Source of the DNA: an uncultured Prevotellaceae bacterium
Lineage (GTDB): Bacteria > Bacteroidota > Bacteroidia > Bacteroidales > Bacteroidaceae
NCBI GenBank assembly: GCA_946540735.1
Contig: CAMNIN010000005.1
Span: 43,953-107,952, forward strand
Direction: 5' to 3'
DNA length: 64,000 nt
Below are positions 1 through 64,000 of this stretch, in pieces. The translations under genes were made by a program, and so were the position numbers. Below the pieces are notes generated by a model. That model had not been told where the DNA came from. It saw only the letters and a list, made by a program, of their open reading frames with translations, and made no database searches. Every line of letters starts with the position of its first letter. Position 1 is the stretch's first letter.

Positions 1-802
1 CCAGTGTGCCGAAAACAGTCTCGTTGTTGGGATCAGCGGCAAACTGACCTTCCAGGTCCTTGACATAGTTGAGGGAGTCCTCACGGGTCTTGAGACTCTC
101 CTGAACGACAGCCAGCTTCAGGTTATTGGCATCCTTGGCGAATTTCTCGTCCTTCATGGCGATGTCGCAATATTTCTGCACGCCCTTGATATCCTTGTTC
201 TGATAAGCATAGACGGCTGCATAGTAGGCGATATTATACAGGTTCTCATCCGGAGTCTTGGCCACTTCCTGAGCGAAGAGCGGGGTGTCGTGGGTATCGA
301 CATAGTCGGCGAGATACTTGTAAGCATTTTTCATATTACCCTTCTCCTGGAAGTAAATACCACCATTGATGAGGTCGAGACGGTAGTTGAGCAGTCGTCC
401 GACGTTGGAGTCGTGGAACTTAGGATTGATCTTTCCTTTCTCATTGGGCTTCTGGTCGAATTTCTCACACTCGGCAGCTGCGTCGAAGGCCTGACCGAGA
501 GCGGTGTAGTAGCCCAGAGAGTCAACTTCCTCGAGTTTTGCATTCTGCATGCCCTTCAGAGCGACGTTCTTGTCCATGGCGGTCTTTTCCTTAGTCACTG
601 TGGCAAAAGCCAAGTCGACGAGTTTGTTGTAAGCCTTCGCTTTCTCCGCGTCGCTGGTGAGCTGTCCGAGAGAGGATTGAAGGAGACCTGCAGCCTCGGC
701 GTAAGTCTTGGCTTTCAGGATTGACTTGAGGGCAGGTGAATCGCCCGCAAAGGCTGTTGAGGCAGCTGCTGCCATCAAAGCCACAATCATCATTTTTTTC
801 AT
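1..802 (-). CDS. Secreted TPR-like/helical-repeat protein; N-terminal 267 codons only, as the gene runs off the left edge
   Basis: Manual reverse translation from the ATG at 800-802 gives MKKMMIVALMAAAASTAFAGDSPALKSILKAKTYAEAAGLLQ...DIAMKDEKFAKDANNLKLAVVQ with no stop codon before the window edge. It has a signal-peptide-like N-terminus. It is missing from the ORF track because no stop lies inside the window. The 290-724 (+) ORF is its antisense shadow. Confidence 0.55.
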   Translation of the reverse strand, partial: MKKMMIVALMAAAASTAFAGDSPALKSILKAKTYAEAAGLLQSSLGQLTSDAEKAKAYNKLVDLAFATVTKEKTAMDKNVALKGMQNAKLEEVDSLGYYTALGQAFDAAAECEKFDQKPNEKGKINPKFHDSNVGRLLNYRLDLINGGIYFQEKGNMKNAYKYLADYVDTHDTPLFAQEVAKTPDENLYNIAYYAAVYAYQNKDIKGVQKYCDIAMKDEKFAKDANNLKLAVVQESLKTREDSLNYVKDLEGQFAADPNNETVFGTL

Positions 803-851
803 AATCATTATTAATAAAAGGTTGATATTTTCTATGATTACACTCGGCGAA

Positions 852-3461
852 TTACTCGTCGCCGGTCGTAGTATCTTCTATTTCTGCCGGTGTTTCATTC
901 TCTGGCAGGGGCGTGCCGTTGTCATTTTCCATGTCGTGCTTGATATCCTCGCTCTTGCGGGCCCACTCAGCACGACTCATCTGCTCAACGCGGGCCTCCA
1001 GTTCGGCACCCATGACCTTGCAGACGCTGGCGATGACATCATTCTTCTTGGTGAGATTGATCAGGCGGACGCCCTGTGTGGCACGGCCCATCACCCTGCA
1101 TTCGGCCACGGAGAGCCGGATGGCGATACCGCTCTTGTTGATAATCATGAGGTCGTGCTCATCGGTGACGTTCTTGATTGCCACCACGCGCCCGGTCTTG
1201 TCGGTGATCTGCAGCGTCTTCACACCCTTGGTGCCACGCGAGGTCTTGCGGTAGTCCTCCACTTGTGAACGCTTGCCATAACCATTCTCACTGACCACCA
1301 TGATGGTCTCTTTCTCGGAATCGTTGACCACGATCATGCCTACTACCTCATCATCGCCGCCATCGAGGATCATGCCCCTGACACCAGTCGACACACGACC
1401 CATGTCGCGCACAGCCGACTCATTGAAGCGCACGGCACGACCATTCCGGTTGGCAAGTACCAGTTCGTTGTGTCCGTTGGTCAGGCGCACGTCGACCACC
1501 TCGTCTCCTTCGAGGATGTTGATCGCGTTAACACCCATGGCACGTGGATGGCTGTAGGCCTTGAGACAGGTCTTCTTGACGATACCTTTCTTGGTGGCGA
1601 ACACCACGAAGTGGGAATTGAGGAACTCCTCGTTGTCGAGTCCGCGCAGGCGGAGGAATGCGTTGACAGAGTCGTCGGGATCAATGTTGAGCATATTCTG
1701 TATCGCACGTCCCTTGGAGTCTTTTCCTCCTTCAGGTATCTCATAGCACTTGAGCCAGTGGCAACGCCCCTTCTTGGTAAAGAAAAGCATGGTGTTGTGC
1801 ATCGTGGCCGGGTAGATAAACTCGGTGAAGTCCTGCTCCCTGGTGCGTGCACCTTTGCTGCCCACGCCGCCACGGGCTTGTCCGCGGAACTCGCTGAGCG
1901 GAGTGCGCTTGATGTATCCCAAATGGCTGACCGTGATGACCACCGGATCGTTGGGATAGAAATCCTCGGGATTGAACTCCTCGGAGGAGTATTTGATCTC
2001 CGTGCGGCGCTCATCGCCGTATTTGGCTTTCACTTCGAGGAGCTCATCCTTCATCACCTTCTTGCAAAGCTCAGGATCATCGAGGATCGACTGCAAATAA
2101 GCAATGAGTTTCTGTAGTTCCTCATACTCAGCATGGAGTTGGTCGACGCGCAGGCTGGTGAGCTGCGAGAGGCGCATGTCGACGATAGCCTTCGACTGCA
2201 ATTCATCGATATCGAAACGTTTCTCGAGGTTGCGCTGTGCATCCGACGGGGTGCTGGAAGCTCTGATGATGTGCACCACCTCATCAATATTGTCGCATGC
2301 GATGATGAGACCTTCAAGAATATGGGCACGTTCCTGAGCCTTGCGCAAGTCGAACTTCGTGCGGCGGATGGTCACATCGTGACGGTGCTCGACGAAATAG
2401 CCCACACACTCTTTGAGTGAGAGCAGGCGCGGCCTACCCTTCACCAGTGCGATACAGTTGACAGAGAACGAACTTTGGAGAGCCGTCATCTTGAAGAGCT
2501 TGTTGAGGATGACATTGGCGTTGGCCTCTCTCTTCACATCGACCACAATACGCATGCCCTGCCGTCCCGACTCATCATTCACATTGGAGATGCCTTCGAT
2601 CTTGCCCTCCTTCACGAGGTCGGCGATATACTCAATGAGCTGCGCCTTGTTGACCCCATAGGGAATCTCTGTGACCACAATCTTGTCATGTGTATCAGCA
2701 CTTTCGATCTCAGCCTTGGCGCGCATGACAATGCGGCCACGGCCGGTCTCATAGGCATCCTTCACACCCTGGATGCCATAGATATACGCACCAGTGGGGA
2801 AGTCAGGAGCCTTGATGTATCTCATCAGTCCATCGGTATCGATATCCGGGTCGTCGATATATGCACAGCAGCCGTCGATCACCTCTCCCAGATTGTGGGT
2901 GGGGATATTGGTAGCCATACCCACGGCGATACCGTTGCCGCCATTGACCAAGAGGTTGGGCACTTTGGTCGGCATGACTGATGGTTCGGTAAGCGAGTCA
3001 TCGAAGTTGTTGACCATGTCGACGGTATCCTTGTCCAGGTCGTCCATGATGTGCTCTCCCATTTTCGAGAGCCGGCATTCGGTATATCGCATGGCAGCGG
3101 GAGAATCGCCGTCGACACTGCCGAAGTTGCCCTGTCCGTCCACCAGCGTATACCGCATGTTCCAGTCTTGCGCCATACGCACAAGAGCGCCATATACGGA
3201 ACTGTCGCCGTGGGGGTGGTACTTACCGAGCACCTCGCCCACCACGCGGGCGCATTTCTTATAGGGTTTGTCGCTGGTATTCCCGATTCCCATCATTCCA
3301 AACAGGATTCTCCGGTGAACGGGTTTGAAGCCATCCCTCACGTCGGGCAAGGCTCTGGCCACAATCACCGACATAGAGTAGTCGATGTAGGACTTTTTCA
3401 TCTCCTCCTCGATATTGATTCTGATGATTCTGTCCTGGTCAAAAGTTTGATTCTCGTCCAT
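852..3461 (-). CDS. gyrA: DNA gyrase subunit A
   Basis: The 869-aa ORF has an N-terminus typical of GyrA (IEEEMKKSYIDYSMSVIVARALPDVRDGFKPVHRRILF; AAMRYTE with the catalytic Tyr). The C-terminal beta-pinwheel repeats and an acidic tail are present. Confidence 0.97.
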   Translation of the reverse strand: MDENQTFDQDRIIRINIEEEMKKSYIDYSMSVIVARALPDVRDGFKPVHRRILFGMMGIGNTSDKPYKKCARVVGEVLGKYHPHGDSSVYGALVRMAQDWNMRYTLVDGQGNFGSVDGDSPAAMRYTECRLSKMGEHIMDDLDKDTVDMVNNFDDSLTEPSVMPTKVPNLLVNGGNGIAVGMATNIPTHNLGEVIDGCCAYIDDPDIDTDGLMRYIKAPDFPTGAYIYGIQGVKDAYETGRGRIVMRAKAEIESADTHDKIVVTEIPYGVNKAQLIEYIADLVKEGKIEGISNVNDESGRQGMRIVVDVKREANANVILNKLFKMTALQSSFSVNCIALVKGRPRLLSLKECVGYFVEHRHDVTIRRTKFDLRKAQERAHILEGLIIACDNIDEVVHIIRASSTPSDAQRNLEKRFDIDELQSKAIVDMRLSQLTSLRVDQLHAEYEELQKLIAYLQSILDDPELCKKVMKDELLEVKAKYGDERRTEIKYSSEEFNPEDFYPNDPVVITVSHLGYIKRTPLSEFRGQARGGVGSKGARTREQDFTEFIYPATMHNTMLFFTKKGRCHWLKCYEIPEGGKDSKGRAIQNMLNIDPDDSVNAFLRLRGLDNEEFLNSHFVVFATKKGIVKKTCLKAYSHPRAMGVNAINILEGDEVVDVRLTNGHNELVLANRNGRAVRFNESAVRDMGRVSTGVRGMILDGGDDEVVGMIVVNDSEKETIMVVSENGYGKRSQVEDYRKTSRGTKGVKTLQITDKTGRVVAIKNVTDEHDLMIINKSGIAIRLSVAECRVMGRATQGVRLINLTKKNDVIASVCKVMGAELEARVEQMSRAEWARKSEDIKHDMENDNGTPLPENETPAEIEDTTTGDE

Positions 3462-3692
3462 TATTTTGTGTCAATATTTAAAAGGTGGTTTTGGCGAAGA
3501 AATCGCCGTAGAGGGCATTTTTAGGCGTTTTAAGCCACTTTGCCCCTGTTTCAAGGTGTAAAATTACGACTATTTTACGACTTGCAAAAAAAATGGGAGA
3601 AAAACTTTCTAAAATTAAATATTATTAAGGTGGGGGCGGGTTTGCGGCCTTATAGGGAGGTGCATCAGGGAAGGTTGTGTGGCGAATCCACT

Positions 3693-3727
3693 AAAAGGCG
3701 ACAGAACGTCTGGATTGTTCTGTCGCC
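3693..3727 (-). terminator. Rho-independent terminator downstream of the 3753-4202 gene
   Basis: An 11-bp perfect stem (ggcgacagaac / gttctgtcgcc) is followed by TTTT when read on the minus strand. Confidence 0.6.
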
Positions 3728-3752
3728 TTGCCTTTGAGTTGCGATTAATGTA

Positions 3753-4202
3753 TTATTTTCTATGGAATTTTGCTGCATCTCTCATGGCCTGCCGGTGGAA
3801 CCGGCTTTCAGCCGTGATCACGTCAAAGAGTTTACTTCCTGAGAGTATAGTGAGGAAGCGTGAGTGATAGTTGGACTGCATCTGCTTGATCTCAAGCTCG
3901 AGCCGGTCGATATCGGCGATCACTTTCCGGCACTGCTCCTCGTCTGCAGGTTTCATCCTTTTCAGATCTCTGATCTGGTCATACAAGCCTCTCTGTTTCC
4001 TGTTCATCTCATCATAGAGAGGAAAGAACTGAGCGGCCTCGCTGGGGGTGAGGCCAGCCTCCACCGTGATGAAGCGCTCCAGATGGGCTTTGAAGGCCCT
4101 TGGGTCGAAACCCTTGTTCATCTTCATCTGGGCGAGCATCGGCAGGACTGCCACCATCAGCATCAGTAGAATCGTTTGTAGTCTGCGTCTGTTCTGTCTC
4201 AT
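3753..4202 (-). CDS. Periplasmic Spy/CpxP-like (LTxxQ-type) helical protein
   Basis: I take the internal start MRQNRRRLQTILLMLMVAVLPMLAQ, which is signal-peptide-like and begins 1 nt after the stop of the upstream ORF. The protein is helical and charged, with LTPSEAAQFFPLYDEM. The 217-aa track ORF over-extends upstream. Confidence 0.5.
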   Translation of the reverse strand: MRQNRRRLQTILLMLMVAVLPMLAQMKMNKGFDPRAFKAHLERFITVEAGLTPSEAAQFFPLYDEMNRKQRGLYDQIRDLKRMKPADEEQCRKVIADIDRLELEIKQMQSNYHSRFLTILSGSKLFDVITAESRFHRQAMRDAAKFHRK

Positions 4203-4203
4203 G

Positions 4204-4569
4204 TCATTCTCCTGAAAGATATGCGTAAAGCTCATAGTCATCACACATGATGTAATCGGCCATGGCATCGATATTGCTGTCGGTTGTCGCAACGCTCTGC
4301 GCTTTGGCGGTAGTCTGCATCTTTCCTGCCTCAGCACTGTCATTGTAGAAATAGACACCAGCGCCGAACATCGCAGCCACGACGGCTGCTGCCGCTGCCC
4401 ATGCACGCCATCTGATGAAGACGGGAGTCTTTTGCTGTGGCTTCACGGCCACCACCTCGTCTTGAGGCAGGCTTGCCATGATCTGGTCGGCAACAGAGTC
4501 GAAGTACCCCTCTGGCACCCGGAAGGGGTTGGTGGGGTTCTGAGGTATCCAATCTGTCTCTCTTCTCAT
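4204..4569 (-). CDS. Single-pass membrane protein with anti-sigma-factor-like architecture
   Basis: The 121-aa ORF has one TM segment (WRAWAAAAAVVAAMFGAGVYFY). It is tightly coupled to the downstream Spy-like gene. I recognise no specific domain. Confidence 0.45.
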   Translation of the reverse strand: MRRETDWIPQNPTNPFRVPEGYFDSVADQIMASLPQDEVVAVKPQQKTPVFIRWRAWAAAAAVVAAMFGAGVYFYNDSAEAGKMQTTAKAQSVATTDSNIDAMADYIMCDDYELYAYLSGE

Positions 4570-4670
4570 TTCCTTCGTTTTGTATTATGACGTTTCAAAG
4601 TAGATTTCGTTTAATGTTTTCCGCTCTTTTTTTTGGAAATATGCAAAAAAATGTTTTCACGCATGTTTTC

Positions 4671-5588
4671 TCACTGCGAGCCGATGTAAAGGAAGACCAT
4701 GCCCAACAAGACGAGGGCCAGATCGATGACTTTGCTCTTAAGGTTTTTCTCATGGAAGAACAAGGCTCCGAAGAGGAAAGAGACGACGACGCTGCCCCGT
4801 CTCACCATCGACACGATGGAGATCATGGCACCGGGAAGGCTCAGGGCATAGAAATAGATGAAATCCGCCGCACTGAGAAACAGGCTCACGAAGATAATGC
4901 TCCAGTGCCAATGAAGCGGGGTGGAATGGTGCCTTGTCGGCCACCAGGCCAGCATCAGCACAGCGAGCATCATGCCGCATTGGTAGATGTTGTACCAACT
5001 TTGTACGGCCATCCGGTCGAGTCCCACGCCACCGTTCTCAGGTGGAGCCATCAGATATTTGTCATATAGTCCGCTGACCGCCCCCAAGAGAGCCGACAGC
5101 ACGATGAAGTAGATCCACTTGTCGTGTTTGAAGTCGATACCTTCTTTTTTACCGCTTCGGCTTAACATGAAGAACGACAAGACGGCCAACGACACGCCCA
5201 CCCACTGCCACAAATTGAGTTTTTCGCCAAAGACCACCAGGGCACCGATGAGCACCATGACTGGCCTTGTGGCATTGATGGGACCGACGATGGTGAGCGG
5301 CAGATGCTTCATACCAAAATAGCCGAAGAGCCATGAAGAAAGCACGATCACACTCTTCACAAGGATGTAGCGATGGCTCTCCCACCCCACAGCAGGCACA
5401 TGAAACGCCGTGGATTCGAGCCAAGTGGTGTGCGCGCTAACCAGGATGAATGGCAGGAAGATGAGCGAGCAAAACAAAGTGTTGAGGAAAAGCACGGGGA
5501 TGACGGCATTGCCATTGAGTGCCTCTTTCTTGAAGGAATCATAGCAGCCAAGCAAGGCTGCGGACAAAAATGCGAGTATCAGCCACAT
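4671..5588 (-). CDS. EamA/DMT-family transporter
   Basis: The 305-aa ORF is polytopic with about 10 hydrophobic segments. It shows the two-EamA-repeat pattern typical of DMT permeases. Confidence 0.7.
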   Translation of the reverse strand: MWLILAFLSAALLGCYDSFKKEALNGNAVIPVLFLNTLFCSLIFLPFILVSAHTTWLESTAFHVPAVGWESHRYILVKSVIVLSSWLFGYFGMKHLPLTIVGPINATRPVMVLIGALVVFGEKLNLWQWVGVSLAVLSFFMLSRSGKKEGIDFKHDKWIYFIVLSALLGAVSGLYDKYLMAPPENGGVGLDRMAVQSWYNIYQCGMMLAVLMLAWWPTRHHSTPLHWHWSIIFVSLFLSAADFIYFYALSLPGAMISIVSMVRRGSVVVSFLFGALFFHEKNLKSKVIDLALVLLGMVFLYIGSQ

Positions 5589-5600
5589 ACATCTCTGTTT

Positions 5601-6338
5601 TTATCGGGGATATTTGATATCGTGGAGGAAAAGCGCATGAGCTGGCATGCTTTCCCCCGCCCTTGTGCGTTGACCACTCTCGATGATTCTACGGAATTCC
5701 TGCAAGGAAATCCTTCCGCGTCCCACATCCACCAAAGTGCCTACCACGGCCCTTACCATATTGCGCAGGAAGCGGTTGGCAGAGATTGTGAACCGGTAGC
5801 GATGGTCATCAAGCTGGTCCCATCTGGCCTCAGCCACCTCACAGAAGGTCGTTTTCACGTCGGTATGGCTCTTGCAGAAAGCGGCGAAATCGTGATAGGT
5901 TGTCAGAATGCGCCCTGCCTCGTTCATCAAGTCGAAATCGAGGTTGTAATGCAAGAGGCAGGAATAGTGGTCGATGAAAGGGTCTTTCCGGGTATGAACA
6001 TAATAGTAATAGGTGCGACGGATAGCGCTGAAACGCGCATGCATCTCGCTGTCCACCTTCTCGACAGACAGGACGGCGATATCACGAGGCAGGATGCGGT
6101 TGAGCCGGTACGCCGTTTGCACACCATCCAAGGCGTTTTCCGTATCAAAATGCGCCACCATGCAGGAAGCATGCACTCCGGCATCGGTACGGCCAGCTCC
6201 GACCAGCTCCACCGGCTGCCGCAGCAATAGGCTCAAAGCACTTTGCAGTTCAGCCTGAACCGAGTGCCCGTTAGGTTGCACCTGCCATCCATGATAAGCG
6301 GTGCCGTCATATTGGAATGTCACAAAATACCTGTTCAT
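5601..6338 (-). CDS. truA: tRNA pseudouridine(38-40) synthase TruA
   Basis: The internal start MNRYFVTFQYDGTAYHGWQVQPNG matches the TruA N-terminus. GAGRTDAGVHA holds the catalytic Asp. The track ORF (to 6446) over-extends. Confidence 0.9.
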   Translation of the reverse strand: MNRYFVTFQYDGTAYHGWQVQPNGHSVQAELQSALSLLLRQPVELVGAGRTDAGVHASCMVAHFDTENALDGVQTAYRLNRILPRDIAVLSVEKVDSEMHARFSAIRRTYYYYVHTRKDPFIDHYSCLLHYNLDFDLMNEAGRILTTYHDFAAFCKSHTDVKTTFCEVAEARWDQLDDHRYRFTISANRFLRNMVRAVVGTLVDVGRGRISLQEFRRIIESGQRTRAGESMPAHALFLHDIKYPR

Positions 6339-6349
6339 CTTCGACGGTG

Positions 6350-6357
6350 CAAAGTTA
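6350..6357 (-). promoter_or_regulatory. Bacteroidetes -7 promoter box (TAACTTTG) upstream of truA
   Basis: The reverse complement of caaagtta matches the TAnnTTTG consensus just upstream of the truA ATG. Confidence 0.4.
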
Positions 6358-6485
6358 CGAAATACAACCATACTATCCAAGAAATGAGCCCACTTTAAAA
6401 AGTCGGATGAAGCCATTCGCATCTCAAAAGAAAGGAGAGACGACACAGTGCGGTGTCTCTACTTCTGGCGATGGCTTGAAATGCA

Positions 6486-6522
6486 AAGCGCCGCGATCTT
6501 TCACAGACAGCGGCGCTTTTTT
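6486..6522 (+). terminator. Orphan hairpin plus T-tract terminator with no plus-strand gene upstream
   Basis: The stem aagcgccgc / gcggcgctt has a 15-nt loop and is followed by TTTTTT on the plus strand. Confidence 0.5.
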
Positions 6523-6656
6523 CCAAGAAAAATTACACTCTATTGATTATAAAGCCTAATACCTAAAACAATTGGAGAACATTATTGTATCATCTATATT
6601 TCGCTTGCAAATATACGGTTTATTTCCTAAACATGAAAACTATCTCGCAACAAAAA

Positions 6657-6684
6657 GGGAAAAATCGGCCGATTTTTCCCTTTT
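6657..6684. terminator. Palindromic bidirectional terminator downstream of the AAA-CYTH gene
   Basis: gggaaaaatcgg/ccgatttttccc is a perfect 12-bp palindrome flanked by A-runs and T-runs on both sides. Confidence 0.6.
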
Positions 6685-6767
6685 GGCAAAAAAGATTTGA
6701 TACCCCGACAAAAATAGACACGAGCCTTCCCTCAACCGTTCGCATCTATGCCTCATAAGGCCTAAGT

Positions 6768-7871
6768 TCATTTCTTCAGGGCGATGTTGTAGTTGTAATA
6801 ACGCTTATTGCCTGTGATGTCCTCAACGACCCGAATAAACGGAGGAAATTTCACCGACTCGTCGGAAGCCACACCCTTCGTCTCGAGGATTCTCAGTCCC
6901 TGCAAAGGATGTTCGAACGTGTCAAGTTCAAAATACTGTCCTTTCCAGATGAAACTGTGCCTCGTTTTCTGAATGGTCTGTCGATACGGGTCAGCCTGCT
7001 GCAGGAGAGAAGTATAGAGGTTGTTGCTGATTTGCCTTTCTGTCTGTACGCATTCTGTCTCGGATACCGGAGTCTTGGTGGTATGCACGTAAACGTATTT
7101 ACCCTGCCATCCCCTCTTCCGTAGTCTCACCTCACAGCCTGGCTCAGCCACCAAATAGGTCTGAGTGATCTCGCTGATGATGCTTTCAGGCAGTTCTCCC
7201 GTTACCTCCACAATATATTTGCGCTCCTCCTCAATGGGCTGCGGCAAGCCGAGAACAAAAGAAATCTCCTTGATTACACGATTGAGTTTCTTCTCAAAAT
7301 CCTCATGGTTGTTGATCACCCTCAAGTGTGAATGCCCGGTCCAAGCACTGATCACCTTCTTGTCGAGAAGCCGAGCGATTCTCAATCCCTCCTCATCCAT
7401 TTTCTCATAGCGCTGCGCATTGGTGCTTGTGGTGTAGAACTGTTCGGCACCGTCGGCAGCCGATACCAGATGGAGCACCGCATCATAGCGGCTGTCGCGG
7501 AGCAAAGCCGTTGACGTACCCAGCGACTTGGTGATGTCCTCCCACATCTCAGGAGTCATATAGGCAGAGATGTCCATCGCGCCCCTGTCGCAGACCATGA
7601 GCGTGGGCTGGTCGCATTCCTGAGCCATCCTCAGGAATTTGTCCTCAAGTGCAAGCTGTATCTCAAGAGTGGCCTTCTCGCCCTGATAAAACAAGCCTTT
7701 GTTGTCGGTGAGGTAATCCATACCCGCCTGACTAAACAAAGTAGGCACTTCGGGGATGGTGAACACTTTATAGCCAAGGCTGGAGAAATGCTCGATGATT
7801 TTCACGAGTGCGGTTGTTTTCCCGGCACATGGTCCTCCGGTGAGGACGATTCTTTTGACTTCTTTATTCAT
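6768..7871 (-). CDS. P-loop NTPase (AAA_28/NadR-kinase-like) fused to a C-terminal CYTH domain
   Basis: The 367-aa ORF has a Walker A (GGPCAGKTT) at the N-terminus. A CYTH ExExK signature (EEERKYIVE) opens the C-terminal half, followed by CYTH-like blocks (ITQTYL, VRLRKRG, IQKTRHSF, FELDTF, ILETKG). Confidence 0.7.
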   Translation of the reverse strand: MNKEVKRIVLTGGPCAGKTTALVKIIEHFSSLGYKVFTIPEVPTLFSQAGMDYLTDNKGLFYQGEKATLEIQLALEDKFLRMAQECDQPTLMVCDRGAMDISAYMTPEMWEDITKSLGTSTALLRDSRYDAVLHLVSAADGAEQFYTTSTNAQRYEKMDEEGLRIARLLDKKVISAWTGHSHLRVINNHEDFEKKLNRVIKEISFVLGLPQPIEEERKYIVEVTGELPESIISEITQTYLVAEPGCEVRLRKRGWQGKYVYVHTTKTPVSETECVQTERQISNNLYTSLLQQADPYRQTIQKTRHSFIWKGQYFELDTFEHPLQGLRILETKGVASDESVKFPPFIRVVEDITGNKRYYNYNIALKK

Positions 7872-7891
7872 GGGAATGAAATGTGATGGTT

Positions 7892-9355
7892 CTACGTCAA
7901 GGATGCGGGGGCGGCCTCAGCCAACCGTTGGAGCAGGCGGACGAAGACCCTCCAGATATCGCTGATGGTGCTGAGTTCCACCCGCTCCGAGGTGGAATGA
8001 GGCTCCACGATACGCGGTCCGATACTGGCGATCTGTATGCCTGGGTAATGTTCGACGAAATAACCTGCCTCAAGCACGAAATGCATGGCCACTTGCCGGG
8101 GCCGCCAACCAAGCACCTCGTCAAACACATCAGATGTCAGACGAAGGAAAGGCGAGTCAGGATTTTCCTGCCATGCCGGAGCACTCATGACAACCGACGA
8201 CGTGGCACCGGCCTCTCTCATCACCTGTGCAATCTCATCGGCCACAGATTTCATGTCCTCGTCGATGAAACTACGCGTGTGAGTAGTTACAACCAAGTCA
8301 TCGCCGTCGAAGAACACCCGACCCACATTGTTGGAGGTCTCCACGGTGTCGGTCATCTTCTCACTCATGCGGATCACGCCCTGCGGTATCTGCTCCATGC
8401 AGGCCATAAACTGGTGAAAGTTCTCCTGGGCCATAACACGCTCAAGCGGCTGTGCCTTCTCGATATGGCATCTTACCCCAGCGTCGGTCTGGCCATATTC
8501 ATCCTGTACCCATTCATTGAAGATCTCCTCCTGGGCCCAGACAAACTCCGCCGCCTCGCCAGAAGGCACCGTGATGACCAGTTCGGCCGAAGAAGCGATG
8601 GAGGCGTTGGCCTCACCTATATTAATATATGCCAGATCCAGATCGTACTCATTGTATATGGCGGCCAGAATGGCCCAAGCCATCACTACCGCACTGGCCC
8701 TGCCTTTATTGATGTCGACACCCGAATGGCCACCCTTTCCACCATCTATGCGAATGCGATACCAGCGGCGCTTTCCACCCGGGGCTTTCACCCATCCCGC
8801 CGGCAACCGATGCACCTGAAGTGTAGCACCCGCCGCCCCCGTGGTGATGGTGTCATAATCCTCGGAATCAAGGTTGATGACCTTTCTTCCTTTGATGAAA
8901 TCCGGCGAGAGAGCAGCGGCACCCGTCATGCCGTCCTCCTCATTGGTGGTAGTGATCACCTCCAGTGGACCGTGCACGATGCTGTCGTCGGCCAGAACAG
9001 CCAACGCCATGGAAAGGCCGATGCCATTGTCTGCGCCAAGAGAAGTGCCCTTAGCCTTCATCCAACCGTCCTCCTCGTAAGCCTCCACCCCATCCTTCAG
9101 GGGGTCTTGCATACCAACGCACACCATATCCATGTGATTGAGCACCACCACTGGCTCAGCGTTTTCGTATCCAGGAGTGGCCGGTTTGCTGATCACTACA
9201 CAGTTTTGTCCGTCGCGTTTCCACGGTAGTCCGAGTCCTTCGGCATAGCTGCAAAGGAAATCAGCCACCCGCTCCTCATGGTGCGACGGTCTTGGAACTT
9301 GATTGAGTTGCCTGAAAATCCGCATGACGGCGGAGGGAAGTTCGTTTTTTCTCAT
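7892..9355 (-). CDS. pepD: Aminoacyl-histidine dipeptidase (M20 family, PepD-like)
   Basis: The 487-aa ORF starts with FRQLNQVPRPSHHEERVADFL, as PepD does. M20 blocks are present (VVLNHMDMV, LGADNGIG, NEEDGMTGA). Confidence 0.85.
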   Translation of the reverse strand: MRKNELPSAVMRIFRQLNQVPRPSHHEERVADFLCSYAEGLGLPWKRDGQNCVVISKPATPGYENAEPVVVLNHMDMVCVGMQDPLKDGVEAYEEDGWMKAKGTSLGADNGIGLSMALAVLADDSIVHGPLEVITTTNEEDGMTGAAALSPDFIKGRKVINLDSEDYDTITTGAAGATLQVHRLPAGWVKAPGGKRRWYRIRIDGGKGGHSGVDINKGRASAVVMAWAILAAIYNEYDLDLAYINIGEANASIASSAELVITVPSGEAAEFVWAQEEIFNEWVQDEYGQTDAGVRCHIEKAQPLERVMAQENFHQFMACMEQIPQGVIRMSEKMTDTVETSNNVGRVFFDGDDLVVTTHTRSFIDEDMKSVADEIAQVMREAGATSSVVMSAPAWQENPDSPFLRLTSDVFDEVLGWRPRQVAMHFVLEAGYFVEHYPGIQIASIGPRIVEPHSTSERVELSTISDIWRVFVRLLQRLAEAAPASLT

Positions 9356-9493
9356 AAAAAGAGTATTGGATCTTAATGGTCAATTAGACTATGCAAAGAT
9401 AATGCAAACAGACGGCAAATCAAAATAAAAGGCGATTTAATTTTCATGGTTGCAAAAAAGCCTTCTATATTTGTCTATTCCATGAGAAAAGTG

Positions 9494-9501
9494 TAATTTT
9501 G
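9494..9501 (+). promoter_or_regulatory. -7 promoter box (TAATTTTG) upstream of the SGNH/MBOAT operon
   Basis: It matches TAnnTTTG about 57 nt upstream of the ATG at 9558. Confidence 0.4.
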
Positions 9502-9557
9502 CACACGAATTAAGGAAGGGATGAAAATCCCAAGGATTAAAAGAAGCATCATTTCAC

Positions 9558-10343
9558 ATGAATTCCCAGATAAAAGCCCTGCTGTTGTTCGTCGTCACCT
9601 TTTCCGCCATCTTCTTCTATGCGAAGTCGCCAGTCGGCATGACTTTCGCCAAACAGATGCTGAGGAAAGTAGACCTTGACGGCCTCATGCCACAGCCCAA
9701 AGACACTACGCTGACCTTGTCGATTGTTGAGGAGAAAGTGGAGCCTGACTCCACCGCCCAGCGCTTCCTGTTTGTGGGCGACTCTATGGTAGAGCCCCTG
9801 GCCTATCGCTTCTACGACTACTGCAAGGAGAGCGGCGACACCATGTATGCTGTGACCTGGTATGGGAGTACGACAATGGCATGGAGCGGCGAAACCCTTG
9901 ACTATTTCATCAAGCAAGCCCGCCCCACCTTCGTGATATACTGCATGGGCAGCAACGAGCTCTATTCCAAAAATCTCAAGACCATCAACGAGAGCCTGCA
10001 CAAGATGAAGCAGAAAGCCGGCGACTGCCCGAGCATCTTCATCGGCCCGCCCAACACCAAGCCCGACGAAGGTCTGAATGCCGAGATCGCCAAGGTATTC
10101 GGCAAGAAAGGGTATTTCGACTCACGCAACATCGAGATGGAGCGCCGCAACGACCACCTGCACCCCACCATGGTGGGAGCCCGCACCTGGATGGATGAGG
10201 TAGCCATGTGGATGTCCAGTGACAGTTGCCTACATCCCGTGGTCCTCAACAAGCCAGAGGGCAAGCCGTCGATACGTATAGAGCATATCGAGGTAATGAA
10301 AGTGAAAGACAAAGGCCGTAAATTAAGCAGTCCGAAATCATAA
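9558..10343 (+). CDS. SGNH/GDSL-family hydrolase or acyltransferase, membrane-anchored or secreted
   Basis: The 261-aa ORF has an N-terminal hydrophobic segment. SGNH blocks are present: I FVGDSMV, III GSNE, V NDHLHP. Confidence 0.7.
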   Translation: MNSQIKALLLFVVTFSAIFFYAKSPVGMTFAKQMLRKVDLDGLMPQPKDTTLTLSIVEEKVEPDSTAQRFLFVGDSMVEPLAYRFYDYCKESGDTMYAVTWYGSTTMAWSGETLDYFIKQARPTFVIYCMGSNELYSKNLKTINESLHKMKQKAGDCPSIFIGPPNTKPDEGLNAEIAKVFGKKGYFDSRNIEMERRNDHLHPTMVGARTWMDEVAMWMSSDSCLHPVVLNKPEGKPSIRIEHIEVMKVKDKGRKLSSPKS

Positions 10344-10353
10344 TTCGCCGAGG

Positions 10354-11814
10354 ATGCAGTTACAAGACTACATATCCCACTTCCTGTCAGCCCCCGACAG
10401 CACGTGGTCGTTCGTCTCCATCCCATTCGCCGTGGTTTTCATGGTGTTTTTCGGCATTTACATTCTGATACGCCATTACTCCAAGGCCATCACCCTGGGC
10501 TATGTCGTGGCCTTCAGCCTGCTGTTCGCCTACAAGGCCAATGGCGTGCTGATGCTTTTGCTGCCCCTGACCGTGCTGCTGTCGTATTTCATGACCCAGC
10601 GGATGAGTAAAGAGGAAGGCACTCCCCGGCTCCGATGGATGTGGACCACTGTGGCAGTGGAACTTGCCCCACTTGTCTACTACAAATACACCAATTTCCT
10701 GATCGACATCCTGCGCGACATCACGCAGAGCAACTTCTCGCCACTGTCGATCATCCTGCCCGTGGGCATCTCGTTCTACACCTTTCAAGCCATCAGCTAC
10801 ACGGTGGATGTCTACAAGAAGCGGTTCACCATGGAGGTGAGCCTACTGGAGTATTGCTTCTATCTCACGTTCTTCCCCCTCCTTATGGCCGGCCCCATCA
10901 CCCGTGCCGAGACACTCATCCCTCAGATCAAACATCGCTACCACATCGGTGACAAGCAAGTGTACGACGGCATCTGGCTCATCATGAGCGGACTCATCAA
11001 GAAAGCACTGATAGCGGACTACATCGCCCAATACAACAATTGGATATTCTCCGACCCCAGTGCCTATTCCGGTTTCGAAAACCTGATGGGCGTATTTGGA
11101 TACACCCTGCAAATCTACTGCGACTTCTCCGGTTACAGCGACATCAGCATCGGCATCGCCCTGCTGCTGGGCATCACCTTGAAGGAAAACTTCAGATTTC
11201 CCTATCAGTCGCTCAACTTGCAAGAGTTCTGGCACCGCTGGCATATCTCCCTCTCGACCTGGTTCCGCGACTATGTGTACATCCCCCTCGGCGGCAACCG
11301 CAAGGGCAAGATCCGCACTTATGTCAACAATTTCGTCACAATGCTGGTAGCTGGCCTTTGGCACGGTGCATCCTGGATGTTCGTGCTCTGGGGGGCATTG
11401 CACGGGGCCGGGCTTGTCGTGCATAAACTCTGCAAGAGCAAACTCGACCAGCTCCCCAACTGTTGGTACGTGAAGTTGGGATCGTGGATGCTCACCTTCC
11501 TCTACGTGTCGTTCGCCTGGATTTTCTTCCGCGCCCCCGACATGCAGACCGCTATAACCATCCTCGGCAAAATCGGAAACGACTTCAGCCTGTCATATCT
11601 TCAGCCTTTTATCGAGACCCGTATGACCTGGACCGTATTTGTGGTATTGGGGTTTGCCCTCCACGGCGTGAGACAGAAGCACGTCGACAAGTTGAAAAGC
11701 ATCTACGCCGACACACCCTGGACGCTAAAACTGATCCTGCTCTTCGTGGTGCTCCAGTTGGTCATCAACTATCGCCTGAGCGACATCCAACCCTTCATCT
11801 ACGCACAATTCTAA
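10354..11814 (+). CDS. MBOAT-family membrane O-acyltransferase (AlgI/PatA/DltB-like)
   Basis: The 486-aa ORF is polytopic. MBOAT hallmarks are present (FWHRWHISLSTWFRDYVYIPLGGNRKG, then LWHGASW with the conserved His). Confidence 0.9.
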   Translation: MQLQDYISHFLSAPDSTWSFVSIPFAVVFMVFFGIYILIRHYSKAITLGYVVAFSLLFAYKANGVLMLLLPLTVLLSYFMTQRMSKEEGTPRLRWMWTTVAVELAPLVYYKYTNFLIDILRDITQSNFSPLSIILPVGISFYTFQAISYTVDVYKKRFTMEVSLLEYCFYLTFFPLLMAGPITRAETLIPQIKHRYHIGDKQVYDGIWLIMSGLIKKALIADYIAQYNNWIFSDPSAYSGFENLMGVFGYTLQIYCDFSGYSDISIGIALLLGITLKENFRFPYQSLNLQEFWHRWHISLSTWFRDYVYIPLGGNRKGKIRTYVNNFVTMLVAGLWHGASWMFVLWGALHGAGLVVHKLCKSKLDQLPNCWYVKLGSWMLTFLYVSFAWIFFRAPDMQTAITILGKIGNDFSLSYLQPFIETRMTWTVFVVLGFALHGVRQKHVDKLKSIYADTPWTLKLILLFVVLQLVINYRLSDIQPFIYAQF

Positions 11815-11824
11815 ATTATTCTCC

Positions 11825-12898
11825 ATGTCAAAAGTTTTCTACATAGTTGTGCTGCTCAGCCTGCTCTTTCACCTTCCCTTGACAGCCAGCACCTTCATCA
11901 AAGCCACAGACCCTGGTTTCGCCTATGTGGGCCGTATCAGTTGGAATACCACACCCGATGCAGCCGTATGGACCTATCCTGGCGTGCAGATTCACGCCAA
12001 TTTCCAAGGCACATCGGCATCGATGAAGACCAATACCGACTGCGGCTACTTCATGGTGGAAGTAGACGAACAGCCAGCTTATAAGGTGGAGGTACTGAAA
12101 GGCAGCCAGGTCACCCGTCTGGCCAGTGGACTGGCCGCAGGCATGCACCGTCTCACCCTCACCTATATCATCGAGGGTATGTATAAAAAACCCACCTTCT
12201 ATGGTTTGTTACTCGACGACGGATGCCAACTCGGCGAGCGCCCCATCCTGCCCGACCGCCGCATCGAGTTTATCGGCAACTCCATCACCTGCGGCTATGG
12301 CATCGAAGGAGATGGTACAGAGAAAAAGTTCCTCTTCAGCAAGCAAAACTTCTACCATACCTATGCTGCAAAGACCGCGCGCGCCCTGAATGCCCAGTGC
12401 CAGATTTGCGCTCGCAGCGGCATTGGCATCTATCGCAATTATGCTGGCAAGATACCCGATGAGATCATGCCCAACATCTATCCGCAGACTTTTTATTCGA
12501 CCAAGGGAGAAGCTTGGAATTTCAGTCTGTTTCAGCCCGATGTGGTGTGCGTGAACCTCGGCTGCAACGACACCTCGGTAGGGAAATACGACAAAGGTCT
12601 GCTCGCCGAAGCCTTCAAGAGCTTCACCCAAACCCTGCGCGGCTGTTACCCCCAAGCCAAGATTGTCTATATTATAGGTGCGATACCTGCCTCAAAACGG
12701 CTGACCGATATCCGTGAGGCTCAGGATTCGGCCATCGCCGATGCCGCCCTCCGTGGCGACCGTGAAGTCTACCGCATGGATTTCACCCCCGACGACGGTT
12801 CCCTCGGTTGGGGATCACAAGGTCATCCCTCAATGAAGCGCCATGCTGTCATGGCAGAAGAACTGACAGCCTATCTCCGCCAATTGATGGGATGGTGA
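11825..12898 (+). CDS. Secreted SGNH esterase with an N-terminal beta-sandwich (CE2/Ape-like architecture)
   Basis: The 357-aa ORF has a signal peptide. SGNH blocks are present (IEFIGNSITCGYG, LGCNDT, QGHPS). An N-terminal non-catalytic domain of about 140 aa precedes them. Confidence 0.7.
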   Translation: MSKVFYIVVLLSLLFHLPLTASTFIKATDPGFAYVGRISWNTTPDAAVWTYPGVQIHANFQGTSASMKTNTDCGYFMVEVDEQPAYKVEVLKGSQVTRLASGLAAGMHRLTLTYIIEGMYKKPTFYGLLLDDGCQLGERPILPDRRIEFIGNSITCGYGIEGDGTEKKFLFSKQNFYHTYAAKTARALNAQCQICARSGIGIYRNYAGKIPDEIMPNIYPQTFYSTKGEAWNFSLFQPDVVCVNLGCNDTSVGKYDKGLLAEAFKSFTQTLRGCYPQAKIVYIIGAIPASKRLTDIREAQDSAIADAALRGDREVYRMDFTPDDGSLGWGSQGHPSMKRHAVMAEELTAYLRQLMGW

Positions 12899-12998
12899 CA
12901 GGGATTTGTGGCCCGAAGTGCGTTAATTCTCTCAAATTTCTTTGACACATCAGCAATAATTGCTAAATTTGCCCGCAATTAGTATGTTATAGCTTGGA

Positions 12999-13529
12999 AT
13001 GAGAAAACTACTTTATTTCGCTTTGTCCGCCCTTCTCGTGGGCATTGCCTCAAGTTCTTGTGATGATGACAAGAAGACCGCCGAACTGCTGAAGCAAAGC
13101 ACGGAGATTGCCATAGAGCGCACCGATTCCTTCAACGAGGTGAGGAAAGACTCCTTGGCGAAGGTTGCGGTTCGTGAGAAGCGCCGCTCAGACAGTTTGC
13201 GACGTGTCGACTCCCTACGGAGGATCTATGAACGCAACAACATCACCATCTCAGGCAAGGTGGGAGAGAACAACGCCACGCTGAACATGCGCCGCAACAA
13301 CGACGTGGACGGTGTGAGTGGCACATTCACCTGCGAGGGAAAATCGGTGAGGGTGAGCGGAACATTCAACGACCGTGTGCGGTTGAGCGGCAAGCAGCAG
13401 ATCGACAGCACCTCATCGCTCCGAGTGAGCATCAGTCTGACACGCGTGGAAAACCAGTTCAGCGGCCAGGTCACTTTCGACCGCGATGGCAACAGCTATA
13501 CTCGCCAGGCTATCCTGCATCGGTATTGA
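12999..13529 (+). CDS. Hypothetical lipoprotein
   Basis: The 176-aa ORF has a lipobox (LVGIASSSC). A TAAATTTG -7 box lies at 12964-12971. I recognise no domain. Confidence 0.5.
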   Translation: MRKLLYFALSALLVGIASSSCDDDKKTAELLKQSTEIAIERTDSFNEVRKDSLAKVAVREKRRSDSLRRVDSLRRIYERNNITISGKVGENNATLNMRRNNDVDGVSGTFTCEGKSVRVSGTFNDRVRLSGKQQIDSTSSLRVSISLTRVENQFSGQVTFDRDGNSYTRQAILHRY

Positions 13530-13568
13530 TATAACCTTAACTCACATGCTCAGCCCTTCCCCTGGTGA

Positions 13569-13712
13569 AGACCACCATTGGAGGGGCTAAATGCATTACA
13601 TCAATCTGCGGTCTACAGCGTGGGGGGAGGCCTAATCAGATCAACCGCTGATATAGAGGGACTACCGAGAGGCATTTACATCTTTGGTGGTAATAAGATC
13701 ATAGTGAGATAA
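13569..13712 (+). pseudogene. Orphan remnant of a T9SS (Por) C-terminal sorting domain
   Basis: A 47-codon open frame with no start codon ends ...AVYSVGGGLIRSTADIEGLPRGIYIFGGNKIIVR*. This is the typical last two strands of a T9SS CTD. No upstream coding body is present. Confidence 0.5.
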
Positions 13713-13731
13713 CGGATATCTCTATTATTAC

Positions 13732-13773
13732 ATCAACGGCTCCCATCCGATTAGAGGAATGGGAGCCGTTGAT
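13732..13773. terminator. Strong hairpin downstream of the T9SS phosphoesterase gene
   Basis: The 15-bp perfect stem is atcaacggctcccat / atgggagccgttgat. No clear T-tract follows on either strand. Confidence 0.45.
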
Positions 13774-13803
13774 ATAGAGGAGATTGGCAAAGGAAGTGCC
13801 CAA

Positions 13804-15720
13804 CTATTTAACCGTGATCTTCCGGGATGTGTTTCCACTCTTGATGATATAGATGCCTTTGGGAAGTCCTGAGTGTCGTTTTCCCAGACATTGTCCTGAT
13901 ACAGTGTAGACAAGAAGTTCACGCTGGCAGTTATCGTCAACAGTTCGTATACCTGCCTCGTCGCCGAGCAAGACCGTGTGATACAAGTCATCTGTCTGGT
14001 CTGCATCCTCTGTGCCCAGATAAGAAATGTCGGACAGCATGCTTTTGAGCAAAGTCTCGGCATTGTCGAGCATAAAGAGATACAATGAGGTGGCCAGGAA
14101 AGCCCTTGTGGGCGCATTCTGGTTGTCAAAGACCAAGTCGGCTGCCACTTTGCAATCGGCCTCCAACTGGTTGATGACGTTATCGACAGCATCCTTGAGG
14201 TGCTCATTTCCTTCAGAGGTGGTAAAAATCACTTTTCTCATGGTCTCGCCGAAGGCCTCACAAGCGATGTCGGCCAATACGTCAGGATCCGAGGGCACAT
14301 CCTCCAAAACACTCTCAAAACCGGGAATGCCGGCGAACTGCTGGAGCATCTGATTGAAGGTGCTCTGGTTGCGGTAGACCAATTTCTTCACCGTCAGGTC
14401 CAGCGTCTCATCTATCTTGTCACGGGCTGCCTTCTGCACGTCGTCGAGCCGTGCAGAGCTGGTGATCGGGCGCGAGTCGATGTCGATCCGGGTAAGTTTA
14501 TCATCGAGAGTCAACAAGCGGTACATGCTGGGGTAGCTCACTGGCGAAGGAGAAGACACCTCAGTGATCATGCTCTCGCCGTCAAAACCCTTGATACGCG
14601 AGATATGAGGGATGTGCATGTGGCCCGTCAGCACCACCCGTATGCCATGATCAGCAAAGAGCCGTGCGATGCTGTCGCCCTGTTCGGTAGCGGCGGAATC
14701 CATCAATTTTGCCTGTTCGTTGTAGTGCTGAAGCAATTGATGATGGATGGCGGCGATCACTACCTTCCCATTCCCTATGGCCTCATCGGCCTTGTCCAGA
14801 ACCCATTGAAGGGTCTCCTGCGGCAGTCTGCCATATTCAGGATCATCCTTGCCCAGGTCGCCGCGGGCTGTCGTACGGCTATCGTCGATGCCGATGAACA
14901 CCACCCCCTCAAGGGGTTCGCAGGCATAGGTCAGAGAGTTGGGGTAAGGGTCGCGCTCCGAACGGTTGTCGTAGCCGAAATTGCGGTAGATTTCCTCAAA
15001 CTGAGGGATGGAGATCACCTCGGCGTCAGCTCGTTCGCTGCCCGTGCCATACGACCACGCGCCACGGCTTTCGAGATCATGGTTGCCTGGGATCACCAGC
15101 GACGGGATACCCTCGTCGAGCAGTTGCTGCAACCCCTCTGCCACCGCCTGATGACTGAGCAACTCACCATCCTTTGTGAGGTCGCCCGGTATGACCACGA
15201 GGTCGGGGCGCAATGCTCTGATGGTATCGAGACAGGCCAGAAATATCTCATAGCTGTACTTGATCAACTTTCGTTCTCCATTGATCATGTTGACGAACCT
15301 CTCATTGTTCTCATCTTCGACCAATGCCGGACCCAGCACATGCGGGTCAGCGATGACGACGATGCGTTTCCCCTCTTTCGGCAGCGGGTACAAGTCGACC
15401 TGGAAACCGGCAGTTGCCACGGTCTGGCCATCGCTGTCGGTCAAAAACACCCGATAATCGCCAGGTTGTAATGACGGTGGAAGTTCGAAGACACCATCAC
15501 CCTGCCCACAAGCACATTTCTCTTTGAGTGGAAGCATGGAAAAGTTGTGGTAGACCAGAATCTGGTCTCCGGAATGAGCTCCACTATATGCAACCGTCAC
15601 CCCCTCTCCTGGAGCGAAGACGGTTTTTCCACCTGAAACGGTCAGCGTCTGAGCTGATGCGAACTCAGCCACCCAAAGAAGGGAGGCTATGATCCATAAT
15701 CTGTATACGAAACGATTCAT
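13804..15720 (-). CDS. Secreted calcineurin-like metallophosphoesterase with a T9SS C-terminal sorting domain
   Basis: The 638-aa ORF has a signal peptide. Phosphoesterase blocks are present (VVIADPHV, GDLTKDG, PGNHD, LTGHMH). The C-terminus LLVYTVSGQCLGKRHSGLPKGIYIIKSGNTSRKITVK is a T9SS CTD. Confidence 0.8.
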   Translation of the reverse strand: MNRFVYRLWIIASLLWVAEFASAQTLTVSGGKTVFAPGEGVTVAYSGAHSGDQILVYHNFSMLPLKEKCACGQGDGVFELPPSLQPGDYRVFLTDSDGQTVATAGFQVDLYPLPKEGKRIVVIADPHVLGPALVEDENNERFVNMINGERKLIKYSYEIFLACLDTIRALRPDLVVIPGDLTKDGELLSHQAVAEGLQQLLDEGIPSLVIPGNHDLESRGAWSYGTGSERADAEVISIPQFEEIYRNFGYDNRSERDPYPNSLTYACEPLEGVVFIGIDDSRTTARGDLGKDDPEYGRLPQETLQWVLDKADEAIGNGKVVIAAIHHQLLQHYNEQAKLMDSAATEQGDSIARLFADHGIRVVLTGHMHIPHISRIKGFDGESMITEVSSPSPVSYPSMYRLLTLDDKLTRIDIDSRPITSSARLDDVQKAARDKIDETLDLTVKKLVYRNQSTFNQMLQQFAGIPGFESVLEDVPSDPDVLADIACEAFGETMRKVIFTTSEGNEHLKDAVDNVINQLEADCKVAADLVFDNQNAPTRAFLATSLYLFMLDNAETLLKSMLSDISYLGTEDADQTDDLYHTVLLGDEAGIRTVDDNCQRELLVYTVSGQCLGKRHSGLPKGIYIIKSGNTSRKITVK

Positions 15721-15732
15721 TTGTGATGAATA

Positions 15733-16848
15733 TTATGATTTTGCGTTAATGATGTTTTTCTTATGTATACCCCTGACCATCCGTTCGAGATGGCACTGGA
15801 GAAGATTCCCTTTTCCATCACGCAGGTGCATCCCATTTCCTTGACAATATCGCCACACGTTGCAGTCGGCGCACGGCCCCGTTTTCATCCAGGAATGGTC
15901 ACGGTAGGGCTGGAACTTGTTTTCCCATACTTCCAGGAAGTCATCATGATAGATGTTGCCCTGGGTGTAGTCGGAACGGATACTTGTGCAAGCAGATATG
16001 CCTCCGTCGGCGAGGATGCCCGCCACGGTGACACCCGCATGGCAAAAGAAGGCGTGTGGCCTCACGTCGAGTTCATACTCCCCCACGAAACCCTCACAGC
16101 CGTAGTTGACAGATATCTCTGGACAGTTCCGCTGCGTATCGAGGATAAAGTCGAGCAAGTCGTGGTAATGCTCATCAGAGAGGATCATCTGCGGGTCGGA
16201 GGCCGCCCTTCCAAGAGGGAAGACATCGATCAATCGCCAGTCCTCCACACCATGGGCGATCAGCCAATCGCGGAGCTGGGACAGCGTACCGATATTGCGC
16301 TCCGTAGCACACGTCACCACATCCCACACCACAAGAGGCTGGTTCCTCAACAAACCGATAGCTTGTTCGACCATGCCGAAGCTCCTCTCACTGCCCCGCA
16401 TCCAATTGTGGTCAGACTCCAGACCGTCAAGGCTCACCGCCACAGCATGCAACCCAGCGTCCACCAGCCGGCCGAAGCGCTCGGGGGTGAGGTGGAGGGC
16501 ATTGGTCACGATACCCCAAGGGAAACCCATTTCGTAGATTCTCCTCCCACACTCCTCCAGATCCTGTCGCATCAGCGGTTCACCCCCACTGATGGTGACG
16601 AAGACCTGATGAGGATCGTATTTCCTGCTGATACTTCTAAGCACACCAAGAAAATCCTCCACAGGCATGTCGGCGGCCTCTGCTTTCGTCTTGCAGTCGC
16701 TGCCACAATGCCGGCAACGGAGGTCACATCTGAGCGTACACTCCCAAAACACCTGCGTAAGCGGATGCCTTCTGACAATGTCGCTATGGAGTTTCCGTTC
16801 GATCTCCAATGCAACCTTCTTGGCCAAAGACAGCCCTTTGTATCTCAT
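15733..16848 (-). CDS. Radical SAM enzyme with a SPASM-type C-terminal Fe-S domain
   Basis: The 371-aa ORF has a CX3CX2C motif (CDLRCRHC). A GGEPL block is present. The Cys-rich C-terminus (FFCHAG...ISACTS...GPCADCNVWRYCQGNG) fits SPASM. Confidence 0.85.
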   Translation of the reverse strand: MRYKGLSLAKKVALEIERKLHSDIVRRHPLTQVFWECTLRCDLRCRHCGSDCKTKAEAADMPVEDFLGVLRSISRKYDPHQVFVTISGGEPLMRQDLEECGRRIYEMGFPWGIVTNALHLTPERFGRLVDAGLHAVAVSLDGLESDHNWMRGSERSFGMVEQAIGLLRNQPLVVWDVVTCATERNIGTLSQLRDWLIAHGVEDWRLIDVFPLGRAASDPQMILSDEHYHDLLDFILDTQRNCPEISVNYGCEGFVGEYELDVRPHAFFCHAGVTVAGILADGGISACTSIRSDYTQGNIYHDDFLEVWENKFQPYRDHSWMKTGPCADCNVWRYCQGNGMHLRDGKGNLLQCHLERMVRGIHKKNIINAKS

Positions 16849-16858
16849 CGGAGGTGCT

Positions 16859-17176
16859 TCATTTGGACTTTTTCTGACCTCTGAACCTGCGGTCCATCAT
16901 GTTAGGGCCACCATAGATTGTCTTGGTCCGCTCCAGATACTCGGCCCTTTTGATGCTGTCGGCTACGAAGTCCGCTCTGGCGTTGGCTCGCCCGATACTG
17001 TCCTGCCGCAACTGGTCACGCATCGCATTAGCACTTGCGACACTGTCGTTATAGGCTTGTTGTTGCCGCAGAATCGCTTTTCTCGAGAACCTGAGCGACT
17101 TGCATCCCGCAGTACCCATAAGGGTCATGAGGGCCGAAAGCAAAAGCATCAGCAATTTGTTATAACCTTGTCTCAT
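16859..17176 (-). CDS. Small lipoprotein (105 aa) encoded 10 nt upstream of the radical SAM gene
   Basis: It has a signal peptide plus lipobox (LMGTAGC). The mature part is Q/R/A-rich and helical, with a basic tail (RRFRGQKKSK). Confidence 0.6.
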   Translation of the reverse strand: MRQGYNKLLMLLLSALMTLMGTAGCKSLRFSRKAILRQQQAYNDSVASANAMRDQLRQDSIGRANARADFVADSIKRAEYLERTKTIYGGPNMMDRRFRGQKKSK

Positions 17177-17368
17177 ATTCTCTCGGTATCTATTTCGGGG
17201 CTAAAGATAAGGAAAACCCTTCAAACTCCGTGCAAAATTAACAAAAAAACGACGTAAACAAAAGTAAAATTCTATTTAAAACCATTGACACATCGTTAAA
17301 CCATCATTTCGGATTGTTAAAAGTGGACAAAATATTGCAAGAAATTTACGATTCTGCATTTTTGAGTC

Positions 17369-17376
17369 TAATTTTG
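17369..17376 (+). promoter_or_regulatory. -7 promoter box (TAATTTTG) upstream of htrA
   Basis: It matches TAnnTTTG about 40 nt upstream of the ATG at 17415. Confidence 0.4.
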
Positions 17377-17414
17377 CAGTCAGAAAAGAATGTCAAACAA
17401 AAAAACAAAAAACA

Positions 17415-18866
17415 ATGACAATTGCAACAAACAAAACCATGATGACGGCAGTCGCAGGTCTTCTGACTCTGGGACTGTCAGCGAGTGTTTTCAGTTCGGC
17501 AAACGCAGCAGAACCTATGGGAGGCCTTGTAGACCTGACCTATGCGGCCGAGAAAGCCGTGCCCGCTGTCGTTCACATCAAATACGTCCAAAATTCCAAG
17601 GTGACGACAATGGAAGTCGAAGACCCCTTCTCCGACTTTTTCAGCGACCCCTTCGGCTTTTTCGGCAATCCCAATAATGGCGGCAAGCAACGTCGTCAGG
17701 TACAGACCCCTAAGCGCGAAGCCAGCGGTTCAGGAGTGATCATCTCCACCGACGGTTATATCGTGACCAACAACCATGTGGTGGAGGGAGCCGACGAGCT
17801 CACCGTGACGCTGAACGACAACCGTGAATTCTCCGCCCGCATCATCGGCACCGACAAGAGTTCCGACCTTGCCCTGATCAAGATCGACGGCAAGAACCTG
17901 CCCAGCCTGCCCATCGGCGACTCCGACAAATTGAAGGTAGGAGAATGGGTGATCGCCGTTGGCAACCCATTCAATCTCAACAGCACCGTGACCGCCGGCA
18001 TCGTTAGTGCCAAGGCCCGCTCACTCTACGCCAACGGTGTGGAATCTTTCATCCAGACCGACGCAGCGATTAACCAAGGCAACTCTGGAGGTGCATTGGT
18101 CAATACCCAGGGAGAACTGGTCGGCATCAATGCCATGCTCTATTCACAGACTGGCAGTTACAGCGGTTATGGATTTGCCATTCCCACCACAATCATGAAC
18201 AAGGTGGTGAGCGACCTGAAGAAATATGGCACCGTGCAGCGCGCCATGCTTGCCATCATGGGCCAGGACGTGCACAACTATATCGACAGCCAGAAAGACA
18301 AAGGCACGGAAGTTGACCTCGGCACCAACGACGGTGTCTATATCAGTAAGGTGGAAGATGGTGGCGCAGCTGCGGAGGCCGGCATTGAGGAAGGCGACGT
18401 CATTGTCGCTATCGACGGCAAGAAAGTCTCCAAGATGGCAGAGCTTCAGGAAATTGTAGCCTCCAAGCGTCCTGGCGACCAAGTGAAGATCACCTATCTG
18501 CACAAGAAAGCCAAGAAAGAGAAGACCGTGACGCTGAAGAATGCCCAAGGCAACACGGAAGTGATGAAGACAGCCGACCTCGACATCCTCGGTGCTAACT
18601 TCAAGGCCATCACCGACGAACAGAAGAAGCAGCTGAATATCAGCTATGGCGTGGAGATCACCAAGGTGAACAAAGGCAAGCTTCAGGAAGAAGGCCTCTC
18701 GAAGGGATTCATCATCCAGAAAATCAACGACGAGCCCATGAAGACGGTGGACGACATCCAGAAAGCCGTGAAGGAAGCCTCGATGAGCAAGGAGCCCGTG
18801 CTCTACATCCAAGGTATCTATCCCACCGGCAAGAAGAAATATTTCGCTGTGCCGTTGAAGGATTAA
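17415..18866 (+). CDS. htrA: Do/HtrA-family periplasmic serine endopeptidase with PDZ domains
   Basis: The 483-aa ORF has a signal peptide. Trypsin-like blocks are present (TNNHVV, DLALIKI, GNSGGALVN), followed by two PDZ-like regions. Confidence 0.9.
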   Translation: MTIATNKTMMTAVAGLLTLGLSASVFSSANAAEPMGGLVDLTYAAEKAVPAVVHIKYVQNSKVTTMEVEDPFSDFFSDPFGFFGNPNNGGKQRRQVQTPKREASGSGVIISTDGYIVTNNHVVEGADELTVTLNDNREFSARIIGTDKSSDLALIKIDGKNLPSLPIGDSDKLKVGEWVIAVGNPFNLNSTVTAGIVSAKARSLYANGVESFIQTDAAINQGNSGGALVNTQGELVGINAMLYSQTGSYSGYGFAIPTTIMNKVVSDLKKYGTVQRAMLAIMGQDVHNYIDSQKDKGTEVDLGTNDGVYISKVEDGGAAAEAGIEEGDVIVAIDGKKVSKMAELQEIVASKRPGDQVKITYLHKKAKKEKTVTLKNAQGNTEVMKTADLDILGANFKAITDEQKKQLNISYGVEITKVNKGKLQEEGLSKGFIIQKINDEPMKTVDDIQKAVKEASMSKEPVLYIQGIYPTGKKKYFAVPLKD

Positions 18867-18973
18867 AGACATCGCAGCCACCCCCTCATTGAAGGCTCTG
18901 TGGGGCAGGATCGCAAAAACAGGCAAATGCGCAAATATTTGCGCATTTGTTTGTTTTTTTGCCGAAAAGGTCG

Positions 18974-18981
18974 TACTTTTG
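18974..18981 (+). promoter_or_regulatory. -7 promoter box (TACTTTTG) upstream of rpoD
   Basis: It matches TAnnTTTG 23 nt upstream of the ATG at 19004. Confidence 0.5.
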
Positions 18982-19003
18982 CATTCACTTAGACTTTTGC
19001 CAC

Positions 19004-19867
19004 ATGAGACAACTGAAAATCACGCAATCGATCACAAATCGAGAGAGCGCATCGCTCGACAAGTATCTTCAGGAAATCGGCCGCGAGGAACTCATCTCGG
19101 TAGAGGAAGAAGTGGAGTTAGCCCAGCGCATCCGCAGGGGTGACCGCAAAGCCTTGGAGAAGCTTACCCGCGCCAACCTCCGTTTCGTGGTCTCTGTGGC
19201 GAAGCAATACCAGAACCACGGTCTGAGCCTTCCCGACCTGATCAATGAGGGCAACCTGGGTCTGATCAAGGCAGCGGAGAAATTCGATGAGACCAGAGGT
19301 TTCAAATTCATCTCCTATGCCGTGTGGTGGATCCGGCAGAGCATCCTCCAAGCCATCGCTGAGCAGAGCCGCATCGTGAGACTGCCGCTCAACCAAGTCG
19401 GATCGGTCAACAAGATCAACAAAGTGCTCAACCAGTTTGAGCAGGAGCATGAGCGCCGTCCGAGCCTCGACGAGCTGGCCGCTTCTGTCGACTTGCCTGA
19501 AGACAAGATCGAAGACGCACTGAAGGTGAACACCCGCCACATCTCCGTCGATGCTCCCTTCGTGGATGGGGAGGAGAACAGCCTGCTCGACATCCTGCCC
19601 AACACCGACTCTCCCATGGCCGACAACGAACTCGTGATGGAGTCGCTCCGCAATGAGATCAACCGTGCCCTGCTCACCCTCAACGAGCGTGAGCGCCGCA
19701 TCATCGAAGCCTTCTTCGGCATCAACCAACCAGAGATGACCCTGGAGGAGATCGGCGAGAAGTTTGGCCTCACGCGGGAGCGAGTGCGCCAGATCAAGGA
19801 GAAAGCCATCCGCCGTCTGCGTCATAACACCAAAAACAAGTTGCTCAAGTCATATCTTGGCCAATAA
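19004..19867 (+). CDS. rpoD: Primary RNA polymerase sigma factor (Bacteroidetes-type sigma-A)
   Basis: The internal start [28 protein letters not shown] is typical of the 287-aa Bacteroidetes RpoD. Regions 2-4 are present ([58 protein letters not shown]). Confidence 0.95.
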
Positions 19868-19916
19868 ATGCCATTAAGACCTTATTTTGAGGTATAAAGA
19901 TTATCAAACATATCCC

Positions 19917-20489
19917 ATGAGGAAAATCATATTCGCAACAACATTGATTGCCTTGATGCTGCATGTGCTGCCAGTGTCGGGCAAGATGCGCTGCACACCT
20001 GTCTATATCTTCGGCGTATCCGCCTCATTCAACGATTCCATCGTCTATTTCACTGAAATCCAAGTGCTCGACAGTGCATGGATTGACGAGAAGAGCGATT
20101 TCCTGGTGAAACGCAGCGAATACTCGATGCAACTGCGTGATCATTTCAAATCCCTCAGCAATTCTTCCCGCACCTGTCTGGTGGCTTTCGCTACCTCAGA
20201 AAAGGATATTCTGAAGAAATATGCGAAAATGCGCTCACAATTCGGCGACAACAAGAAAAAACATTCCCGCTCGTATGACATCCGGACTGTAGACGCCGAC
20301 GAGTTCAGATTTCAGTCTTTGGCTCCCGACGACCTTACCGAAGCCGTGACAGAAACGAGCAAGAAAGCCGTCAAGCGAGCCAAGAAGACGAAAGAGAAGA
20401 TTTCACAGGGCGTCATCAAAGAAGGGAAAAAGCGCAGCTCCAGCGATGAGGAGAGCGACGTTCCCCCATCAATGCCCCCACGCCATTAA
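19917..20489 (+). CDS. Hypothetical secreted protein with a basic/acidic disordered tail
   Basis: I use the internal start MRKIIFATTLIALMLHVLPVSG, which is a signal peptide. I recognise no domain. It lies 56 nt upstream of the HprK-like gene. Confidence 0.45.
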   Translation: MRKIIFATTLIALMLHVLPVSGKMRCTPVYIFGVSASFNDSIVYFTEIQVLDSAWIDEKSDFLVKRSEYSMQLRDHFKSLSNSSRTCLVAFATSEKDILKKYAKMRSQFGDNKKKHSRSYDIRTVDADEFRFQSLAPDDLTEAVTETSKKAVKRAKKTKEKISQGVIKEGKKRSSSDEESDVPPSMPPRH

Positions 20490-20545
20490 TGCAAACGGCA
20501 TTCGCGAATTGACAGAACCCATCCAAACCACAAAACAACATCACA

Positions 20546-21445
20546 ATGAACGAAACGAGGTATTTCGAGATCGGCGAGCTCTTCATCAAGATCACTTTCG
20601 TCGATAACAAATACAACAACATGGGTATGCTCACCTCATTCTTCCCCTTCATGGTGAGTGAGAAGCCCGACGATGAGCTTATACTCGACATCACGGTGGA
20701 CGACACGCTGAAACCCATAGAGAAGAGCCGACGCGACCGCATACGCGATTTTGAGTCTGGCAACGGCAATATCATCGTCGACCTGATAGAGGGTGGAGGC
20801 TACCAGTTTATCTTCAAGGACCCCCGCGGCGCTGAATGCGGCATGTTTCAGATCGACAAAAGCTGCAAATATGTGAAGGCTGCCCTCAACGGCACTTTTG
20901 ACATGCGCAAGTTTGGTCTCCAATCCACCATGATGCTGTGCTACGCCATCGCCGGCTCATTCAAGCACACGGTCATGATCCATGCCTCGCTCGTGCGTCA
21001 CAACGGCTATGGCTACGCTTTTCATGCCGTGAGCGGCACTGGCAAGTCAACCCAGGTGAGCAACTGGCTTCGCTATATCCCCAACTGCGATTTGATGAAC
21101 GACGACAACCCAGTAATCCGTGTGATCGACGGCAAGGCCTATATTTACGGTTCACCTTGGAGCGGCAAGACCACTTGCTACAGGAAAATCAAAGCTCCTC
21201 TCGGTGCGCTGACCCGCATCGACCGTGACGACCACAACTGGGTGGAGAAATTGTCACCCATTCAGGGTTTCACCTCTGTTCTCCCATCATGCAGTTCGCT
21301 GAAATGGGACATTCCTGTCTACCGCAACGTGTGCGACACTGTCACCAAGATCGTGGAAAACGTCGGTACCTATATCCTGCACTGCCTGCCCGACAGGGAA
21401 GCTGCTGAGGTGTGTCACGCCGGCATCGCCGTGAAGGAGGCGTAA
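20546..21445 (+). CDS. HPr-kinase C-terminal-domain-like P-loop protein (putative peptide/protein kinase)
   Basis: The 299-aa ORF contains IHASLVRHNGYGYAFHAVSGTGKSTQVSNWL...MNDDNPVI...YGSPWSGK. This follows the HprK/PEPCK-fold pattern (hHa..v...g.g.l..G.SG.GKS ... DD). Confidence 0.6.
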   Translation: MNETRYFEIGELFIKITFVDNKYNNMGMLTSFFPFMVSEKPDDELILDITVDDTLKPIEKSRRDRIRDFESGNGNIIVDLIEGGGYQFIFKDPRGAECGMFQIDKSCKYVKAALNGTFDMRKFGLQSTMMLCYAIAGSFKHTVMIHASLVRHNGYGYAFHAVSGTGKSTQVSNWLRYIPNCDLMNDDNPVIRVIDGKAYIYGSPWSGKTTCYRKIKAPLGALTRIDRDDHNWVEKLSPIQGFTSVLPSCSSLKWDIPVYRNVCDTVTKIVENVGTYILHCLPDREAAEVCHAGIAVKEA

Positions 21446-21462
21446 CTTAAGCTATCCAGACC

Positions 21463-22068
21463 ATGCTCAACCGCAACAACAGTTTTTTCAAGTGGCTCCA
21501 CACTCATGACGGTGGCCAGAAGGTGATTCGACAACGAGGTACGAAGAACATCCCGCTTGAGAACCGCCTCTTCTTCCCCGTCATCGTGGAATACATCAAA
21601 GACGGACACACCGTGACCATCAACCTCCGAGGCAACAGCATGCGTCCCTTCCTGGAATCGGAACGCGACCGCGCCATGCTGACCCGCCCAGAACATCTGC
21701 GCGTCGGCGACCCCGTCTTGGCTGAGATAGAACCGGGGCATTTCGTGCTTCACCGTATCCGCAAGATGGAAGGAGACAACGTGACACTGATGGGTGATGG
21801 CAACCTCAACTGCGAATATTGCAAGGTGGAGGATTTCCGAGCCGGAGTGATCGGTTTCTACCGCAAGGGACGCAACACCATCGACCGCACAGACGGCATG
21901 AAATGGAAAGTGTACTCCTGGTTTTGGACGCACCTGCGACCCTTCCGCCGCTACCTGCTTGCCGCATACCGTTACATCTGGCTCAACCTGTTTCCTCTGA
22001 AATATCCCAAATACGCCAACGAGATACAGTTAGACCAACCCACAGCCTATAAGATCAAGAAACAATAA
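21463..22068 (+). CDS. SipW/Sec11-type (S26B-like, Ser/His) signal-peptidase-family protein
   Basis: The 201-aa ORF has the blocks GNSMRPF (Ser box), VLHRI (His box, compare SipW VTHRI) and MGDGN (compare SipW KGDNN). It has an amphipathic, aromatic C-terminal tail. Confidence 0.65.
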   Translation: MLNRNNSFFKWLHTHDGGQKVIRQRGTKNIPLENRLFFPVIVEYIKDGHTVTINLRGNSMRPFLESERDRAMLTRPEHLRVGDPVLAEIEPGHFVLHRIRKMEGDNVTLMGDGNLNCEYCKVEDFRAGVIGFYRKGRNTIDRTDGMKWKVYSWFWTHLRPFRRYLLAAYRYIWLNLFPLKYPKYANEIQLDQPTAYKIKKQ

Positions 22069-22086
22069 AACCATCATTTCCAAATT

Positions 22087-22374
22087 ATGAAAGCAAAAAA
22101 AGGATTCAACCTGCGTGAGATCTGCGGTGAGCAGATCATCGTAGCAGAAGGTAGAGAGAACATTGATTTCACTAATATCATCAGCATGAACGAATCATCG
22201 GCTCTGTTGTGGAGAAGCGTTCAGGACAAAGAGTTCACCGTCGACGACTTGGCAGACATCCTCGTCGAAAACTACATGATCGATGAGAACACCCCACTCG
22301 ACCGCGAGCGCGCCCTGAAAGACTCACAGGCCATGCTTGATAAATGGATCGAGGCTGGCATCGTCGAAGAGTAG
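22087..22374 (+). CDS. PqqD-family protein (RRE-like peptide-binding domain)
   Basis: The 95-aa ORF shows the PqqD pattern: MNESSALLWRSV..EFTVDDLADILVENY....ALKDSQAMLDKWIEAGIVE. Confidence 0.65.
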   Translation: MKAKKGFNLREICGEQIIVAEGRENIDFTNIISMNESSALLWRSVQDKEFTVDDLADILVENYMIDENTPLDRERALKDSQAMLDKWIEAGIVEE

Positions 22375-22406
22375 GCCAAATTCTGTTCTTTACCAGATAT
22401 AGGAAA

Positions 22407-22438
22407 GGGGCATGTCATGATACCACATGGCATGCCCC
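22407..22438. terminator. Bidirectional hairpin between the convergent PqqD and GH51 genes
   Basis: The 8-bp GC-rich stem is ggggcatg / catgcccc. A T-rich run follows on the plus strand and an A/T-rich flank on the other. Confidence 0.5.
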
Positions 22439-22466
22439 CTTTTCTTGCTCAGCTGTCGCATCTGAT

Positions 22467-24455
22467 TCATAGTGCGATCTGCCACATCGTGATGGAGTAA
22501 GGAGCGACGTCGACCGTCATTTTATTCTTCACCTTCACGGTCTCGGTCTGTGGCTTCACTGGCTGCTGGCTGTCATTGTTCTCATCATCCGGCTGACCTG
22601 CGATCACCGTCTTTGTGGCCACACTCTTGAGGCCCTTGAAACGCGAGAGGTCGATGGATGCACGCTTGGCTTCGGCACCTGCATTGCAGATCTTGACAAA
22701 GAGCTGGCGTGTCTTGGTGTTCAGCACCACCGACTGGCCCTGTAAGTTGGAAGCATCCTGGATATCGACACAATCCCCATAGAAATAATTACCCGAAGAC
22801 AGGCCGAACATCTGCTGCACATAATAGCTGCAAGTGAGGAATGTCTTATCATTGTCGAAATAGATCAGGTCGGGGTTCCAGTTCGTGGCATTCTTGCGGG
22901 CGAAGAGCGGTGCATAGGATGTCATGCACACCACATCGCCGTTGCGCTCCACATGGAGGAGATACAGTCCCTCAGCCAAGGCATCAATAAGCTTCTTGTC
23001 TTTAGCGGCATACTCACCCAAGTAGACTTTCGTCTTACGGTCACGAGGATAGTTGTCATACTGCCGGCTCTTAAGGAAATAGTCGCGTGGCTCATAATAA
23101 TGCTCGTCAAGAATGGGCAGACCGATTTCATCAGCCAGTTTCCATCCCTCCTCAAAGTCGCGGTTGCCTGGATGTGAGCCTGGCCCTGCCGTTCCCACAA
23201 TGATGATTTCAGGATGGGCAGCCCTCACCTTATTATAAATATACTTGAAACGCTCGATGAACTCTGGAGAGATACGCTCTTCATTGCCCAGACCAAGGTA
23301 TTTCAGGTTGAAGGGTTTGGGATGCCCTGCCTCTGCACGCACGCGTCCCCATTTGGTGTTCACATCACCATTGGCCCACTCGATCAAGTCAAGTGCCTCG
23401 TCTACCCATTCGTCCATCTGGTCCATCGGCACCCAATCCTGAGCCTGGTCTTTCATGCCCCAGCCACCATTGGTTCCCTGGCAACTGACACCACAAGGGA
23501 GGATGGGCAGTGGTTCCATACCCACGTCCTCGCAGAACTGGAAGTACTCGAAATACCCCAATCCCATCGACTGATGGTAGCCCCAAGTGTTCTTCAGTCC
23601 ACGACGCTGCTCCTTGGGACCCACGGTCGTTTTCCAACGATAGGTATCCCAGAATCCATCGCCGCCACCATGCACCACGCATCCCCCGGGGAAACGCATG
23701 AATTTCGGATGAAGAGCCTCGAGTGCCTCGGCCAGGTCTTTCCGAAGTCCATGGCCCTTATAAGTATCCTGTGGCATCAGCGATACCATGTCGATATCCA
23801 AAGTACCCGTGGAAAGTGCCAGAATCTGCAAAGAAGCCTTGGCGGCATTCTCCTTTGCCACCAACTGCGCTTCATACTTCTTCCAGTCCGAGGAGTTGAC
23901 ATCGATCACGGCATCCGCAATCAGTTTGGGATCTCTCCCCCACCCCTGTGGCTCGACCAATGCCACACGTACTTGTTTTGCCTCCCCCTTCACATTGCGC
24001 AGGAAAGCCGAAAAATTATACTGTGCCCCGGCCTTGACCGAGATACCGTCGAAACCATCGTTCTGGATGCCGAAACCTGTCCATCCCTTGAAATCGTAGT
24101 AATGCCCCACGCGCTCAATGAAGAGCCGCATGAAAACCGGGTTGTTGGGGTGAATCGGATTCTCAGAGAGCGGTTGGAGATGTCCGAGGGAGTGCCCGGG
24201 CCGTATCATCCGCCAGGCGGTGCCTGGTCCCCACCCGTCACGCTCGGTCGGATTGAACTCAAAAGATCCGTTCTGGATCAGTTCAGCATACAGTCCACCA
24301 TCGGCGGCACTGCTGATATCTTCGAAGAAGATGCCGATAAGTTCATCACTGATCGCCTTTCCTCCAGCGGGGGGCGACACAGGTTTCTGGGCTGAAACGC
24401 CCCAAGCGGCTGCCAGTCCGACAGCCAATAGAGAAGCTCGTCTAAACATAGTCAT
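22467..24455 (-). CDS. GH51 alpha-L-arabinofuranosidase with an N-terminal CBM-like domain
   Basis: The 662-aa ORF has a signal peptide. Typical blocks are IGIFFEDISSAADGGLYAELIQNGSFEF, RFPGGC and LGLGNEE (acid/base Glu). Confidence 0.85.
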   Translation of the reverse strand: MTMFRRASLLAVGLAAAWGVSAQKPVSPPAGGKAISDELIGIFFEDISSAADGGLYAELIQNGSFEFNPTERDGWGPGTAWRMIRPGHSLGHLQPLSENPIHPNNPVFMRLFIERVGHYYDFKGWTGFGIQNDGFDGISVKAGAQYNFSAFLRNVKGEAKQVRVALVEPQGWGRDPKLIADAVIDVNSSDWKKYEAQLVAKENAAKASLQILALSTGTLDIDMVSLMPQDTYKGHGLRKDLAEALEALHPKFMRFPGGCVVHGGGDGFWDTYRWKTTVGPKEQRRGLKNTWGYHQSMGLGYFEYFQFCEDVGMEPLPILPCGVSCQGTNGGWGMKDQAQDWVPMDQMDEWVDEALDLIEWANGDVNTKWGRVRAEAGHPKPFNLKYLGLGNEERISPEFIERFKYIYNKVRAAHPEIIIVGTAGPGSHPGNRDFEEGWKLADEIGLPILDEHYYEPRDYFLKSRQYDNYPRDRKTKVYLGEYAAKDKKLIDALAEGLYLLHVERNGDVVCMTSYAPLFARKNATNWNPDLIYFDNDKTFLTCSYYVQQMFGLSSGNYFYGDCVDIQDASNLQGQSVVLNTKTRQLFVKICNAGAEAKRASIDLSRFKGLKSVATKTVIAGQPDDENNDSQQPVKPQTETVKVKNKMTVDVAPYSITMWQIAL

Positions 24456-24676
24456 TAATATAGTTTTTAAAGTTTTTTGCGAAGATACTCAGAATCTTCC
24501 AAACTGGCAATAGCAGCAACCATTTGGTGACAAATCATGAAGAAATTGATACAGGATTTACCAGAATGGCACAAAAACGAAACAGGTCTGAGACACCCAG
24601 AGCAACATGAAGAGACACCCAAAATCTTTTATACAGCAAAAACAACAATTCATCGTTGTAATTCAGAATATTTTCC

Positions 24677-24684
24677 TATATTTG
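24677..24684 (+). promoter_or_regulatory. -7 promoter box (TATATTTG) upstream of ridA
   Basis: It matches TAnnTTTG about 80 nt upstream of the ATG at 24764. Confidence 0.35.
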
Positions 24685-24763
24685 CATCACGCAGCCAATG
24701 ACAAGCATCGGAGGCCATTCACGCAATAAGCTAACATCCAATCACACAAAAAAAATAAGCAAC

Positions 24764-25150
24764 ATGAAAGTCATCAACACATCCAATGCCCCAGCCGCAA
24801 TTGGCCCATACAGCCAAGCTATCCAAGTAGGAAATCTCATTTACACCTCAGGTCAGCTGCCCATAGACCCGAGCACTGGTCAATTCCCAGAAGGTGGCAT
24901 CAAGGAACAGACACGCCAATCTCTTCTCAACGTGCAGGCAATCCTGCAAGAGGCCGGTCTGGGTATGAGCAATATCGTTAAGACCACTGTCTTCATGGCA
25001 GATATGGGCGACTTCGCAGATATGAACAGTGTCTATGCGGAGTTTTTCACCATGCCTTATCCCACCCGTTCCGCTGTGGCCGTGAAAACGCTGCCGAAAG
25101 GTGCTTTGGTAGAGATCGAAGTCGTCGCGGCATGTTTGGACAAGGGCTAA
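24764..25150 (+). CDS. ridA: RidA/YjgF-family reactive-intermediate deaminase
   Basis: The internal start MKVINTSNAPAAIGPYSQAIQVGNLIYTSGQLP is a canonical RidA N-terminus. PTRSAVAVKTLPKGALVEIE is present near the C-terminus. Confidence 0.9.
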   Translation: MKVINTSNAPAAIGPYSQAIQVGNLIYTSGQLPIDPSTGQFPEGGIKEQTRQSLLNVQAILQEAGLGMSNIVKTTVFMADMGDFADMNSVYAEFFTMPYPTRSAVAVKTLPKGALVEIEVVAACLDKG

Positions 25151-25210
25151 TCGAGACATCCAGGCACAGGATAATGCTCTGACGGTCAGAGAGATGAAAA
25201 ATCAAAAAGA

Positions 25211-25247
25211 AACCGCAAGGACTTGTCTTGACAGAGTCCTTGCGGTT
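25211..25247. terminator. Bidirectional terminator between ridA and the TonB-C gene
   Basis: The 13-bp perfect stem is aaccgcaaggact / agtccttgcggtt. It is flanked by A-runs and T-runs. Confidence 0.65.
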
Positions 25248-25288
25248 TTATAGGAACAACGTGACTTGAAAAGCTGGAAAAGTGGGAG

Positions 25289-25678
25289 TCAGGAGGCGAT
25301 GAAGGAGAAAGGAAGGGTGAATTTCACGCTCACGTTTCTTCCATTCTGAATGGCAGGAATCCATTGTGGCATCATACTTAATCGGTTGACGAGCTCATCT
25401 GCAAACATCGGGTCAGATGATTCCTCAACTTGAATGTTGTCTACGAATCCATTCTCATCGATGACGAAGGAGACGACAACCCGTCCCGCAACAAAATTGA
25501 GGTCCGACATCATCGGATAGGAGATATTGTTTTCAATCCAGTCGGCAAGTGCTTGGTCACCACCAACGAATTGAGGCATCTGCTCCTGAACATTGTTCTC
25601 GGCATTGATATCCTGAGCGGTTGCAAACTGGAAAGACATCAAGCAAACGGCGATCACTGCTAAAATCTTTTTCATCAT
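25289..25678 (-). CDS. Small secreted TonB C-terminal-domain protein
   Basis: The 129-aa ORF has a signal peptide. It shows the TonB_C pattern (MPQFVGGDQALADWIENNISYP...GRVVVSFVIDENG...). A TATCTTTG box lies at 25725-25732 (-). Confidence 0.7.
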   Translation of the reverse strand: MMKKILAVIAVCLMSFQFATAQDINAENNVQEQMPQFVGGDQALADWIENNISYPMMSDLNFVAGRVVVSFVIDENGFVDNIQVEESSDPMFADELVNRLSMMPQWIPAIQNGRNVSVKFTLPFSFIAS

Positions 25679-26289
25679 GAATAGTTTTAAATGTTAATAT
25701 TGGGGTTAATGATTATTTCTGATGCAAAGATAAGGATGAAAAAGACAGTGGTGAAATGGTTTTCGACGAGCTGCTGGTTTTTTTTCGACGAAAAGCAAAA
25801 AAAAATGACCCCCGCCAATTCCTGCACCTCACGGTGGAGGAATTTTTGGGTGTCACAGAATTAAAAGATCAGCATTGAAAAATTTTCTTTCTTGTTTAAT
25901 ACCCTGAAACTAACACTCAAATTATCCTGTTGAGTAAAAATATGAATTAATCTATGAGAATAATCTTATAGCCGTACTTTCACACTTGCAGTACGGGGAG
26001 GAATAAGCCCAACAAAGAAACCCATGTCGCCTATGTATCCTCACCGGCGTATGAATCCCATCGTCGTTATCGCAAAGCATGACAAGGACGCTATTATCCC
26101 TATCATCAAGCAATACTAATCGTCAAAGTCGTGTTTATTCCTCAATCAATTATGACGCAAAAATAATACAATTTCACGACATCAGCAAAGAAAACCTCTT
26201 TTTTTTTGAATTTGTGCCGAAAAAACGACGCCCAGACTGCATTATTCGCCAAAAAAGACGTAATATTTGGTATTTCACTGAAGATTTCA

Positions 26290-26297
26290 TAATTTTG
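26290..26297 (+). promoter_or_regulatory. -7 promoter box (TAATTTTG) upstream of the phosphatase gene
   Basis: It matches TAnnTTTG 30 nt upstream of the ATG at 26327. Confidence 0.45.
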
Positions 26298-26326
26298 CAA
26301 AATAACATCATCAATACACGACATAC

Positions 26327-27820
26327 ATGAAAAAGATTCTCATGAGCATCCTATTGCTCATTGGTTGTGTCCAGACGACCTGGGCAGAAAAAGTAGAAAG
26401 GCCCAAACTCGTGGTGGGCATCGTAGTAGACCAAATGCGATGGGACTACCTCTATTATTATTATGATCAGTATGGTGAGGATGGACTGAAACGGCTGTTG
26501 AAGGACGGCTTCAGCTGCGAGAACACGATGATCAACTACGTACCCACCGTGACTGCTATCGGCCACTCAACGACCTATACAGGTTCGGTGCCGGCCCTGA
26601 CAGGCATTGCCGGCAACAATTTTTACCTGAATGGCAAAAACGTGACCAGTGTGACCGACACCACCGTATATGCTGTGGGCAGTGACAAAGCGAGCCGCTA
26701 CGGCAAATGCTCGCCCAGGAACATGCTGGCCAACACCATCGGTGACCAGTTGAAAATAGCCACGGATTTCAAATCAAAAGTCATCGGCGTGGCACTCAAG
26801 GACCGGGCTTCTATTCTCCCCGCCGGACACGCCGCCGATGCCGCTTATTGGTGGGACGAAAAAGCCGGACATTTCATCACCAGCAGTTACTACATGGAGC
26901 AACTGCCTCGTTGGATGGAGACTTTCAACCGTAATCATCATACCGAGTCGGGCTTTGACATCAAGACCTCGACAAAAGGGGTGACAATGACTTTCAAGAT
27001 GGCAGAGGAGGTGGTGCAACGCGAGCGGCTGGGCAAGCATGAGCAGACCGACATGATCGCCGTGAGCATCTCTTCGACTGATGCCATCGGACATACTTAC
27101 AGCACACGTGGCAAGGAGAACCACGACGTGTATATGCAATTGGACAAGGACCTCGCCCACTTCCTTCGTGTGCTCGACAACGAGGTGGGACGTGGCAACT
27201 ACCTGCTTTTCCTGACCGCTGACCACGGTGCCGTTCACAACGGCAATTTCCTCAACAGCCACAGACTGCCCGGAGGTGGGTATTCCGGCTCTTCCGTCGC
27301 TAAAGAACTGGACAAGCACCTGAGCACGGTTTTCGGTAAAGAGGGGAAATATGTCAAGGCAATGATGGACTGCCGCATCTACCTCGACCATGATTTTATC
27401 GACAGCAAAGGGATTGATCTCCAAGCCGTGAAAACTGAAGCAGTGAAATGGTTGAAAAAAGATCCACAGTTTGCCTACGTGACGGATTATGAGGACATCA
27501 GCAACCAGAGCATCCCGCAGTTTCTCCGCGAGCGTATCATCAACGGCTATCACCGCATGCGCAGCGGCGACCTCATGGTCGTGCTGCAGGGCAGCCACAT
27601 GTATGGCACCGTAGGCCCCGACTATAAAGGCACTTCGCACGGCACATGGAATCCTGACGACTCACATATCCCCTTGCTCTTCATGGGATGGCATGTGAAG
27701 AAAGGCAGCACGAACACCCCGACTTACATGACCGACATCGCCGCTACGGTGTGCGCCATGCTCCACATCCAGATGCCTGACTGCTGCATCGGAAACGCTA
27801 TTCAAGAAGTTTGGAAGTAA
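26327..27820 (+). CDS. Alkaline-phosphatase-superfamily phosphodiesterase/phosphatase (NPP/PafA-like)
   Basis: The 497-aa ORF has a signal peptide. Typical blocks are VVGIVVDQMRWDYL, PTVTAIGHST (nucleophile Thr region), SSTDAIGH and LTADHG. Confidence 0.8.
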   Translation: MKKILMSILLLIGCVQTTWAEKVERPKLVVGIVVDQMRWDYLYYYYDQYGEDGLKRLLKDGFSCENTMINYVPTVTAIGHSTTYTGSVPALTGIAGNNFYLNGKNVTSVTDTTVYAVGSDKASRYGKCSPRNMLANTIGDQLKIATDFKSKVIGVALKDRASILPAGHAADAAYWWDEKAGHFITSSYYMEQLPRWMETFNRNHHTESGFDIKTSTKGVTMTFKMAEEVVQRERLGKHEQTDMIAVSISSTDAIGHTYSTRGKENHDVYMQLDKDLAHFLRVLDNEVGRGNYLLFLTADHGAVHNGNFLNSHRLPGGGYSGSSVAKELDKHLSTVFGKEGKYVKAMMDCRIYLDHDFIDSKGIDLQAVKTEAVKWLKKDPQFAYVTDYEDISNQSIPQFLRERIINGYHRMRSGDLMVVLQGSHMYGTVGPDYKGTSHGTWNPDDSHIPLLFMGWHVKKGSTNTPTYMTDIAATVCAMLHIQMPDCCIGNAIQEVWK

Positions 27821-27857
27821 TTCTACAGCGAATAACAACTGAGAATTGCCCGATAGC

Positions 27858-28886
27858 CTATTCGCTGTCGGGCAATTCCGTAAACGAACGTCTACGACGG
27901 GCATAATACTGCCACAACAGCGACAGGCTCATCCGTTGGGGTACACGCTCTACAAGGCGTTCCCGTTGAATCCGTTCCCTGTCGGCCTTAAAATCAGGAA
28001 GCCATTTCCTGAATGCTCTCCTGGCTTGGAAAATGGCCTTGCAGTCGCCCCAGTTCCGATTGAGAAGAAGGGTCTGTAATGCTGCGAGATAGTCGAGGAA
28101 CCAGCGTTCCACCATCACCCTGTGTAACTCCTTCTCCGGAAGATTCTTGTAAAGCATCGTCAGGTTGTTACGGAAGTTAAGGAACGTTTTCCGGGGATTT
28201 CCCTTTGGCAAGGTTCCACCGCCCAGATGGTAGACCTTACTGTCGGTGACGCAAAAGACCTTCCGCCCCATGAGACGGAAACGCCAGCACAAGTCGATTT
28301 CCTCATTGTGTGCGAAGAAGCGGGCGTCCAATCCGCCATATCTGAAATAATCCGATGCCCTGACCATCAGACAAGCCCCCGTTGCCCACATCACCTCGCA
28401 AGTAGCATCATATTGTCCTTGGTCTTTCTCCACTACATCAAAAATTCTTCCCCGGCAAAACGGATAACCCAATCGGTCGATGAAACCACCTGCTGCACCA
28501 GCATACTCAAAAGCACTTCGGTCGGTGTCGGAGAGCAACTTGGGCTGGCATGCCGCTGCTTCCTGATGGTGATCCATAAAATCAACAAGTGGCGTAAGCC
28601 AATGGGGGGTGACTTCGACATCGGAATTGAGCAAGATGAAATATTCTGCTTCCACCTGTCGCAGGGCCTTATTATAACCCTCAGCAAAGCCCCAGTTGCG
28701 ATCAAGCAAGATCAACCGTACTTCGGGAAACGCAGAGCGCAAATAAGCCACGGAATCATCTGTCGATGCATTGTCGGCCACATAGACCACGGCCTCATCA
28801 GCAGAACAAGTCAATACCGAGGAAAGATAATGCTCCAGCATTTTCTTCCCATTCCAGTTCAGAATCACCACTGCTACCTTGTCCAT
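27858..28886 (-). CDS. Family-2 glycosyltransferase
   Basis: The 342-aa ORF starts VAVVILNWNGKKML. It has the DNASTD and LNSD(V) DxD-like blocks of GT2. Confidence 0.8.
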   Translation of the reverse strand: MDKVAVVILNWNGKKMLEHYLSSVLTCSADEAVVYVADNASTDDSVAYLRSAFPEVRLILLDRNWGFAEGYNKALRQVEAEYFILLNSDVEVTPHWLTPLVDFMDHHQEAAACQPKLLSDTDRSAFEYAGAAGGFIDRLGYPFCRGRIFDVVEKDQGQYDATCEVMWATGACLMVRASDYFRYGGLDARFFAHNEEIDLCWRFRLMGRKVFCVTDSKVYHLGGGTLPKGNPRKTFLNFRNNLTMLYKNLPEKELHRVMVERWFLDYLAALQTLLLNRNWGDCKAIFQARRAFRKWLPDFKADRERIQRERLVERVPQRMSLSLLWQYYARRRRSFTELPDSE

Positions 28887-28891
28887 ATTAA

Positions 28892-30238
28892 CTATCGCTG
28901 AATGATTTGTGCCATCAAGGCTGTCTTGTCATGATTGAACCCCAGCAACCGCACGTCAACCAACTGATTGTCGAGACTGGCGTCAGCCTGATCGGCCGCC
29001 AGCTCCACCCGTATATAATTAGGTGTGAAACCATGCATTGCTCTGCCCCGGGAGGATTTCTCGAAAAGCACCTCTGCCTCCTTTCCTATCCACTGCTGAT
29101 AGAATGCATGGGTCTTGCGGTCGGACATCTCAAGCAGCACCGCCGAACGCCGTTTCTTCTCCACTTCACTGACCACATGCGGAATACGCAAAGCGGTTGT
29201 CCCTGGTCTTTCGGAATAGGGAAAGACATGCAATTGCGTGACATCCAAAGACTCCAGGAAATCTCGCGACTGAGCAAAGCACTCGTCAGTCTCTCCTCTC
29301 ATGCCCACGATCACATCCACCCCAATGAAGGCATGCGGCATGAGGTCCTTGATCAACTGGATCTTATGTGCGAACAATGCGGTGTCGTAACGGCGGTGCA
29401 TCAGTTTGAGCACTTCATCAGAGCCACATTGCAAAGGAATATGGAAATGAGGCATGAATGCCCTGCTCCTGGCGCAATACTCTATCAACTCGTCGGAGAT
29501 AAGGTCAGGCTCCAAGCTACTGATACGATAGCGTGAAATCGATTCCATCTGGTCAAGCGCCTTCACCAAATCGATGAAATGCTCACCTGTGTTCTTGCCA
29601 AAGTCACCGATATTCACACCAGTCAGCACGATCTCCTTCCCTCCCTCGTCTGCTGCCTGGCGTGCCTGCTTGACCAAATTGTCAATGGTGGTGCTGCGGC
29701 TGAAGCCACGGGCATAAGGTATGGCGCAATACGTGCAGAAATAATCACAGCCATCCTGCACTTTAAGAAAAAAACGAGTGCGGTTGCCCCTGGAACAACT
29801 CGGAGCAAAGGTCTTGATGTCCTTGGTTTTCGTGGCATGGTATCTGTGCAGAGAAGCCTGTTTGGCCTCGCCCCCCCAAGCATCTGAAAGATACTGCACC
29901 AGAGAGGCCTTCTCATTCGCCCCCAAAACCAAGTCTACCCCATCCATCTCGCTGACGGTCTGAGGAGCCAACTGCGCATAGCACCCTGTGACAACCACAA
30001 ACGCCCCCGGATGCTTTCTCACCATCCGATGAATCGCCTGACGACATTTATGATCAGCCACATCAGTGACCGAACAAGTATTGATGAGACATACGTCAGC
30101 GACCTCACCCTCCTTGACCGTCACAATGCCTAATTCCTGAAGCATGCGGCCAAAGGTGGAAGTCTCAGAGAAATTGAGTTTACAACCCAGGGTATAATAA
30201 GCAGCTTTCTTGCCTTGAAACGCAGAAGAAACTATCAT
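28892..30238 (-). CDS. mtaB: tRNA t6A37 methylthiotransferase MtaB (radical SAM MTTase)
   Basis: The 448-aa ORF has an MTTase N-domain (YYTLGCKLNFSETS). The radical SAM motif is CDYFCTYC. A C-terminal TRAM-like domain is present. Confidence 0.8.
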   Translation of the reverse strand: MIVSSAFQGKKAAYYTLGCKLNFSETSTFGRMLQELGIVTVKEGEVADVCLINTCSVTDVADHKCRQAIHRMVRKHPGAFVVVTGCYAQLAPQTVSEMDGVDLVLGANEKASLVQYLSDAWGGEAKQASLHRYHATKTKDIKTFAPSCSRGNRTRFFLKVQDGCDYFCTYCAIPYARGFSRSTTIDNLVKQARQAADEGGKEIVLTGVNIGDFGKNTGEHFIDLVKALDQMESISRYRISSLEPDLISDELIEYCARSRAFMPHFHIPLQCGSDEVLKLMHRRYDTALFAHKIQLIKDLMPHAFIGVDVIVGMRGETDECFAQSRDFLESLDVTQLHVFPYSERPGTTALRIPHVVSEVEKKRRSAVLLEMSDRKTHAFYQQWIGKEAEVLFEKSSRGRAMHGFTPNYIRVELAADQADASLDNQLVDVRLLGFNHDKTALMAQIIQR

Positions 30239-30486
30239 TTGATCGTATCAGATAAAAAAGATCGAACTGTGAATGATGCAAAAGTACAACAATATCTCGA
30301 CAAAGGCGATGGTTGGCCAACTTTTTTTGACCGAAAAACCTGTTTTCTCGCTAAATGTGTAGGCACACAAATTATTTAACTTTTCTTAACCATTTGCAAC
30401 TTATTGATTATCAGTTTGTTGTCAAAATGTTACAAAAGTCTAAGAAAAAAAACTAAAAAAAAGATTTGCGAATCAAAAATTATATA

Positions 30487-30494
30487 TACCTTTG
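30487..30494 (+). promoter_or_regulatory. -7 promoter box (TACCTTTG) upstream of the repeat lipoprotein gene
   Basis: It matches TAnnTTTG 53 nt upstream of the ATG at 30547. Confidence 0.45.
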
Positions 30495-30546
30495 CGCTGT
30501 TTTAATAAACAATTGAATATTTTACAGTTTTAAAAAAGCAAAGAAA

Positions 30547-30780
30547 ATGAAGAAATTGGTATTTATGTTCGTAGCAATGGCAGCTATCTCTTTCGCTGCT
30601 TGTACAGACTCCAAACCCGCTCAGGAAGCTACTGAGGATACAGCTGCTGCTGTTGAGGAAGTTGCTGACAGCGCTGCTGCTGTTGAGGAAGTTGCTGACA
30701 GCGCCGCTGCTGCTGTTGAGGAAGTTGCTGACAGCGCCGCTGCTGCTGTTGAGGCTGCTGCTGACAGCACCGCTGCCTAA
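30547..30780 (+). CDS. Small (77 aa) Ala/Glu-rich tandem-repeat lipoprotein
   Basis: It has a signal peptide and lipobox (ISFAAC). The mature part is four copies of (A)AAAVEEVADS. It has its own promoter box and a strong terminator. Confidence 0.6.
   Translation: MKKLVFMFVAMAAISFAACTDSKPAQEATEDTAAAVEEVADSAAAVEEVADSAAAAVEEVADSAAAAVEAAADSTAA
30643..30768 (+). repeat. In-frame tandem repeat of four units (30, 30, 33, 33 nt)
   Basis: gctgctgctgttgaggaagttgctgacagc is repeated head-to-tail. Units 3 and 4 carry an extra gcc codon. Unit 4 has gaagtt changed to gctgct. Confidence 0.95.
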
Positions 30781-30805
30781 TTTCCAACGGACTGAATCAA
30801 AAGAC

Positions 30806-30837
30806 ACCGTCAAATCGAGAGATTTGGCGGTTTTTTT
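30806..30837 (+). terminator. Rho-independent terminator of the repeat lipoprotein gene
   Basis: The 11-bp stem (accgtcaaatc / gatttggcggt, one G-U pair) has a GAGA loop. A T7 tract follows. Confidence 0.7.
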
Positions 30838-30880
30838 GTAATTATATCCGATCCACACGTCACAAATCCAAACTTTTTAT

Positions 30881-30888
30881 TACCTTTG
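30881..30888 (+). promoter_or_regulatory. -7 promoter box (TACCTTTG) upstream of the TPM-domain gene
   Basis: It matches TAnnTTTG 47 nt upstream of the ATG at 30935. Confidence 0.4.
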
Positions 30889-30934
30889 CTCTCTCCGATT
30901 ATCATCTTGACTATTCACCAAAGACACCGGATAT

Positions 30935-32161
30935 ATGGGAAAATTTCTCAAAAGTTGCCTGAATGGCATTTTTATGGGTGCCAAGCCATGGATTTTTTTT
31001 GGCTTGCTGATTCCTATTCTGTTTTTTGTTGTCCACCCCTTCGATCCTACTGTCGTATTCGGTCTATCCATTCTTGTAGTGGCATTGTATCTCACCAACA
31101 AATGGAAGAAAGAGAGGCCCGCAGCTAAGAAAGCCACCGAGGAGGCCCAAAAAGCCGGAGTGAAGTTTGTCGGCATCGATCCTGAGGATGAGACCAAGGA
31201 GAGCCCGCTCAAACGTTTCGAAAACAAATTCTACCCCCTTATGTGCACCTGCATCCTGTCGGCCTGTATGCTCAGCTGTTCTTACCAGATGATCCATAGG
31301 AATGCCACAGAACGTGAGCGCAAGGCTGCGATGCTGAGCATACCTTCACAAGTAGCCACCCCAACAGGTGAGGGGCGGAAAGTGGCTCTTACCGATTCCA
31401 CTGCCGTTACGGAATGGAACATCAACAACATCGATATGGTGCACCTATCGGATCCCGACCAATACGTGACCAACAGCGACAGCATCCTCAGCCAAGAAAC
31501 GGTGGACCAAATGAACACGATGCTGCAAGAACTTGACTCCATCGGCAAAGTGAAAACCGCAGTGGTGATTTGCCACAAGTTGTCTAACAATGACTCCTAC
31601 CGCACCGCTGTAGACCTGATGAACAAACACAGAATCGGAAGTACGGAGACCGGCAAGGGTGTTTGCATCGTGGTGGCCTACGACCAGCACAAGTATACCA
31701 TAGCTCCCAGCCGTGACATGGAAAGTGATTTGCCAGATGCGTTGTGCAGCCAACTGGGGCGCACCCAACTGGAGCCCTATTTGAAGGGCGAACAACCCGA
31801 CAGTGCCATGCTTTGCCTCACTCAAGCCCTCAGCAAATATGTGCTGGATCTGCAGAAGACCGCTCAAGAAGACGAGGGAACCTTCTCACTGAAAAAGAGA
31901 GGTCTGTTCAACGGCCAGTCGGGCATGAACATGCTGATCATCCTCGTGCTCTGCATGCTGTTTGGCTATCTCGACGACCAACATAAATGGACGAAGCCCG
32001 TGAAGAACGCCGCCTCCGCCGCCAATCTTCCTACGGAAGGAAAGCAGAAAGAGCAAGAAAAGCGTACTGAAGAACCCGAGACACCTGTTCCGCCTAAGAG
32101 AAAAGGTGGATCGTATGGCGGTGGGTCATCAGGTGGCGGTGGAGCTACTGGCAGTTGGTAA
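30935..32161 (+). CDS. Membrane TPM-domain (YgcG-like) protein with a Gly-rich tail
   Basis: The 408-aa ORF has N-terminal TM segments and a central TPM-like region (VVICHKL..., GVCIVVAYDQHKYTIAPSRDME). A late TM segment and a GGSYGGGSSGGGGATGSW tail follow. Confidence 0.6.
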   Translation: MGKFLKSCLNGIFMGAKPWIFFGLLIPILFFVVHPFDPTVVFGLSILVVALYLTNKWKKERPAAKKATEEAQKAGVKFVGIDPEDETKESPLKRFENKFYPLMCTCILSACMLSCSYQMIHRNATERERKAAMLSIPSQVATPTGEGRKVALTDSTAVTEWNINNIDMVHLSDPDQYVTNSDSILSQETVDQMNTMLQELDSIGKVKTAVVICHKLSNNDSYRTAVDLMNKHRIGSTETGKGVCIVVAYDQHKYTIAPSRDMESDLPDALCSQLGRTQLEPYLKGEQPDSAMLCLTQALSKYVLDLQKTAQEDEGTFSLKKRGLFNGQSGMNMLIILVLCMLFGYLDDQHKWTKPVKNAASAANLPTEGKQKEQEKRTEEPETPVPPKRKGGSYGGGSSGGGGATGSW

Positions 32162-32206
32162 GTCCCTCTTCACCATTTTTCAAAACGACATCAAACTATC
32201 AACATT

Positions 32207-32569
32207 ATGAAAATCAGGATTTATTTTACGACACTGGCCATCACACTGCTCAGTATCACCATGCTGAGCTCATGCTCCACCAAGCAGAGTGCCATACGCC
32301 ACTTACAGAATCTCTCCTACGACCTGCGTGACAACAGCAGCTACTACACCATCAAAGACTGGCAGGATGTCGCCAAGGAATTCGCCGAACTACGCGACAA
32401 GATGGCACGCTTCCGTTACACTCCGGAAGAGCGTCGGAAAATCGGAGAGATCGAAGGACAATGTGCCCGCTACATGGTGCAAGGCATCAAGAACGGTGCT
32501 ATCAACGGCATACTCGGTGTGGGCAATGAAATCCGCGGGATTCTCGACGGGCTGGGCATCAAATACTGA
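32207..32569 (+). CDS. Hypothetical lipoprotein
   Basis: The 120-aa ORF has a lipobox (MLSSCS). The mature part is helical. I recognise no domain. Confidence 0.5.
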   Translation: MKIRIYFTTLAITLLSITMLSSCSTKQSAIRHLQNLSYDLRDNSSYYTIKDWQDVAKEFAELRDKMARFRYTPEERRKIGEIEGQCARYMVQGIKNGAINGILGVGNEIRGILDGLGIKY

Positions 32570-32575
32570 TGCTCC

Positions 32576-33784
32576 TCAATCCTCCTTGAAATGAATGATA
32601 TCCATATACCGGCGAATCACATCTGGTTTGCCGGTATGTTTTCCTTTATCCTCGCTGATCTTACAGGTATCGTTATAGAAATCCCATGACTCTGTGATCT
32701 TGGCTGCTACGAGTTTGATGACGATATTCATCGGCGTGATGCCTTCGAAATCATTGGTGAAATGCGTGCCGATACCAAAAGATGGCTGACAATAGTCCTG
32801 TGCATACTGATGAATCTTGATGGCACGGTCAGTATCCAACGCATTGCTGAAAATCACCTGTTTGGTACGAGGATCGATACCCAGCGATTTGTATTTCTCC
32901 ACGATTTTGCCCAATTGCTCATAATTGTCACCACTATCAATCCTCAAGCCCTTAAACAAATTGGCGAAGTCTTCTGAGAAGTTGAGGCTGAACAGATCCC
33001 ATCCGAAACTGTCGTACAGGAAGGTGCCAAGAGCTCCCCTGAACGTATGCCGCCAAGAGTTCATTGCGATATGATTGGCCATCTGCGGTCCGTACATGGC
33101 GGCAATGGCGCAGATAAACTCATGAGCCATCGTCCCGACAGGTGTCAAATCATATTTCATGGCCAAGTAGACATTGCTTGTGCCAACGAAAGTGCCTGGC
33201 CATTTCTGTGAGTTTTGACACTCACTCATGGCTTTTACCACCACGTCCTCAGACGCAAAGGATGCTCTGCGACGGGTACCGAAGTCACTGTAGCAGCAAC
33301 CCGCACCCAACAAGCGTTCGGCTTTATGATAGGCCTTGGCGTAGCATTTCTCATAATCGAGTTTCCCAGTCTGTCCAGTCATCTCGTAAAAAAGTTCGGA
33401 AATCATGGCCAGCAACTTCACTTCCAGCAGAATCGTGTTGGCCCAATAACCTTCGATCTCAAGGTGCAGGTGACCCTCGTCATCCTGCCAGGCCTTCACC
33501 CAATTCCTATCAAACCGGAAACCTTTCAGATAAGGATAGAACCAGTTGGGTATATAGTAGCATTTCCGCTTCATGAAATCGATTTCCTCAGCTGTGATCA
33601 TCACTCCCTCAAGGGCAGCCACCTGCCTGTTGAGTTCATCAGCAAAGCCCTCCGGGTAGACTGTATGATTACGGTCTACGAACTGGTATTTGACCATCGC
33701 CCGGGGATAATTGTCGATGACAGCACAGCACATGGAAAACTTATAAAGATCGTCGTCGGTGAAATGGGTGATAATTTGCCTCAT
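32576..33784 (-). CDS. pncB: Nicotinate phosphoribosyltransferase
   Basis: I use the internal start MRQIITHFTDDDLYKFSM. PncB-like blocks are present (FGTRRR, GTSNV, IDSGD). Confidence 0.8.
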   Translation of the reverse strand: MRQIITHFTDDDLYKFSMCCAVIDNYPRAMVKYQFVDRNHTVYPEGFADELNRQVAALEGVMITAEEIDFMKRKCYYIPNWFYPYLKGFRFDRNWVKAWQDDEGHLHLEIEGYWANTILLEVKLLAMISELFYEMTGQTGKLDYEKCYAKAYHKAERLLGAGCCYSDFGTRRRASFASEDVVVKAMSECQNSQKWPGTFVGTSNVYLAMKYDLTPVGTMAHEFICAIAAMYGPQMANHIAMNSWRHTFRGALGTFLYDSFGWDLFSLNFSEDFANLFKGLRIDSGDNYEQLGKIVEKYKSLGIDPRTKQVIFSNALDTDRAIKIHQYAQDYCQPSFGIGTHFTNDFEGITPMNIVIKLVAAKITESWDFYNDTCKISEDKGKHTGKPDVIRRYMDIIHFKED

Positions 33785-33932
33785 AGTGTAGAGAATTAGT
33801 TGATGAGAATATGCCAAACGGCTTTGTATCATGCAAATATAGACAAAAATCCTGATATTTGCCTTTTATGGATGGAAAAAACGGAAATTTTGCCTAAATT
33901 TGCACCATCAAAACCCAAATTCAACAACAATC

Positions 33933-34391
33933 ATGCTAATTATCAATTCTTACGAGGAATTTGCTTCTCATTTAGGAGAAGAGCTGGGCCACTCAGAATG
34001 GCTTGCCATCGATCAGGAGCGCATCAATCTCTTTGCTGACGCCACACTCGATCATCAGTGGATTCACGTGGATACCGAGCGTGCCAAAACAGAGAGTCCC
34101 TATAAAAGCACTATAGCCCATGGTTACCTCACCCTGTCATTGCTTCCCCACCTATGGGACGAGATCATCCAGGTGAACAACATCAAGATGCTCGTCAACT
34201 ACGGTATGGACAAGATGCGCTTCGGACAGCCCGTCGTCACTGGCAGCCGTGTGCGCTTGGTGACCAAACTGCATAACATTCAGAACCTGCGTGGCATCTG
34301 CAAGACAGAAATCGACTTCAAAATCGAGATAGAAGGACAGCGAAAGCCTGCCCTTGAGGGTATCGCCTCATTCCTCTATTATTTTATCTGA
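33933..34391 (+). CDS. MaoC-like (hot-dog fold) dehydratase
   Basis: I use the internal start MLIINSY. FADATLDHQWIHVDTERAK...IAHGYLTLSLL is the MaoC hydratase motif region. A TAAATTTG box lies at 33895-33902. Confidence 0.75.
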   Translation: MLIINSYEEFASHLGEELGHSEWLAIDQERINLFADATLDHQWIHVDTERAKTESPYKSTIAHGYLTLSLLPHLWDEIIQVNNIKMLVNYGMDKMRFGQPVVTGSRVRLVTKLHNIQNLRGICKTEIDFKIEIEGQRKPALEGIASFLYYFI

Positions 34392-34434
34392 TCTATCCCC
34401 GCAGGGATAGAAGATGGTGTAACCGCAATTGTAG

Positions 34435-34830
34435 ATGAAAGGGAAATGCGTCATCCTGGCTTTAGGATCCAATGAAGAGGGGGAAGCGAGGATTCTGCAA
34501 GCATTGACTCTGCTGAAGCCGATGCTTGAAGCGTTACGGGCTACTTCTATTTTATGCACGGCTCCTATCGGTGATTTAACGCAATCCTTTCACAACTGCA
34601 TTGCCACTGGATACACCACAGAAGATGTGGACACGTTGTCAGCCCTTCTCAAGCAGGCGGAGCGTCGCTGTGGCGACCGAAAGAGCCTCCGTCAACAGGG
34701 AAAAGTCCTGATGGACATCGACCTTCTGGAGTATGATGGAATACGCTATCATGCCAAGGACTGGGACCGTCCTTACATCCAACGGCTCATGAGAGAAATC
34801 GGAAAAGACCATAACCCTATAGAAAAGTGA
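34435..34830 (+). CDS. folK: Probable 6-hydroxymethyl-dihydropterin pyrophosphokinase (HPPK-like)
   Basis: The 131-aa ORF follows the HPPK pattern (ILALGSN ... S.L..T.P.G ... F.N ... LL ... E...GR/DR ... DIDLL). It diverges from canonical FolK. Confidence 0.5.
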   Translation: MKGKCVILALGSNEEGEARILQALTLLKPMLEALRATSILCTAPIGDLTQSFHNCIATGYTTEDVDTLSALLKQAERRCGDRKSLRQQGKVLMDIDLLEYDGIRYHAKDWDRPYIQRLMREIGKDHNPIEK

Positions 34831-34832
34831 AG

Positions 34833-36134
34833 ATGAGAACATACGGAAACCGATTGCGCCAGATGCTGATCATGGGCATGATGCTGGTGTCAAGCCATAT
34901 CAGTGCCCAGGATTTCGACCAGTTTTTCCAGGACGCCACGCTGCGCATTGATTATATCTTTGCAGGTGACGCACGGCACCAAGAAATCTCTGTCGACGAG
35001 ATTCACCAAGTGGACCACTGGTGGGGAAAAAGGAGACGACTCGCAGATTTACCCGTAAAAGGCAACGGACAACTCATCCTCCGCGACCACGCCAGCCATA
35101 CAGTGATTTACAGAAACTCGTTCTCCACCCTCTTTCAGGAGTGGCTCTCTTACGACGAGGCTCACACTGTGCGCAAATCGTTCCAGAACGTGTTTCTCGC
35201 CCCGATGCCCAAAGATACTGTCGACGTGACCGTGGAATTGTATGACAACCGACAAGAAGTGATGGCGACACTCACCCATACCGTCGTACCCGGAGACATA
35301 CTGATCCGAAAAACCGGATACGAGAACACGACGCCTTACGTCACCCTTCAGGAAGCAGAGAATCCTCAACGGTGCATACACATCACTTACGTGGCTGAAG
35401 GATATCAGGAAAAGGAGATGGACACCTATCTCCAAGATGCCAAGGAGGCCATGGAGGCACTTTTCGCCCATGAACCTTTTAAGTCGCTGCGCAACCGTTT
35501 TCATATCACCGCACTTCTCTCGCCCTCGGAAGACAGCGGCACCAGCATTCCTCGAAAAGGCATCTGGAAGAACACGGCCCTGCACTCCCATTTCGACACT
35601 TTCTACAGCGAGCGTTATCTGACCACGCTTCATCTCAAAGATCTGCATGACTTGTTGGCCGGCACCCCATACGAGCACATCATCGTACTGGTGAACACCG
35701 ATCAATATGGCGGAGGAGGCATTCTCAACTCCTACAACCTTTCCATGACCCACCACCGGCTGTTCAAACCCGTCGTCGTTCATGAATTCGGTCACAGTTT
35801 CGCTGGTCTTGGCGACGAATACGCCTATGACACTGAGGAGATCCCCATGTATCCACCAGATGTGGAGCCATGGGAACCCAACTTGACTACACTGAAAGAT
35901 TTCCATGGTAAATGGGAAGACCTGATCAAACCCGGCACCCCCATTCCAACTCCACTCTCGGATAATCCCAAGACCATCGAGAAAAGAGTGGGCGTGTTTG
36001 AAGGAGCTGGCTACGCCACAAAAGGGGTATACCGCGGGTGTCAAGACTGCAGGATGCGTACCAACGAGAATCCCGTGTTCTGCCCAGTGTGTGACAGGGC
36101 CTTACGTCAAATCATCGATTTCTATACCGATTAG
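34833..36134 (+). CDS. M64-family (IgA-peptidase-like) zinc metallopeptidase
   Basis: The signal peptide is MRTYGNRLRQMLIMGMMLVSSHISAQ. VNTDQYGGGGI and HEFGHSFAGLGDEY are M64 hallmarks. I prefer the ATG at 34833 to the track start at 34827 (GTG). Confidence 0.85.
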   Translation: MRTYGNRLRQMLIMGMMLVSSHISAQDFDQFFQDATLRIDYIFAGDARHQEISVDEIHQVDHWWGKRRRLADLPVKGNGQLILRDHASHTVIYRNSFSTLFQEWLSYDEAHTVRKSFQNVFLAPMPKDTVDVTVELYDNRQEVMATLTHTVVPGDILIRKTGYENTTPYVTLQEAENPQRCIHITYVAEGYQEKEMDTYLQDAKEAMEALFAHEPFKSLRNRFHITALLSPSEDSGTSIPRKGIWKNTALHSHFDTFYSERYLTTLHLKDLHDLLAGTPYEHIIVLVNTDQYGGGGILNSYNLSMTHHRLFKPVVVHEFGHSFAGLGDEYAYDTEEIPMYPPDVEPWEPNLTTLKDFHGKWEDLIKPGTPIPTPLSDNPKTIEKRVGVFEGAGYATKGVYRGCQDCRMRTNENPVFCPVCDRALRQIIDFYTD

Positions 36135-36953
36135 ATGCGGAAAACGGCATGGATCATCCTCATCACTATCCTCCTCGCCTTGCCTTTCATGGCTCAGGAG
36201 CCACTCGACCGTGACCGTTTGGGCATGGCGATCGAATACTTTCAAAGCGGGAAATACCACGAAGCGTTACTGCTCTTTGAGAAACTCGACAAGGAGTATA
36301 CCCTCAACCCCCGCTACAAGGCTTTCATGGGAATCTGTTTCTATCACGAATGGCTGTATGAAGAAGCCTGCGACTATCTGGACAAATCGATTCCGCAACT
36401 GGAATCTTTCGCGCCCCATGAGCGGTCGGTCTATTATTATGCGGCAGGTGAGAGCCACTTCCAGCTCCAACAATACCAGGATGCCATCACCTATTATGAA
36501 AAGGCGCTCACAGTATGTTATGACAACGAGAAAGGCGATATCCTCTACCGTCTGGGGCTTTGCCACATGTTCTTGAGGCAATGGCAGGAAGCTTACGACA
36601 GCTACAACGCTGCCCTGGATAAGTTCATCGCATTCCGTGACACCCCCGACATGCAAGCCCGTATCCACCAGACAGGGCACATGATGAAAGGGTGTGAAGA
36701 ACACCTCAAGAAAAGCAAGGGAGAAGCCAACATCTCTGCACCAGAGACGGATTCTCCTGACATCAAACTTCCTACTTTGATAACCCCGACCGACAGCGTG
36801 CCAGCCGAACCGAATCGTGTGGACACATCAAGAACGCTTCCCGACTCTTTCAAGGAGCCTGTCATACAGGGGAAAGATACCATTAGGAATGAGGTCCCGA
36901 ATACCATCAACATCCAGGACCTGTTTCAACGGCAGGTGGAAATCAAGGACTGA
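36135..36953 (+). CDS. Secreted TPR-repeat protein
   Basis: The 272-aa ORF has a signal peptide. Several TPR-like units are present (YFQSGKYHEALLLFEKL, QQYQDAITYYEKAL, RQWQEAYDSYNAAL). Confidence 0.65.
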   Translation: MRKTAWIILITILLALPFMAQEPLDRDRLGMAIEYFQSGKYHEALLLFEKLDKEYTLNPRYKAFMGICFYHEWLYEEACDYLDKSIPQLESFAPHERSVYYYAAGESHFQLQQYQDAITYYEKALTVCYDNEKGDILYRLGLCHMFLRQWQEAYDSYNAALDKFIAFRDTPDMQARIHQTGHMMKGCEEHLKKSKGEANISAPETDSPDIKLPTLITPTDSVPAEPNRVDTSRTLPDSFKEPVIQGKDTIRNEVPNTINIQDLFQRQVEIKD

Positions 36954-36956
36954 TTC

Positions 36957-37436
36957 TTACCTCATGCTGTCATCGACAAAACAGAGTGGCAGGAGATCAC
37001 GCACTGAATTGACAGCATAGACACCATCGGTGCCATAGAGCAGAATACGAATGGGCTGTCCATAGCGCTCCTCCATCTCGAGGATCACCTGCCGGCAGGA
37101 ACCACATGGTGTGACAGGCTTATGCATCAACCCGTTTTCATTCCTTGCAGCAATGGCCAGTTTCGCCATCGACATCTCAGGCCGCTGGGCCTGGGCAGCG
37201 AAGATCGCAGTACGCTCCGCGCACAGTCCGAGCGGGAAGACGGCATTCTCCTGGTTGGCGCCAATCACCACCGATCCATCCGTCAGCAACAGTGCCGCTC
37301 CCACCCTGAAATGAGAATACTTGGCGTTGGAATTGTCTGTCGCCTTAATAGCTGCCGCCACCAAATCCTGCTCGTCTACAGGAAGCTCCTCCAACTGCAA
37401 ATATTCAACGTTGATTTTCAGTTCTATATTTTTCAT
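36957..37436 (-). CDS. cdd: Cytidine deaminase
   Basis: The 159-aa ORF has the zinc ligand motifs CAERTAIF and PCGSCRQV. Confidence 0.9.
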   Translation of the reverse strand: MKNIELKINVEYLQLEELPVDEQDLVAAAIKATDNSNAKYSHFRVGAALLLTDGSVVIGANQENAVFPLGLCAERTAIFAAQAQRPEMSMAKLAIAARNENGLMHKPVTPCGSCRQVILEMEERYGQPIRILLYGTDGVYAVNSVRDLLPLCFVDDSMR

Positions 37437-37448
37437 AGGCTTAGTTAT

Positions 37449-38906
37449 TTACTCTTTTCCGGTTTGTTTCACATATTCATAGCAGCCCAGATCTGGCTCC
37501 TCGTCACGCCGGATGCCCAAGCGGTCGAGGGGCAATGTCTCTAGTACTACAGCCTTGCCGATAGCTGTCGACGCCGAGTCGAGCCGGAAGTCATAGCTCA
37601 AGTCATCAATGTCCACCTTACGAAAATGCTTAGATCCGCATCCCACGGTGTCCTCTGGCAATTCCCACACGACATCGTGCATCCTGACTGTATCGGAAAT
37701 GGCTGGTGTGCGCAGCATACAATGGTCGAAGGAATAATTGTAGTTGACCGTGGAGTCGGCTTCTCCCATGACGACATCATCGGCATATCCTGTCACAAGG
37801 CAGTTGATGCAGCTGAAATCATACAAAGGATATTTCCTCTCTTCCTTGAAATTGGCAAACCGCAGCGCAGCTCCCCGATTGGCATCGTAGGGATAGAACT
37901 GGGCTAAGGTGCACTGTAGCATCCTGGCCACTCCACCGTAAAACGCCACGCAATCATTGAGGGTGTTGGATATCTGGCAGTTGACCACATCCACCACTGC
38001 ATGAGTCGACAGCAATCCATAACCCTGACAGTTGTGCACCACCGAGTTGTAAAGGCTCAGTTTGAGTTTCGAGACATCAGAAGAATCACAGACGATGCCA
38101 TTGTAGGTGCTATGGATATCCGTGTAATTGATGCTGTTTTCGTAGGATGGTTCATGGAAATGGATGCCTCTCCACTGTCCGCTGACCCTGTCGTAAGGCA
38201 GGTAGTCAAACATATTGTCGATGCGGTCGCCTCTAAGCACCACGTTACGGTCGACCTCTCCGTCCACATGAAGTGAGCCATACACCTCGATTCCCGCATT
38301 CTCATGGAAATAGAGCGTGGTGCCTGCGCCAATAGTAAGCACAGCCCCCTCATTCACTGTGATACCTCCGTAAATAATCACCGGAGTCTCGGCGAGGATC
38401 GTGGAATCGCGGTCAATCACCATGTTAGAAATCCGCTGAGCGTCCCACGTCCATGCGTTGAGATTAACCTTTTGCTCTACCCCACTCTCAAGAGTGAACA
38501 CCAGATTGTCTTCCAGAAGTGTCGGTTCGACACGGTTATTGGCTGGTGAAGTCAGTTCCACAAAGACCCTGATGCTATCGCGGTCGCGCACTTCGATATT
38601 ATTCACCAGGAAACCCTCGGAAGCTCCCAGGTATGACCCGTCGACATTGACACGGAAGCCCGTCTGGTTGCCCCTCTCCAACCGGATGCTGTTGCATCGG
38701 ATCCCATCACCCGATTTGTTGTAAACCCAAAATGTCTTCGTCACCGTGGGCACTTGCGAGAACACCGTGTCCAACGATACTGTGTCCTGGGAAAACGTCA
38801 ATCGGTTAGCTGACGACGTAGTGAAACTATCGTCGTCGGAGCAAGAGAAGAGCATTGCCATCAGAAGCAATGTACTCAATATATGACAAGAATACCTAAA
38901 CATCAC
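37449..38906 (-). CDS. Lipoprotein with probable right-handed beta-helix repeats
   Basis: The 485-aa ORF has a lipobox (MLFSCS). Short Asn/Gly/Val-rich periodic segments suggest a pectate-lyase-like fold. The fold call is an inference only. Confidence 0.45.
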   Translation of the reverse strand: MMFRYSCHILSTLLLMAMLFSCSDDDSFTTSSANRLTFSQDTVSLDTVFSQVPTVTKTFWVYNKSGDGIRCNSIRLERGNQTGFRVNVDGSYLGASEGFLVNNIEVRDRDSIRVFVELTSPANNRVEPTLLEDNLVFTLESGVEQKVNLNAWTWDAQRISNMVIDRDSTILAETPVIIYGGITVNEGAVLTIGAGTTLYFHENAGIEVYGSLHVDGEVDRNVVLRGDRIDNMFDYLPYDRVSGQWRGIHFHEPSYENSINYTDIHSTYNGIVCDSSDVSKLKLSLYNSVVHNCQGYGLLSTHAVVDVVNCQISNTLNDCVAFYGGVARMLQCTLAQFYPYDANRGAALRFANFKEERKYPLYDFSCINCLVTGYADDVVMGEADSTVNYNYSFDHCMLRTPAISDTVRMHDVVWELPEDTVGCGSKHFRKVDIDDLSYDFRLDSASTAIGKAVVLETLPLDRLGIRRDEEPDLGCYEYVKQTGKE

Positions 38907-38963
38907 TCATATAACGGCTCAAACCGCCCATTTATTGTATGCGACGACTTCCATGACCTCCGA

Positions 38964-40673
38964 TCACATCACGGCATCAATCCAGCAGACCAATGCCATC
39001 AGAGATGCATTCCAGTTAATGGCGATCTCATTCGACGCATATGAAGCGGTGTGATCAAGATAAGACTCGTCGGGAGCCGATGAAGCGTATTCCAATCCAG
39101 AGCCTTTGTCTTGCTGTCCCGGATTGGGTCCGCCTACCAATAATCCAGGCATCGGGTCATCAACACCATCCGCAGACGACAATCGCTGATGAGGATTGTG
39201 GGGACTCTTCTGTCCGAAACCCGTGACATAACAATATCCCAATGGATTGCGGCCCAGCACATAGTCGAGGGAACGCAACGCATCTTTGAGGTATTTGTCA
39301 CCCTGAACAAACTGATCAGCGAAAAGGAGTGCCACAGCTGGAGAGCAGAATTTCTCAGCCAGACATCCCCATCCAAAGTCAGAAGCCTTGTCGCCAAAAG
39401 GCGACATGAAATTGGATGTCGGTGTATTTTTCAAAGCCTGGTCGGCAAAATCTTTCAGTAGCATCTTGCAACGGTCGACCATGGCGGTGTCACCGGCTGT
39501 CAACCAAGCGTAGATACCCAGTCCTGAGACCATGCCCCATACTGGCACGGCAAACTTCTCGGGCATTACCTGTAATGCGGCATCACGATAATGCTGTCCG
39601 CCAGTGGCAAGAGCGAGTTGGGTGGCAGCCCAGAACCATTCATCCTTGGCATTTCCATCACCATATTCGCCTGTATTGACAGCGGGTTGGAATTTCTGGT
39701 TCATCACCTTTTGCCGATAGAAAGCATCACGGTGCTCATTGGCCCAAGCATAGGCAGCCTCAGCAGCTTTGAGCATTTGACCATCTATGCCCGGATAGTC
39801 TTTAGACCCTTTGAACAAACGGGAGGCTTGTGCCATGACAGCGGCGAAATCCAAGGCTGCAGTGACGGATTTCTGCACGACATACCTCTGCTGATGGCAT
39901 TCTGACGGCATCACAAAGCCCTCGAAATCGGGAGTTGTCAGTTTATGATACACTCCTCCGTCGTATGGGTCCTGCATGGTGAGCATCCACTTGAGGTTAT
40001 ACATAATCTCATCGAGCAGGTCGGGAGTCATGTTGTCACGCTCAGGAATATCAAGCTTTAGCGAAGAGAAATACGCAGGGATCTGCTCATAGACCGCCAG
40101 CATCAGTCCGATGGTGAAGGCAGAATTGACAATATACTTATTATAATCGCCCGCATCATACCATCCGTAAGGAGAAGCGATCACCATCCCAGCTGGCCGC
40201 AAAGGTGAAGCAGCAGACGGATGAATCTTCACCTGGATATCAGGATGTCCCAGGGGACGCGCGAATTTTCCCGCCAACGAAGGGTCGATTTCCATACCGG
40301 AACGCATCATATAGAATGCTTGAATGGAGGCTTTAGCCAGATCTTTCATGGGATGGTCGCTGACCGTCACCCGTGCCTGCTGACCGTCCACGTTGACCAT
40401 ATACTCACCAGGAGCAGATATCTTGGAGAAATCGACGACATAACGTGTTTTTCCAGTAAACGGTGACACTGCGGTGCGAGAAGGACGGAGTTTAGCTACT
40501 TTTTTCCCATCCCCATCCGTCAAAACGATGGATTTTGGCTTGACTTGATCGATGATCAACACTTTCTCCTGTTGGGTGAAATAACCGACTTGATTGTAAC
40601 GGATGGTGTTCTGGTCATCGGCCATCACGCCACTTGCACTAAGCAACAAAGCGAACAAGACTGTTTTTCTCAT
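38964..40673 (-). CDS. GH9 endoglucanase-family glycoside hydrolase with an N-terminal Ig-like domain
   Basis: The 569-aa ORF has a signal peptide. GH9 hallmarks are present (GWYDAGDYNKY, YVTGFG, HHR-like region NPHQRLS). Confidence 0.8.
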   Translation of the reverse strand: MRKTVLFALLLSASGVMADDQNTIRYNQVGYFTQQEKVLIIDQVKPKSIVLTDGDGKKVAKLRPSRTAVSPFTGKTRYVVDFSKISAPGEYMVNVDGQQARVTVSDHPMKDLAKASIQAFYMMRSGMEIDPSLAGKFARPLGHPDIQVKIHPSAASPLRPAGMVIASPYGWYDAGDYNKYIVNSAFTIGLMLAVYEQIPAYFSSLKLDIPERDNMTPDLLDEIMYNLKWMLTMQDPYDGGVYHKLTTPDFEGFVMPSECHQQRYVVQKSVTAALDFAAVMAQASRLFKGSKDYPGIDGQMLKAAEAAYAWANEHRDAFYRQKVMNQKFQPAVNTGEYGDGNAKDEWFWAATQLALATGGQHYRDAALQVMPEKFAVPVWGMVSGLGIYAWLTAGDTAMVDRCKMLLKDFADQALKNTPTSNFMSPFGDKASDFGWGCLAEKFCSPAVALLFADQFVQGDKYLKDALRSLDYVLGRNPLGYCYVTGFGQKSPHNPHQRLSSADGVDDPMPGLLVGGPNPGQQDKGSGLEYASSAPDESYLDHTASYASNEIAINWNASLMALVCWIDAVM

Positions 40674-40688
40674 ATTTTTCAGGTATTA

Positions 40689-42011
40689 TTATTGAAGTTT
40701 TTTAATCAGAAAATCGGAAACGATGGTAGTGGCACGGTAGATATTCTGGCCAAAACCATGGTCGAAGGCATCCAGCAATACCCATTCACTACCAGGCCAG
40801 ATCTGATGAAAACGCTCACCATAAGTATAAGGCACCACACGGTCGGCTGTGCCATGGACGATGAGAGCTGGTCCCTGATAATGAGCTGCCGTCTCGTAGA
40901 TAGGCAAAGAGAAAGCGGCCTTGATATATTCCCGTCCTAATTTCAGGTTGCCATGAAGCGGTACGAACTCGGGAGGATCAAGCGGGTCGTAAGTGGCACC
41001 CATCGTACTTCCTCTGATTGCATCATCGCGGAGCACAGCGGCTGGTGCCATCAACACGACAGCACGAAAAGCATCCTTATCCAACTTGCCTGCTGTCATG
41101 GCAGCTACCACCCCTCCTTGTGAATGACCTACGATAGCCACATCGCTGACATACCGAAGGTCACGCACATACTCATAAACCTTCATGGCATCCTCTATCT
41201 CATTGGGGACGGTCATATCGACGAAATCACCCTCGCTCTCGCCGTGTCCGTTGAAATCAAAACGGATGCTTGCTATTCCATGACGCATCAGAGAATCGGC
41301 GATTAGCTCAAACATCGGTCCGTCCTTCCTGCCCGAGAAACCGTGGCACAGCATCACCATGGGGCATCGCTGTCCGGCAGCAAGCACCGGTTTCTGAATA
41401 ATGGCAGCCAGAGTGCCCTTGCCACCGTCGATAGTGACACGTTCAGAAGTGCCCTTGAGGTCGACAGGACACTCTTTGGCCATGAGCTCAGTGAGCGTCC
41501 GCTCCAACTTGTCCGACAGAACAGTGCTCAGCACCACTTTTCCCTCCTTGTCGAGAATCAACATCGAAGGGATCCACTTCACGCCAAAAGCCTTTGCCAC
41601 CTCAGAGTCGCGCATCGTCTTGAGTTCGCTGACCTGTGGATAGGTCAACTGATACTGGTCGACCGCCTTTTTCCATGGGTCATGTTCCTTATCAAAAGAG
41701 ATACCGACAAACTGCACCCCCATTGGCGCGAATTTCTCATACATCCGCTTGATGTTGGGAATATCCTTTCGGCAGTCGGGGCACCAAGAAGCCCAGAAGT
41801 CAAGCACGGCATACTTTCCCTTGACCAACTTGCTCAACTTCTGGCTTTTGCCATTGATGTCCTTGATCTTGAAATCGGGTGCCACGGTTCCCTTCTTCAA
41901 TAGGTCCGTAGCGTATTTTGCATCAGCATCCTGCTGCGCAAACTGAGCGAAAGCCGTCGACAAGGAGAGCGACAGCATAGCCATCAACAATCTTACACGC
42001 ATGATTATCAA
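40689..42011 (-). CDS. Secreted fusion of a TlpA/redoxin-like thioredoxin domain and an alpha/beta-hydrolase domain
   Basis: The 440-aa ORF has a signal peptide. The thioredoxin part has WASWCPDC (CxxC). The C-terminal half has the GHSQGG nucleophile elbow and a late His (AFDHGF). Confidence 0.7.
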   Translation of the reverse strand: MIIMRVRLLMAMLSLSLSTAFAQFAQQDADAKYATDLLKKGTVAPDFKIKDINGKSQKLSKLVKGKYAVLDFWASWCPDCRKDIPNIKRMYEKFAPMGVQFVGISFDKEHDPWKKAVDQYQLTYPQVSELKTMRDSEVAKAFGVKWIPSMLILDKEGKVVLSTVLSDKLERTLTELMAKECPVDLKGTSERVTIDGGKGTLAAIIQKPVLAAGQRCPMVMLCHGFSGRKDGPMFELIADSLMRHGIASIRFDFNGHGESEGDFVDMTVPNEIEDAMKVYEYVRDLRYVSDVAIVGHSQGGVVAAMTAGKLDKDAFRAVVLMAPAAVLRDDAIRGSTMGATYDPLDPPEFVPLHGNLKLGREYIKAAFSLPIYETAAHYQGPALIVHGTADRVVPYTYGERFHQIWPGSEWVLLDAFDHGFGQNIYRATTIVSDFLIKKLQ

Positions 42012-42056
42012 ATATCAATGAAGGGCGCGGAAACCCGCGCCCAATCCTCATAAACG

Positions 42057-42602
42057 TTATTGAACTTTTTTGGCATATTGTTTGAACAGATAATACTCCG
42101 AATTGGCAAATTGCACTTTATACCAATCGGTTGTCTCACCTGTACAGATCAGCTTGTCACCCTTCTTCGGCCCCCGGATGGTTCCATCCTGCCATTTCAG
42201 GTAATCATATTTGAGACCGGGACCTTTACGCAGTCTGACACCCGTGCCGGTGACCAGCACCTTGCTACGGACCGGAGCCGGAGCGGCAGTCGTACCAGAA
42301 AGTTTGGCATACTGCTTGAAGACATAAGCCACATCATTGCCATATTTCACCTCATACCAATCGCCAGTTTGCCCCAAAAGCTGGAGTTTTGTACCCTTTT
42401 TGGGGCTCATCGTCGTGCCATTGGCATTCTTGTAGTAACCATAGTTGAGGCCAGGGCCAAATCTCATTCTAACACCCGTACCTGTAATAGTGACAAACTG
42501 TTCTGACTGGTTGATTTCCTCTACAACGAAGGAGTTATCGGCCTGTGCTGTAACAAAAGGCATGCTGAGCAAAATCATCATGCATACCCATAATTTTTTC
42601 AT
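42057..42602 (-). CDS. Secreted protein with two tandem bacterial SH3-like domains
   Basis: I use the internal start MKKLWVCMMILLSMPFVTAQA. Two repeats of about 65 aa are present (TGTGVRMRFGPGLNYGY...DWYEVKY...FKQYAKL and TGTGVRLRKGPGLKYDY...DWYKVQF...FKQYAKK). Confidence 0.65.
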   Translation of the reverse strand: MKKLWVCMMILLSMPFVTAQADNSFVVEEINQSEQFVTITGTGVRMRFGPGLNYGYYKNANGTTMSPKKGTKLQLLGQTGDWYEVKYGNDVAYVFKQYAKLSGTTAAPAPVRSKVLVTGTGVRLRKGPGLKYDYLKWQDGTIRGPKKGDKLICTGETTDWYKVQFANSEYYLFKQYAKKVQ

Positions 42603-42865
42603 GCTGTTTACACTCATAATGATATCGTTTAAGTTAGTAATCATCCTTTTGGCAGGCCCGAAGTATGCCATTGGAAACAAGGACTCCCCTTGCAGAGAGT
42701 AAAGATACAAAGAAATTGGGAAACGACCATAAAAAAAGGCCATTCGCCTGCTGGTTTTAACTTTTTTTATTCAAGAAACGTCTTGGTGTAACTCTCAGCA
42801 CCCCCTAGCATGAGTGGCTACCGCGCTGGGTAACTATTCAGCACTCCACTTTCCCTTCTTATGAC

Positions 42866-43033
42866 CATCGGGATTTGTCGTTGTTCATCGGGATTTGTAA
42901 TCCCGATGCTGTGAGTATCAGGATTTTTAATCCGCTAAAAGCGCATTGCAAATGCTTTCACTCAATGCGGCCGGATTGCAAATCCGCCCGAACAAATGCA
43001 AATCCACCCGAACAAATGCAAATCCACCCGAAT
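42866..43033. repeat. Intergenic array of short palindromes plus a 20-nt tandem repeat
   Basis: catcgggatttgt is repeated directly at 42866 and 42886. Four palindromes are present: 42886-42908 (catcgggatt-tgt-aatcccgatg), 42921-42933 (ggatt-ttt-aatcc), 42943-42955 (gcatt-gca-aatgc) and 42972-42986 (cggatt-gca-aatccg). The unit gcaaatccRcccgaacaaat occurs about 2.8 times at 42978-43033. Confidence 0.9.
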
Positions 43034-43078
43034 GGCTATGCTTACTTAGGTGCTGAGTAATTACGTCTTGGCAAGGTA

Positions 43079-44224
43079 TCACAACGGTTTACAGAAACAG
43101 CGGTGTCGCCGATGCTGTTCTGACTCCAGATATTGCCACTGTCCGCGCACAGCAGTATTGCTTTCCATCTGGGGCATCGCTTCAGCCCACTTGAAGCCGT
43201 AGTCACGGAACCGCTGTATCAGATCATTGAATATCAGAGAATTGGCCCCTTTCGAACGGTATTCCGGCAGAACCCCAATAAGTAGGAGGTCGACCGTATC
43301 GGTCATATGGTATTTCAGGATTTTAATCAGGTGCCACCATCCAAAAGGGAATATCCTTCCATCGTGCGTCTTTCTCAATGCCTTTGAAAAAGAAGGGAAA
43401 GAGATGCCAAAACCGATCATCCGGTCATTGTGGTTTCCATCAAGAATGGCTGTCACCAGATTAAGATCAGCTTTCTTGATATAATCCTCGACCAACTTGT
43501 CCACTTGTCTTTCATCAAGATGTGAGAAACCATAGAGCGAGTCATAAGTCTTGTTGAGGATATCAAACACCTCATGGCCTTTGCCTTGGTTGAGCAGTTC
43601 GTCCCTTGTGAACTTATGCACCTTCAGGTTGTAGCGTTTCTCCACCATTTCGGCCAGCCTGGCGAATTTCTCCGGCGTTTTTTCCGGAACTCTCACACGA
43701 TACTCCAAGTAATCATTATCCTTCTGGAACCCGCCGAAATGCTGGACATGCTCCGGATAGTAAGAGTAGTTGTAATTGATATACATGGTAGAGAGTCTGT
43801 CGAATCCCTCTATCAGCATTCCCTCCCGATCCATGTCAGTGAATCCCAAGGGACCGCAAATCTCGGTCATGCCCCTGTCACGACCCCATTTCTCGACAGT
43901 CTTGATCAGTGCAGAGGACACCTCATGGTCGTCGACGAAATCAAACCAGCCGAACCTCACCTGTTTCCTGTTCCATCGCTTGTTGGCCGTATGGTTGATA
44001 ATGGCAGCTACCCTTCCCACAATACGTCCTTCACAATAAGCCAGGAAATAATCTGCCTCACAATGGTCGAAAGCGGGATTTTTGTCGCTTCTCAGAGTAG
44101 ACAACTCGTCGGGATAGAGAAACGGCACGGCATAAGGGCAGTCGCGGTACAAATCATAATAGAATTGCACGAACTGCCTCAATGCCTTGTCGTTTTGGAC
44201 TTTTCTTATATCAATGTTTTTCAT
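43079..44224 (-). CDS. GNAT-like acyltransferase-fold protein (conserved Bacteroidetes hypothetical)
   Basis: The 381-aa ORF has two acyl-CoA N-acyltransferase-like halves (GRIVGRVAAIIN..., MIGFGISFPS...). The assignment rests on pattern recognition only. Confidence 0.45.
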   Translation of the reverse strand: MKNIDIRKVQNDKALRQFVQFYYDLYRDCPYAVPFLYPDELSTLRSDKNPAFDHCEADYFLAYCEGRIVGRVAAIINHTANKRWNRKQVRFGWFDFVDDHEVSSALIKTVEKWGRDRGMTEICGPLGFTDMDREGMLIEGFDRLSTMYINYNYSYYPEHVQHFGGFQKDNDYLEYRVRVPEKTPEKFARLAEMVEKRYNLKVHKFTRDELLNQGKGHEVFDILNKTYDSLYGFSHLDERQVDKLVEDYIKKADLNLVTAILDGNHNDRMIGFGISFPSFSKALRKTHDGRIFPFGWWHLIKILKYHMTDTVDLLLIGVLPEYRSKGANSLIFNDLIQRFRDYGFKWAEAMPQMESNTAVRGQWQYLESEQHRRHRCFCKPL

Positions 44225-44249
44225 TTTCGATTGAGGTGGTAAGCAAAGG

Positions 44250-45632
44250 TCATTGCATGTCGTAGACCACCTGCATGAGTGTCTTGCCCAATTGATCGGC
44301 TTCCTCCATGGTGGCCGCCTCGCTATAAACCCTGATAATCGGTTCCGTGTTGGATTTTCTTAGATGGACCCATTTGTCAGGAAAATCGATTTTCACCCCA
44401 TCAATATCATTGACTTGCTGGTCGGCAAACATTTTCTTCACTTTCTCAAGGATAGCATCGACATCTGTCGAAGGAGTAAGGTCGATGCGGTTCTTGGCAA
44501 TGGAATACTCCGGCAAAGCAGCTCTCAGTTCACTGACCTTGCACTCCTTGTTAGCCAAAGAAGTGAGGAAGAGGGCTATGCCGACAAGCGCGTCGCGTCC
44601 ATAATGGCACTCGGGATAGATGACTCCACCATTGCCTTCACCACCAATGACAGCACCCACTTCTTTCATCTTGGTCGTCACGTTGACCTCACCGACAGCC
44701 GCAGCAGCGTATTCCCCATGATGCTTCTCTGTGATGTCACGAAGAGCTCTTGTGGAAGAAAGGTTAGACACAGTATTACCAGGTGTCTTCGACAAGACAA
44801 AATCTGCCACGGAAACCAAGGTATACTCCTCGCCGAACATTTTTCCATCCTCGCAAATGAAGGCCAACCGGTCGACATCTGGATCTACCACGATGCCGAG
44901 GTCATATTTTCCACTTCTCATCTCCTCCATGATACCACTGAGATTCTTCTCCAGAGGTTCGGGATTATGAGCAAAATCGCCAGTCGGGTCACCATTCAGA
45001 ATGGTGTATTCAACGCCTAATTTCTCTAATAATTTTGGCAGGATCACCCCACCGACACTATTAATGGCATCTACACAGACCCTGAAGCCAGCTTTCGCCA
45101 CTTTCGCAGCATCAACCAAAGGCAATGCCAGGACTGCCTCCACGTGTCGCATGTCGAAAGAATCATCCTGAGTGTAATGGCCCAGGGTGTCAACTGAAGC
45201 ATACTCGAAATCCTCCTTCTCTGCGATGGCAAGCACTTCGTTGCCCTCTGCCTTATTCAGGAACTCACCATGGTGGTTGAGCAACTTGAGTGCGTTCCAA
45301 TGACGTGGGTTATGGCTGGCGGTGATGATAATGCCACCATCAGACTCGGTCATTGTTACGGCCAGTTCGGTGGTCGGTGTGGTAGCCAGGCCAATGTCGA
45401 TGACATCATAACCCATTCCGATGAGGGTGCCACACACCACACTTCTGACCATCTCGCCCGAGATTCTGGCATCCCGTCCGACGACTATTCTGTTGTGCTC
45501 TGACTGCTTGGCCCTTCGAATGAAGGTGGCGTAAGCAGACGTGAATTTGACGATATCAAGAGGGTTGAGGGTATCACCTGCAGGTCCGCCAATGGTACCT
45601 CTGATACCCGATATGGATTTAATCAGTGTCAT
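44250..45632 (-). CDS. glmM: Phosphoglucosamine mutase (alpha-D-phosphohexomutase family)
   Basis: The 460-aa ORF starts MTLIKSISGIRGTIGG. The active-site loop is TASHNP. The metal loop is VDPDVDR. Confidence 0.85.
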   Translation of the reverse strand: MTLIKSISGIRGTIGGPAGDTLNPLDIVKFTSAYATFIRRAKQSEHNRIVVGRDARISGEMVRSVVCGTLIGMGYDVIDIGLATTPTTELAVTMTESDGGIIITASHNPRHWNALKLLNHHGEFLNKAEGNEVLAIAEKEDFEYASVDTLGHYTQDDSFDMRHVEAVLALPLVDAAKVAKAGFRVCVDAINSVGGVILPKLLEKLGVEYTILNGDPTGDFAHNPEPLEKNLSGIMEEMRSGKYDLGIVVDPDVDRLAFICEDGKMFGEEYTLVSVADFVLSKTPGNTVSNLSSTRALRDITEKHHGEYAAAAVGEVNVTTKMKEVGAVIGGEGNGGVIYPECHYGRDALVGIALFLTSLANKECKVSELRAALPEYSIAKNRIDLTPSTDVDAILEKVKKMFADQQVNDIDGVKIDFPDKWVHLRKSNTEPIIRVYSEAATMEEADQLGKTLMQVVYDMQ

Positions 45633-45641
45633 AATGTAAAT

Positions 45642-46271
45642 TTATATTCCTCGTTCATAAGTTAGTTCATAATAACATGGGGTGACCGTAGACAAGGCAG
45701 AAGAAGTGCCCTGACTGTGAGGTATGATGAGATTGACCTTAGCCACCTGGTCGTTCTCATTCACCAGTCTACCAATATTGATATACGTCAATGGTATAAG
45801 CCAGCCAGCTGGGACTGAAGTGCTGTTGTAAAAAGACATCATCACCCCACTCACGAAAGAAGCCCTGAAGGTGCCGAGCGTATTGGTGACGGCCATTTTG
45901 TCGGGCAGTGAAGAGAAATAGAGGACGCTGTTGGTCAGCGACAAGCTATCGGTGAGCAGGTTGTACTCATTGAACCGGCAGAGCACGTTGACCGTCTCGC
46001 CCGACTTGATCTTCTTTCCGCAGCCTTTCCGGACAATCTGCATGTAGACACCCGTATTCTCAAAAAGCACAAACTCCTTTTTGCTGACATCAGTGATGCT
46101 GTCAGCATAGAATTCCTTCTCTGAGATGACCTTAATGCCCTGTTTCTCGATAAACTGCTTGATGGCAGAGCGCTCCTTTTTCTTCTGATCCGCATAGGTT
46201 TCCGTATCGTGGCATGAAGCCACGAGCAGCATCATGCAACTCAGCAGAAACCAGCAAGATAAATTCTTCAT
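45642..46271 (-). CDS. Hypothetical lipoprotein
   Basis: I use the internal start MKNLSCWFLLSCMMLLVASC (lipobox). I cannot name a domain with confidence. Confidence 0.5.
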   Translation of the reverse strand: MKNLSCWFLLSCMMLLVASCHDTETYADQKKKERSAIKQFIEKQGIKVISEKEFYADSITDVSKKEFVLFENTGVYMQIVRKGCGKKIKSGETVNVLCRFNEYNLLTDSLSLTNSVLYFSSLPDKMAVTNTLGTFRASFVSGVMMSFYNSTSVPAGWLIPLTYINIGRLVNENDQVAKVNLIIPHSQGTSSALSTVTPCYYELTYERGI

Positions 46272-46385
46272 ATCGTAAAAAGTAATGATTAAACCTTGCA
46301 AAGGTACGACAAATCGGGAAAGAAATGCCCTTTTTGATTGTTAATGTATCGAAAAACCTCAGAAAAGCCTCTTTTTCCTTCACAC

Positions 46386-47438
46386 TCACCTGACTATACC
46401 GTCATGAGAGGCAAAATAGAGAATAGCTTTCAGCACGATCTGTTCAGCTTCTTCGACAGAACAAGTCAACTTTCCACCAGCAGCGTTTTTATGTCCTCCG
46501 CCGCTGAAGAACTTTTTCGCCAACACATGGCAATAATACTGGTCGACCGACCTAAGGCTCACCCAGATCGTATTCTCGCGTTCGGTATCCTCTCTGAGCG
46601 AGATCGAAAGCCGCATGTCCTTGATACGCAAGGGCTCATTGACCAACCCCTCGGCATCACCCTTGATGAAATGGTATCGTTTCATGTCCTCCTTGGTGAG
46701 GATATAATAGCACGCATGACTCCCCTCAATGACGGTCAGTTTCTGACTGATGACATACCCTCTCATCCTAAGGCAAGACTCGCTGTAATGATTATAGACA
46801 TTGCGGAAAATCTTGTCTTTGTCGATTTTCTTGGTCAGCAACTGTCCGATAATGAAAAAGATCTCTGGCCTTGAAGAATTGTAGGTGAAGCCGCCAGTAT
46901 CGGTCATCATACCCGTATAGATGGCTACAGCTGCGTTTTTGGACATCAGCTCGAAACCTCCCATCTGCCAGATAATCCTGAAAATCAGTTCACAGGTGCT
47001 GCTCATTTCGGGATATGACAATGTGAGCACCGCATCTACACAGGGACCATCATGATGGTCGATGAGCACCTTCGGAGCCTTCGACTGGTCGAGAGCTGGT
47101 TGCATGTCGAGAACACGGGCTGTCTCATTGAGATCGAGGCAAAAAATGAGATCGGCTTTCTCTAAAGCCTCATCCACCTCAGCGCGATGCTTGTCATACC
47201 TGACGATGCGCTCATTCCCCGGCAACCATTTGAGGAAGTCGGGGTAAGCATCGGGAGCCACCAGCATCGTTTTCTTTCCTCTGGTCCGCAGGTATTCACC
47301 CCATCCCAAAACAGAACCGATGGCATCACCATCTGGACTTTTGTGGCAACAGAGAACGATGCGCTCGGATTTCTCTATGTAATCATTAAGTGATGCCAGT
47401 TGGGCATCATTCAGGAGATCAAGATTCATGTTAGGCAA
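46386..47438 (-). CDS. nrnA: DHH/DHHA1-family oligoribonuclease/pAp phosphatase NrnA
   Basis: The 350-aa ORF has the DHH motifs (CCHKSPDGDAIGS, DLNE, IDHH). The DHHA1 block GGGHKNAAG is present. Confidence 0.85.
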   Translation of the reverse strand: MPNMNLDLLNDAQLASLNDYIEKSERIVLCCHKSPDGDAIGSVLGWGEYLRTRGKKTMLVAPDAYPDFLKWLPGNERIVRYDKHRAEVDEALEKADLIFCLDLNETARVLDMQPALDQSKAPKVLIDHHDGPCVDAVLTLSYPEMSSTCELIFRIIWQMGGFELMSKNAAVAIYTGMMTDTGGFTYNSSRPEIFFIIGQLLTKKIDKDKIFRNVYNHYSESCLRMRGYVISQKLTVIEGSHACYYILTKEDMKRYHFIKGDAEGLVNEPLRIKDMRLSISLREDTERENTIWVSLRSVDQYYCHVLAKKFFSGGGHKNAAGGKLTCSVEEAEQIVLKAILYFASHDGIVR

Positions 47439-47518
47439 AGCGATTGATCATGATGAGACCAAAGGCAAAAGTCTGAATGACCTTTGCCTTTGGCTGAAAA
47501 GAATGACCCAGAAAGGAA

Positions 47519-48430
47519 TCAGAAAAGTTTTTGAGGATAGACACCCTCGTCGATCAGTTGCTGGATTCGTTCCACCACACTGGGTCTGTCGGCAGCGTAA
47601 GTCACGCCAAACCATTTACTTGTGGTATCAAGGACTTTCACCGTGGCTGTGCCCTCATTAATCAACTTATTGACCATCAACGGAATGAAGAACTCAGCCT
47701 TGAGATTCTCCATGTTCTTAGGATCACTGAGGAACTCCTTGAAATAAGCCTCACTATGTGTGAAATAGTCGGGGGTAAAGCCCCACATATTCATGCTCAC
47801 AGGGGTATTTTCTTCGACAGCCACCCATTCTCCCTGCTCGTCCTTATAGCAGATAGGTCCGTTGACTCTCATGATCTCCGTGCGCTCGACGACCGTTGTG
47901 AGGTTCTCTTCCTCATCCTTTGAGCAGATACCTCTTGCCACGGTGCCATTTTCCGAAAGCGTGTTGCCCACGCGGAATCCCACCATCGCATATCGGTTGG
48001 TGCTCCCCTCAGGAAGGTCAGCCAGGAATTTCCCGATGACCATAAAGGCGTCGCGGTTATAGAAATCGTCGCAATTGATGACACAGAACGGCTCGTTGAT
48101 CGCTTTTGCCGCCATCATGACAGCATGGTTTGTGCCCCAGGGCTTCACCCTGCCTTCTGGAACACAGAATCCCTCAGGCAGAGCGTCAAGAGACTGAAAT
48201 ACAAGTTCCGCGGGTATATGGCCCTCATACTTACTGAGGATTTTCTCTTTGAAATCCTGTTCGAAATCTTTTCTGATGACAAAAACGATTTTCCCGAATC
48301 CGGCTTTGATAGCGTCGTAGATGGAATAGTCCATGATGGTCTCACCGTTAGGTCCGAGTCCATCAAGTTGTTTCAGGCCACCATACCTGCTTCCCATACC
48401 GGCGGCGAGGAGTAACAATGTTGGTTTCAT
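47519..48430 (-). CDS. Sugar-phosphate nucleotidyltransferase-family protein
   Basis: I use the internal start MKPTLLLLAAGMGSRYGGLKQLD, which carries the G-rich NTP-binding loop. The protein is 303 aa. The specific substrate is unknown. Confidence 0.7.
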   Translation of the reverse strand: MKPTLLLLAAGMGSRYGGLKQLDGLGPNGETIMDYSIYDAIKAGFGKIVFVIRKDFEQDFKEKILSKYEGHIPAELVFQSLDALPEGFCVPEGRVKPWGTNHAVMMAAKAINEPFCVINCDDFYNRDAFMVIGKFLADLPEGSTNRYAMVGFRVGNTLSENGTVARGICSKDEEENLTTVVERTEIMRVNGPICYKDEQGEWVAVEENTPVSMNMWGFTPDYFTHSEAYFKEFLSDPKNMENLKAEFFIPLMVNKLINEGTATVKVLDTTSKWFGVTYAADRPSVVERIQQLIDEGVYPQKLF

Positions 48431-48497
48431 AATAACGAAATTTAATATAAGGTTGAATATTTCGTGCAAAAATAACAAAAAACTACCACATACGGCA

Positions 48498-48980
48498 TTA
48501 TCTCCGCTTATTTTTTTTCATCAGCTCATCGAGGAGCCCCCGACAAGCATCTTCAAGCAAGTCGATGACAAGTTCGAATCCCTGCTCTCCTCCATAATAA
48601 GGGTCTGGAACGGTATGGTGCATGGGGTGATGGCGGAGATAATCAGCCATACACACGATTTTCGCTTTATCATAAGGACTTCGGATTCTTGCCGCAAGGT
48701 CCATCTCATTCTCATGGTCCATGGCGACGATGAGATCGAACCGGTCGAAATCTTCCACCGTAAACTGCCTTGCCCTGCTGGTGAAGTCATAGCCATGCTT
48801 TTTGCCATGTGCCCTCATCCTGGGGTCGGGCAAGTCTCCCACATGCCATCCTCCGATACCAGCGGAGTCGACTGCGAAAACATGTTCCATACCCTCAACA
48901 GCGATAAGCTGCCGCATAATTTCCTCTGCTGCCGGAGAGCGGCAAATATTTCCCAAACAAACAAACAAAATGCGCTTCAT
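48498..48980 (-). CDS. Low-molecular-weight protein-tyrosine phosphatase
   Basis: The 160-aa ORF has the P-loop CLGNICRSP. The DP loop is VPDPYYG. Confidence 0.9.
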   Translation of the reverse strand: MKRILFVCLGNICRSPAAEEIMRQLIAVEGMEHVFAVDSAGIGGWHVGDLPDPRMRAHGKKHGYDFTSRARQFTVEDFDRFDLIVAMDHENEMDLAARIRSPYDKAKIVCMADYLRHHPMHHTVPDPYYGGEQGFELVIDLLEDACRGLLDELMKKNKRR

Positions 48981-49094
48981 GTCTCAAAACTATTTCTTTT
49001 ATTCTCTTTTTTCAGCTTCAGCAAGAAAAAGGCAGGAAAACCTTTGCCCTACTTCATTTTTTTCATTATCTTTGTACAAATTCTTGAGTTAGCT

Positions 49095-49952
49095 ATGGTA
49101 AATAAATCTCTTTCAAATTCCACATGGGCTGGCAGTATCTCATGCCAGCGCGTCAATTATACCACCAGAGTTGATTCTTCGAAGTTGAAGTCACCCGCCA
49201 ATAATTATGTTTACAGTCTTTTCGAAAAAGGCAAGGCCCGCATCAAATACAACAAAACCGAGATCGATGTTTGCGCAGGCGATCTTCTCATTTTTCCACC
49301 TTATATTAAACCCTGCCTCACCTGGAAAAGTGAAGAATACCAGGCTTTGTGCATGATTGTGAACGCCTCTTTCGTCTATAATTGTCCATTATCCCGGAAT
49401 GTTTTCCAGTCAGTCACTTTCTCTCTGATTCATGATACCGACCCCGTTTTACAGCTTACCCGTCAAGAGAAAGAAAAATTCAGATTGACCATGAGCATGA
49501 TTCTCTATCATCTGAAAGAAGAGCACACCTATACCATTGAGGCGTTGTATTCTCTTTACGGACTTTTTCTGGCCGATCTGATGTCAGTAATCAACAAGAA
49601 GAAATCGGAGAGTTTCAACAAGCATTATTACCAGATTTTCATTGATTTCAACAAATTGCTGCGCACTCATTTCAGATACCATCACGAAATCTCGTTCTAC
49701 GCAGACCAGTTGAAAATTTCAAGTCGCTATCTCTCCTTGGTGACCAAGCAAATCGCACATACCACGGTATCGACATATATCAACCGCCTGCTGATGCTTG
49801 AAGCCTGCTGGCTCTTGAAGAACACGGACTACAGCATTCAGAAAATCAGCGATACTCTGCACTTCTCAGACCAGGCCTCGTTCTCGAAATTCTTCAAACG
49901 ATTGAACGGCAGCAATCCGCTGTTGTATCGTCGGGAGAATGAAGTACTCTGA
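49095..49952 (+). CDS. AraC-family transcriptional regulator
   Basis: The real start MVNKSLSNS is at 49095. The C-terminal double HTH is FYADQLKISSRYLSLVTKQ...IQKISDTLHFSDQASFSKFFKR. The 539-aa track ORF is an artefactual upstream extension across two minus-strand genes. Confidence 0.8.
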   Translation: MVNKSLSNSTWAGSISCQRVNYTTRVDSSKLKSPANNYVYSLFEKGKARIKYNKTEIDVCAGDLLIFPPYIKPCLTWKSEEYQALCMIVNASFVYNCPLSRNVFQSVTFSLIHDTDPVLQLTRQEKEKFRLTMSMILYHLKEEHTYTIEALYSLYGLFLADLMSVINKKKSESFNKHYYQIFIDFNKLLRTHFRYHHEISFYADQLKISSRYLSLVTKQIAHTTVSTYINRLLMLEACWLLKNTDYSIQKISDTLHFSDQASFSKFFKRLNGSNPLLYRRENEVL

Positions 49953-49959
49953 GCCAAAG

Positions 49960-50547
49960 TCAGATCATCCCTGCAATATTCTCCAGCAGCTCCTTTGTCG
50001 ATATATTCATACCCAAAGCTCTCAAGCGTTTACAAATGTCACAGGCCTGGGCTACGGTTTTCATTCTGAAGTTGGCTGTCATGGCAGCCAAAGCCTCCAG
50101 TTCTGTAGCAAACACATGATCCTCGGTATAAGGCGTTCTGGAGTTGCGAAGTTTATAGGAGATTTCCCAATATCCCTTCAACTCATCGCCAAGGTCGACC
50201 CATTCTTTATCAATGCTTCTCACCACTCCCACTCCAGGAATACAGGCGATGGCAGAGGTATCGGTGACCCACACTCTGTCGCCGACAGAGAATCTTGCTT
50301 TTGGTTCGACGTCAGGGTCATCCTCTTTTTGGTCAAGAAGGCACTGCTTCTCATTGTTGAAAAATCCATTGAGCACGGAGCAGTTTCCTCCTTCAAGTGC
50401 TTGCAACTCTTCTCTGAGCTGAATGATTTCCTCGTCCGAAAAATCATGTCTGAGAAATCCATGCAGAAGCAACTCCTTGTCGAGCCTGGCCTCAAGGTTC
50501 ATGTCTTTGACCGAATTTTCATTCTCTAATTCAAATATCTGGTTCAT
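49960..50547 (-). CDS. Hypothetical cytoplasmic protein
   Basis: The ORF is 195 aa from MNQIFELENEN. I recognise no domain or signal peptide. Confidence 0.4.
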   Translation of the reverse strand: MNQIFELENENSVKDMNLEARLDKELLLHGFLRHDFSDEEIIQLREELQALEGGNCSVLNGFFNNEKQCLLDQKEDDPDVEPKARFSVGDRVWVTDTSAIACIPGVGVVRSIDKEWVDLGDELKGYWEISYKLRNSRTPYTEDHVFATELEALAAMTANFRMKTVAQACDICKRLRALGMNISTKELLENIAGMI

Positions 50548-50728
50548 CTTTCCTGATCGTTTTTTCTTTGCAAACTTAATGAAAAAAAACCACATACGCT
50601 TTGTTTTCCTATAAAAAAAGTGAAAGATGGCATTAAAAAGACCTTTTCACTTTTTTTCCAAATAAAATTTGCATGGTTTACCATAAATAATTACTTTTGC
50701 AGAAAGATCCGCAAATCAAACAATCATC

Positions 50729-51550
50729 ATGTCAACAATCGACCAATACCTTAAAAGCAACAACACTCAAGAGCGGGAATATTGTCTATACTGGCTGACG
50801 GCCTTTGGCATCCAGTCTGTGGTCGATCTCAAACCTTCCGACGACCTATTCCCGATTATCAGCCGACACATCGAAGGCGAAATCGACATCAAACGGACGA
50901 AGCAAGAAATCCATCGTTTCTACGACCATTCCAAACAGGGCAGCGGTGATCATCATATTCATCGTGGTGAGGAAGCCGATCTTGTCTCCTCACGAATCGT
51001 GGAGATTTTTTTATCAAAAGATTTCGACCTCTCGGTGCAAGGATTCAGCAACGTTCACCGCCAAATGTTCCATGGCATCTATCACCACTCCGGCCAATGG
51101 CGTGAGCGTCCTTTCAGCAAGAAGGAATGGGTGCTGGGCAATTCATCTGTACTCTACCCCGATGCCAGTCTGATCGAAGACTTCCTCAACCACCTGTTTG
51201 AGCAAGAGAAGAGCATCGACTACTCCCGGCTGTCTGAGAAGCACAAACTGATGAGCTACAGCATCTTTATCTCCAAGTTGTTTATGATCAATGCTTTCCA
51301 GTACGCAAACAGTCGAGCTGCTTTCGTCTACGGCATCAAATACCTGCTCACTCAGGGGTACCATCTTCGCAACACCACTTTTACCAAGGAAGCCTGGTAT
51401 TTCCGCAATGCCATCATCCGCGCATTCTACACCAACATGCATCAGGGCATCTATCCTACAACAACCTTCATGGAGATGTTTTTGGGCAATCTGCTCAACG
51501 ACGAGGACAATGAACTGAGAAACCACCGCATGGTGATCAAGGGAGAATAG
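50729..51550 (+). CDS. Fic-fold protein with a degenerate Fic motif and a VbhA-like N-terminal region
   Basis: The 273-aa ORF has Fic core helices (VHRQMFHGIYHHSGQWRE). Where the HxFx(D/E)GNGRxxR motif should sit it has NAFQYANSRAAF. The N-terminus resembles VbhA-type helices (LKPSDD...HIEGEIDIKRTKQEI). Confidence 0.55.
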   Translation: MSTIDQYLKSNNTQEREYCLYWLTAFGIQSVVDLKPSDDLFPIISRHIEGEIDIKRTKQEIHRFYDHSKQGSGDHHIHRGEEADLVSSRIVEIFLSKDFDLSVQGFSNVHRQMFHGIYHHSGQWRERPFSKKEWVLGNSSVLYPDASLIEDFLNHLFEQEKSIDYSRLSEKHKLMSYSIFISKLFMINAFQYANSRAAFVYGIKYLLTQGYHLRNTTFTKEAWYFRNAIIRAFYTNMHQGIYPTTTFMEMFLGNLLNDEDNELRNHRMVIKGE

Positions 51551-51553
51551 CCT

Positions 51554-52294
51554 TCATCTTCGCACAGTTTCCACCAATCCATATTGCGCCCAGTTGCCAA
51601 GCAACTTGGCGCAATCTTTTTTTGCTACAGCCTCCTCTACTTCATACACCTCCCGGATGGCCTTCACCATGTCCGGCAAGGTGAAACACTCATGGTCGAT
51701 ACCATCCCACACTGCCTTAGCAGCCTCATTGAAAGCAATCAGATGGTGCATGTCAACGCTCTTCCTGACCGTGTCGACGAGAACGACCCGGTTACCATGG
51801 ATGGTGTCAAACCTACAATGAGGTCTAACCCGAAAAGACTTGGCCAGGTCCACTTGCTGACTGGCTTTTCCTCTTTGGCCTCCCCCAGACTGCAAACCCA
51901 CCATGCAAGCAACAATATGCGATAAAACCGTGTGCTCCACATTCTTGTTATGATCACCCTTCAGCGTCACCTCCTGTCCCCGTATCTCCACGATACGATG
52001 CATGACGTAGTGCCCGGTATCAATCTCTGCCAGCACCACGTCACCAACCTTAACCTTATCCTTTGCACGTAGAGTAACTATGTCGGTGTTGTCTTGGATT
52101 GTGGGCAGCATGCTCCGCCCCTTAGGAACCATTGAAACCTCATACCCACGAAGCAAATAGGGTTTCATCGAAGCGAAGAAACCTTCATTGTCGATTTTAA
52201 CAACCTTGCAGCTACCGGATTCCTGACAACGCTCACAACTTGTTGTAAACAACAACAGCAACCATCCAATGATGTAAAAAAAACACCTTTTCAT
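51554..52294 (-). CDS. Fusion protein: SipW/Sec11-type (Ser/His) signal-peptidase-like domain plus C-terminal PqqD-like (RRE) domain, with an N-terminal signal/lipobox
   Basis: The 246-aa ORF starts MKRCFFYIIGWLLLLFTTSC. Peptidase blocks are GRSMLPT, VMHRIV and KGDHN. The C-terminal approx. 90 aa (FNEAAKAVWDGIDHECFTLPDMVKAIREVYEV..AVAKKDCAKLLGNWAQYGLVE) parallels the stand-alone PqqD protein at 22087-22374. Confidence 0.65.
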   Translation of the reverse strand: MKRCFFYIIGWLLLLFTTSCERCQESGSCKVVKIDNEGFFASMKPYLLRGYEVSMVPKGRSMLPTIQDNTDIVTLRAKDKVKVGDVVLAEIDTGHYVMHRIVEIRGQEVTLKGDHNKNVEHTVLSHIVACMVGLQSGGGQRGKASQQVDLAKSFRVRPHCRFDTIHGNRVVLVDTVRKSVDMHHLIAFNEAAKAVWDGIDHECFTLPDMVKAIREVYEVEEAVAKKDCAKLLGNWAQYGLVETVRR

Positions 52295-52313
52295 CCTATC
52301 AAGTTTTAGCCCT

Positions 52314-52321
52314 CAAAGATA
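52314..52321 (-). promoter_or_regulatory. -7 promoter box (TATCTTTG) for the peptidase-PqqD fusion gene
   Basis: The reverse complement of caaagata matches TAnnTTTG 20 nt upstream of the ATG at 52294. Confidence 0.4.
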
Positions 52322-52383
52322 CAAAAATAAAAGGCAAGAAGAGAAAAAAGTAATTGAATTTCTACTTTGTCGGTAAAAATGCG

Positions 52384-52391
52384 TATTTTTG
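52384..52391 (+). promoter_or_regulatory. -7 promoter box (TATTTTTG) for the ATP-grasp gene
   Basis: It matches TAnnTTTG. The first in-frame ATG downstream is at 52474. Confidence 0.4.
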
Positions 52392-52473
52392 CACAATCTT
52401 TAATGAATGTTCAACAAAAGCCACTTTGCTGGCAATAAGATGGCTAAAGACTCAAAGCCAAAGACTTATAGAT

Positions 52474-53619
52474 ATGAGAGCTATAGACAAATTTTTAAAG
52501 AAAGTCGTCCTTGGGAGCGACAGACGGGTGCGTGACTTTTGCGAGAAGAAACCCTCACGTCTGAGATTCTACGAAAACAAGTACATGCCCTTGCAACTGT
52601 CATTTTTCAGATGGCACAACTATGCTATAGGAGACCATGTGCTCGGAGCCTTAAGAAAATCTACCGAAAAATACATACGCATCAATCTCACTCCAGAACA
52701 AATGGCCGACGTGAAATACACATCTAAGCTAAGAGATGATATCATCAAGTGCCGTTTGATATACAAGACCCATCCCACAGAGTATTTTTTGTATGGATAC
52801 GAGCATCTGGACTATTGGCAGCGTAAAGAATACCTCTCTGATAGCGACCGATGGCGGATTCTCCATGAGCGTTTCGGCAAAAAAGTGCATCGCGAACACG
52901 CCGACAAATGGTTCTTCTACCATCTGGCCCAACCCTATTTTCACCGGGAGGCCTGCAAAGTAGGAGAAGAAGCCAAGAAAGAAGATTTCCTTCGATTCGT
53001 TTCCCGTCACCATGATTTTTTCGTCAAACCCCTTGATGGATGTTTTGGACGTAACGCCTATCGATTGGAAGCAGACAGCGAGGAAAAAGCAGAAGAGATC
53101 TACCAAAAGCTGGTTTCAAACGGTGTGTGGATAGTAGAAGAACTGATCACACAATCCGAAGAATTCGCTGCCTGGAATGCATCGTCGGTCAACACCGTGA
53201 GAATCGCATCCTTCCTCACCGCTGAAGGAGTTCACCACAACATCGTCCCATTTTTCCGTGCCGGTCGAGTTGGATCCGTCGTCGACAACGCTTTAAGCGG
53301 CGGAATTATCGCCGGAGTAGACGAGAAGACCGGTGTCCTATGTTCGGATGGAATGGATGAGGAGGGCCGGCATTTCAACGCTCATCCCGACTCTGGAATC
53401 GTATTTGAGGGGTGGCAAGTACCAGACTGGCAGGAGTTATGCCGTCTGACCGAGGAAATACACCGCTCACTCCCTCCATATCACAGATACATCGCTTTTG
53501 ACTTTGCCCATACCGCAAAAGGATGGGTACTGGTGGAAGGAAACTGGGGACAACTCATCTTCAACCAATCAGGATGCCATCGTGGCGTCAGAAAAGAGTT
53601 TTTAAATTACATAAAATAA
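52474..53619 (+). CDS. ATP-grasp-fold ligase with a long N-terminal extension (putative peptide ligase)
   Basis: The ORF is 381 aa from MRAIDKFLKK. ATP-grasp blocks are FFVKPLDGCFGRNAY (Lys/Gly loop), WIVEELITQSEE, NTVRIASF and FDFAHTAKGWVLVEGNWGQ (Mg/ATP E-x-N). The track start at 52354 is a TTG upstream of the promoter box. Confidence 0.7.
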   Translation: MRAIDKFLKKVVLGSDRRVRDFCEKKPSRLRFYENKYMPLQLSFFRWHNYAIGDHVLGALRKSTEKYIRINLTPEQMADVKYTSKLRDDIIKCRLIYKTHPTEYFLYGYEHLDYWQRKEYLSDSDRWRILHERFGKKVHREHADKWFFYHLAQPYFHREACKVGEEAKKEDFLRFVSRHHDFFVKPLDGCFGRNAYRLEADSEEKAEEIYQKLVSNGVWIVEELITQSEEFAAWNASSVNTVRIASFLTAEGVHHNIVPFFRAGRVGSVVDNALSGGIIAGVDEKTGVLCSDGMDEEGRHFNAHPDSGIVFEGWQVPDWQELCRLTEEIHRSLPPYHRYIAFDFAHTAKGWVLVEGNWGQLIFNQSGCHRGVRKEFLNYIK

Positions 53620-53701
53620 GAATAAAGTTATCAAAAGACCTGCAACTTCCCCTATTCTGAATTTTTTTACACAATTTCTTTGGTAGTAACAAAAAAATGA
53701 C

Positions 53702-53709
53702 TAACTTTG
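53702..53709 (+). promoter_or_regulatory. -7 promoter box (TAACTTTG) for peptide gene 1
   Basis: It matches TAnnTTTG 47 nt upstream of the ATG at 53756. Confidence 0.5.
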
Positions 53710-53755
53710 TAGCGTTTTAAATAATTATATTATTAACCCTTTAAAAAAATCAGTT

Positions 53756-53887
53756 ATGAAAGCTATTTATTCAGAGCCGATGACAAAGGTTATGTCCCTG
53801 AACGTGAAGGCCGCTATCTGCGAGAAAGAGCGTACTGTTTCTGAGCCTGACAACACAGACAAGCAAGAGGACATGCCTCTGTTCTAA
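53756..53887 (+). CDS. 43-aa candidate precursor peptide, copy 1 (MKAIYSEPMTKVMSLNVKAAICEKERTVSEPDNTDKQEDMPLF)
   Basis: I found this ORF by hand because it is below the 60-aa track cut-off. It has its own -7 box and its own terminator. A near-identical inverted paralogue lies 469 nt downstream. It sits immediately downstream of the ATP-grasp gene. Confidence 0.6.
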   Translation: MKAIYSEPMTKVMSLNVKAAICEKERTVSEPDNTDKQEDMPLF

Positions 53888-53910
53888 TCCAATCGGACAA
53901 AGACAGAACA

Positions 53911-53937
53911 GCCAGACCAAACGGTCTGGCTTTTTTT
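53911..53937 (+). terminator. Rho-independent terminator of peptide gene 1
   Basis: The 8-bp GC-rich stem (gccagacc / ggtctggc) has an AAAC loop. A T7 tract follows. Confidence 0.75.
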
Positions 53938-54306
53938 ATCTTTAGTATTTTTCAATCAAGCAAGAAATCAAATTATCAAAGTTGGATCCACTTTAAAAAT
54001 CTTTTTCATCACATTTTGATGTCCGCAAGGTTCCTCTCTCCTTCGGAGGAGCGGAGTCTCTTGTAATGCAAATGTATTCATCCGACTTTTTAAAATAGAT
54101 TAAAGTATTACTTTAGAAAATACATGTAAAGTCTTACGTGAATTACAATTATATCAACCTTTACGGAATATTTAAAAAATTCCACTCTTATGGACATATC
54201 AAAACGAAGATATAGAAATCCGCTGACCCTGAAGGAAACCATTTAAGGTCATCCCTAAGGAGCAAAGTGCTGACACGATCATCAATGATTGCAAAGAGAA
54301 TACAAC

Positions 54307-54332
54307 AAAAAAGCCAGACCGTTTGGTCTGGC
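54307..54332 (-). terminator. Rho-independent terminator of peptide gene 2
   Basis: It is the same gccagacc/ggtctggc hairpin in inverted orientation. A T6 tract follows on the minus strand. Confidence 0.75.
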
Positions 54333-54355
54333 TGTTCCATTTCTGTCCGATTGGA

Positions 54356-54487
54356 TTAGAACAGAGGCATGTCCTCTTGCTTGTCTGTGTTGTCAGGCTC
54401 AGAAACAGTACGCTCTTTCTCGCAGATAGCGGCCTTCACATTCAAGAACATAACCTTAGTCATCGGCTCTGAATAAATCTTCTTCAT
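54356..54487 (-). CDS. 43-aa candidate precursor peptide, copy 2 (MKKIYSEPMTKVMFLNVKAAICEKERTVSEPDNTDKQEDMPLF)
   Basis: I found this ORF by hand. It differs from copy 1 at 2 residues (A3K, S14F) and at 8 nt, all within the first 48 nt. The last 81 coding nt plus stop plus 12 nt of 3' UTR are identical. It has its own -7 box and terminator. Confidence 0.6.
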   Translation of the reverse strand: MKKIYSEPMTKVMFLNVKAAICEKERTVSEPDNTDKQEDMPLF

Positions 54488-54547
54488 AATGGTTAAAATT
54501 TAAATGTATTAATACAGTTAATTATAATTGTGTTATGAAACACGCAG

Positions 54548-54555
54548 CAAAGATA
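54548..54555 (-). promoter_or_regulatory. -7 promoter box (TATCTTTG) for peptide gene 2
   Basis: The reverse complement of caaagata matches TAnnTTTG about 60 nt upstream of the ATG at 54487. Confidence 0.5.
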
Positions 54556-54636
54556 TGTATTTTTCTGTACAAAGCAACTCTTTGGGTCATTCAATTAACA
54601 TCTATTAGCCAAACAAGCGCAATATTTAACATTAAT

Positions 54637-54876
54637 TTACTTTAGTTTATTCCAAATCCACAAGACGATGACTGCGCCCAGCACAGAAGTGCCAAAATTA
54701 CTAAAGGGACCACCCCATGTGATGTTGAGTAGATTAAGTACCCAACCTCCAACAACACTACCCAGGATACCTAGGAAAAAATCCATACAGCATCCTTTTC
54801 CTTCTCCGTCGGTAATTCTACTGGCGATATAACCCGCCAAAATACCTACCAAGATATAACCAAATGTGAGTTCCAT
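54637..54876 (-). CDS. GlsB/YeaQ/YmgE-family small stress-response membrane protein
   Basis: The ORF is 79 aa from MELTFGYILVGILAGYIASRI...FFLGILGSVVGGWVL...VLGAVIVLWIW. This is the typical Gly-zipper three-TM pattern. The track ORF over-extends. Confidence 0.8.
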   Translation of the reverse strand: MELTFGYILVGILAGYIASRITDGEGKGCCMDFFLGILGSVVGGWVLNLLNITWGGPFSNFGTSVLGAVIVLWIWNKLK

Positions 54877-54907
54877 ATCAAATCTATTTAGTGAGTAATT
54901 GCCAAAT

Positions 54908-55417
54908 CTATTTCGGATAGCCGGTGACCTCATTTTCAGCGGCCCTATCGAGAGAGTTCTCTTCCTCCAGCATGGTGTATGATGCCGCATGATCGTTGAG
55001 GAAGATCGAGTTTAGCGTATATTCCAATGATGTCAGCGTGGCGAGTCGTTGTTTGGGTCTAAGCTGGCACTCCCAGATAGTGATGCAATGCCATCCCAAT
55101 GCAGCAAGAGCAATAAGGTCGCGCTTGTCACGTGCGCGGTTGCGATCGATTTTCTGCTGCCAAAAGTCAGTATTGGTCTTTGGCATGCGGAAGGCGGCAC
55201 ACCCCTCATGCCCATGCCAGAAACACCCATTGACGAAGATACACGTGCGGTATTTTCTCATCACGATATCAGGATGCCCCGGGAGGCGTTTATGGAAAAG
55301 CCGATACCTGAATCCTCGTGAGAAGAGGAATCGGCGGACCAGCATCTCAGGCTTGGTGTTTTTCGACCTGATGGCCGCCATATTGTTATGACGCTGAATT
55401 TTATCGAGCGTATCCAT
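54908..55417 (-). CDS. vsr: Very-short-patch-repair (Vsr) DNA mismatch endonuclease
   Basis: The 169-aa ORF aligns block by block with E. coli Vsr: RSKNTKPE, LPGHPDIVMRKYRTCIFVNGCFWHGH, KTNTDFWQQKIDRNRARD and GWHCITIWEC. Confidence 0.9.
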   Translation of the reverse strand: MDTLDKIQRHNNMAAIRSKNTKPEMLVRRFLFSRGFRYRLFHKRLPGHPDIVMRKYRTCIFVNGCFWHGHEGCAAFRMPKTNTDFWQQKIDRNRARDKRDLIALAALGWHCITIWECQLRPKQRLATLTSLEYTLNSIFLNDHAASYTMLEEENSLDRAAENEVTGYPK

Positions 55418-55429
55418 TGTACGAGAAGA

Positions 55430-56323
55430 TCAAATGCCCAAACCTCCAGAGAAAGACACGTCAACCGCCTTGCTTTGCAGGATCCTCGACCCGGGTGGTA
55501 CACTATGCGTAAGCCAGATATTACCACCCACCACGGTATCATGCCCGATGGTTATTCTCCCCAGAATCGTGGAGTTGGCATAGATTGTCACACGGTCGCC
55601 AATGATGGGATGGCGGGGCACATTGACGGGTCTTCCACTGTCGTCGACCTGGAAATTCTTCGCCCCCAGGGTCACGCCCTGATAGATGGTCACATGATTG
55701 CCTATAATACAAGTTTCTCCGATGACGACTCCTGTACCATGGTCGATGGAGAAGAACTCCCCGATCTGAGCACCCGGATGGATATCAATACCAGTAGCTG
55801 AATGAGCCCTCTCGGTAAGGATTCTCGGCAGGACCGGCACTTTCATGACATGCAGTTGATGAGCCACTCGATAATGCAGCATCGCCTGCACCACAGGATA
55901 GCAAAAAATCACCTCGCTGTAATTGCGCACAGCAGGATCGTTGTCGTATATGGCCCTTACATCAGTGAAAAGCAAACGTTTGATTTCTGGAAGCGTATCG
56001 ATGAACTGGAGCATCATTGACTCAGCCTCTTGTTCCACTTTTTCATCACATCCTCTTTCAAACTGTAATGCGAGGGCTATTTGTTCCCGGAGTAAGATAC
56101 TCAGTCGTTCGACATTCACTCCGATATGATATTCCCGGAAAGAGGCGTCGTCTAACTTATCGTCGAAATAGGCAGGAAACACGATGTCGCGCACCAGCTC
56201 TACGATAGTGCGAAGTGCTTGCACAGAAGGCAATGTTCGTCCTGAACACGCCGCAACGATGCCTTCTTCTACTGAAGTATCAGAGAGCAATGCAATATTT
56301 TTCTTGAAGACCTTTTCTTTCAT
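55430..56323 (-). CDS. cysE: Serine O-acetyltransferase (long Bacteroidetes form)
   Basis: The 297-aa ORF has the hexapeptide-repeat core GIDIHPGAQIGEFFSIDHGTGVVIGETCIIGNHVTIYQGVTLG. Confidence 0.85.
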   Translation of the reverse strand: MKEKVFKKNIALLSDTSVEEGIVAACSGRTLPSVQALRTIVELVRDIVFPAYFDDKLDDASFREYHIGVNVERLSILLREQIALALQFERGCDEKVEQEAESMMLQFIDTLPEIKRLLFTDVRAIYDNDPAVRNYSEVIFCYPVVQAMLHYRVAHQLHVMKVPVLPRILTERAHSATGIDIHPGAQIGEFFSIDHGTGVVIGETCIIGNHVTIYQGVTLGAKNFQVDDSGRPVNVPRHPIIGDRVTIYANSTILGRITIGHDTVVGGNIWLTHSVPPGSRILQSKAVDVSFSGGLGI

Positions 56324-56325
56324 GC

Positions 56326-57780
56326 TTACCTACGTTTTTTATTCTTGGTTTTCTTTTTGACCGGCTGAGGATTTGGTGCTTTTCTTACAGCAGCCGCCAC
56401 AGCTTCCGCAATTTGCGACACTCCCTTTGCGTTAGGATGTATTCCATCACCCTGCACAGACTTCGGGTCATTGATCACCTGATACAGATCGAGGGTTTCC
56501 AACCGGTTTTGTTGAGCCACCTTGTTAATATAGGGAATGATTTCCTGGGTGATCACGCTGTCATTGATGGTCCAACTATCTTTGAAAGCCTTGATGGGAT
56601 ATGCCAGGATGATGCGGGGATGTGAAGGAAGGGCAGAAAGTTTGTCGACCATCTGCTGGTAATCGTTCAGGAATTGGTCTTTGTGCTTCCAATTCTCCGT
56701 TTTGCTGTCATTTGTACCCAGTTTGATAACCACCACATTAGGATTGAAGGCCAAAGCATCTCGCCATGCCAGTTCCTGCATATAAGGATGATCACCTTCA
56801 TTGAGAAGCGTACGAGCACTGACGCCGAAATTGCGCACCTCATACCCCTTTCCCAACAGTTTCTGAAGCTGAGCCGGATAGCCTTTCTCGTCAGACATGT
56901 CGATACCATGACCATCGGTGATACTGTTACCGATACACGCTACTCGCGTTGCATTTACGTCTGGGCTCTTCAACTGGGAGAGCCATTCCGTGAGATCGTT
57001 AAGCATCTGATCATGATGGGGGAAAGTCGTTCTCAAACCGAAACCATGTCCACCATGTGGATAGACGTGCAGAGCACATTCATTGCCCGCTCTTCTCATA
57101 GCAGTGTAATAAGCGACCCCGTTGGTGACGGGCGGGACACCAGAATCATCATTGGCCAGAAGGATGATAGACTTAGGAGTGAGATGCGGTCTAACTTGGC
57201 GATCATTGCTATAAAGCCTGATTGACTGTTCGTCATCTCTTGCCTCGCCCAAGAAATTGCGGCACGATCCTTCATGCTGGCCATTTTTACCCATCGTGAT
57301 GACAGGATAGAAGAGGATGGAGAAATCGGGCCTGACATCCCATTCCGCATGAGTGGCCACAGTAGAAGCGAGGTGTCCGCCGGCGGAAAAGCCCATGATT
57401 CCCACATCATGGGGATTGACATGCCAGGACTGTGCACTGTCACGAATCATCCGTATAGCACCTTCAGCATCCGACACAGGGATGCGTGGATTACCTTTCG
57501 GCATACGGTATTGCAGCACCACCCAGGCAATGCCTTTGCTGCAGAAGAACTCGGCCCAATCGGTGCCTTCATTCTGCATGGAAAGATGGGAATATCCTCC
57601 ACCTGGACAATCCAAGACAGCCCTTCCTGTCGCTTTCGCTGCGTCGGGAAGAAAGACATGCAAGCGAGTTGTATCACTCACATGCGGGATTTCGATCACA
57701 AAATGCCGGTTCACAGACTGTGCCTGTGAAACGAATGGCATCATCAGCGCCAAGATCAATCCTAAAACATTTTTTCTCAT
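56326..57780 (-). CDS. Secreted two-domain esterase: alpha/beta-hydrolase plus SGNH/GDSL domain
   Basis: The 484-aa ORF has a signal peptide. The N-terminal half has the GFSAGGH elbow. The C-terminal half has SGNH blocks (IGNSITDGHG, GTNDS, DGIHPN). Confidence 0.8.
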   Translation of the reverse strand: MRKNVLGLILALMMPFVSQAQSVNRHFVIEIPHVSDTTRLHVFLPDAAKATGRAVLDCPGGGYSHLSMQNEGTDWAEFFCSKGIAWVVLQYRMPKGNPRIPVSDAEGAIRMIRDSAQSWHVNPHDVGIMGFSAGGHLASTVATHAEWDVRPDFSILFYPVITMGKNGQHEGSCRNFLGEARDDEQSIRLYSNDRQVRPHLTPKSIILLANDDSGVPPVTNGVAYYTAMRRAGNECALHVYPHGGHGFGLRTTFPHHDQMLNDLTEWLSQLKSPDVNATRVACIGNSITDGHGIDMSDEKGYPAQLQKLLGKGYEVRNFGVSARTLLNEGDHPYMQELAWRDALAFNPNVVVIKLGTNDSKTENWKHKDQFLNDYQQMVDKLSALPSHPRIILAYPIKAFKDSWTINDSVITQEIIPYINKVAQQNRLETLDLYQVINDPKSVQGDGIHPNAKGVSQIAEAVAAAVRKAPNPQPVKKKTKNKKRR

Positions 57781-57792
57781 ATCATCATGGTT

Positions 57793-60207
57793 TCAATCTA
57801 TTACTTTCATCCTGGCAAATTTCGCCAAAAGCTGTTTCACACCGGCGTTGCGAAACTCCACGGTCACTTTCATGTTCTCGCCCTGGTCATCTATATTCAG
57901 CACCCGTCCGATGCCGAAACGCTGATGTTCAATGGTGCATCCGATACGCAACCCATCGGGCACAGGATTGCCGCTTGGACGAGTAGAGGGAGACAGAGCC
58001 GATCTGGATGGGACAACAGGACGTAACCGCCCCCCATGTTGCTGTTGGAGTTTCTTAAACGCTTCGGAAAAAGGATCAACAGGTTTTTCTGGTTGTCGTG
58101 GAGGTACCATCCGTGGTTTGGGATCAGCCTTGAACTGTGATGCCACGGGGTTGGAATTTTGCATCCATTGCCGAGACGTGGATCGTGCCTCTCGCCATCC
58201 ACCACGGCTCTCGCTGATACCGCTGCCTCCTTCCACTTTCATATAGTTCAGGTCGATGTCATTGAGGAAGCGGCTTTTGGTATTAAACTCCATACGCCCA
58301 TACCTCATACGGTTTTGCGCACTGGTGAGAAAGCAGTGCTGCTCGGCACGAGTGATGGCCACATAAAGTAATCGGCGCTCCTCTTCGAGTTCTCTCAGCG
58401 TGTTGGTCGAAAGCGGACTTGGGAAAATATTCTCCTCCAATCCGACTATGAAGACCGTGGGGAATTCCAAACCTTTGGCACTGTGCACAGTCATCAATGC
58501 CACCCTACCCTCGGAATCATCCTCATCACCGCCATCCAAGTCGGTCAGCAGCGATACCTCCTGCAAGTAATCCGTCATGAAAACTTCGTTGCCCTGTCCT
58601 TGTTCGCGCCTCAGATCCACGAAGTCCTTCATGCCACTGAGCAGTTCCTCCAGATTCTCTTTTCTGGCCAAGCCATCCGTTGAAGTGTCGGAGGTGATTT
58701 CCCGTGCGACACCCGACAGTTCAATGATATCTTTTCCGAGCGTAAAGATGTCATCCGTCACGATACGGTCGATAAACTGTGCAATCAAAGTTCTGAAGCC
58801 CTGTACTTTCTCTGCAGCACTCTTTGAGAGTTTCACTCCATTACCCTCCAAATCACAGATGACCTGCCATAGGCTCACCCCATGCTGCAACGCCGCATCG
58901 GCGATTTTGCTTAATGTCACATTACCAATACCTCTGGTCGGGTAGTTGATGATTCTTCGCAGGGCCTCCTCGTCGTCTGGATTTGCCACCAACCGGAAAT
59001 AGGCAATCACATCCTTTATCTCTTTTCTCTGATAGAAACTCAGCCCTCCATAGATGCGGTAAGGGATTCCTTCTTTGCGGAATTGTTCCTCAAAAGCCCT
59101 GTTTTGCGCATTAGTACGATAGAGAACTGCGAAATCGCCATAGGTACAATGTTCCTGCCGGCGAAGCTTCTGGATGATTTTACTCACCACGACCACTTCT
59201 TCCTTATCACTGTAAAGCGGATAGTATATCAGTGACTCGCCTTCATCATTACTGCTATAGACATCTTTTTGTATCTGCCTTTGGTTGTGGCTGATCAGGC
59301 TATTGGCCGCCTTCACGATTTTCTGCGTCGACCGGTAATTGCGCTCCAACTTAAACAGCTGCGTATGATCATAAAGGCCTTGGAAATCAAGAATATTGTC
59401 GATATTCGCCCCTCTGAAGGCGTAGATGCTCTGCGCATCGTCACCGACCACGCAGACATGCTGATGATTTTTGGTGAGCAGGTAGACGATTTGCTGTTGC
59501 GCATGATTCGTATCCTGGTACTCATCGACCAGCACATATTGAAAACGCGACTCATACTTCTCCCTCACTTCCTGGTGCGAATGGAAAAGCAAATAGGTAT
59601 TGAGCAGCAAATCATCAAAATCCATTGCGTTCGCCTGCCTGCACCTCTGGGCGTAAACCGTATAGATTTGATGGAGTTGTGGTACATTGACTGATCGGTC
59701 TCGACTGAGCGCATTGCTGTCTGCGGCATACATCTCAGCTGTGATGAGGTGGTTCTTGGCCAGTGAAATGGTATTGTGCACAGCTGCTGGCTTGTATTTA
59801 TCATCATCAAGTCCTAATTCCTTGATGATGTTTTTGATCAACGTGCGGGAGTCGGCCTCATCATAGATGGTATAATTGGAACGATAACCGATATGCGCTG
59901 CTTCCACCCTCAGGATTTTAGCAAACACGCTATGGAAAGTGCCCATGTTGAGATAAGCCGCTTTCTCCCCTCCGACGAGTCGGGCGATACGCTGCTTCAT
60001 CTCCTGAGCTGCCTTGTTGGTGAAGGTGAGTGCCAGGATATTCCAAGGTTTGTAATTCTCCACATCGATGAGGTAAGCCACCTTGTAAGTCAGGACCCTG
60101 GTTTTCCCCGAACCTGCCCCGGCTATGACCAAGGAGGCGCCGTCACTATATTCAACGGCCATTCTCTGGCTTTCGTTCAGTTGCTGGAGTATTTGGTCAC
60201 GATCCAT
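57793..60207 (-). CDS. UvrD/PcrA/Rep-family ATP-dependent DNA helicase
   Basis: The 804-aa ORF has Walker A (AGAGSGKT). Helicase motifs are present (DEYQDTN, VGDDAQSIYAFRGA, TVHSAKGLEF). A C-terminal Tudor-like tail is present (FGIGRVLNID). Confidence 0.92.
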   Translation of the reverse strand: MDRDQILQQLNESQRMAVEYSDGASLVIAGAGSGKTRVLTYKVAYLIDVENYKPWNILALTFTNKAAQEMKQRIARLVGGEKAAYLNMGTFHSVFAKILRVEAAHIGYRSNYTIYDEADSRTLIKNIIKELGLDDDKYKPAAVHNTISLAKNHLITAEMYAADSNALSRDRSVNVPQLHQIYTVYAQRCRQANAMDFDDLLLNTYLLFHSHQEVREKYESRFQYVLVDEYQDTNHAQQQIVYLLTKNHQHVCVVGDDAQSIYAFRGANIDNILDFQGLYDHTQLFKLERNYRSTQKIVKAANSLISHNQRQIQKDVYSSNDEGESLIYYPLYSDKEEVVVVSKIIQKLRRQEHCTYGDFAVLYRTNAQNRAFEEQFRKEGIPYRIYGGLSFYQRKEIKDVIAYFRLVANPDDEEALRRIINYPTRGIGNVTLSKIADAALQHGVSLWQVICDLEGNGVKLSKSAAEKVQGFRTLIAQFIDRIVTDDIFTLGKDIIELSGVAREITSDTSTDGLARKENLEELLSGMKDFVDLRREQGQGNEVFMTDYLQEVSLLTDLDGGDEDDSEGRVALMTVHSAKGLEFPTVFIVGLEENIFPSPLSTNTLRELEEERRLLYVAITRAEQHCFLTSAQNRMRYGRMEFNTKSRFLNDIDLNYMKVEGGSGISESRGGWREARSTSRQWMQNSNPVASQFKADPKPRMVPPRQPEKPVDPFSEAFKKLQQQHGGRLRPVVPSRSALSPSTRPSGNPVPDGLRIGCTIEHQRFGIGRVLNIDDQGENMKVTVEFRNAGVKQLLAKFARMKVID

Positions 60208-60225
60208 CGGAATGTCTGTTATTTC

Positions 60226-60960
60226 TTATTTTTTATGGTATATTCCCCCCGAAGAAGTGCTTGGGTCATAATCCTCGCCCTCCTTCGGGAACGAGGGCAT
60301 GAAAATCATTTGATGCTGGATCTGCCGCTGTCTCTTGAGCATATATGCACTTGGTGAGCGGGAACTGTATTTCAAAGGATTGGGAAGCGTGGCAGCAATC
60401 AGGGCGCACTCCGCTCTTGACAGCTGGGAGGCTTCTTTATGGAAATGATGCTGAGCCACAGCCTCCGCCCCATAGATACCTGGTCCCATTTCTATGGAGT
60501 TGACATAAACCTCCATGATGCGATGCTTGCTCCAGAACAGTTCTATCAACACCGTGAAATAGGCCTCGAGGCCTTTTCTCAGCCACGTCCTGTCCTGCCA
60601 GAGAAATACATTCTTGGCAGTTTGCTGAGAGATGGAGCTCCCACCCATTTTCCGGGCATGCGTCTGGTTATGTTTTGCAGCTTTCTTGATGGCTTCGGTA
60701 TCAAATCCATGATGAAGCAGGAACAATTGGTCCTCACTCGCCATGACGGCCACTGGCAGATGCTTGGATATCTGATCCAATGGCCTCCATGAATGGTGGC
60801 ATTCCAAACTTTTTCCTTGCGAGAGCTGATCGACACTCCTGATAATCATCAATGGGGTGACGTATACTGGAATGAAACGGTAAGCCACCACAGCAAGAAT
60901 CGTGGAAGAGAAAAACAATATGATAATCCATTTCAGGATACCAGTCAGCCATTTAAACAT
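60226..60960 (-). CDS. mtgA: Monofunctional biosynthetic peptidoglycan transglycosylase (GT51)
   Basis: The 244-aa ORF has an N-terminal TM anchor. GT51 motifs are present (ASEDQLFLLHHGFD, GGSSISQQTAKN, RKGLEAYFT..E). Confidence 0.88.
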   Translation of the reverse strand: MFKWLTGILKWIIILFFSSTILAVVAYRFIPVYVTPLMIIRSVDQLSQGKSLECHHSWRPLDQISKHLPVAVMASEDQLFLLHHGFDTEAIKKAAKHNQTHARKMGGSSISQQTAKNVFLWQDRTWLRKGLEAYFTVLIELFWSKHRIMEVYVNSIEMGPGIYGAEAVAQHHFHKEASQLSRAECALIAATLPNPLKYSSRSPSAYMLKRQRQIQHQMIFMPSFPKEGEDYDPSTSSGGIYHKK

Positions 60961-61005
60961 ACGACGTGGGTAGAAAAGAGCAGTAAGACGACATCAGATA
61001 ATGGT

Positions 61006-61031
61006 AAAAAGGGCGGATGAATCATCCGCCC
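61006..61031 (-). terminator. Rho-independent terminator of the OmpA-family gene
   Basis: The 9-bp perfect stem is gggcggatg / catccgccc. A T5 tract follows on the minus strand. Confidence 0.7.
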
Positions 61032-61058
61032 CTACATATATTCGCATGAGCTTGAATC

Positions 61059-61745
61059 TTATTGGAGAGTTCCAGCGTTTGCAGCGTCAATCATAGCCTG
61101 GCTGGCATACATATAGACTTCTACACGACGGTTCTGAGCACGTCCTGCAGCAGTGCTGTTGTCGGCGATGGGCTGGTGTGAGCCGAAACCAGAGACATTC
61201 TGGAACTGGCTTGAAGGAACGCCACAATTGACAAGATATTTAGCCACAGCCTGTGCACGGTTCTCTGAGAGAGGATCGTTCACACGGTCAGAGCCGGTGT
61301 TGTCGGTGTGGCCCTGGATGTCGATGTAGAGATCAGGCTCAGACTTCAGCATGTTGGCAAACTTGGTAAGAGCAGTCTTGGTGTTGTTTTTGAGGACGTA
61401 TTTGCCCGTATCGAAGAGGATACCACCATCGAAAGCGACTTTCACAGCGGTAAGGCCGTTCTGGTCGGTAATCTCAGACACCTGTGCATTCTCCACAGCG
61501 GCGGCCTTGGCCTTCACCTTGTCCATGTGCTTGCCAATGAGCGTACCTGCAGTGGCACCCACAGCTGTACCGACGGCAGCACCGATGACTGTGCTCTTCG
61601 TATTATGGCCAATGAGCTGTCCGATGAGTCCGCCGAGAGCGGCACCACCACCAGCACCGAGCAAACCACCTGTACCAGCGTTAGTGCTGCATCCTACAAC
61701 CATCAATGCACACATAATGTATGCAATAAAATTTGTCTTTCTCAT
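61059..61745 (-). CDS. OmpA-family lipoprotein with a Gly-zipper region
   Basis: The 228-aa ORF has a lipobox (VVGCS). A Gly-rich segment is present. The OmpA_C-like domain shows GHTDNTGS...N..LS..RA..V..YL and NRRVEV. Confidence 0.85.
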   Translation of the reverse strand: MRKTNFIAYIMCALMVVGCSTNAGTGGLLGAGGGAALGGLIGQLIGHNTKSTVIGAAVGTAVGATAGTLIGKHMDKVKAKAAAVENAQVSEITDQNGLTAVKVAFDGGILFDTGKYVLKNNTKTALTKFANMLKSEPDLYIDIQGHTDNTGSDRVNDPLSENRAQAVAKYLVNCGVPSSQFQNVSGFGSHQPIADNSTAAGRAQNRRVEVYMYASQAMIDAANAGTLQ

Positions 61746-61990
61746 AATCTTACTTTTTATTATTGGTTTTAAAAATTAAAAAACAATTCGCTATATGCCT
61801 TGTAAAAAAAATGACATTCTTTTTGCAAAGATACGACAAATCTATTTTGATGCAAAAGAAAACGGTCTTATTTTTAAGAAAAAAACTAATTTTAACCCGT
61901 TTAAAACCAATTTTTAACAAAAAAAACAGATGCGAGGATTCTACAGATAAAAAAGGAAAGGCAAAGGCGTCCTTTTCCAATTATTTTAGG

Positions 61991-61998
61991 TACTTTTG
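61991..61998 (+). promoter_or_regulatory. -7 promoter box (TACTTTTG) upstream of proS
   Basis: It matches TAnnTTTG 29 nt upstream of the ATG at 62027. Confidence 0.5.
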
Positions 61999-62026
61999 CA
62001 TCTTGAAAATAAACAATCAATCAAAG

Positions 62027-63508
62027 ATGGCAAAAGAACTGAAAGAACTCACCAAGAGAGCTGACAATTACAGTCAGTGGTATAACGACTTAGTAGTAAA
62101 GGCTGACCTTGCCGAACAATCCGCTGTGCGTGGCTGCATGGTCATCAAGCCCTATGGCTACGCCATTTGGGAGAAGATGCAGCACCAACTGGACCTGATG
62201 TTCAAGGAGACTGGGGTGCAGAACGCTTATTTCCCCTTGTTGATCCCGAAATCCTTCCTCTCGCGTGAGGCAGAGCATGTGGAGGGCTTCGCCAAGGAGT
62301 GCGCTGTGGTGACTCACTACCGTCTTCGTGCGAAAGAAGACAAGAGCGGTGTGGAGGTGGACCCGGGTGCCCGTCTGGAAGAAGAACTGATCATCCGTCC
62401 TACCTCCGAGACCATCATTTGGAATACGTACAAGAACTGGATCCACTCTTGGCGTGATCTTCCACTGATGTGCAATCAGTGGTGCAATGTGATGCGTTGG
62501 GAAATGCGTACCCGCCCGTTCCTGCGCACTTCTGAGTTTTTGTGGCAGGAGGGGCACACCGCCCATGCCACCCGTGAGGAAGCTGAGGAGGAAGCTCGCA
62601 GAATGCTGAAAGTTTACGCCGACTTCGCCGAGAAATGGATGGCAGTGCCTGTCGTTCAAGGCGTGAAGAGCGAGACGGAGCGCTTCGCAGGAGCTCTCGA
62701 CACCTACACCATAGAAGCCATGATGCAAGACGGAAAGGCTTTGCAGAGCGGCACCTCACATTTCCTCGGCCAGAATTTCGCCAAGGCCTTCGATGTCACG
62801 TTCCTCAACAAAGAAAACAAGCCCGAACTCGTCTGGGCCACCTCTTGGGGTGTCTCTACTCGTCTGATTGGTGCATTGATCATGACCCACTCCGACGACA
62901 ATGGTCTGGTTCTTCCACCGCTGCTCGCTCCAATCCAAGTCGTGATCGTGCCCATCACCAAAGGCAAGGAACAGTTGGATGCCATCACCGCCCGATTGCA
63001 GCCCGTCATCGATGCTCTTCGGGCAGCAGGTATCAGCGTGAAATACGATGATGCAGAGAACAAGCGTCCTGGATTCAAGTTCGCCGACTATGAACTGAAA
63101 GGCGTCCCCGTACGCCTGGTCATGGGAGGCCGTGACTTGGAGAACGGCACCATTGAGGTCATGCGCCGCGACACATTGGAGAAAGAGACCCGTCAAGTGG
63201 ACGGTATCGTGGAATACGTGGAGCAACTTCTCCGCGACATCCAAGCCAACATGTTTGAGAAAGCCCGCAAATGGCGTGACGATCGTATCTATGCCTGCGA
63301 CAACTATGAGGAGTTCAAAGAGCGCGTGAAAGACGGAGGATTCTTCCTCTGTCCTTGGGATGGCACTGCTGAGACCGAAGCAAAAATCAAGGAGGAGACA
63401 CAGGCTACGATCCGCTGCGTGCCCTTCGGCGTGGAGCAGACTCCAGGCATCGACATGGTGAGCGGAAAGCCCTCCGTTGCCCGTGTAATCATTGCAAGAA
63501 GCTATTGA
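62027..63508 (+). CDS. proS: Proline--tRNA ligase (archaeal/eukaryote-like type)
   Basis: The ORF is 493 aa from [30 protein letters not shown]. Class II motifs are present ([25 protein letters not shown]). The C-terminal Zn-like domain ends ...IIARSY. The track ORF over-extends upstream. Confidence 0.93.
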
Positions 63509-63550
63509 CACTGAATGCGTTAGACAGGTGACGAATCCCTGATATTCAAG

Positions 63551-63588
63551 CGTCCGGAGAAGATATTTCTTTCTCCGGACGTTTTTTT
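63551..63588 (+). terminator. Rho-independent terminator of proS
   Basis: The 10-bp stem is cgtccggaga / tctccggacg. A T7 tract follows. Confidence 0.75.
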
Positions 63589-64000
63589 AGAAGCCGATCC
63601 TTTGTCGGGGTGGAGTCTGCTGGAGCATTTGCTGGCGAACTTTCTCGTAATGTCTCAGCTGTTCTGGGGTTACGGAAGGCACCGTCTGGCTGATGACCTC
63701 CTTGATCAGGTCAAAAGGAATCGGGCGGGTGACCATTTCCTTCACACAATAATTGAAATTTCTCCGAGCCGCCTCTTTGACGATATAGGTGATATCGGAG
63801 GAGGAGAAATTCTTGGTGAGCCGTGACAGCTCATCGTAATCGAGATTCTTCTCATGCATCCGCGTTGATAGTTCGAGTTCGAAAATCTGTTTCCGGGTGA
63901 TATCGTCAGGCAAGCCCATATAGATGATATTGTCTACCCTACCCTTCCGCAGAATTGCCGGGTCCACTCTCTCGGGATAATTGGTCATCATCAGCACATA
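63587..64000 (-). CDS. AAA+ ATPase, C-terminal part (the gene continues past the right edge)
   Basis: TNYPERVDPAILRKGRVDNIIYMGLPD is the AAA sensor-2/arginine-finger region. A helical lid domain follows. The frame stays open to the window edge. Confidence 0.7.
   Translation of the reverse strand, partial: YVLMMTNYPERVDPAILRKGRVDNIIYMGLPDDITRKQIFELELSTRMHEKNLDYDELSRLTKNFSSSDITYIVKEAARRNFNYCVKEMVTRPIPFDLIKEVISQTVPSVTPEQLRHYEKVRQQMLQQTPPRQRIGF

What the first reader, a model, noticed from the sequence alone, without database searches (positions are those of the whole stretch)
53756..54487. Inverted twin peptide genes with a 96-nt perfectly identical core and 3' UTR but diverged leaders
The two 132-nt ORFs are convergent and separated by a 468-nt AT-rich spacer. 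By hand alignment the first 48 nt differ at 8 positions, which gives two amino-acid changes (A3K, S14F) and several silent changes. From codon 17 (GTG AAG GCC...) through the stop codon and 12 nt of 3' UTR, the copies at 53804-53899 and 54344-54439 are 100% identical over 96 nt. After a short divergent patch the terminator hairpin is identical again. This mosaic of diverged 5' part and frozen 3' part points to one of two things. Either there is very strong constraint on the C-terminal core, or gene conversion has been confined to it. Either is typical of multi-copy precursor-peptide genes. Convergent identical terminators could also pair as a long inverted repeat.
Basis: seen in the sequence. 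Interest (0 to 1): 0.8.

Follow-up and report, generated by a model that had tools for sequence, protein, structure and literature searches.

The report
Twin small-peptide genes kept identical by conversion
Two separately promoted copies of a 43-codon gene in a rumen Prevotellaceae genome are real, conserved coding genes whose 3' two-thirds are kept identical by gene conversion, and they probably encode a precursor peptide for a neighbouring, undescribed peptidase fused to a peptide-recognition domain.

Summary
Arms 53754-53936 and 54307-54489 form a 183-nt, 93% inverted repeat. Each arm is a 43-codon ORF plus its terminator. The copies have 8 differences in the first 48 nt and none in the next 96.

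The genes are real. Only this frame stays open in about 15 Prevotellaceae lineages. The N-terminal dN/dS is 0.03. Each copy has its own Bacteroidetes-type promoter and terminator.

The duplication is ancient. Two distinct 5' regions ("A-type" and "K-type") are orthologous across species. The coding cores are 94% identical within a genome but only 63% identical between genomes, which is concerted evolution.

Across species the N-terminus (Y-x-x-P-x-T-K-V...) and the C-terminal PLF are the conserved parts, and the middle is hypervariable.

Orientation varies between lineages (convergent, tandem, or flanking a gene), so the inverted arrangement is incidental.

A lipoprotein that fuses a SipW-like S24 peptidase to a PqqD/lasso-type recognition domain is known only from this locus. 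It is the most likely partner, but it is absent in 4 of 10 lineages. The adjacent ATP-grasp gene belongs to a polysaccharide-associated family and is probably unrelated. Divergent single copies occur on two rumen phage contigs. Function remains inferred.

The parts
53679..53709 (+). Promoter of copy A. It has a Bacteroidetes-type -33 TTTG (53679-53682), a 19-nt spacer, and a -7 box TAACTTTG (53702-53709). The conserved 'A-type' 5' leader (GCGTTTTAA..TATTATTAAC..TTAAAA) follows.
   Evidence: Read directly from the sequence. The TAnnTTTG box and the A-type leader are conserved upstream of the orthologous copy in 10 lineages. That this is the Bacteroidetes promoter consensus is established knowledge, not tested here.
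53756..53887 (+). Copy A ('MKA' type), a 43-codon gene: MKAIYSEPMTKVMSLNVKAAICEKERTVSEPDNTDKQEDMPLF
   Evidence: Homologues occur in about 15 lineages. It is the only frame open in all of them. dN/dS values are.
53910..53938 (+). Intrinsic terminator of copy A: a 9-bp stem, a 4-nt loop and a T-run.
53939..54305 (.). AT-rich spacer between the two terminators. It is not conserved between species.
   Evidence: Alignment of the window spacer with those of L004 and L060 shows conservation only at the terminators. No Rfam family matches.
54306..54333 (-). Intrinsic terminator of copy K, with a stem-loop identical to that of copy A.
54356..54487 (-). Copy K ('MKK' type), a 43-codon gene: MKKIYSEPMTKVMFLNVKAAICEKERTVSEPDNTDKQEDMPLF
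54505..54516 (.). Perfect palindrome TGTATTAATACA in the 5' leader of copy K. The core TGTATTAAT is invariant in all 10 K-type copies examined and absent from A-type copies. It is a candidate operator or RNA element that would give the two copies different regulation.
   Evidence: (pair I2).
54548..54555 (-). -7 promoter box TATCTTTG of copy K.
51554..52294 (-). A 246-aa lipoprotein made of a SipW/ER-type S24 serine peptidase domain and a C-terminal PqqD-like RiPP recognition element. It is the proposed leader-binding peptidase for the twin peptides.
   Evidence: Pfam PqqD 3e-10 and Peptidase_S24 2e-6. NCBIfam gives weak signal peptidase I, SipW and lasso-PqqD hits. The lipobox Cys20, Ser61 in GxSMLPT, His99, Lys112 and Asp114 are invariant. 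The AlphaFold2 model has mean pLDDT 77.5. Foldseek matches the LexA and lambda repressor C-terminal domains, PqqD (5sxy), and TbiB1 bound to its leader peptide (5v1u, target TM 0.74).
52474..53619 (+). ATP-grasp enzyme of family PF14397 (ATPgrasp_ST). The longest ORF starts at TTG 52354. It is a neighbour and probably not a partner of the peptides.
   Evidence: Pfam 1.5e-34. Relatives sit in polysaccharide loci. It is absent from three peptide-bearing lineages. Its clade includes members without peptides nearby.

Best explanation
SHOWN. The two arms are independently transcribed paralogous genes for one 43-aa peptide. The duplication is old. Each copy keeps its own lineage-specific promoter and 5' leader across Prevotellaceae species. 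The 'K-type' leader carries an invariant palindrome that the 'A-type' leader lacks. From about codon 4-16 to roughly 12 nt past the stop, the two copies are repeatedly homogenised by gene conversion. Each genome therefore makes one peptide from two differently controlled genes.

The peptide has three zones. The first is a strongly conserved N-terminal 23 residues: M-K-x-x-Y/F-x-x-P-x-T-K-V-h-x-h-N-V...I/V-C/M. The second is a hypervariable, acidic, Pro/Ser/Thr-rich middle of about 15 residues. The third is a conserved C-terminus, (D/E)-x-P-L-F.

INFERRED. The N-terminal YxxP segment is a leader that docks into the PqqD/lasso-type recognition domain of the adjacent S24 (SipW-like, Ser-His) lipoprotein peptidase. 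That enzyme would remove the leader outside the cytoplasm, possibly after the small-residue motif V-x-(A/S/G) just before the I-C-E position. This would release a strain-specific acidic peptide of about 20-24 residues ending in PLF. The export route and the activity of the product are unknown.

The convergent, inverted orientation in this genome is an incidental rearrangement state.

Confidence by part: about 0.9 for the shown part (coding genes, ancient paralogues, gene conversion) and about 0.45-0.5 for the inferred peptidase link. The single figure given is for the whole chain.
For: Coding. The ORF, its start and its stop are retained in about 15 lineages and two phage contigs. Only the sense frame is open in all of them. 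The leader has 7 synonymous and 1 non-synonymous change (dN/dS 0.03). The PLF codons vary at synonymous sites across the family.

Own transcription units. A TAnnTTTG box lies 47-61 nt upstream of each ATG, and each copy has a terminator.

Ancient duplication with conversion. For the 70 nt upstream, orthologues are 0.70-0.72 identical and within-genome paralogues 0.61. For the core, orthologues are 0.63 and within-genome paralogues 0.94. The window paralogues differ at 2 synonymous sites in the core, whereas window and L004 orthologues differ at 10 of about 19 synonymous sites. In L004 the two cores differ by 5 synonymous and 0 non-synonymous changes.

Link to the peptidase-recognition fusion. 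It is adjacent in 6 of 10 chromosomal lineages. In two of these the order is pepK>pepA>S24-PqqD> on one strand with no ATP-grasp gene. Its homologues were found only in this clade. Its recognition domain resembles PqqD and TbiB1 bound to a leader peptide. Helix 3 of that domain holds most of its invariant residues. YxxP is the documented recognition sequence of lasso-type recognition domains (PMC12710340). A preprint independently flags PqqD/Peptidase_S24 neighbourhoods around a gut peptide family as an RRE protocluster (bioRxiv 10.1101/2025.01.13.632881).
Against: The fusion gene is absent next to intact peptide pairs in 4 of 10 lineages (L005/L040, L016/L052, L058, L056/L038). It is also absent near the phage-borne copies. 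The leader stays conserved in those lineages.

All peptide loci lie in one syntenic chromosomal region, between the Fic-like gene and Vsr/SAT. Adjacency could therefore be inherited rather than functional.

There is a topology conflict. The peptidase has an invariant lipoprotein signal, so it is extracytoplasmic. The peptides have no convincing signal peptide, and no transporter gene is in the locus.

Each peptide gene has its own terminator, so the 'operon-like' order is weak evidence.

There is no transcript, peptide or binding data. A chimeric co-fold of peptide and recognition domain could not be run.
Confidence: 0.5

Rival explanations
1. The peptide is a free-standing small cytoplasmic protein. 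It could be a two-motif adaptor, inhibitor or regulator that uses its N-terminal strand and its C-terminal PLF, or a phage-related accessory gene. On this reading it has no functional tie to the peptidase or the ATP-grasp gene, and the neighbours merely share a variable chromosomal island.
For: The peptide pair is more constant than either enzyme. Lineages exist with only one enzyme or with neither. Divergent single copies sit on two phage contigs with no such enzymes. The peptide has no signal peptide. The island also holds a candidate defence gene (PDC-S72). The middle region looks like a disordered acidic linker.
Against: This leaves the PqqD-type recognition domain without any candidate peptide ligand, although that protein family is known only from this locus. 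It also leaves the YxxP motif unexplained, and the same-strand order in L047/L051 and L043/L044.
Confidence: 0.3
2. The peptides are precursors modified by the adjacent ATP-grasp enzyme. The product could be graspetide-like, with side-chain lactone or lactam rings. It could be lasso-like, with the ATP-grasp replacing the cyclase. Or amino acids could be ligated RimK-style to the C-terminal PLF.
For: The ATP-grasp gene lies directly upstream of copy A. It co-occurs with the pair in 7 of 10 lineages, and in L005 the two copies flank it. The core is rich in Thr/Ser/Asp/Glu/Lys. In an unrelated locus (L014), four paralogues of this ATP-grasp family sit next to two other small peptides with a KKY-x-x-P N-terminus.
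Against: The enzyme is PF14397 'sugar-transfer associated'. It matches none of the graspetide maturase models. Relatives lie in capsule or teichoic-like loci (LicD, Wzy, GT4). In L013 and L016 it is bracketed by GT2, an acyltransferase and an EptA-like transferase. It is absent from L047/L051, L043/L044 and L056. Close relatives (L006-L012, L033) have no peptide nearby. The core has no conserved ring-forming residues. A lasso-type acidic residue at position 7-9 is not conserved. An ATP-dependent step after periplasmic leader removal is topologically awkward.
Confidence: 0.12
3. The peptide is a tiny secreted peptide or lipopeptide. Its own N-terminus would act as an atypical signal peptide, and the S24 enzyme would act as a dedicated signal peptidase, in the manner of SipW with TasA. 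The near-invariant Cys would be a lipidation or cleavage landmark.
For: The peptidase is SipW-like and extracytoplasmic. Some members have a moderately hydrophobic 10-residue stretch before the Cys (VLSMMVAGSV-C, VMSMAVYGAV-C), followed by an acidic residue.
Against: In the window peptide and many others that stretch contains Asn and Lys (VMFLNVKAAI, VVTVNVKAI). It has a beta-strand pattern rather than a helical hydrophobic core. The residues before the Cys do not fit a lipobox. The Cys is replaced by Met in L039, L045 and L059.
Confidence: 0.06
4. The arms are non-coding: a repeat element, an sRNA pair, or the arms of an invertible DNA switch.
For: It is a long near-perfect inverted repeat with a short AT-rich spacer. 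Bacteroidales are rich in invertible regions (general knowledge).
Against: There is a codon-level signature of purifying selection. A single frame is conserved. No Rfam family matches. Orientation is tandem in most lineages. Four strains of the same species show the same spacer orientation. The spacer is not conserved. Inversion between identical 3' ends would change nothing.
Confidence: 0.02

Closest known systems
Lasso-peptide leader recognition and removal (B1 recognition domain plus B2 protease, or fused B protein)
   Same: A PqqD-family recognition domain is physically coupled to a leader peptidase. The predicted domain superposes on TbiB1 bound to its leader. The peptide N-terminus carries the Y-x-x-P recognition motif.
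   Different: The protease is an S24/SipW-type serine peptidase, not a transglutaminase-like cysteine protease. The protein is a lipoprotein. There is no Asn-synthetase-like cyclase. The core has no conserved position-1 or ring-closing residue.
Multi-copy RiPP precursor genes with a conserved leader and hypervariable core (for example prochlorosins and cyanobactin precursors)
   Same: The genes are short. The N-terminus is highly conserved (dN/dS 0.03) and the following segment varies rapidly. There is more than one copy per genome.
   Different: Here the copies within a genome are homogenised to the same core rather than diversified. A conserved C-terminal PLF follows the variable part. No core-modifying enzyme is securely linked.
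Concerted evolution of duplicated bacterial genes by RecA-dependent gene conversion (for example tufA/tufB in enterobacteria); named from general knowledge
   Same: These are old paralogues with distinct flanks whose coding sequences stay nearly identical within a genome while diverging between species. One pair is in inverted orientation.
   Different: The repeat is only about 130-180 nt. The tracts are mosaic and usually spare the first codons. The products are small peptides.
SipW, the dedicated ER-type signal peptidase for TasA/TapA in Bacillus subtilis
   Same: The best sequence-model matches of the peptidase domain are archaeal/ER-type signal peptidase I and SipW. A His replaces the usual Lys in the VxHR motif. 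The idea of a dedicated peptidase for a few neighbouring substrates also carries over.
   Different: This enzyme is fused to a recognition domain. It is a lipoprotein in a Gram-negative organism. The putative substrates lack Sec signal peptides.
PqqD/Peptidase_S24 neighbourhood of the gut 'AMP_c423' family (bioRxiv 10.1101/2025.01.13.632881)
   Same: Gut-microbiome loci pair PqqD and Peptidase_S24 with an uncharacterised small product. antiSMASH flags them as an RRE-containing protocluster.
   Different: That family is reported to carry signal peptides and to be a membrane-disrupting antimicrobial peptide. The peptides here are acidic and have no signal peptide. No twin genes or gene conversion are described there.

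Membership tests
RRE-dependent RiPP precursor peptide | A small ORF encoded next to a protein that carries a RiPP recognition element | tested here: met
   The S24-PqqD fusion is adjacent in the window and in 6 of 10 chromosomal lineages. The recognition fold is supported by Pfam and Foldseek. It is absent in 4 lineages.
RRE-dependent RiPP precursor peptide | A conserved leader carrying a recognition motif, followed by a more variable core | tested here: met
   Y/F-x-x-P-x-T-K-V is invariant. Leader dN/dS is 0.03 and core dN/dS about 0.5. YxxP is the known lasso-type recognition sequence.
RRE-dependent RiPP precursor peptide | A core-modifying enzyme consistently linked to the precursor | tested here: inconclusive
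   The only candidate is the ATP-grasp gene, which is neither always present nor specific to the locus. The system may involve proteolysis only.
RRE-dependent RiPP precursor peptide | Physical binding of the leader to the recognition domain, and a post-translationally processed product | not testable with these tools
   No expression or mass-spectrometry data are available.
Graspetide (microviridin-type omega-ester/amide peptides) | An ATP-grasp ligase of the graspetide maturase clade | tested here: not met
   NCBIfam gives only weak RimK-like, glutathione-synthase-like and similar hits and no graspetide model. Pfam assigns PF14397 ATPgrasp_ST.
Graspetide (microviridin-type omega-ester/amide peptides) | A core with a conserved pattern of Thr/Ser and Asp/Glu (or Lys) ring-forming residues | tested here: not met
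   The segment between the I-C-E position and PLF is hypervariable, with no conserved donor or acceptor positions.
Lasso peptide | A B2 cysteine protease and an Asn-synthetase-like cyclase in the cluster | tested here: not met
   Neither domain occurs in the neighbourhood.
Lasso peptide | A core with Gly/Ala/Ser/Cys at position 1 and Asp/Glu at position 7-9 | tested here: not met
   Counting from the Cys, an acidic residue falls at position 8-9 in some lineages (window, L004, L005, L013) but at 10 or later in others (L052, L047, L044, L038). The Cys is Met in three members.
Paralogues under concerted evolution (gene conversion) | Paralogues more alike within a genome than orthologues between genomes, with flanks showing true orthology | tested here: met
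   Core identity is 0.94 within genomes and 0.63 between genomes. Upstream identity is 0.61 within genomes and 0.70-0.72 between orthologues. Synonymous sites are homogenised.
Invertible DNA switch (inverton) | Inverted repeats flanking a regulatory segment found in both orientations | tested here: not met
   Same-species contigs (L001, L002, L003, L041) are collinear with the window. The spacer holds only terminators and is not conserved. The pair is tandem in most lineages.
Known RNA family / non-coding repeat | A match to a curated RNA model, or an absence of coding signature | tested here: not met
   Rfam gives no hit at gathering threshold and only E >= 0.5 otherwise. The coding signature is strong.

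The most novel reading that the evidence does not exclude
The locus defines a new peptide-maturation system in Prevotellaceae, with relatives borrowed by their phages. YxxP-leader peptides would be recognised by a lasso-type recognition domain fused to a SipW-like serine peptidase anchored as a lipoprotein outside the cytoplasm. This would release a hypervariable, strain-specific acidic peptide ending in PLF, acting as a signal, competition factor or phage-related effector. The product would be made from two gene copies kept identical by conversion but switched on by different regulators.
Probability: 0.25. Interest if true: 0.8.

Novelty: new variant of a known kind. Interest (0 to 1): 0.55.

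Why it matters
Prevotellaceae dominate the rumen and many human guts, yet almost nothing is known about their small peptides. [quoted passage not shown] This family matches no Pfam, NCBIfam, PHROG or PADLOC model and carries no name in a collection of 15 billion proteins.

If the recognition-domain link holds, it adds a new enzyme architecture to RiPP-type leader processing: an S24 serine peptidase fused to the recognition domain and anchored as a lipoprotein. It would also give genome miners a new search handle.

Independently of function, the locus is an unusually clean natural example of mosaic gene conversion acting on a repeat of about 130 nt for a long evolutionary time. The orthologous flanks provide an internal control. 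The locus also shows one product being placed under two promoters.

Tried and rejected
(1) The peptides had no hit in Pfam (even at E = 10), NCBIfam, PHROGs or PADLOC.

(2) The word-indexed protein search and a full phmmer scan of 1.8 billion representatives each returned only one close relative. The family had to be found at DNA level.

(3) The search for related loci failed with broad alignments because no conserved 7-10 column stretch was present. A narrower ATP-grasp alignment and a hand-made degenerate DNA pattern worked. Three of the 25 pattern matches were false.

(4) Rfam gave nothing at gathering or E-value thresholds.

(5) tblastn against GenBank phages gave no match.

(7) The graspetide idea was my first hypothesis on seeing the ATP-grasp gene. 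It was downgraded after the family assignment, the polysaccharide contexts and the lineages without the gene.

(8) Lasso-like ring logic was rejected because the position of the acidic residue is not conserved.

(9) A lipoprotein or signal-peptide reading of the peptide was rejected because of polar residues in the putative hydrophobic core and Cys-to-Met replacements.

(10) A role as antitoxin to the Fic-like neighbour was rejected. No conserved inhibitory (S/T)xxxE(G/N) motif is present, the core is hypervariable, and the Fic motif itself is degenerate.

(11) A conserved function for the spacer, or for an antisense ORF, was rejected.

(12) Nucleotide-level constraint on the 3' end of the gene was rejected, because the PLF codons vary synonymously across the wider family.
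Full report
**Observation**

The region was read directly and its ORFs listed. Two 43-codon ORFs converge on each other: 53756-53887 (+) and 54356-54487 (-).

I compared the two copies in register, anchored on the two ATGs.
- There are eight differences in the first 48 nt, in codons 2, 3 (three bases), 10, 14, 15 and 16. They give A3K and S14F.
- The next 96 nt are perfectly identical and run through the stop codon and 12 nt of 3' UTR.
- A 6-nt divergent patch follows, and then both copies have an identical terminator hairpin.

The repeat finder reports a single inverted pair, 53754-53936 and 54307-54489, 183 nt long and 93% complementary. Similarity starts 2 nt before the ATG, and the upstream sequences are unrelated. 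The clustering of differences gives Fisher p = 1e-4.

**Are they genes?**

The same small ORF was found by tblastn, by an HMM built from the first hits, and by a degenerate DNA pattern scan of metagenomes. It occurs in same-species contigs, in other rumen Prevotellaceae MAGs, and in metagenome contigs. That amounts to about 15 lineages.

Evidence that the ORF is a real gene:
- Only the sense frame is open in all members.
- Pooled over ortholog pairs, the segment from ATG to T-K-V has 7 synonymous and 1 non-synonymous change (dN/dS 0.03). The rest of the gene has dN/dS about 0.5.
- The C-terminal Pro-Leu-Phe is invariant as protein, while its codons vary synonymously.
- Every copy has a TAnnTTTG box 47-61 nt upstream of its ATG, and its own terminator. 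TAnnTTTG is the Bacteroidetes -7 promoter element (general knowledge).
- No Rfam family matches the region.

The non-coding reading is therefore rejected.

**Anatomy of the peptide**

Alignment of the family shows three zones.
- N-terminal zone, about 23 residues, conserved: M-K-x-x-Y/F-x-x-P-x-T-K-V-h-x-h-N-V-...-I/V-C/M-(E/D).
- Middle zone, about 15 residues: hypervariable, acidic and rich in Pro/Ser/Thr.
- C-terminal zone: conserved (D/E)-x-P-L-F.

The Cys is replaced by Met in three members. Between very close strains the variable part shows more non-synonymous than synonymous changes. From the per-pair counts I tally about 13.5 against 2.5 by hand, which is too few to be significant.

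**Concerted evolution**

Chromosomal genomes carry two copies wherever the sampled contig extends far enough to show both. The copies fall into two types, defined by their promoters and 5' leaders.
- The A-type leader reads GCGTTTTAA..TATTATTAAC..TTAAAA.
- The K-type leader carries the palindrome TGTATTAATACA. Its core TGTATTAAT is invariant in all 10 K-type copies examined.

Mean nucleotide identity across 11 genomes:

| Segment | Orthologues between genomes | Paralogues within a genome |
|---|---|---|
| 70 nt upstream of ATG | 0.70-0.72 | 0.61 |
| Core (after T-K-V to stop) | 0.63 | 0.94 |

The upstream pattern shows that the duplication predates the divergence of species whose ATP-grasp proteins are only 45% identical. 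For the core there is no orthology signal at all: between genomes, A-K pairs are also 0.63 identical.

Synonymous sites are homogenised as well. The window pair differs at 2 synonymous sites in the core, whereas window and L004 orthologues differ at 10 of about 19. This is gene conversion, not selection alone.

The conversion tract is mosaic and differs by lineage. It reaches the start codon in L013 and L052. It leaves 2-4 residue differences just before the C-terminal motif in L047, L056 and L058.

Within the window's own species, the only variation in 230 nt of copy A is a three-allele series at codon 14: TCC Ser, TTC Phe, ATC Ile.

**Orientation**

The arrangement of the pair differs between lineages.
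- Convergent: the window, L004 and L060.
- Tandem: L036/L061/L032, L013, L016/L052, L047/L051, L056/L038 and L058.
- One copy on each side of the ATP-grasp gene: L005.

The spacer between the window copies is not conserved with L004. It has the same orientation in the four same-species contigs. The inverted repeat as such has no conserved role.

**Neighbours**

Upstream in the window lie three genes of interest.
- A degenerate Fic-like gene, which matches the PADLOC candidate defence family PDC-S72 at 4e-74.
- A 246-aa protein with Peptidase_S24 and PqqD domains.
- An ATP-grasp gene of family PF14397.

The S24-PqqD protein has these features:
- An invariant lipoprotein signal, with Cys20.
- The GxSMLPT serine motif.
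- A VxHR motif with His, as in SipW/ER-type signal peptidases.
- A conserved KGDxN motif.

Its AlphaFold2 model has mean pLDDT 77.5. The model matches LexA and lambda repressor C-terminal domains for the first half. The second half matches PqqD (5sxy) and the lasso recognition protein TbiB1 bound to its leader peptide (5v1u/5v1v, target TM 0.74). YxxP is the documented recognition sequence of lasso-type recognition domains (PMC12710340). Homologues of the fusion were found only in this clade.

**Strength of the links**

Context of the peptide pair in the ten chromosomal lineages:

| Neighbouring enzymes | Lineages |
|---|---|
| S24-PqqD fusion and ATP-grasp | window, L004/L060, L036/L061, L013 |
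| Fusion only, with order pepK>pepA>fusion> on one strand | L047/L051, L043/L044/L042 |
| ATP-grasp only | L005/L040, L016/L052, L058 |
| Neither | L056/L038 |

All these loci lie between the Fic-like gene and the Vsr/serine-acetyltransferase genes, so inherited synteny confounds the association.

The ATP-grasp family is otherwise found in polysaccharide loci. One example has LicD, Wzy and GT4 genes. In L013 and L016 the gene is bracketed by GT2, an acyltransferase and an EptA-like transferase. Its close relatives often have no peptide nearby. It does not match graspetide maturase models. I therefore consider it an unrelated glycan enzyme.

One caveat applies. A separate locus (L014) places four paralogues of this ATP-grasp family next to two other small peptides that begin KKY-x-x-P.

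The recognition-peptidase fusion is the better candidate partner. However, it is extracytoplasmic, while the peptides have no signal peptide and no transporter is encoded nearby.

**Phages**

Divergent single copies, with Met in place of Cys, lie on two IMG/VR viral contigs of 66 and 75 kb. These contigs carry phage DNA polymerase and HNH/homing endonuclease genes. The copies on the phage contig L045 and on the metagenome contig L062 each lie convergent with a BspA-type leucine-rich-repeat gene. No match was found in GenBank phage records.

**Comparison with known systems**

- The closest mechanistic analogue is leader recognition and removal in lasso-peptide biosynthesis. Here the protease class and the localisation differ, and there is no cyclase.
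- The leader/core evolutionary pattern resembles multi-copy RiPP precursors. Here, however, the copies within a genome are homogenised rather than diversified.
- The conversion dynamics resemble tufA/tufB (general knowledge).
- Known Bacteroidales RiPPs use GG-motif leaders and PCAT transporters (PMC10352776). This family does not.
- A 2025 preprint notes PqqD/Peptidase_S24 neighbourhoods around a gut antimicrobial-peptide family.

**Verdict**

The coding status and the gene conversion are well supported; I put my confidence at about 0.9. The assignment of the peptides as substrates of the S24-recognition fusion is an inference, at about 0.45-0.5. A role for the ATP-grasp enzyme is unlikely, at about 0.12. 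The finding is a new variant of a known kind and is moderately interesting.

Noticed in passing
window 50729-51550 (+): A 273-aa Fic-like protein matches the PADLOC candidate defence family PDC-S72 (E = 4e-74) and phrog_12747. Its Fic motif is degenerate: NAFQYANSR in place of HxFx(D/E)GNGR. It is the most constant neighbour of the peptide pair.
   Followed up: partly
window 54505-54516: A perfect 12-bp palindrome, TGTATTAATACA, lies in the 5' leader of copy K. Its core TGTATTAAT is invariant across all 10 K-type copies examined and absent from A-type copies. It is probably a regulator operator or an RNA element.
   Followed up: partly
window 53795-53797 (codon 14 of copy A); L001/L002/L003 and L041: A single codon has three alleles in one species (TCC Ser, TTC Phe, ATC Ile). 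The surrounding 230 nt are otherwise invariant. The cause could be selection or micro-conversion from copy K; this is unresolved.
   Followed up: partly
L014 6968-14481: A separate locus holds four ATPgrasp_ST paralogues. Beside them are two homologous 65-aa peptides (MNMKKYMQPSTEIM...WDD and MRKYIQPKIDIS...WDD) and a 595-aa protein with a weak Big_2 match. This is a second case of KKY-x-x-P small peptides next to this ATP-grasp family.
   Followed up: partly
L039 12156-12287; L045 7089-7256 (IMG/VR contigs of 75 and 66 kb); L062 11215-11346: Single divergent homologues lie on the phage contigs L039 and L045, with Met in place of Cys, and on the metagenome contig L062. In L045 and L062 the copy is convergent with a BspA-type leucine-rich-repeat gene.
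   Followed up: partly
L016 11387-11502: The second peptide copy appears frameshifted in this MAG, which also lacks the S24-PqqD gene. The closely related contig L052 has both copies intact. It may be an assembly error or a strain-specific pseudogene.
   Followed up: no
window 48333-49952 (+) and 48498-48980 (-): The 539-aa ORF with an AraC-type HTH is probably over-extended. Related contigs call a 285-291-aa regulator, with a low-molecular-weight phosphatase gene on the opposite strand under its 5' part.
   Followed up: no
window 52354-52473: The start of the ATP-grasp gene is ambiguous. The longest ORF begins at TTG 52354 (421 aa). Homologues and some gene calls support ATG 52474 (381 aa).
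   Followed up: no
L013 2581-7753; L016 5977-11298: In two lineages the ATP-grasp gene is embedded in a four-gene surface-glycan module: a GT2 glycosyltransferase, the ATP-grasp, an Acyl_transf_3 acyltransferase and an EptA/sulfatase-like transferase. The module is inserted between the Fic-like gene and the peptides.
   Followed up: partly
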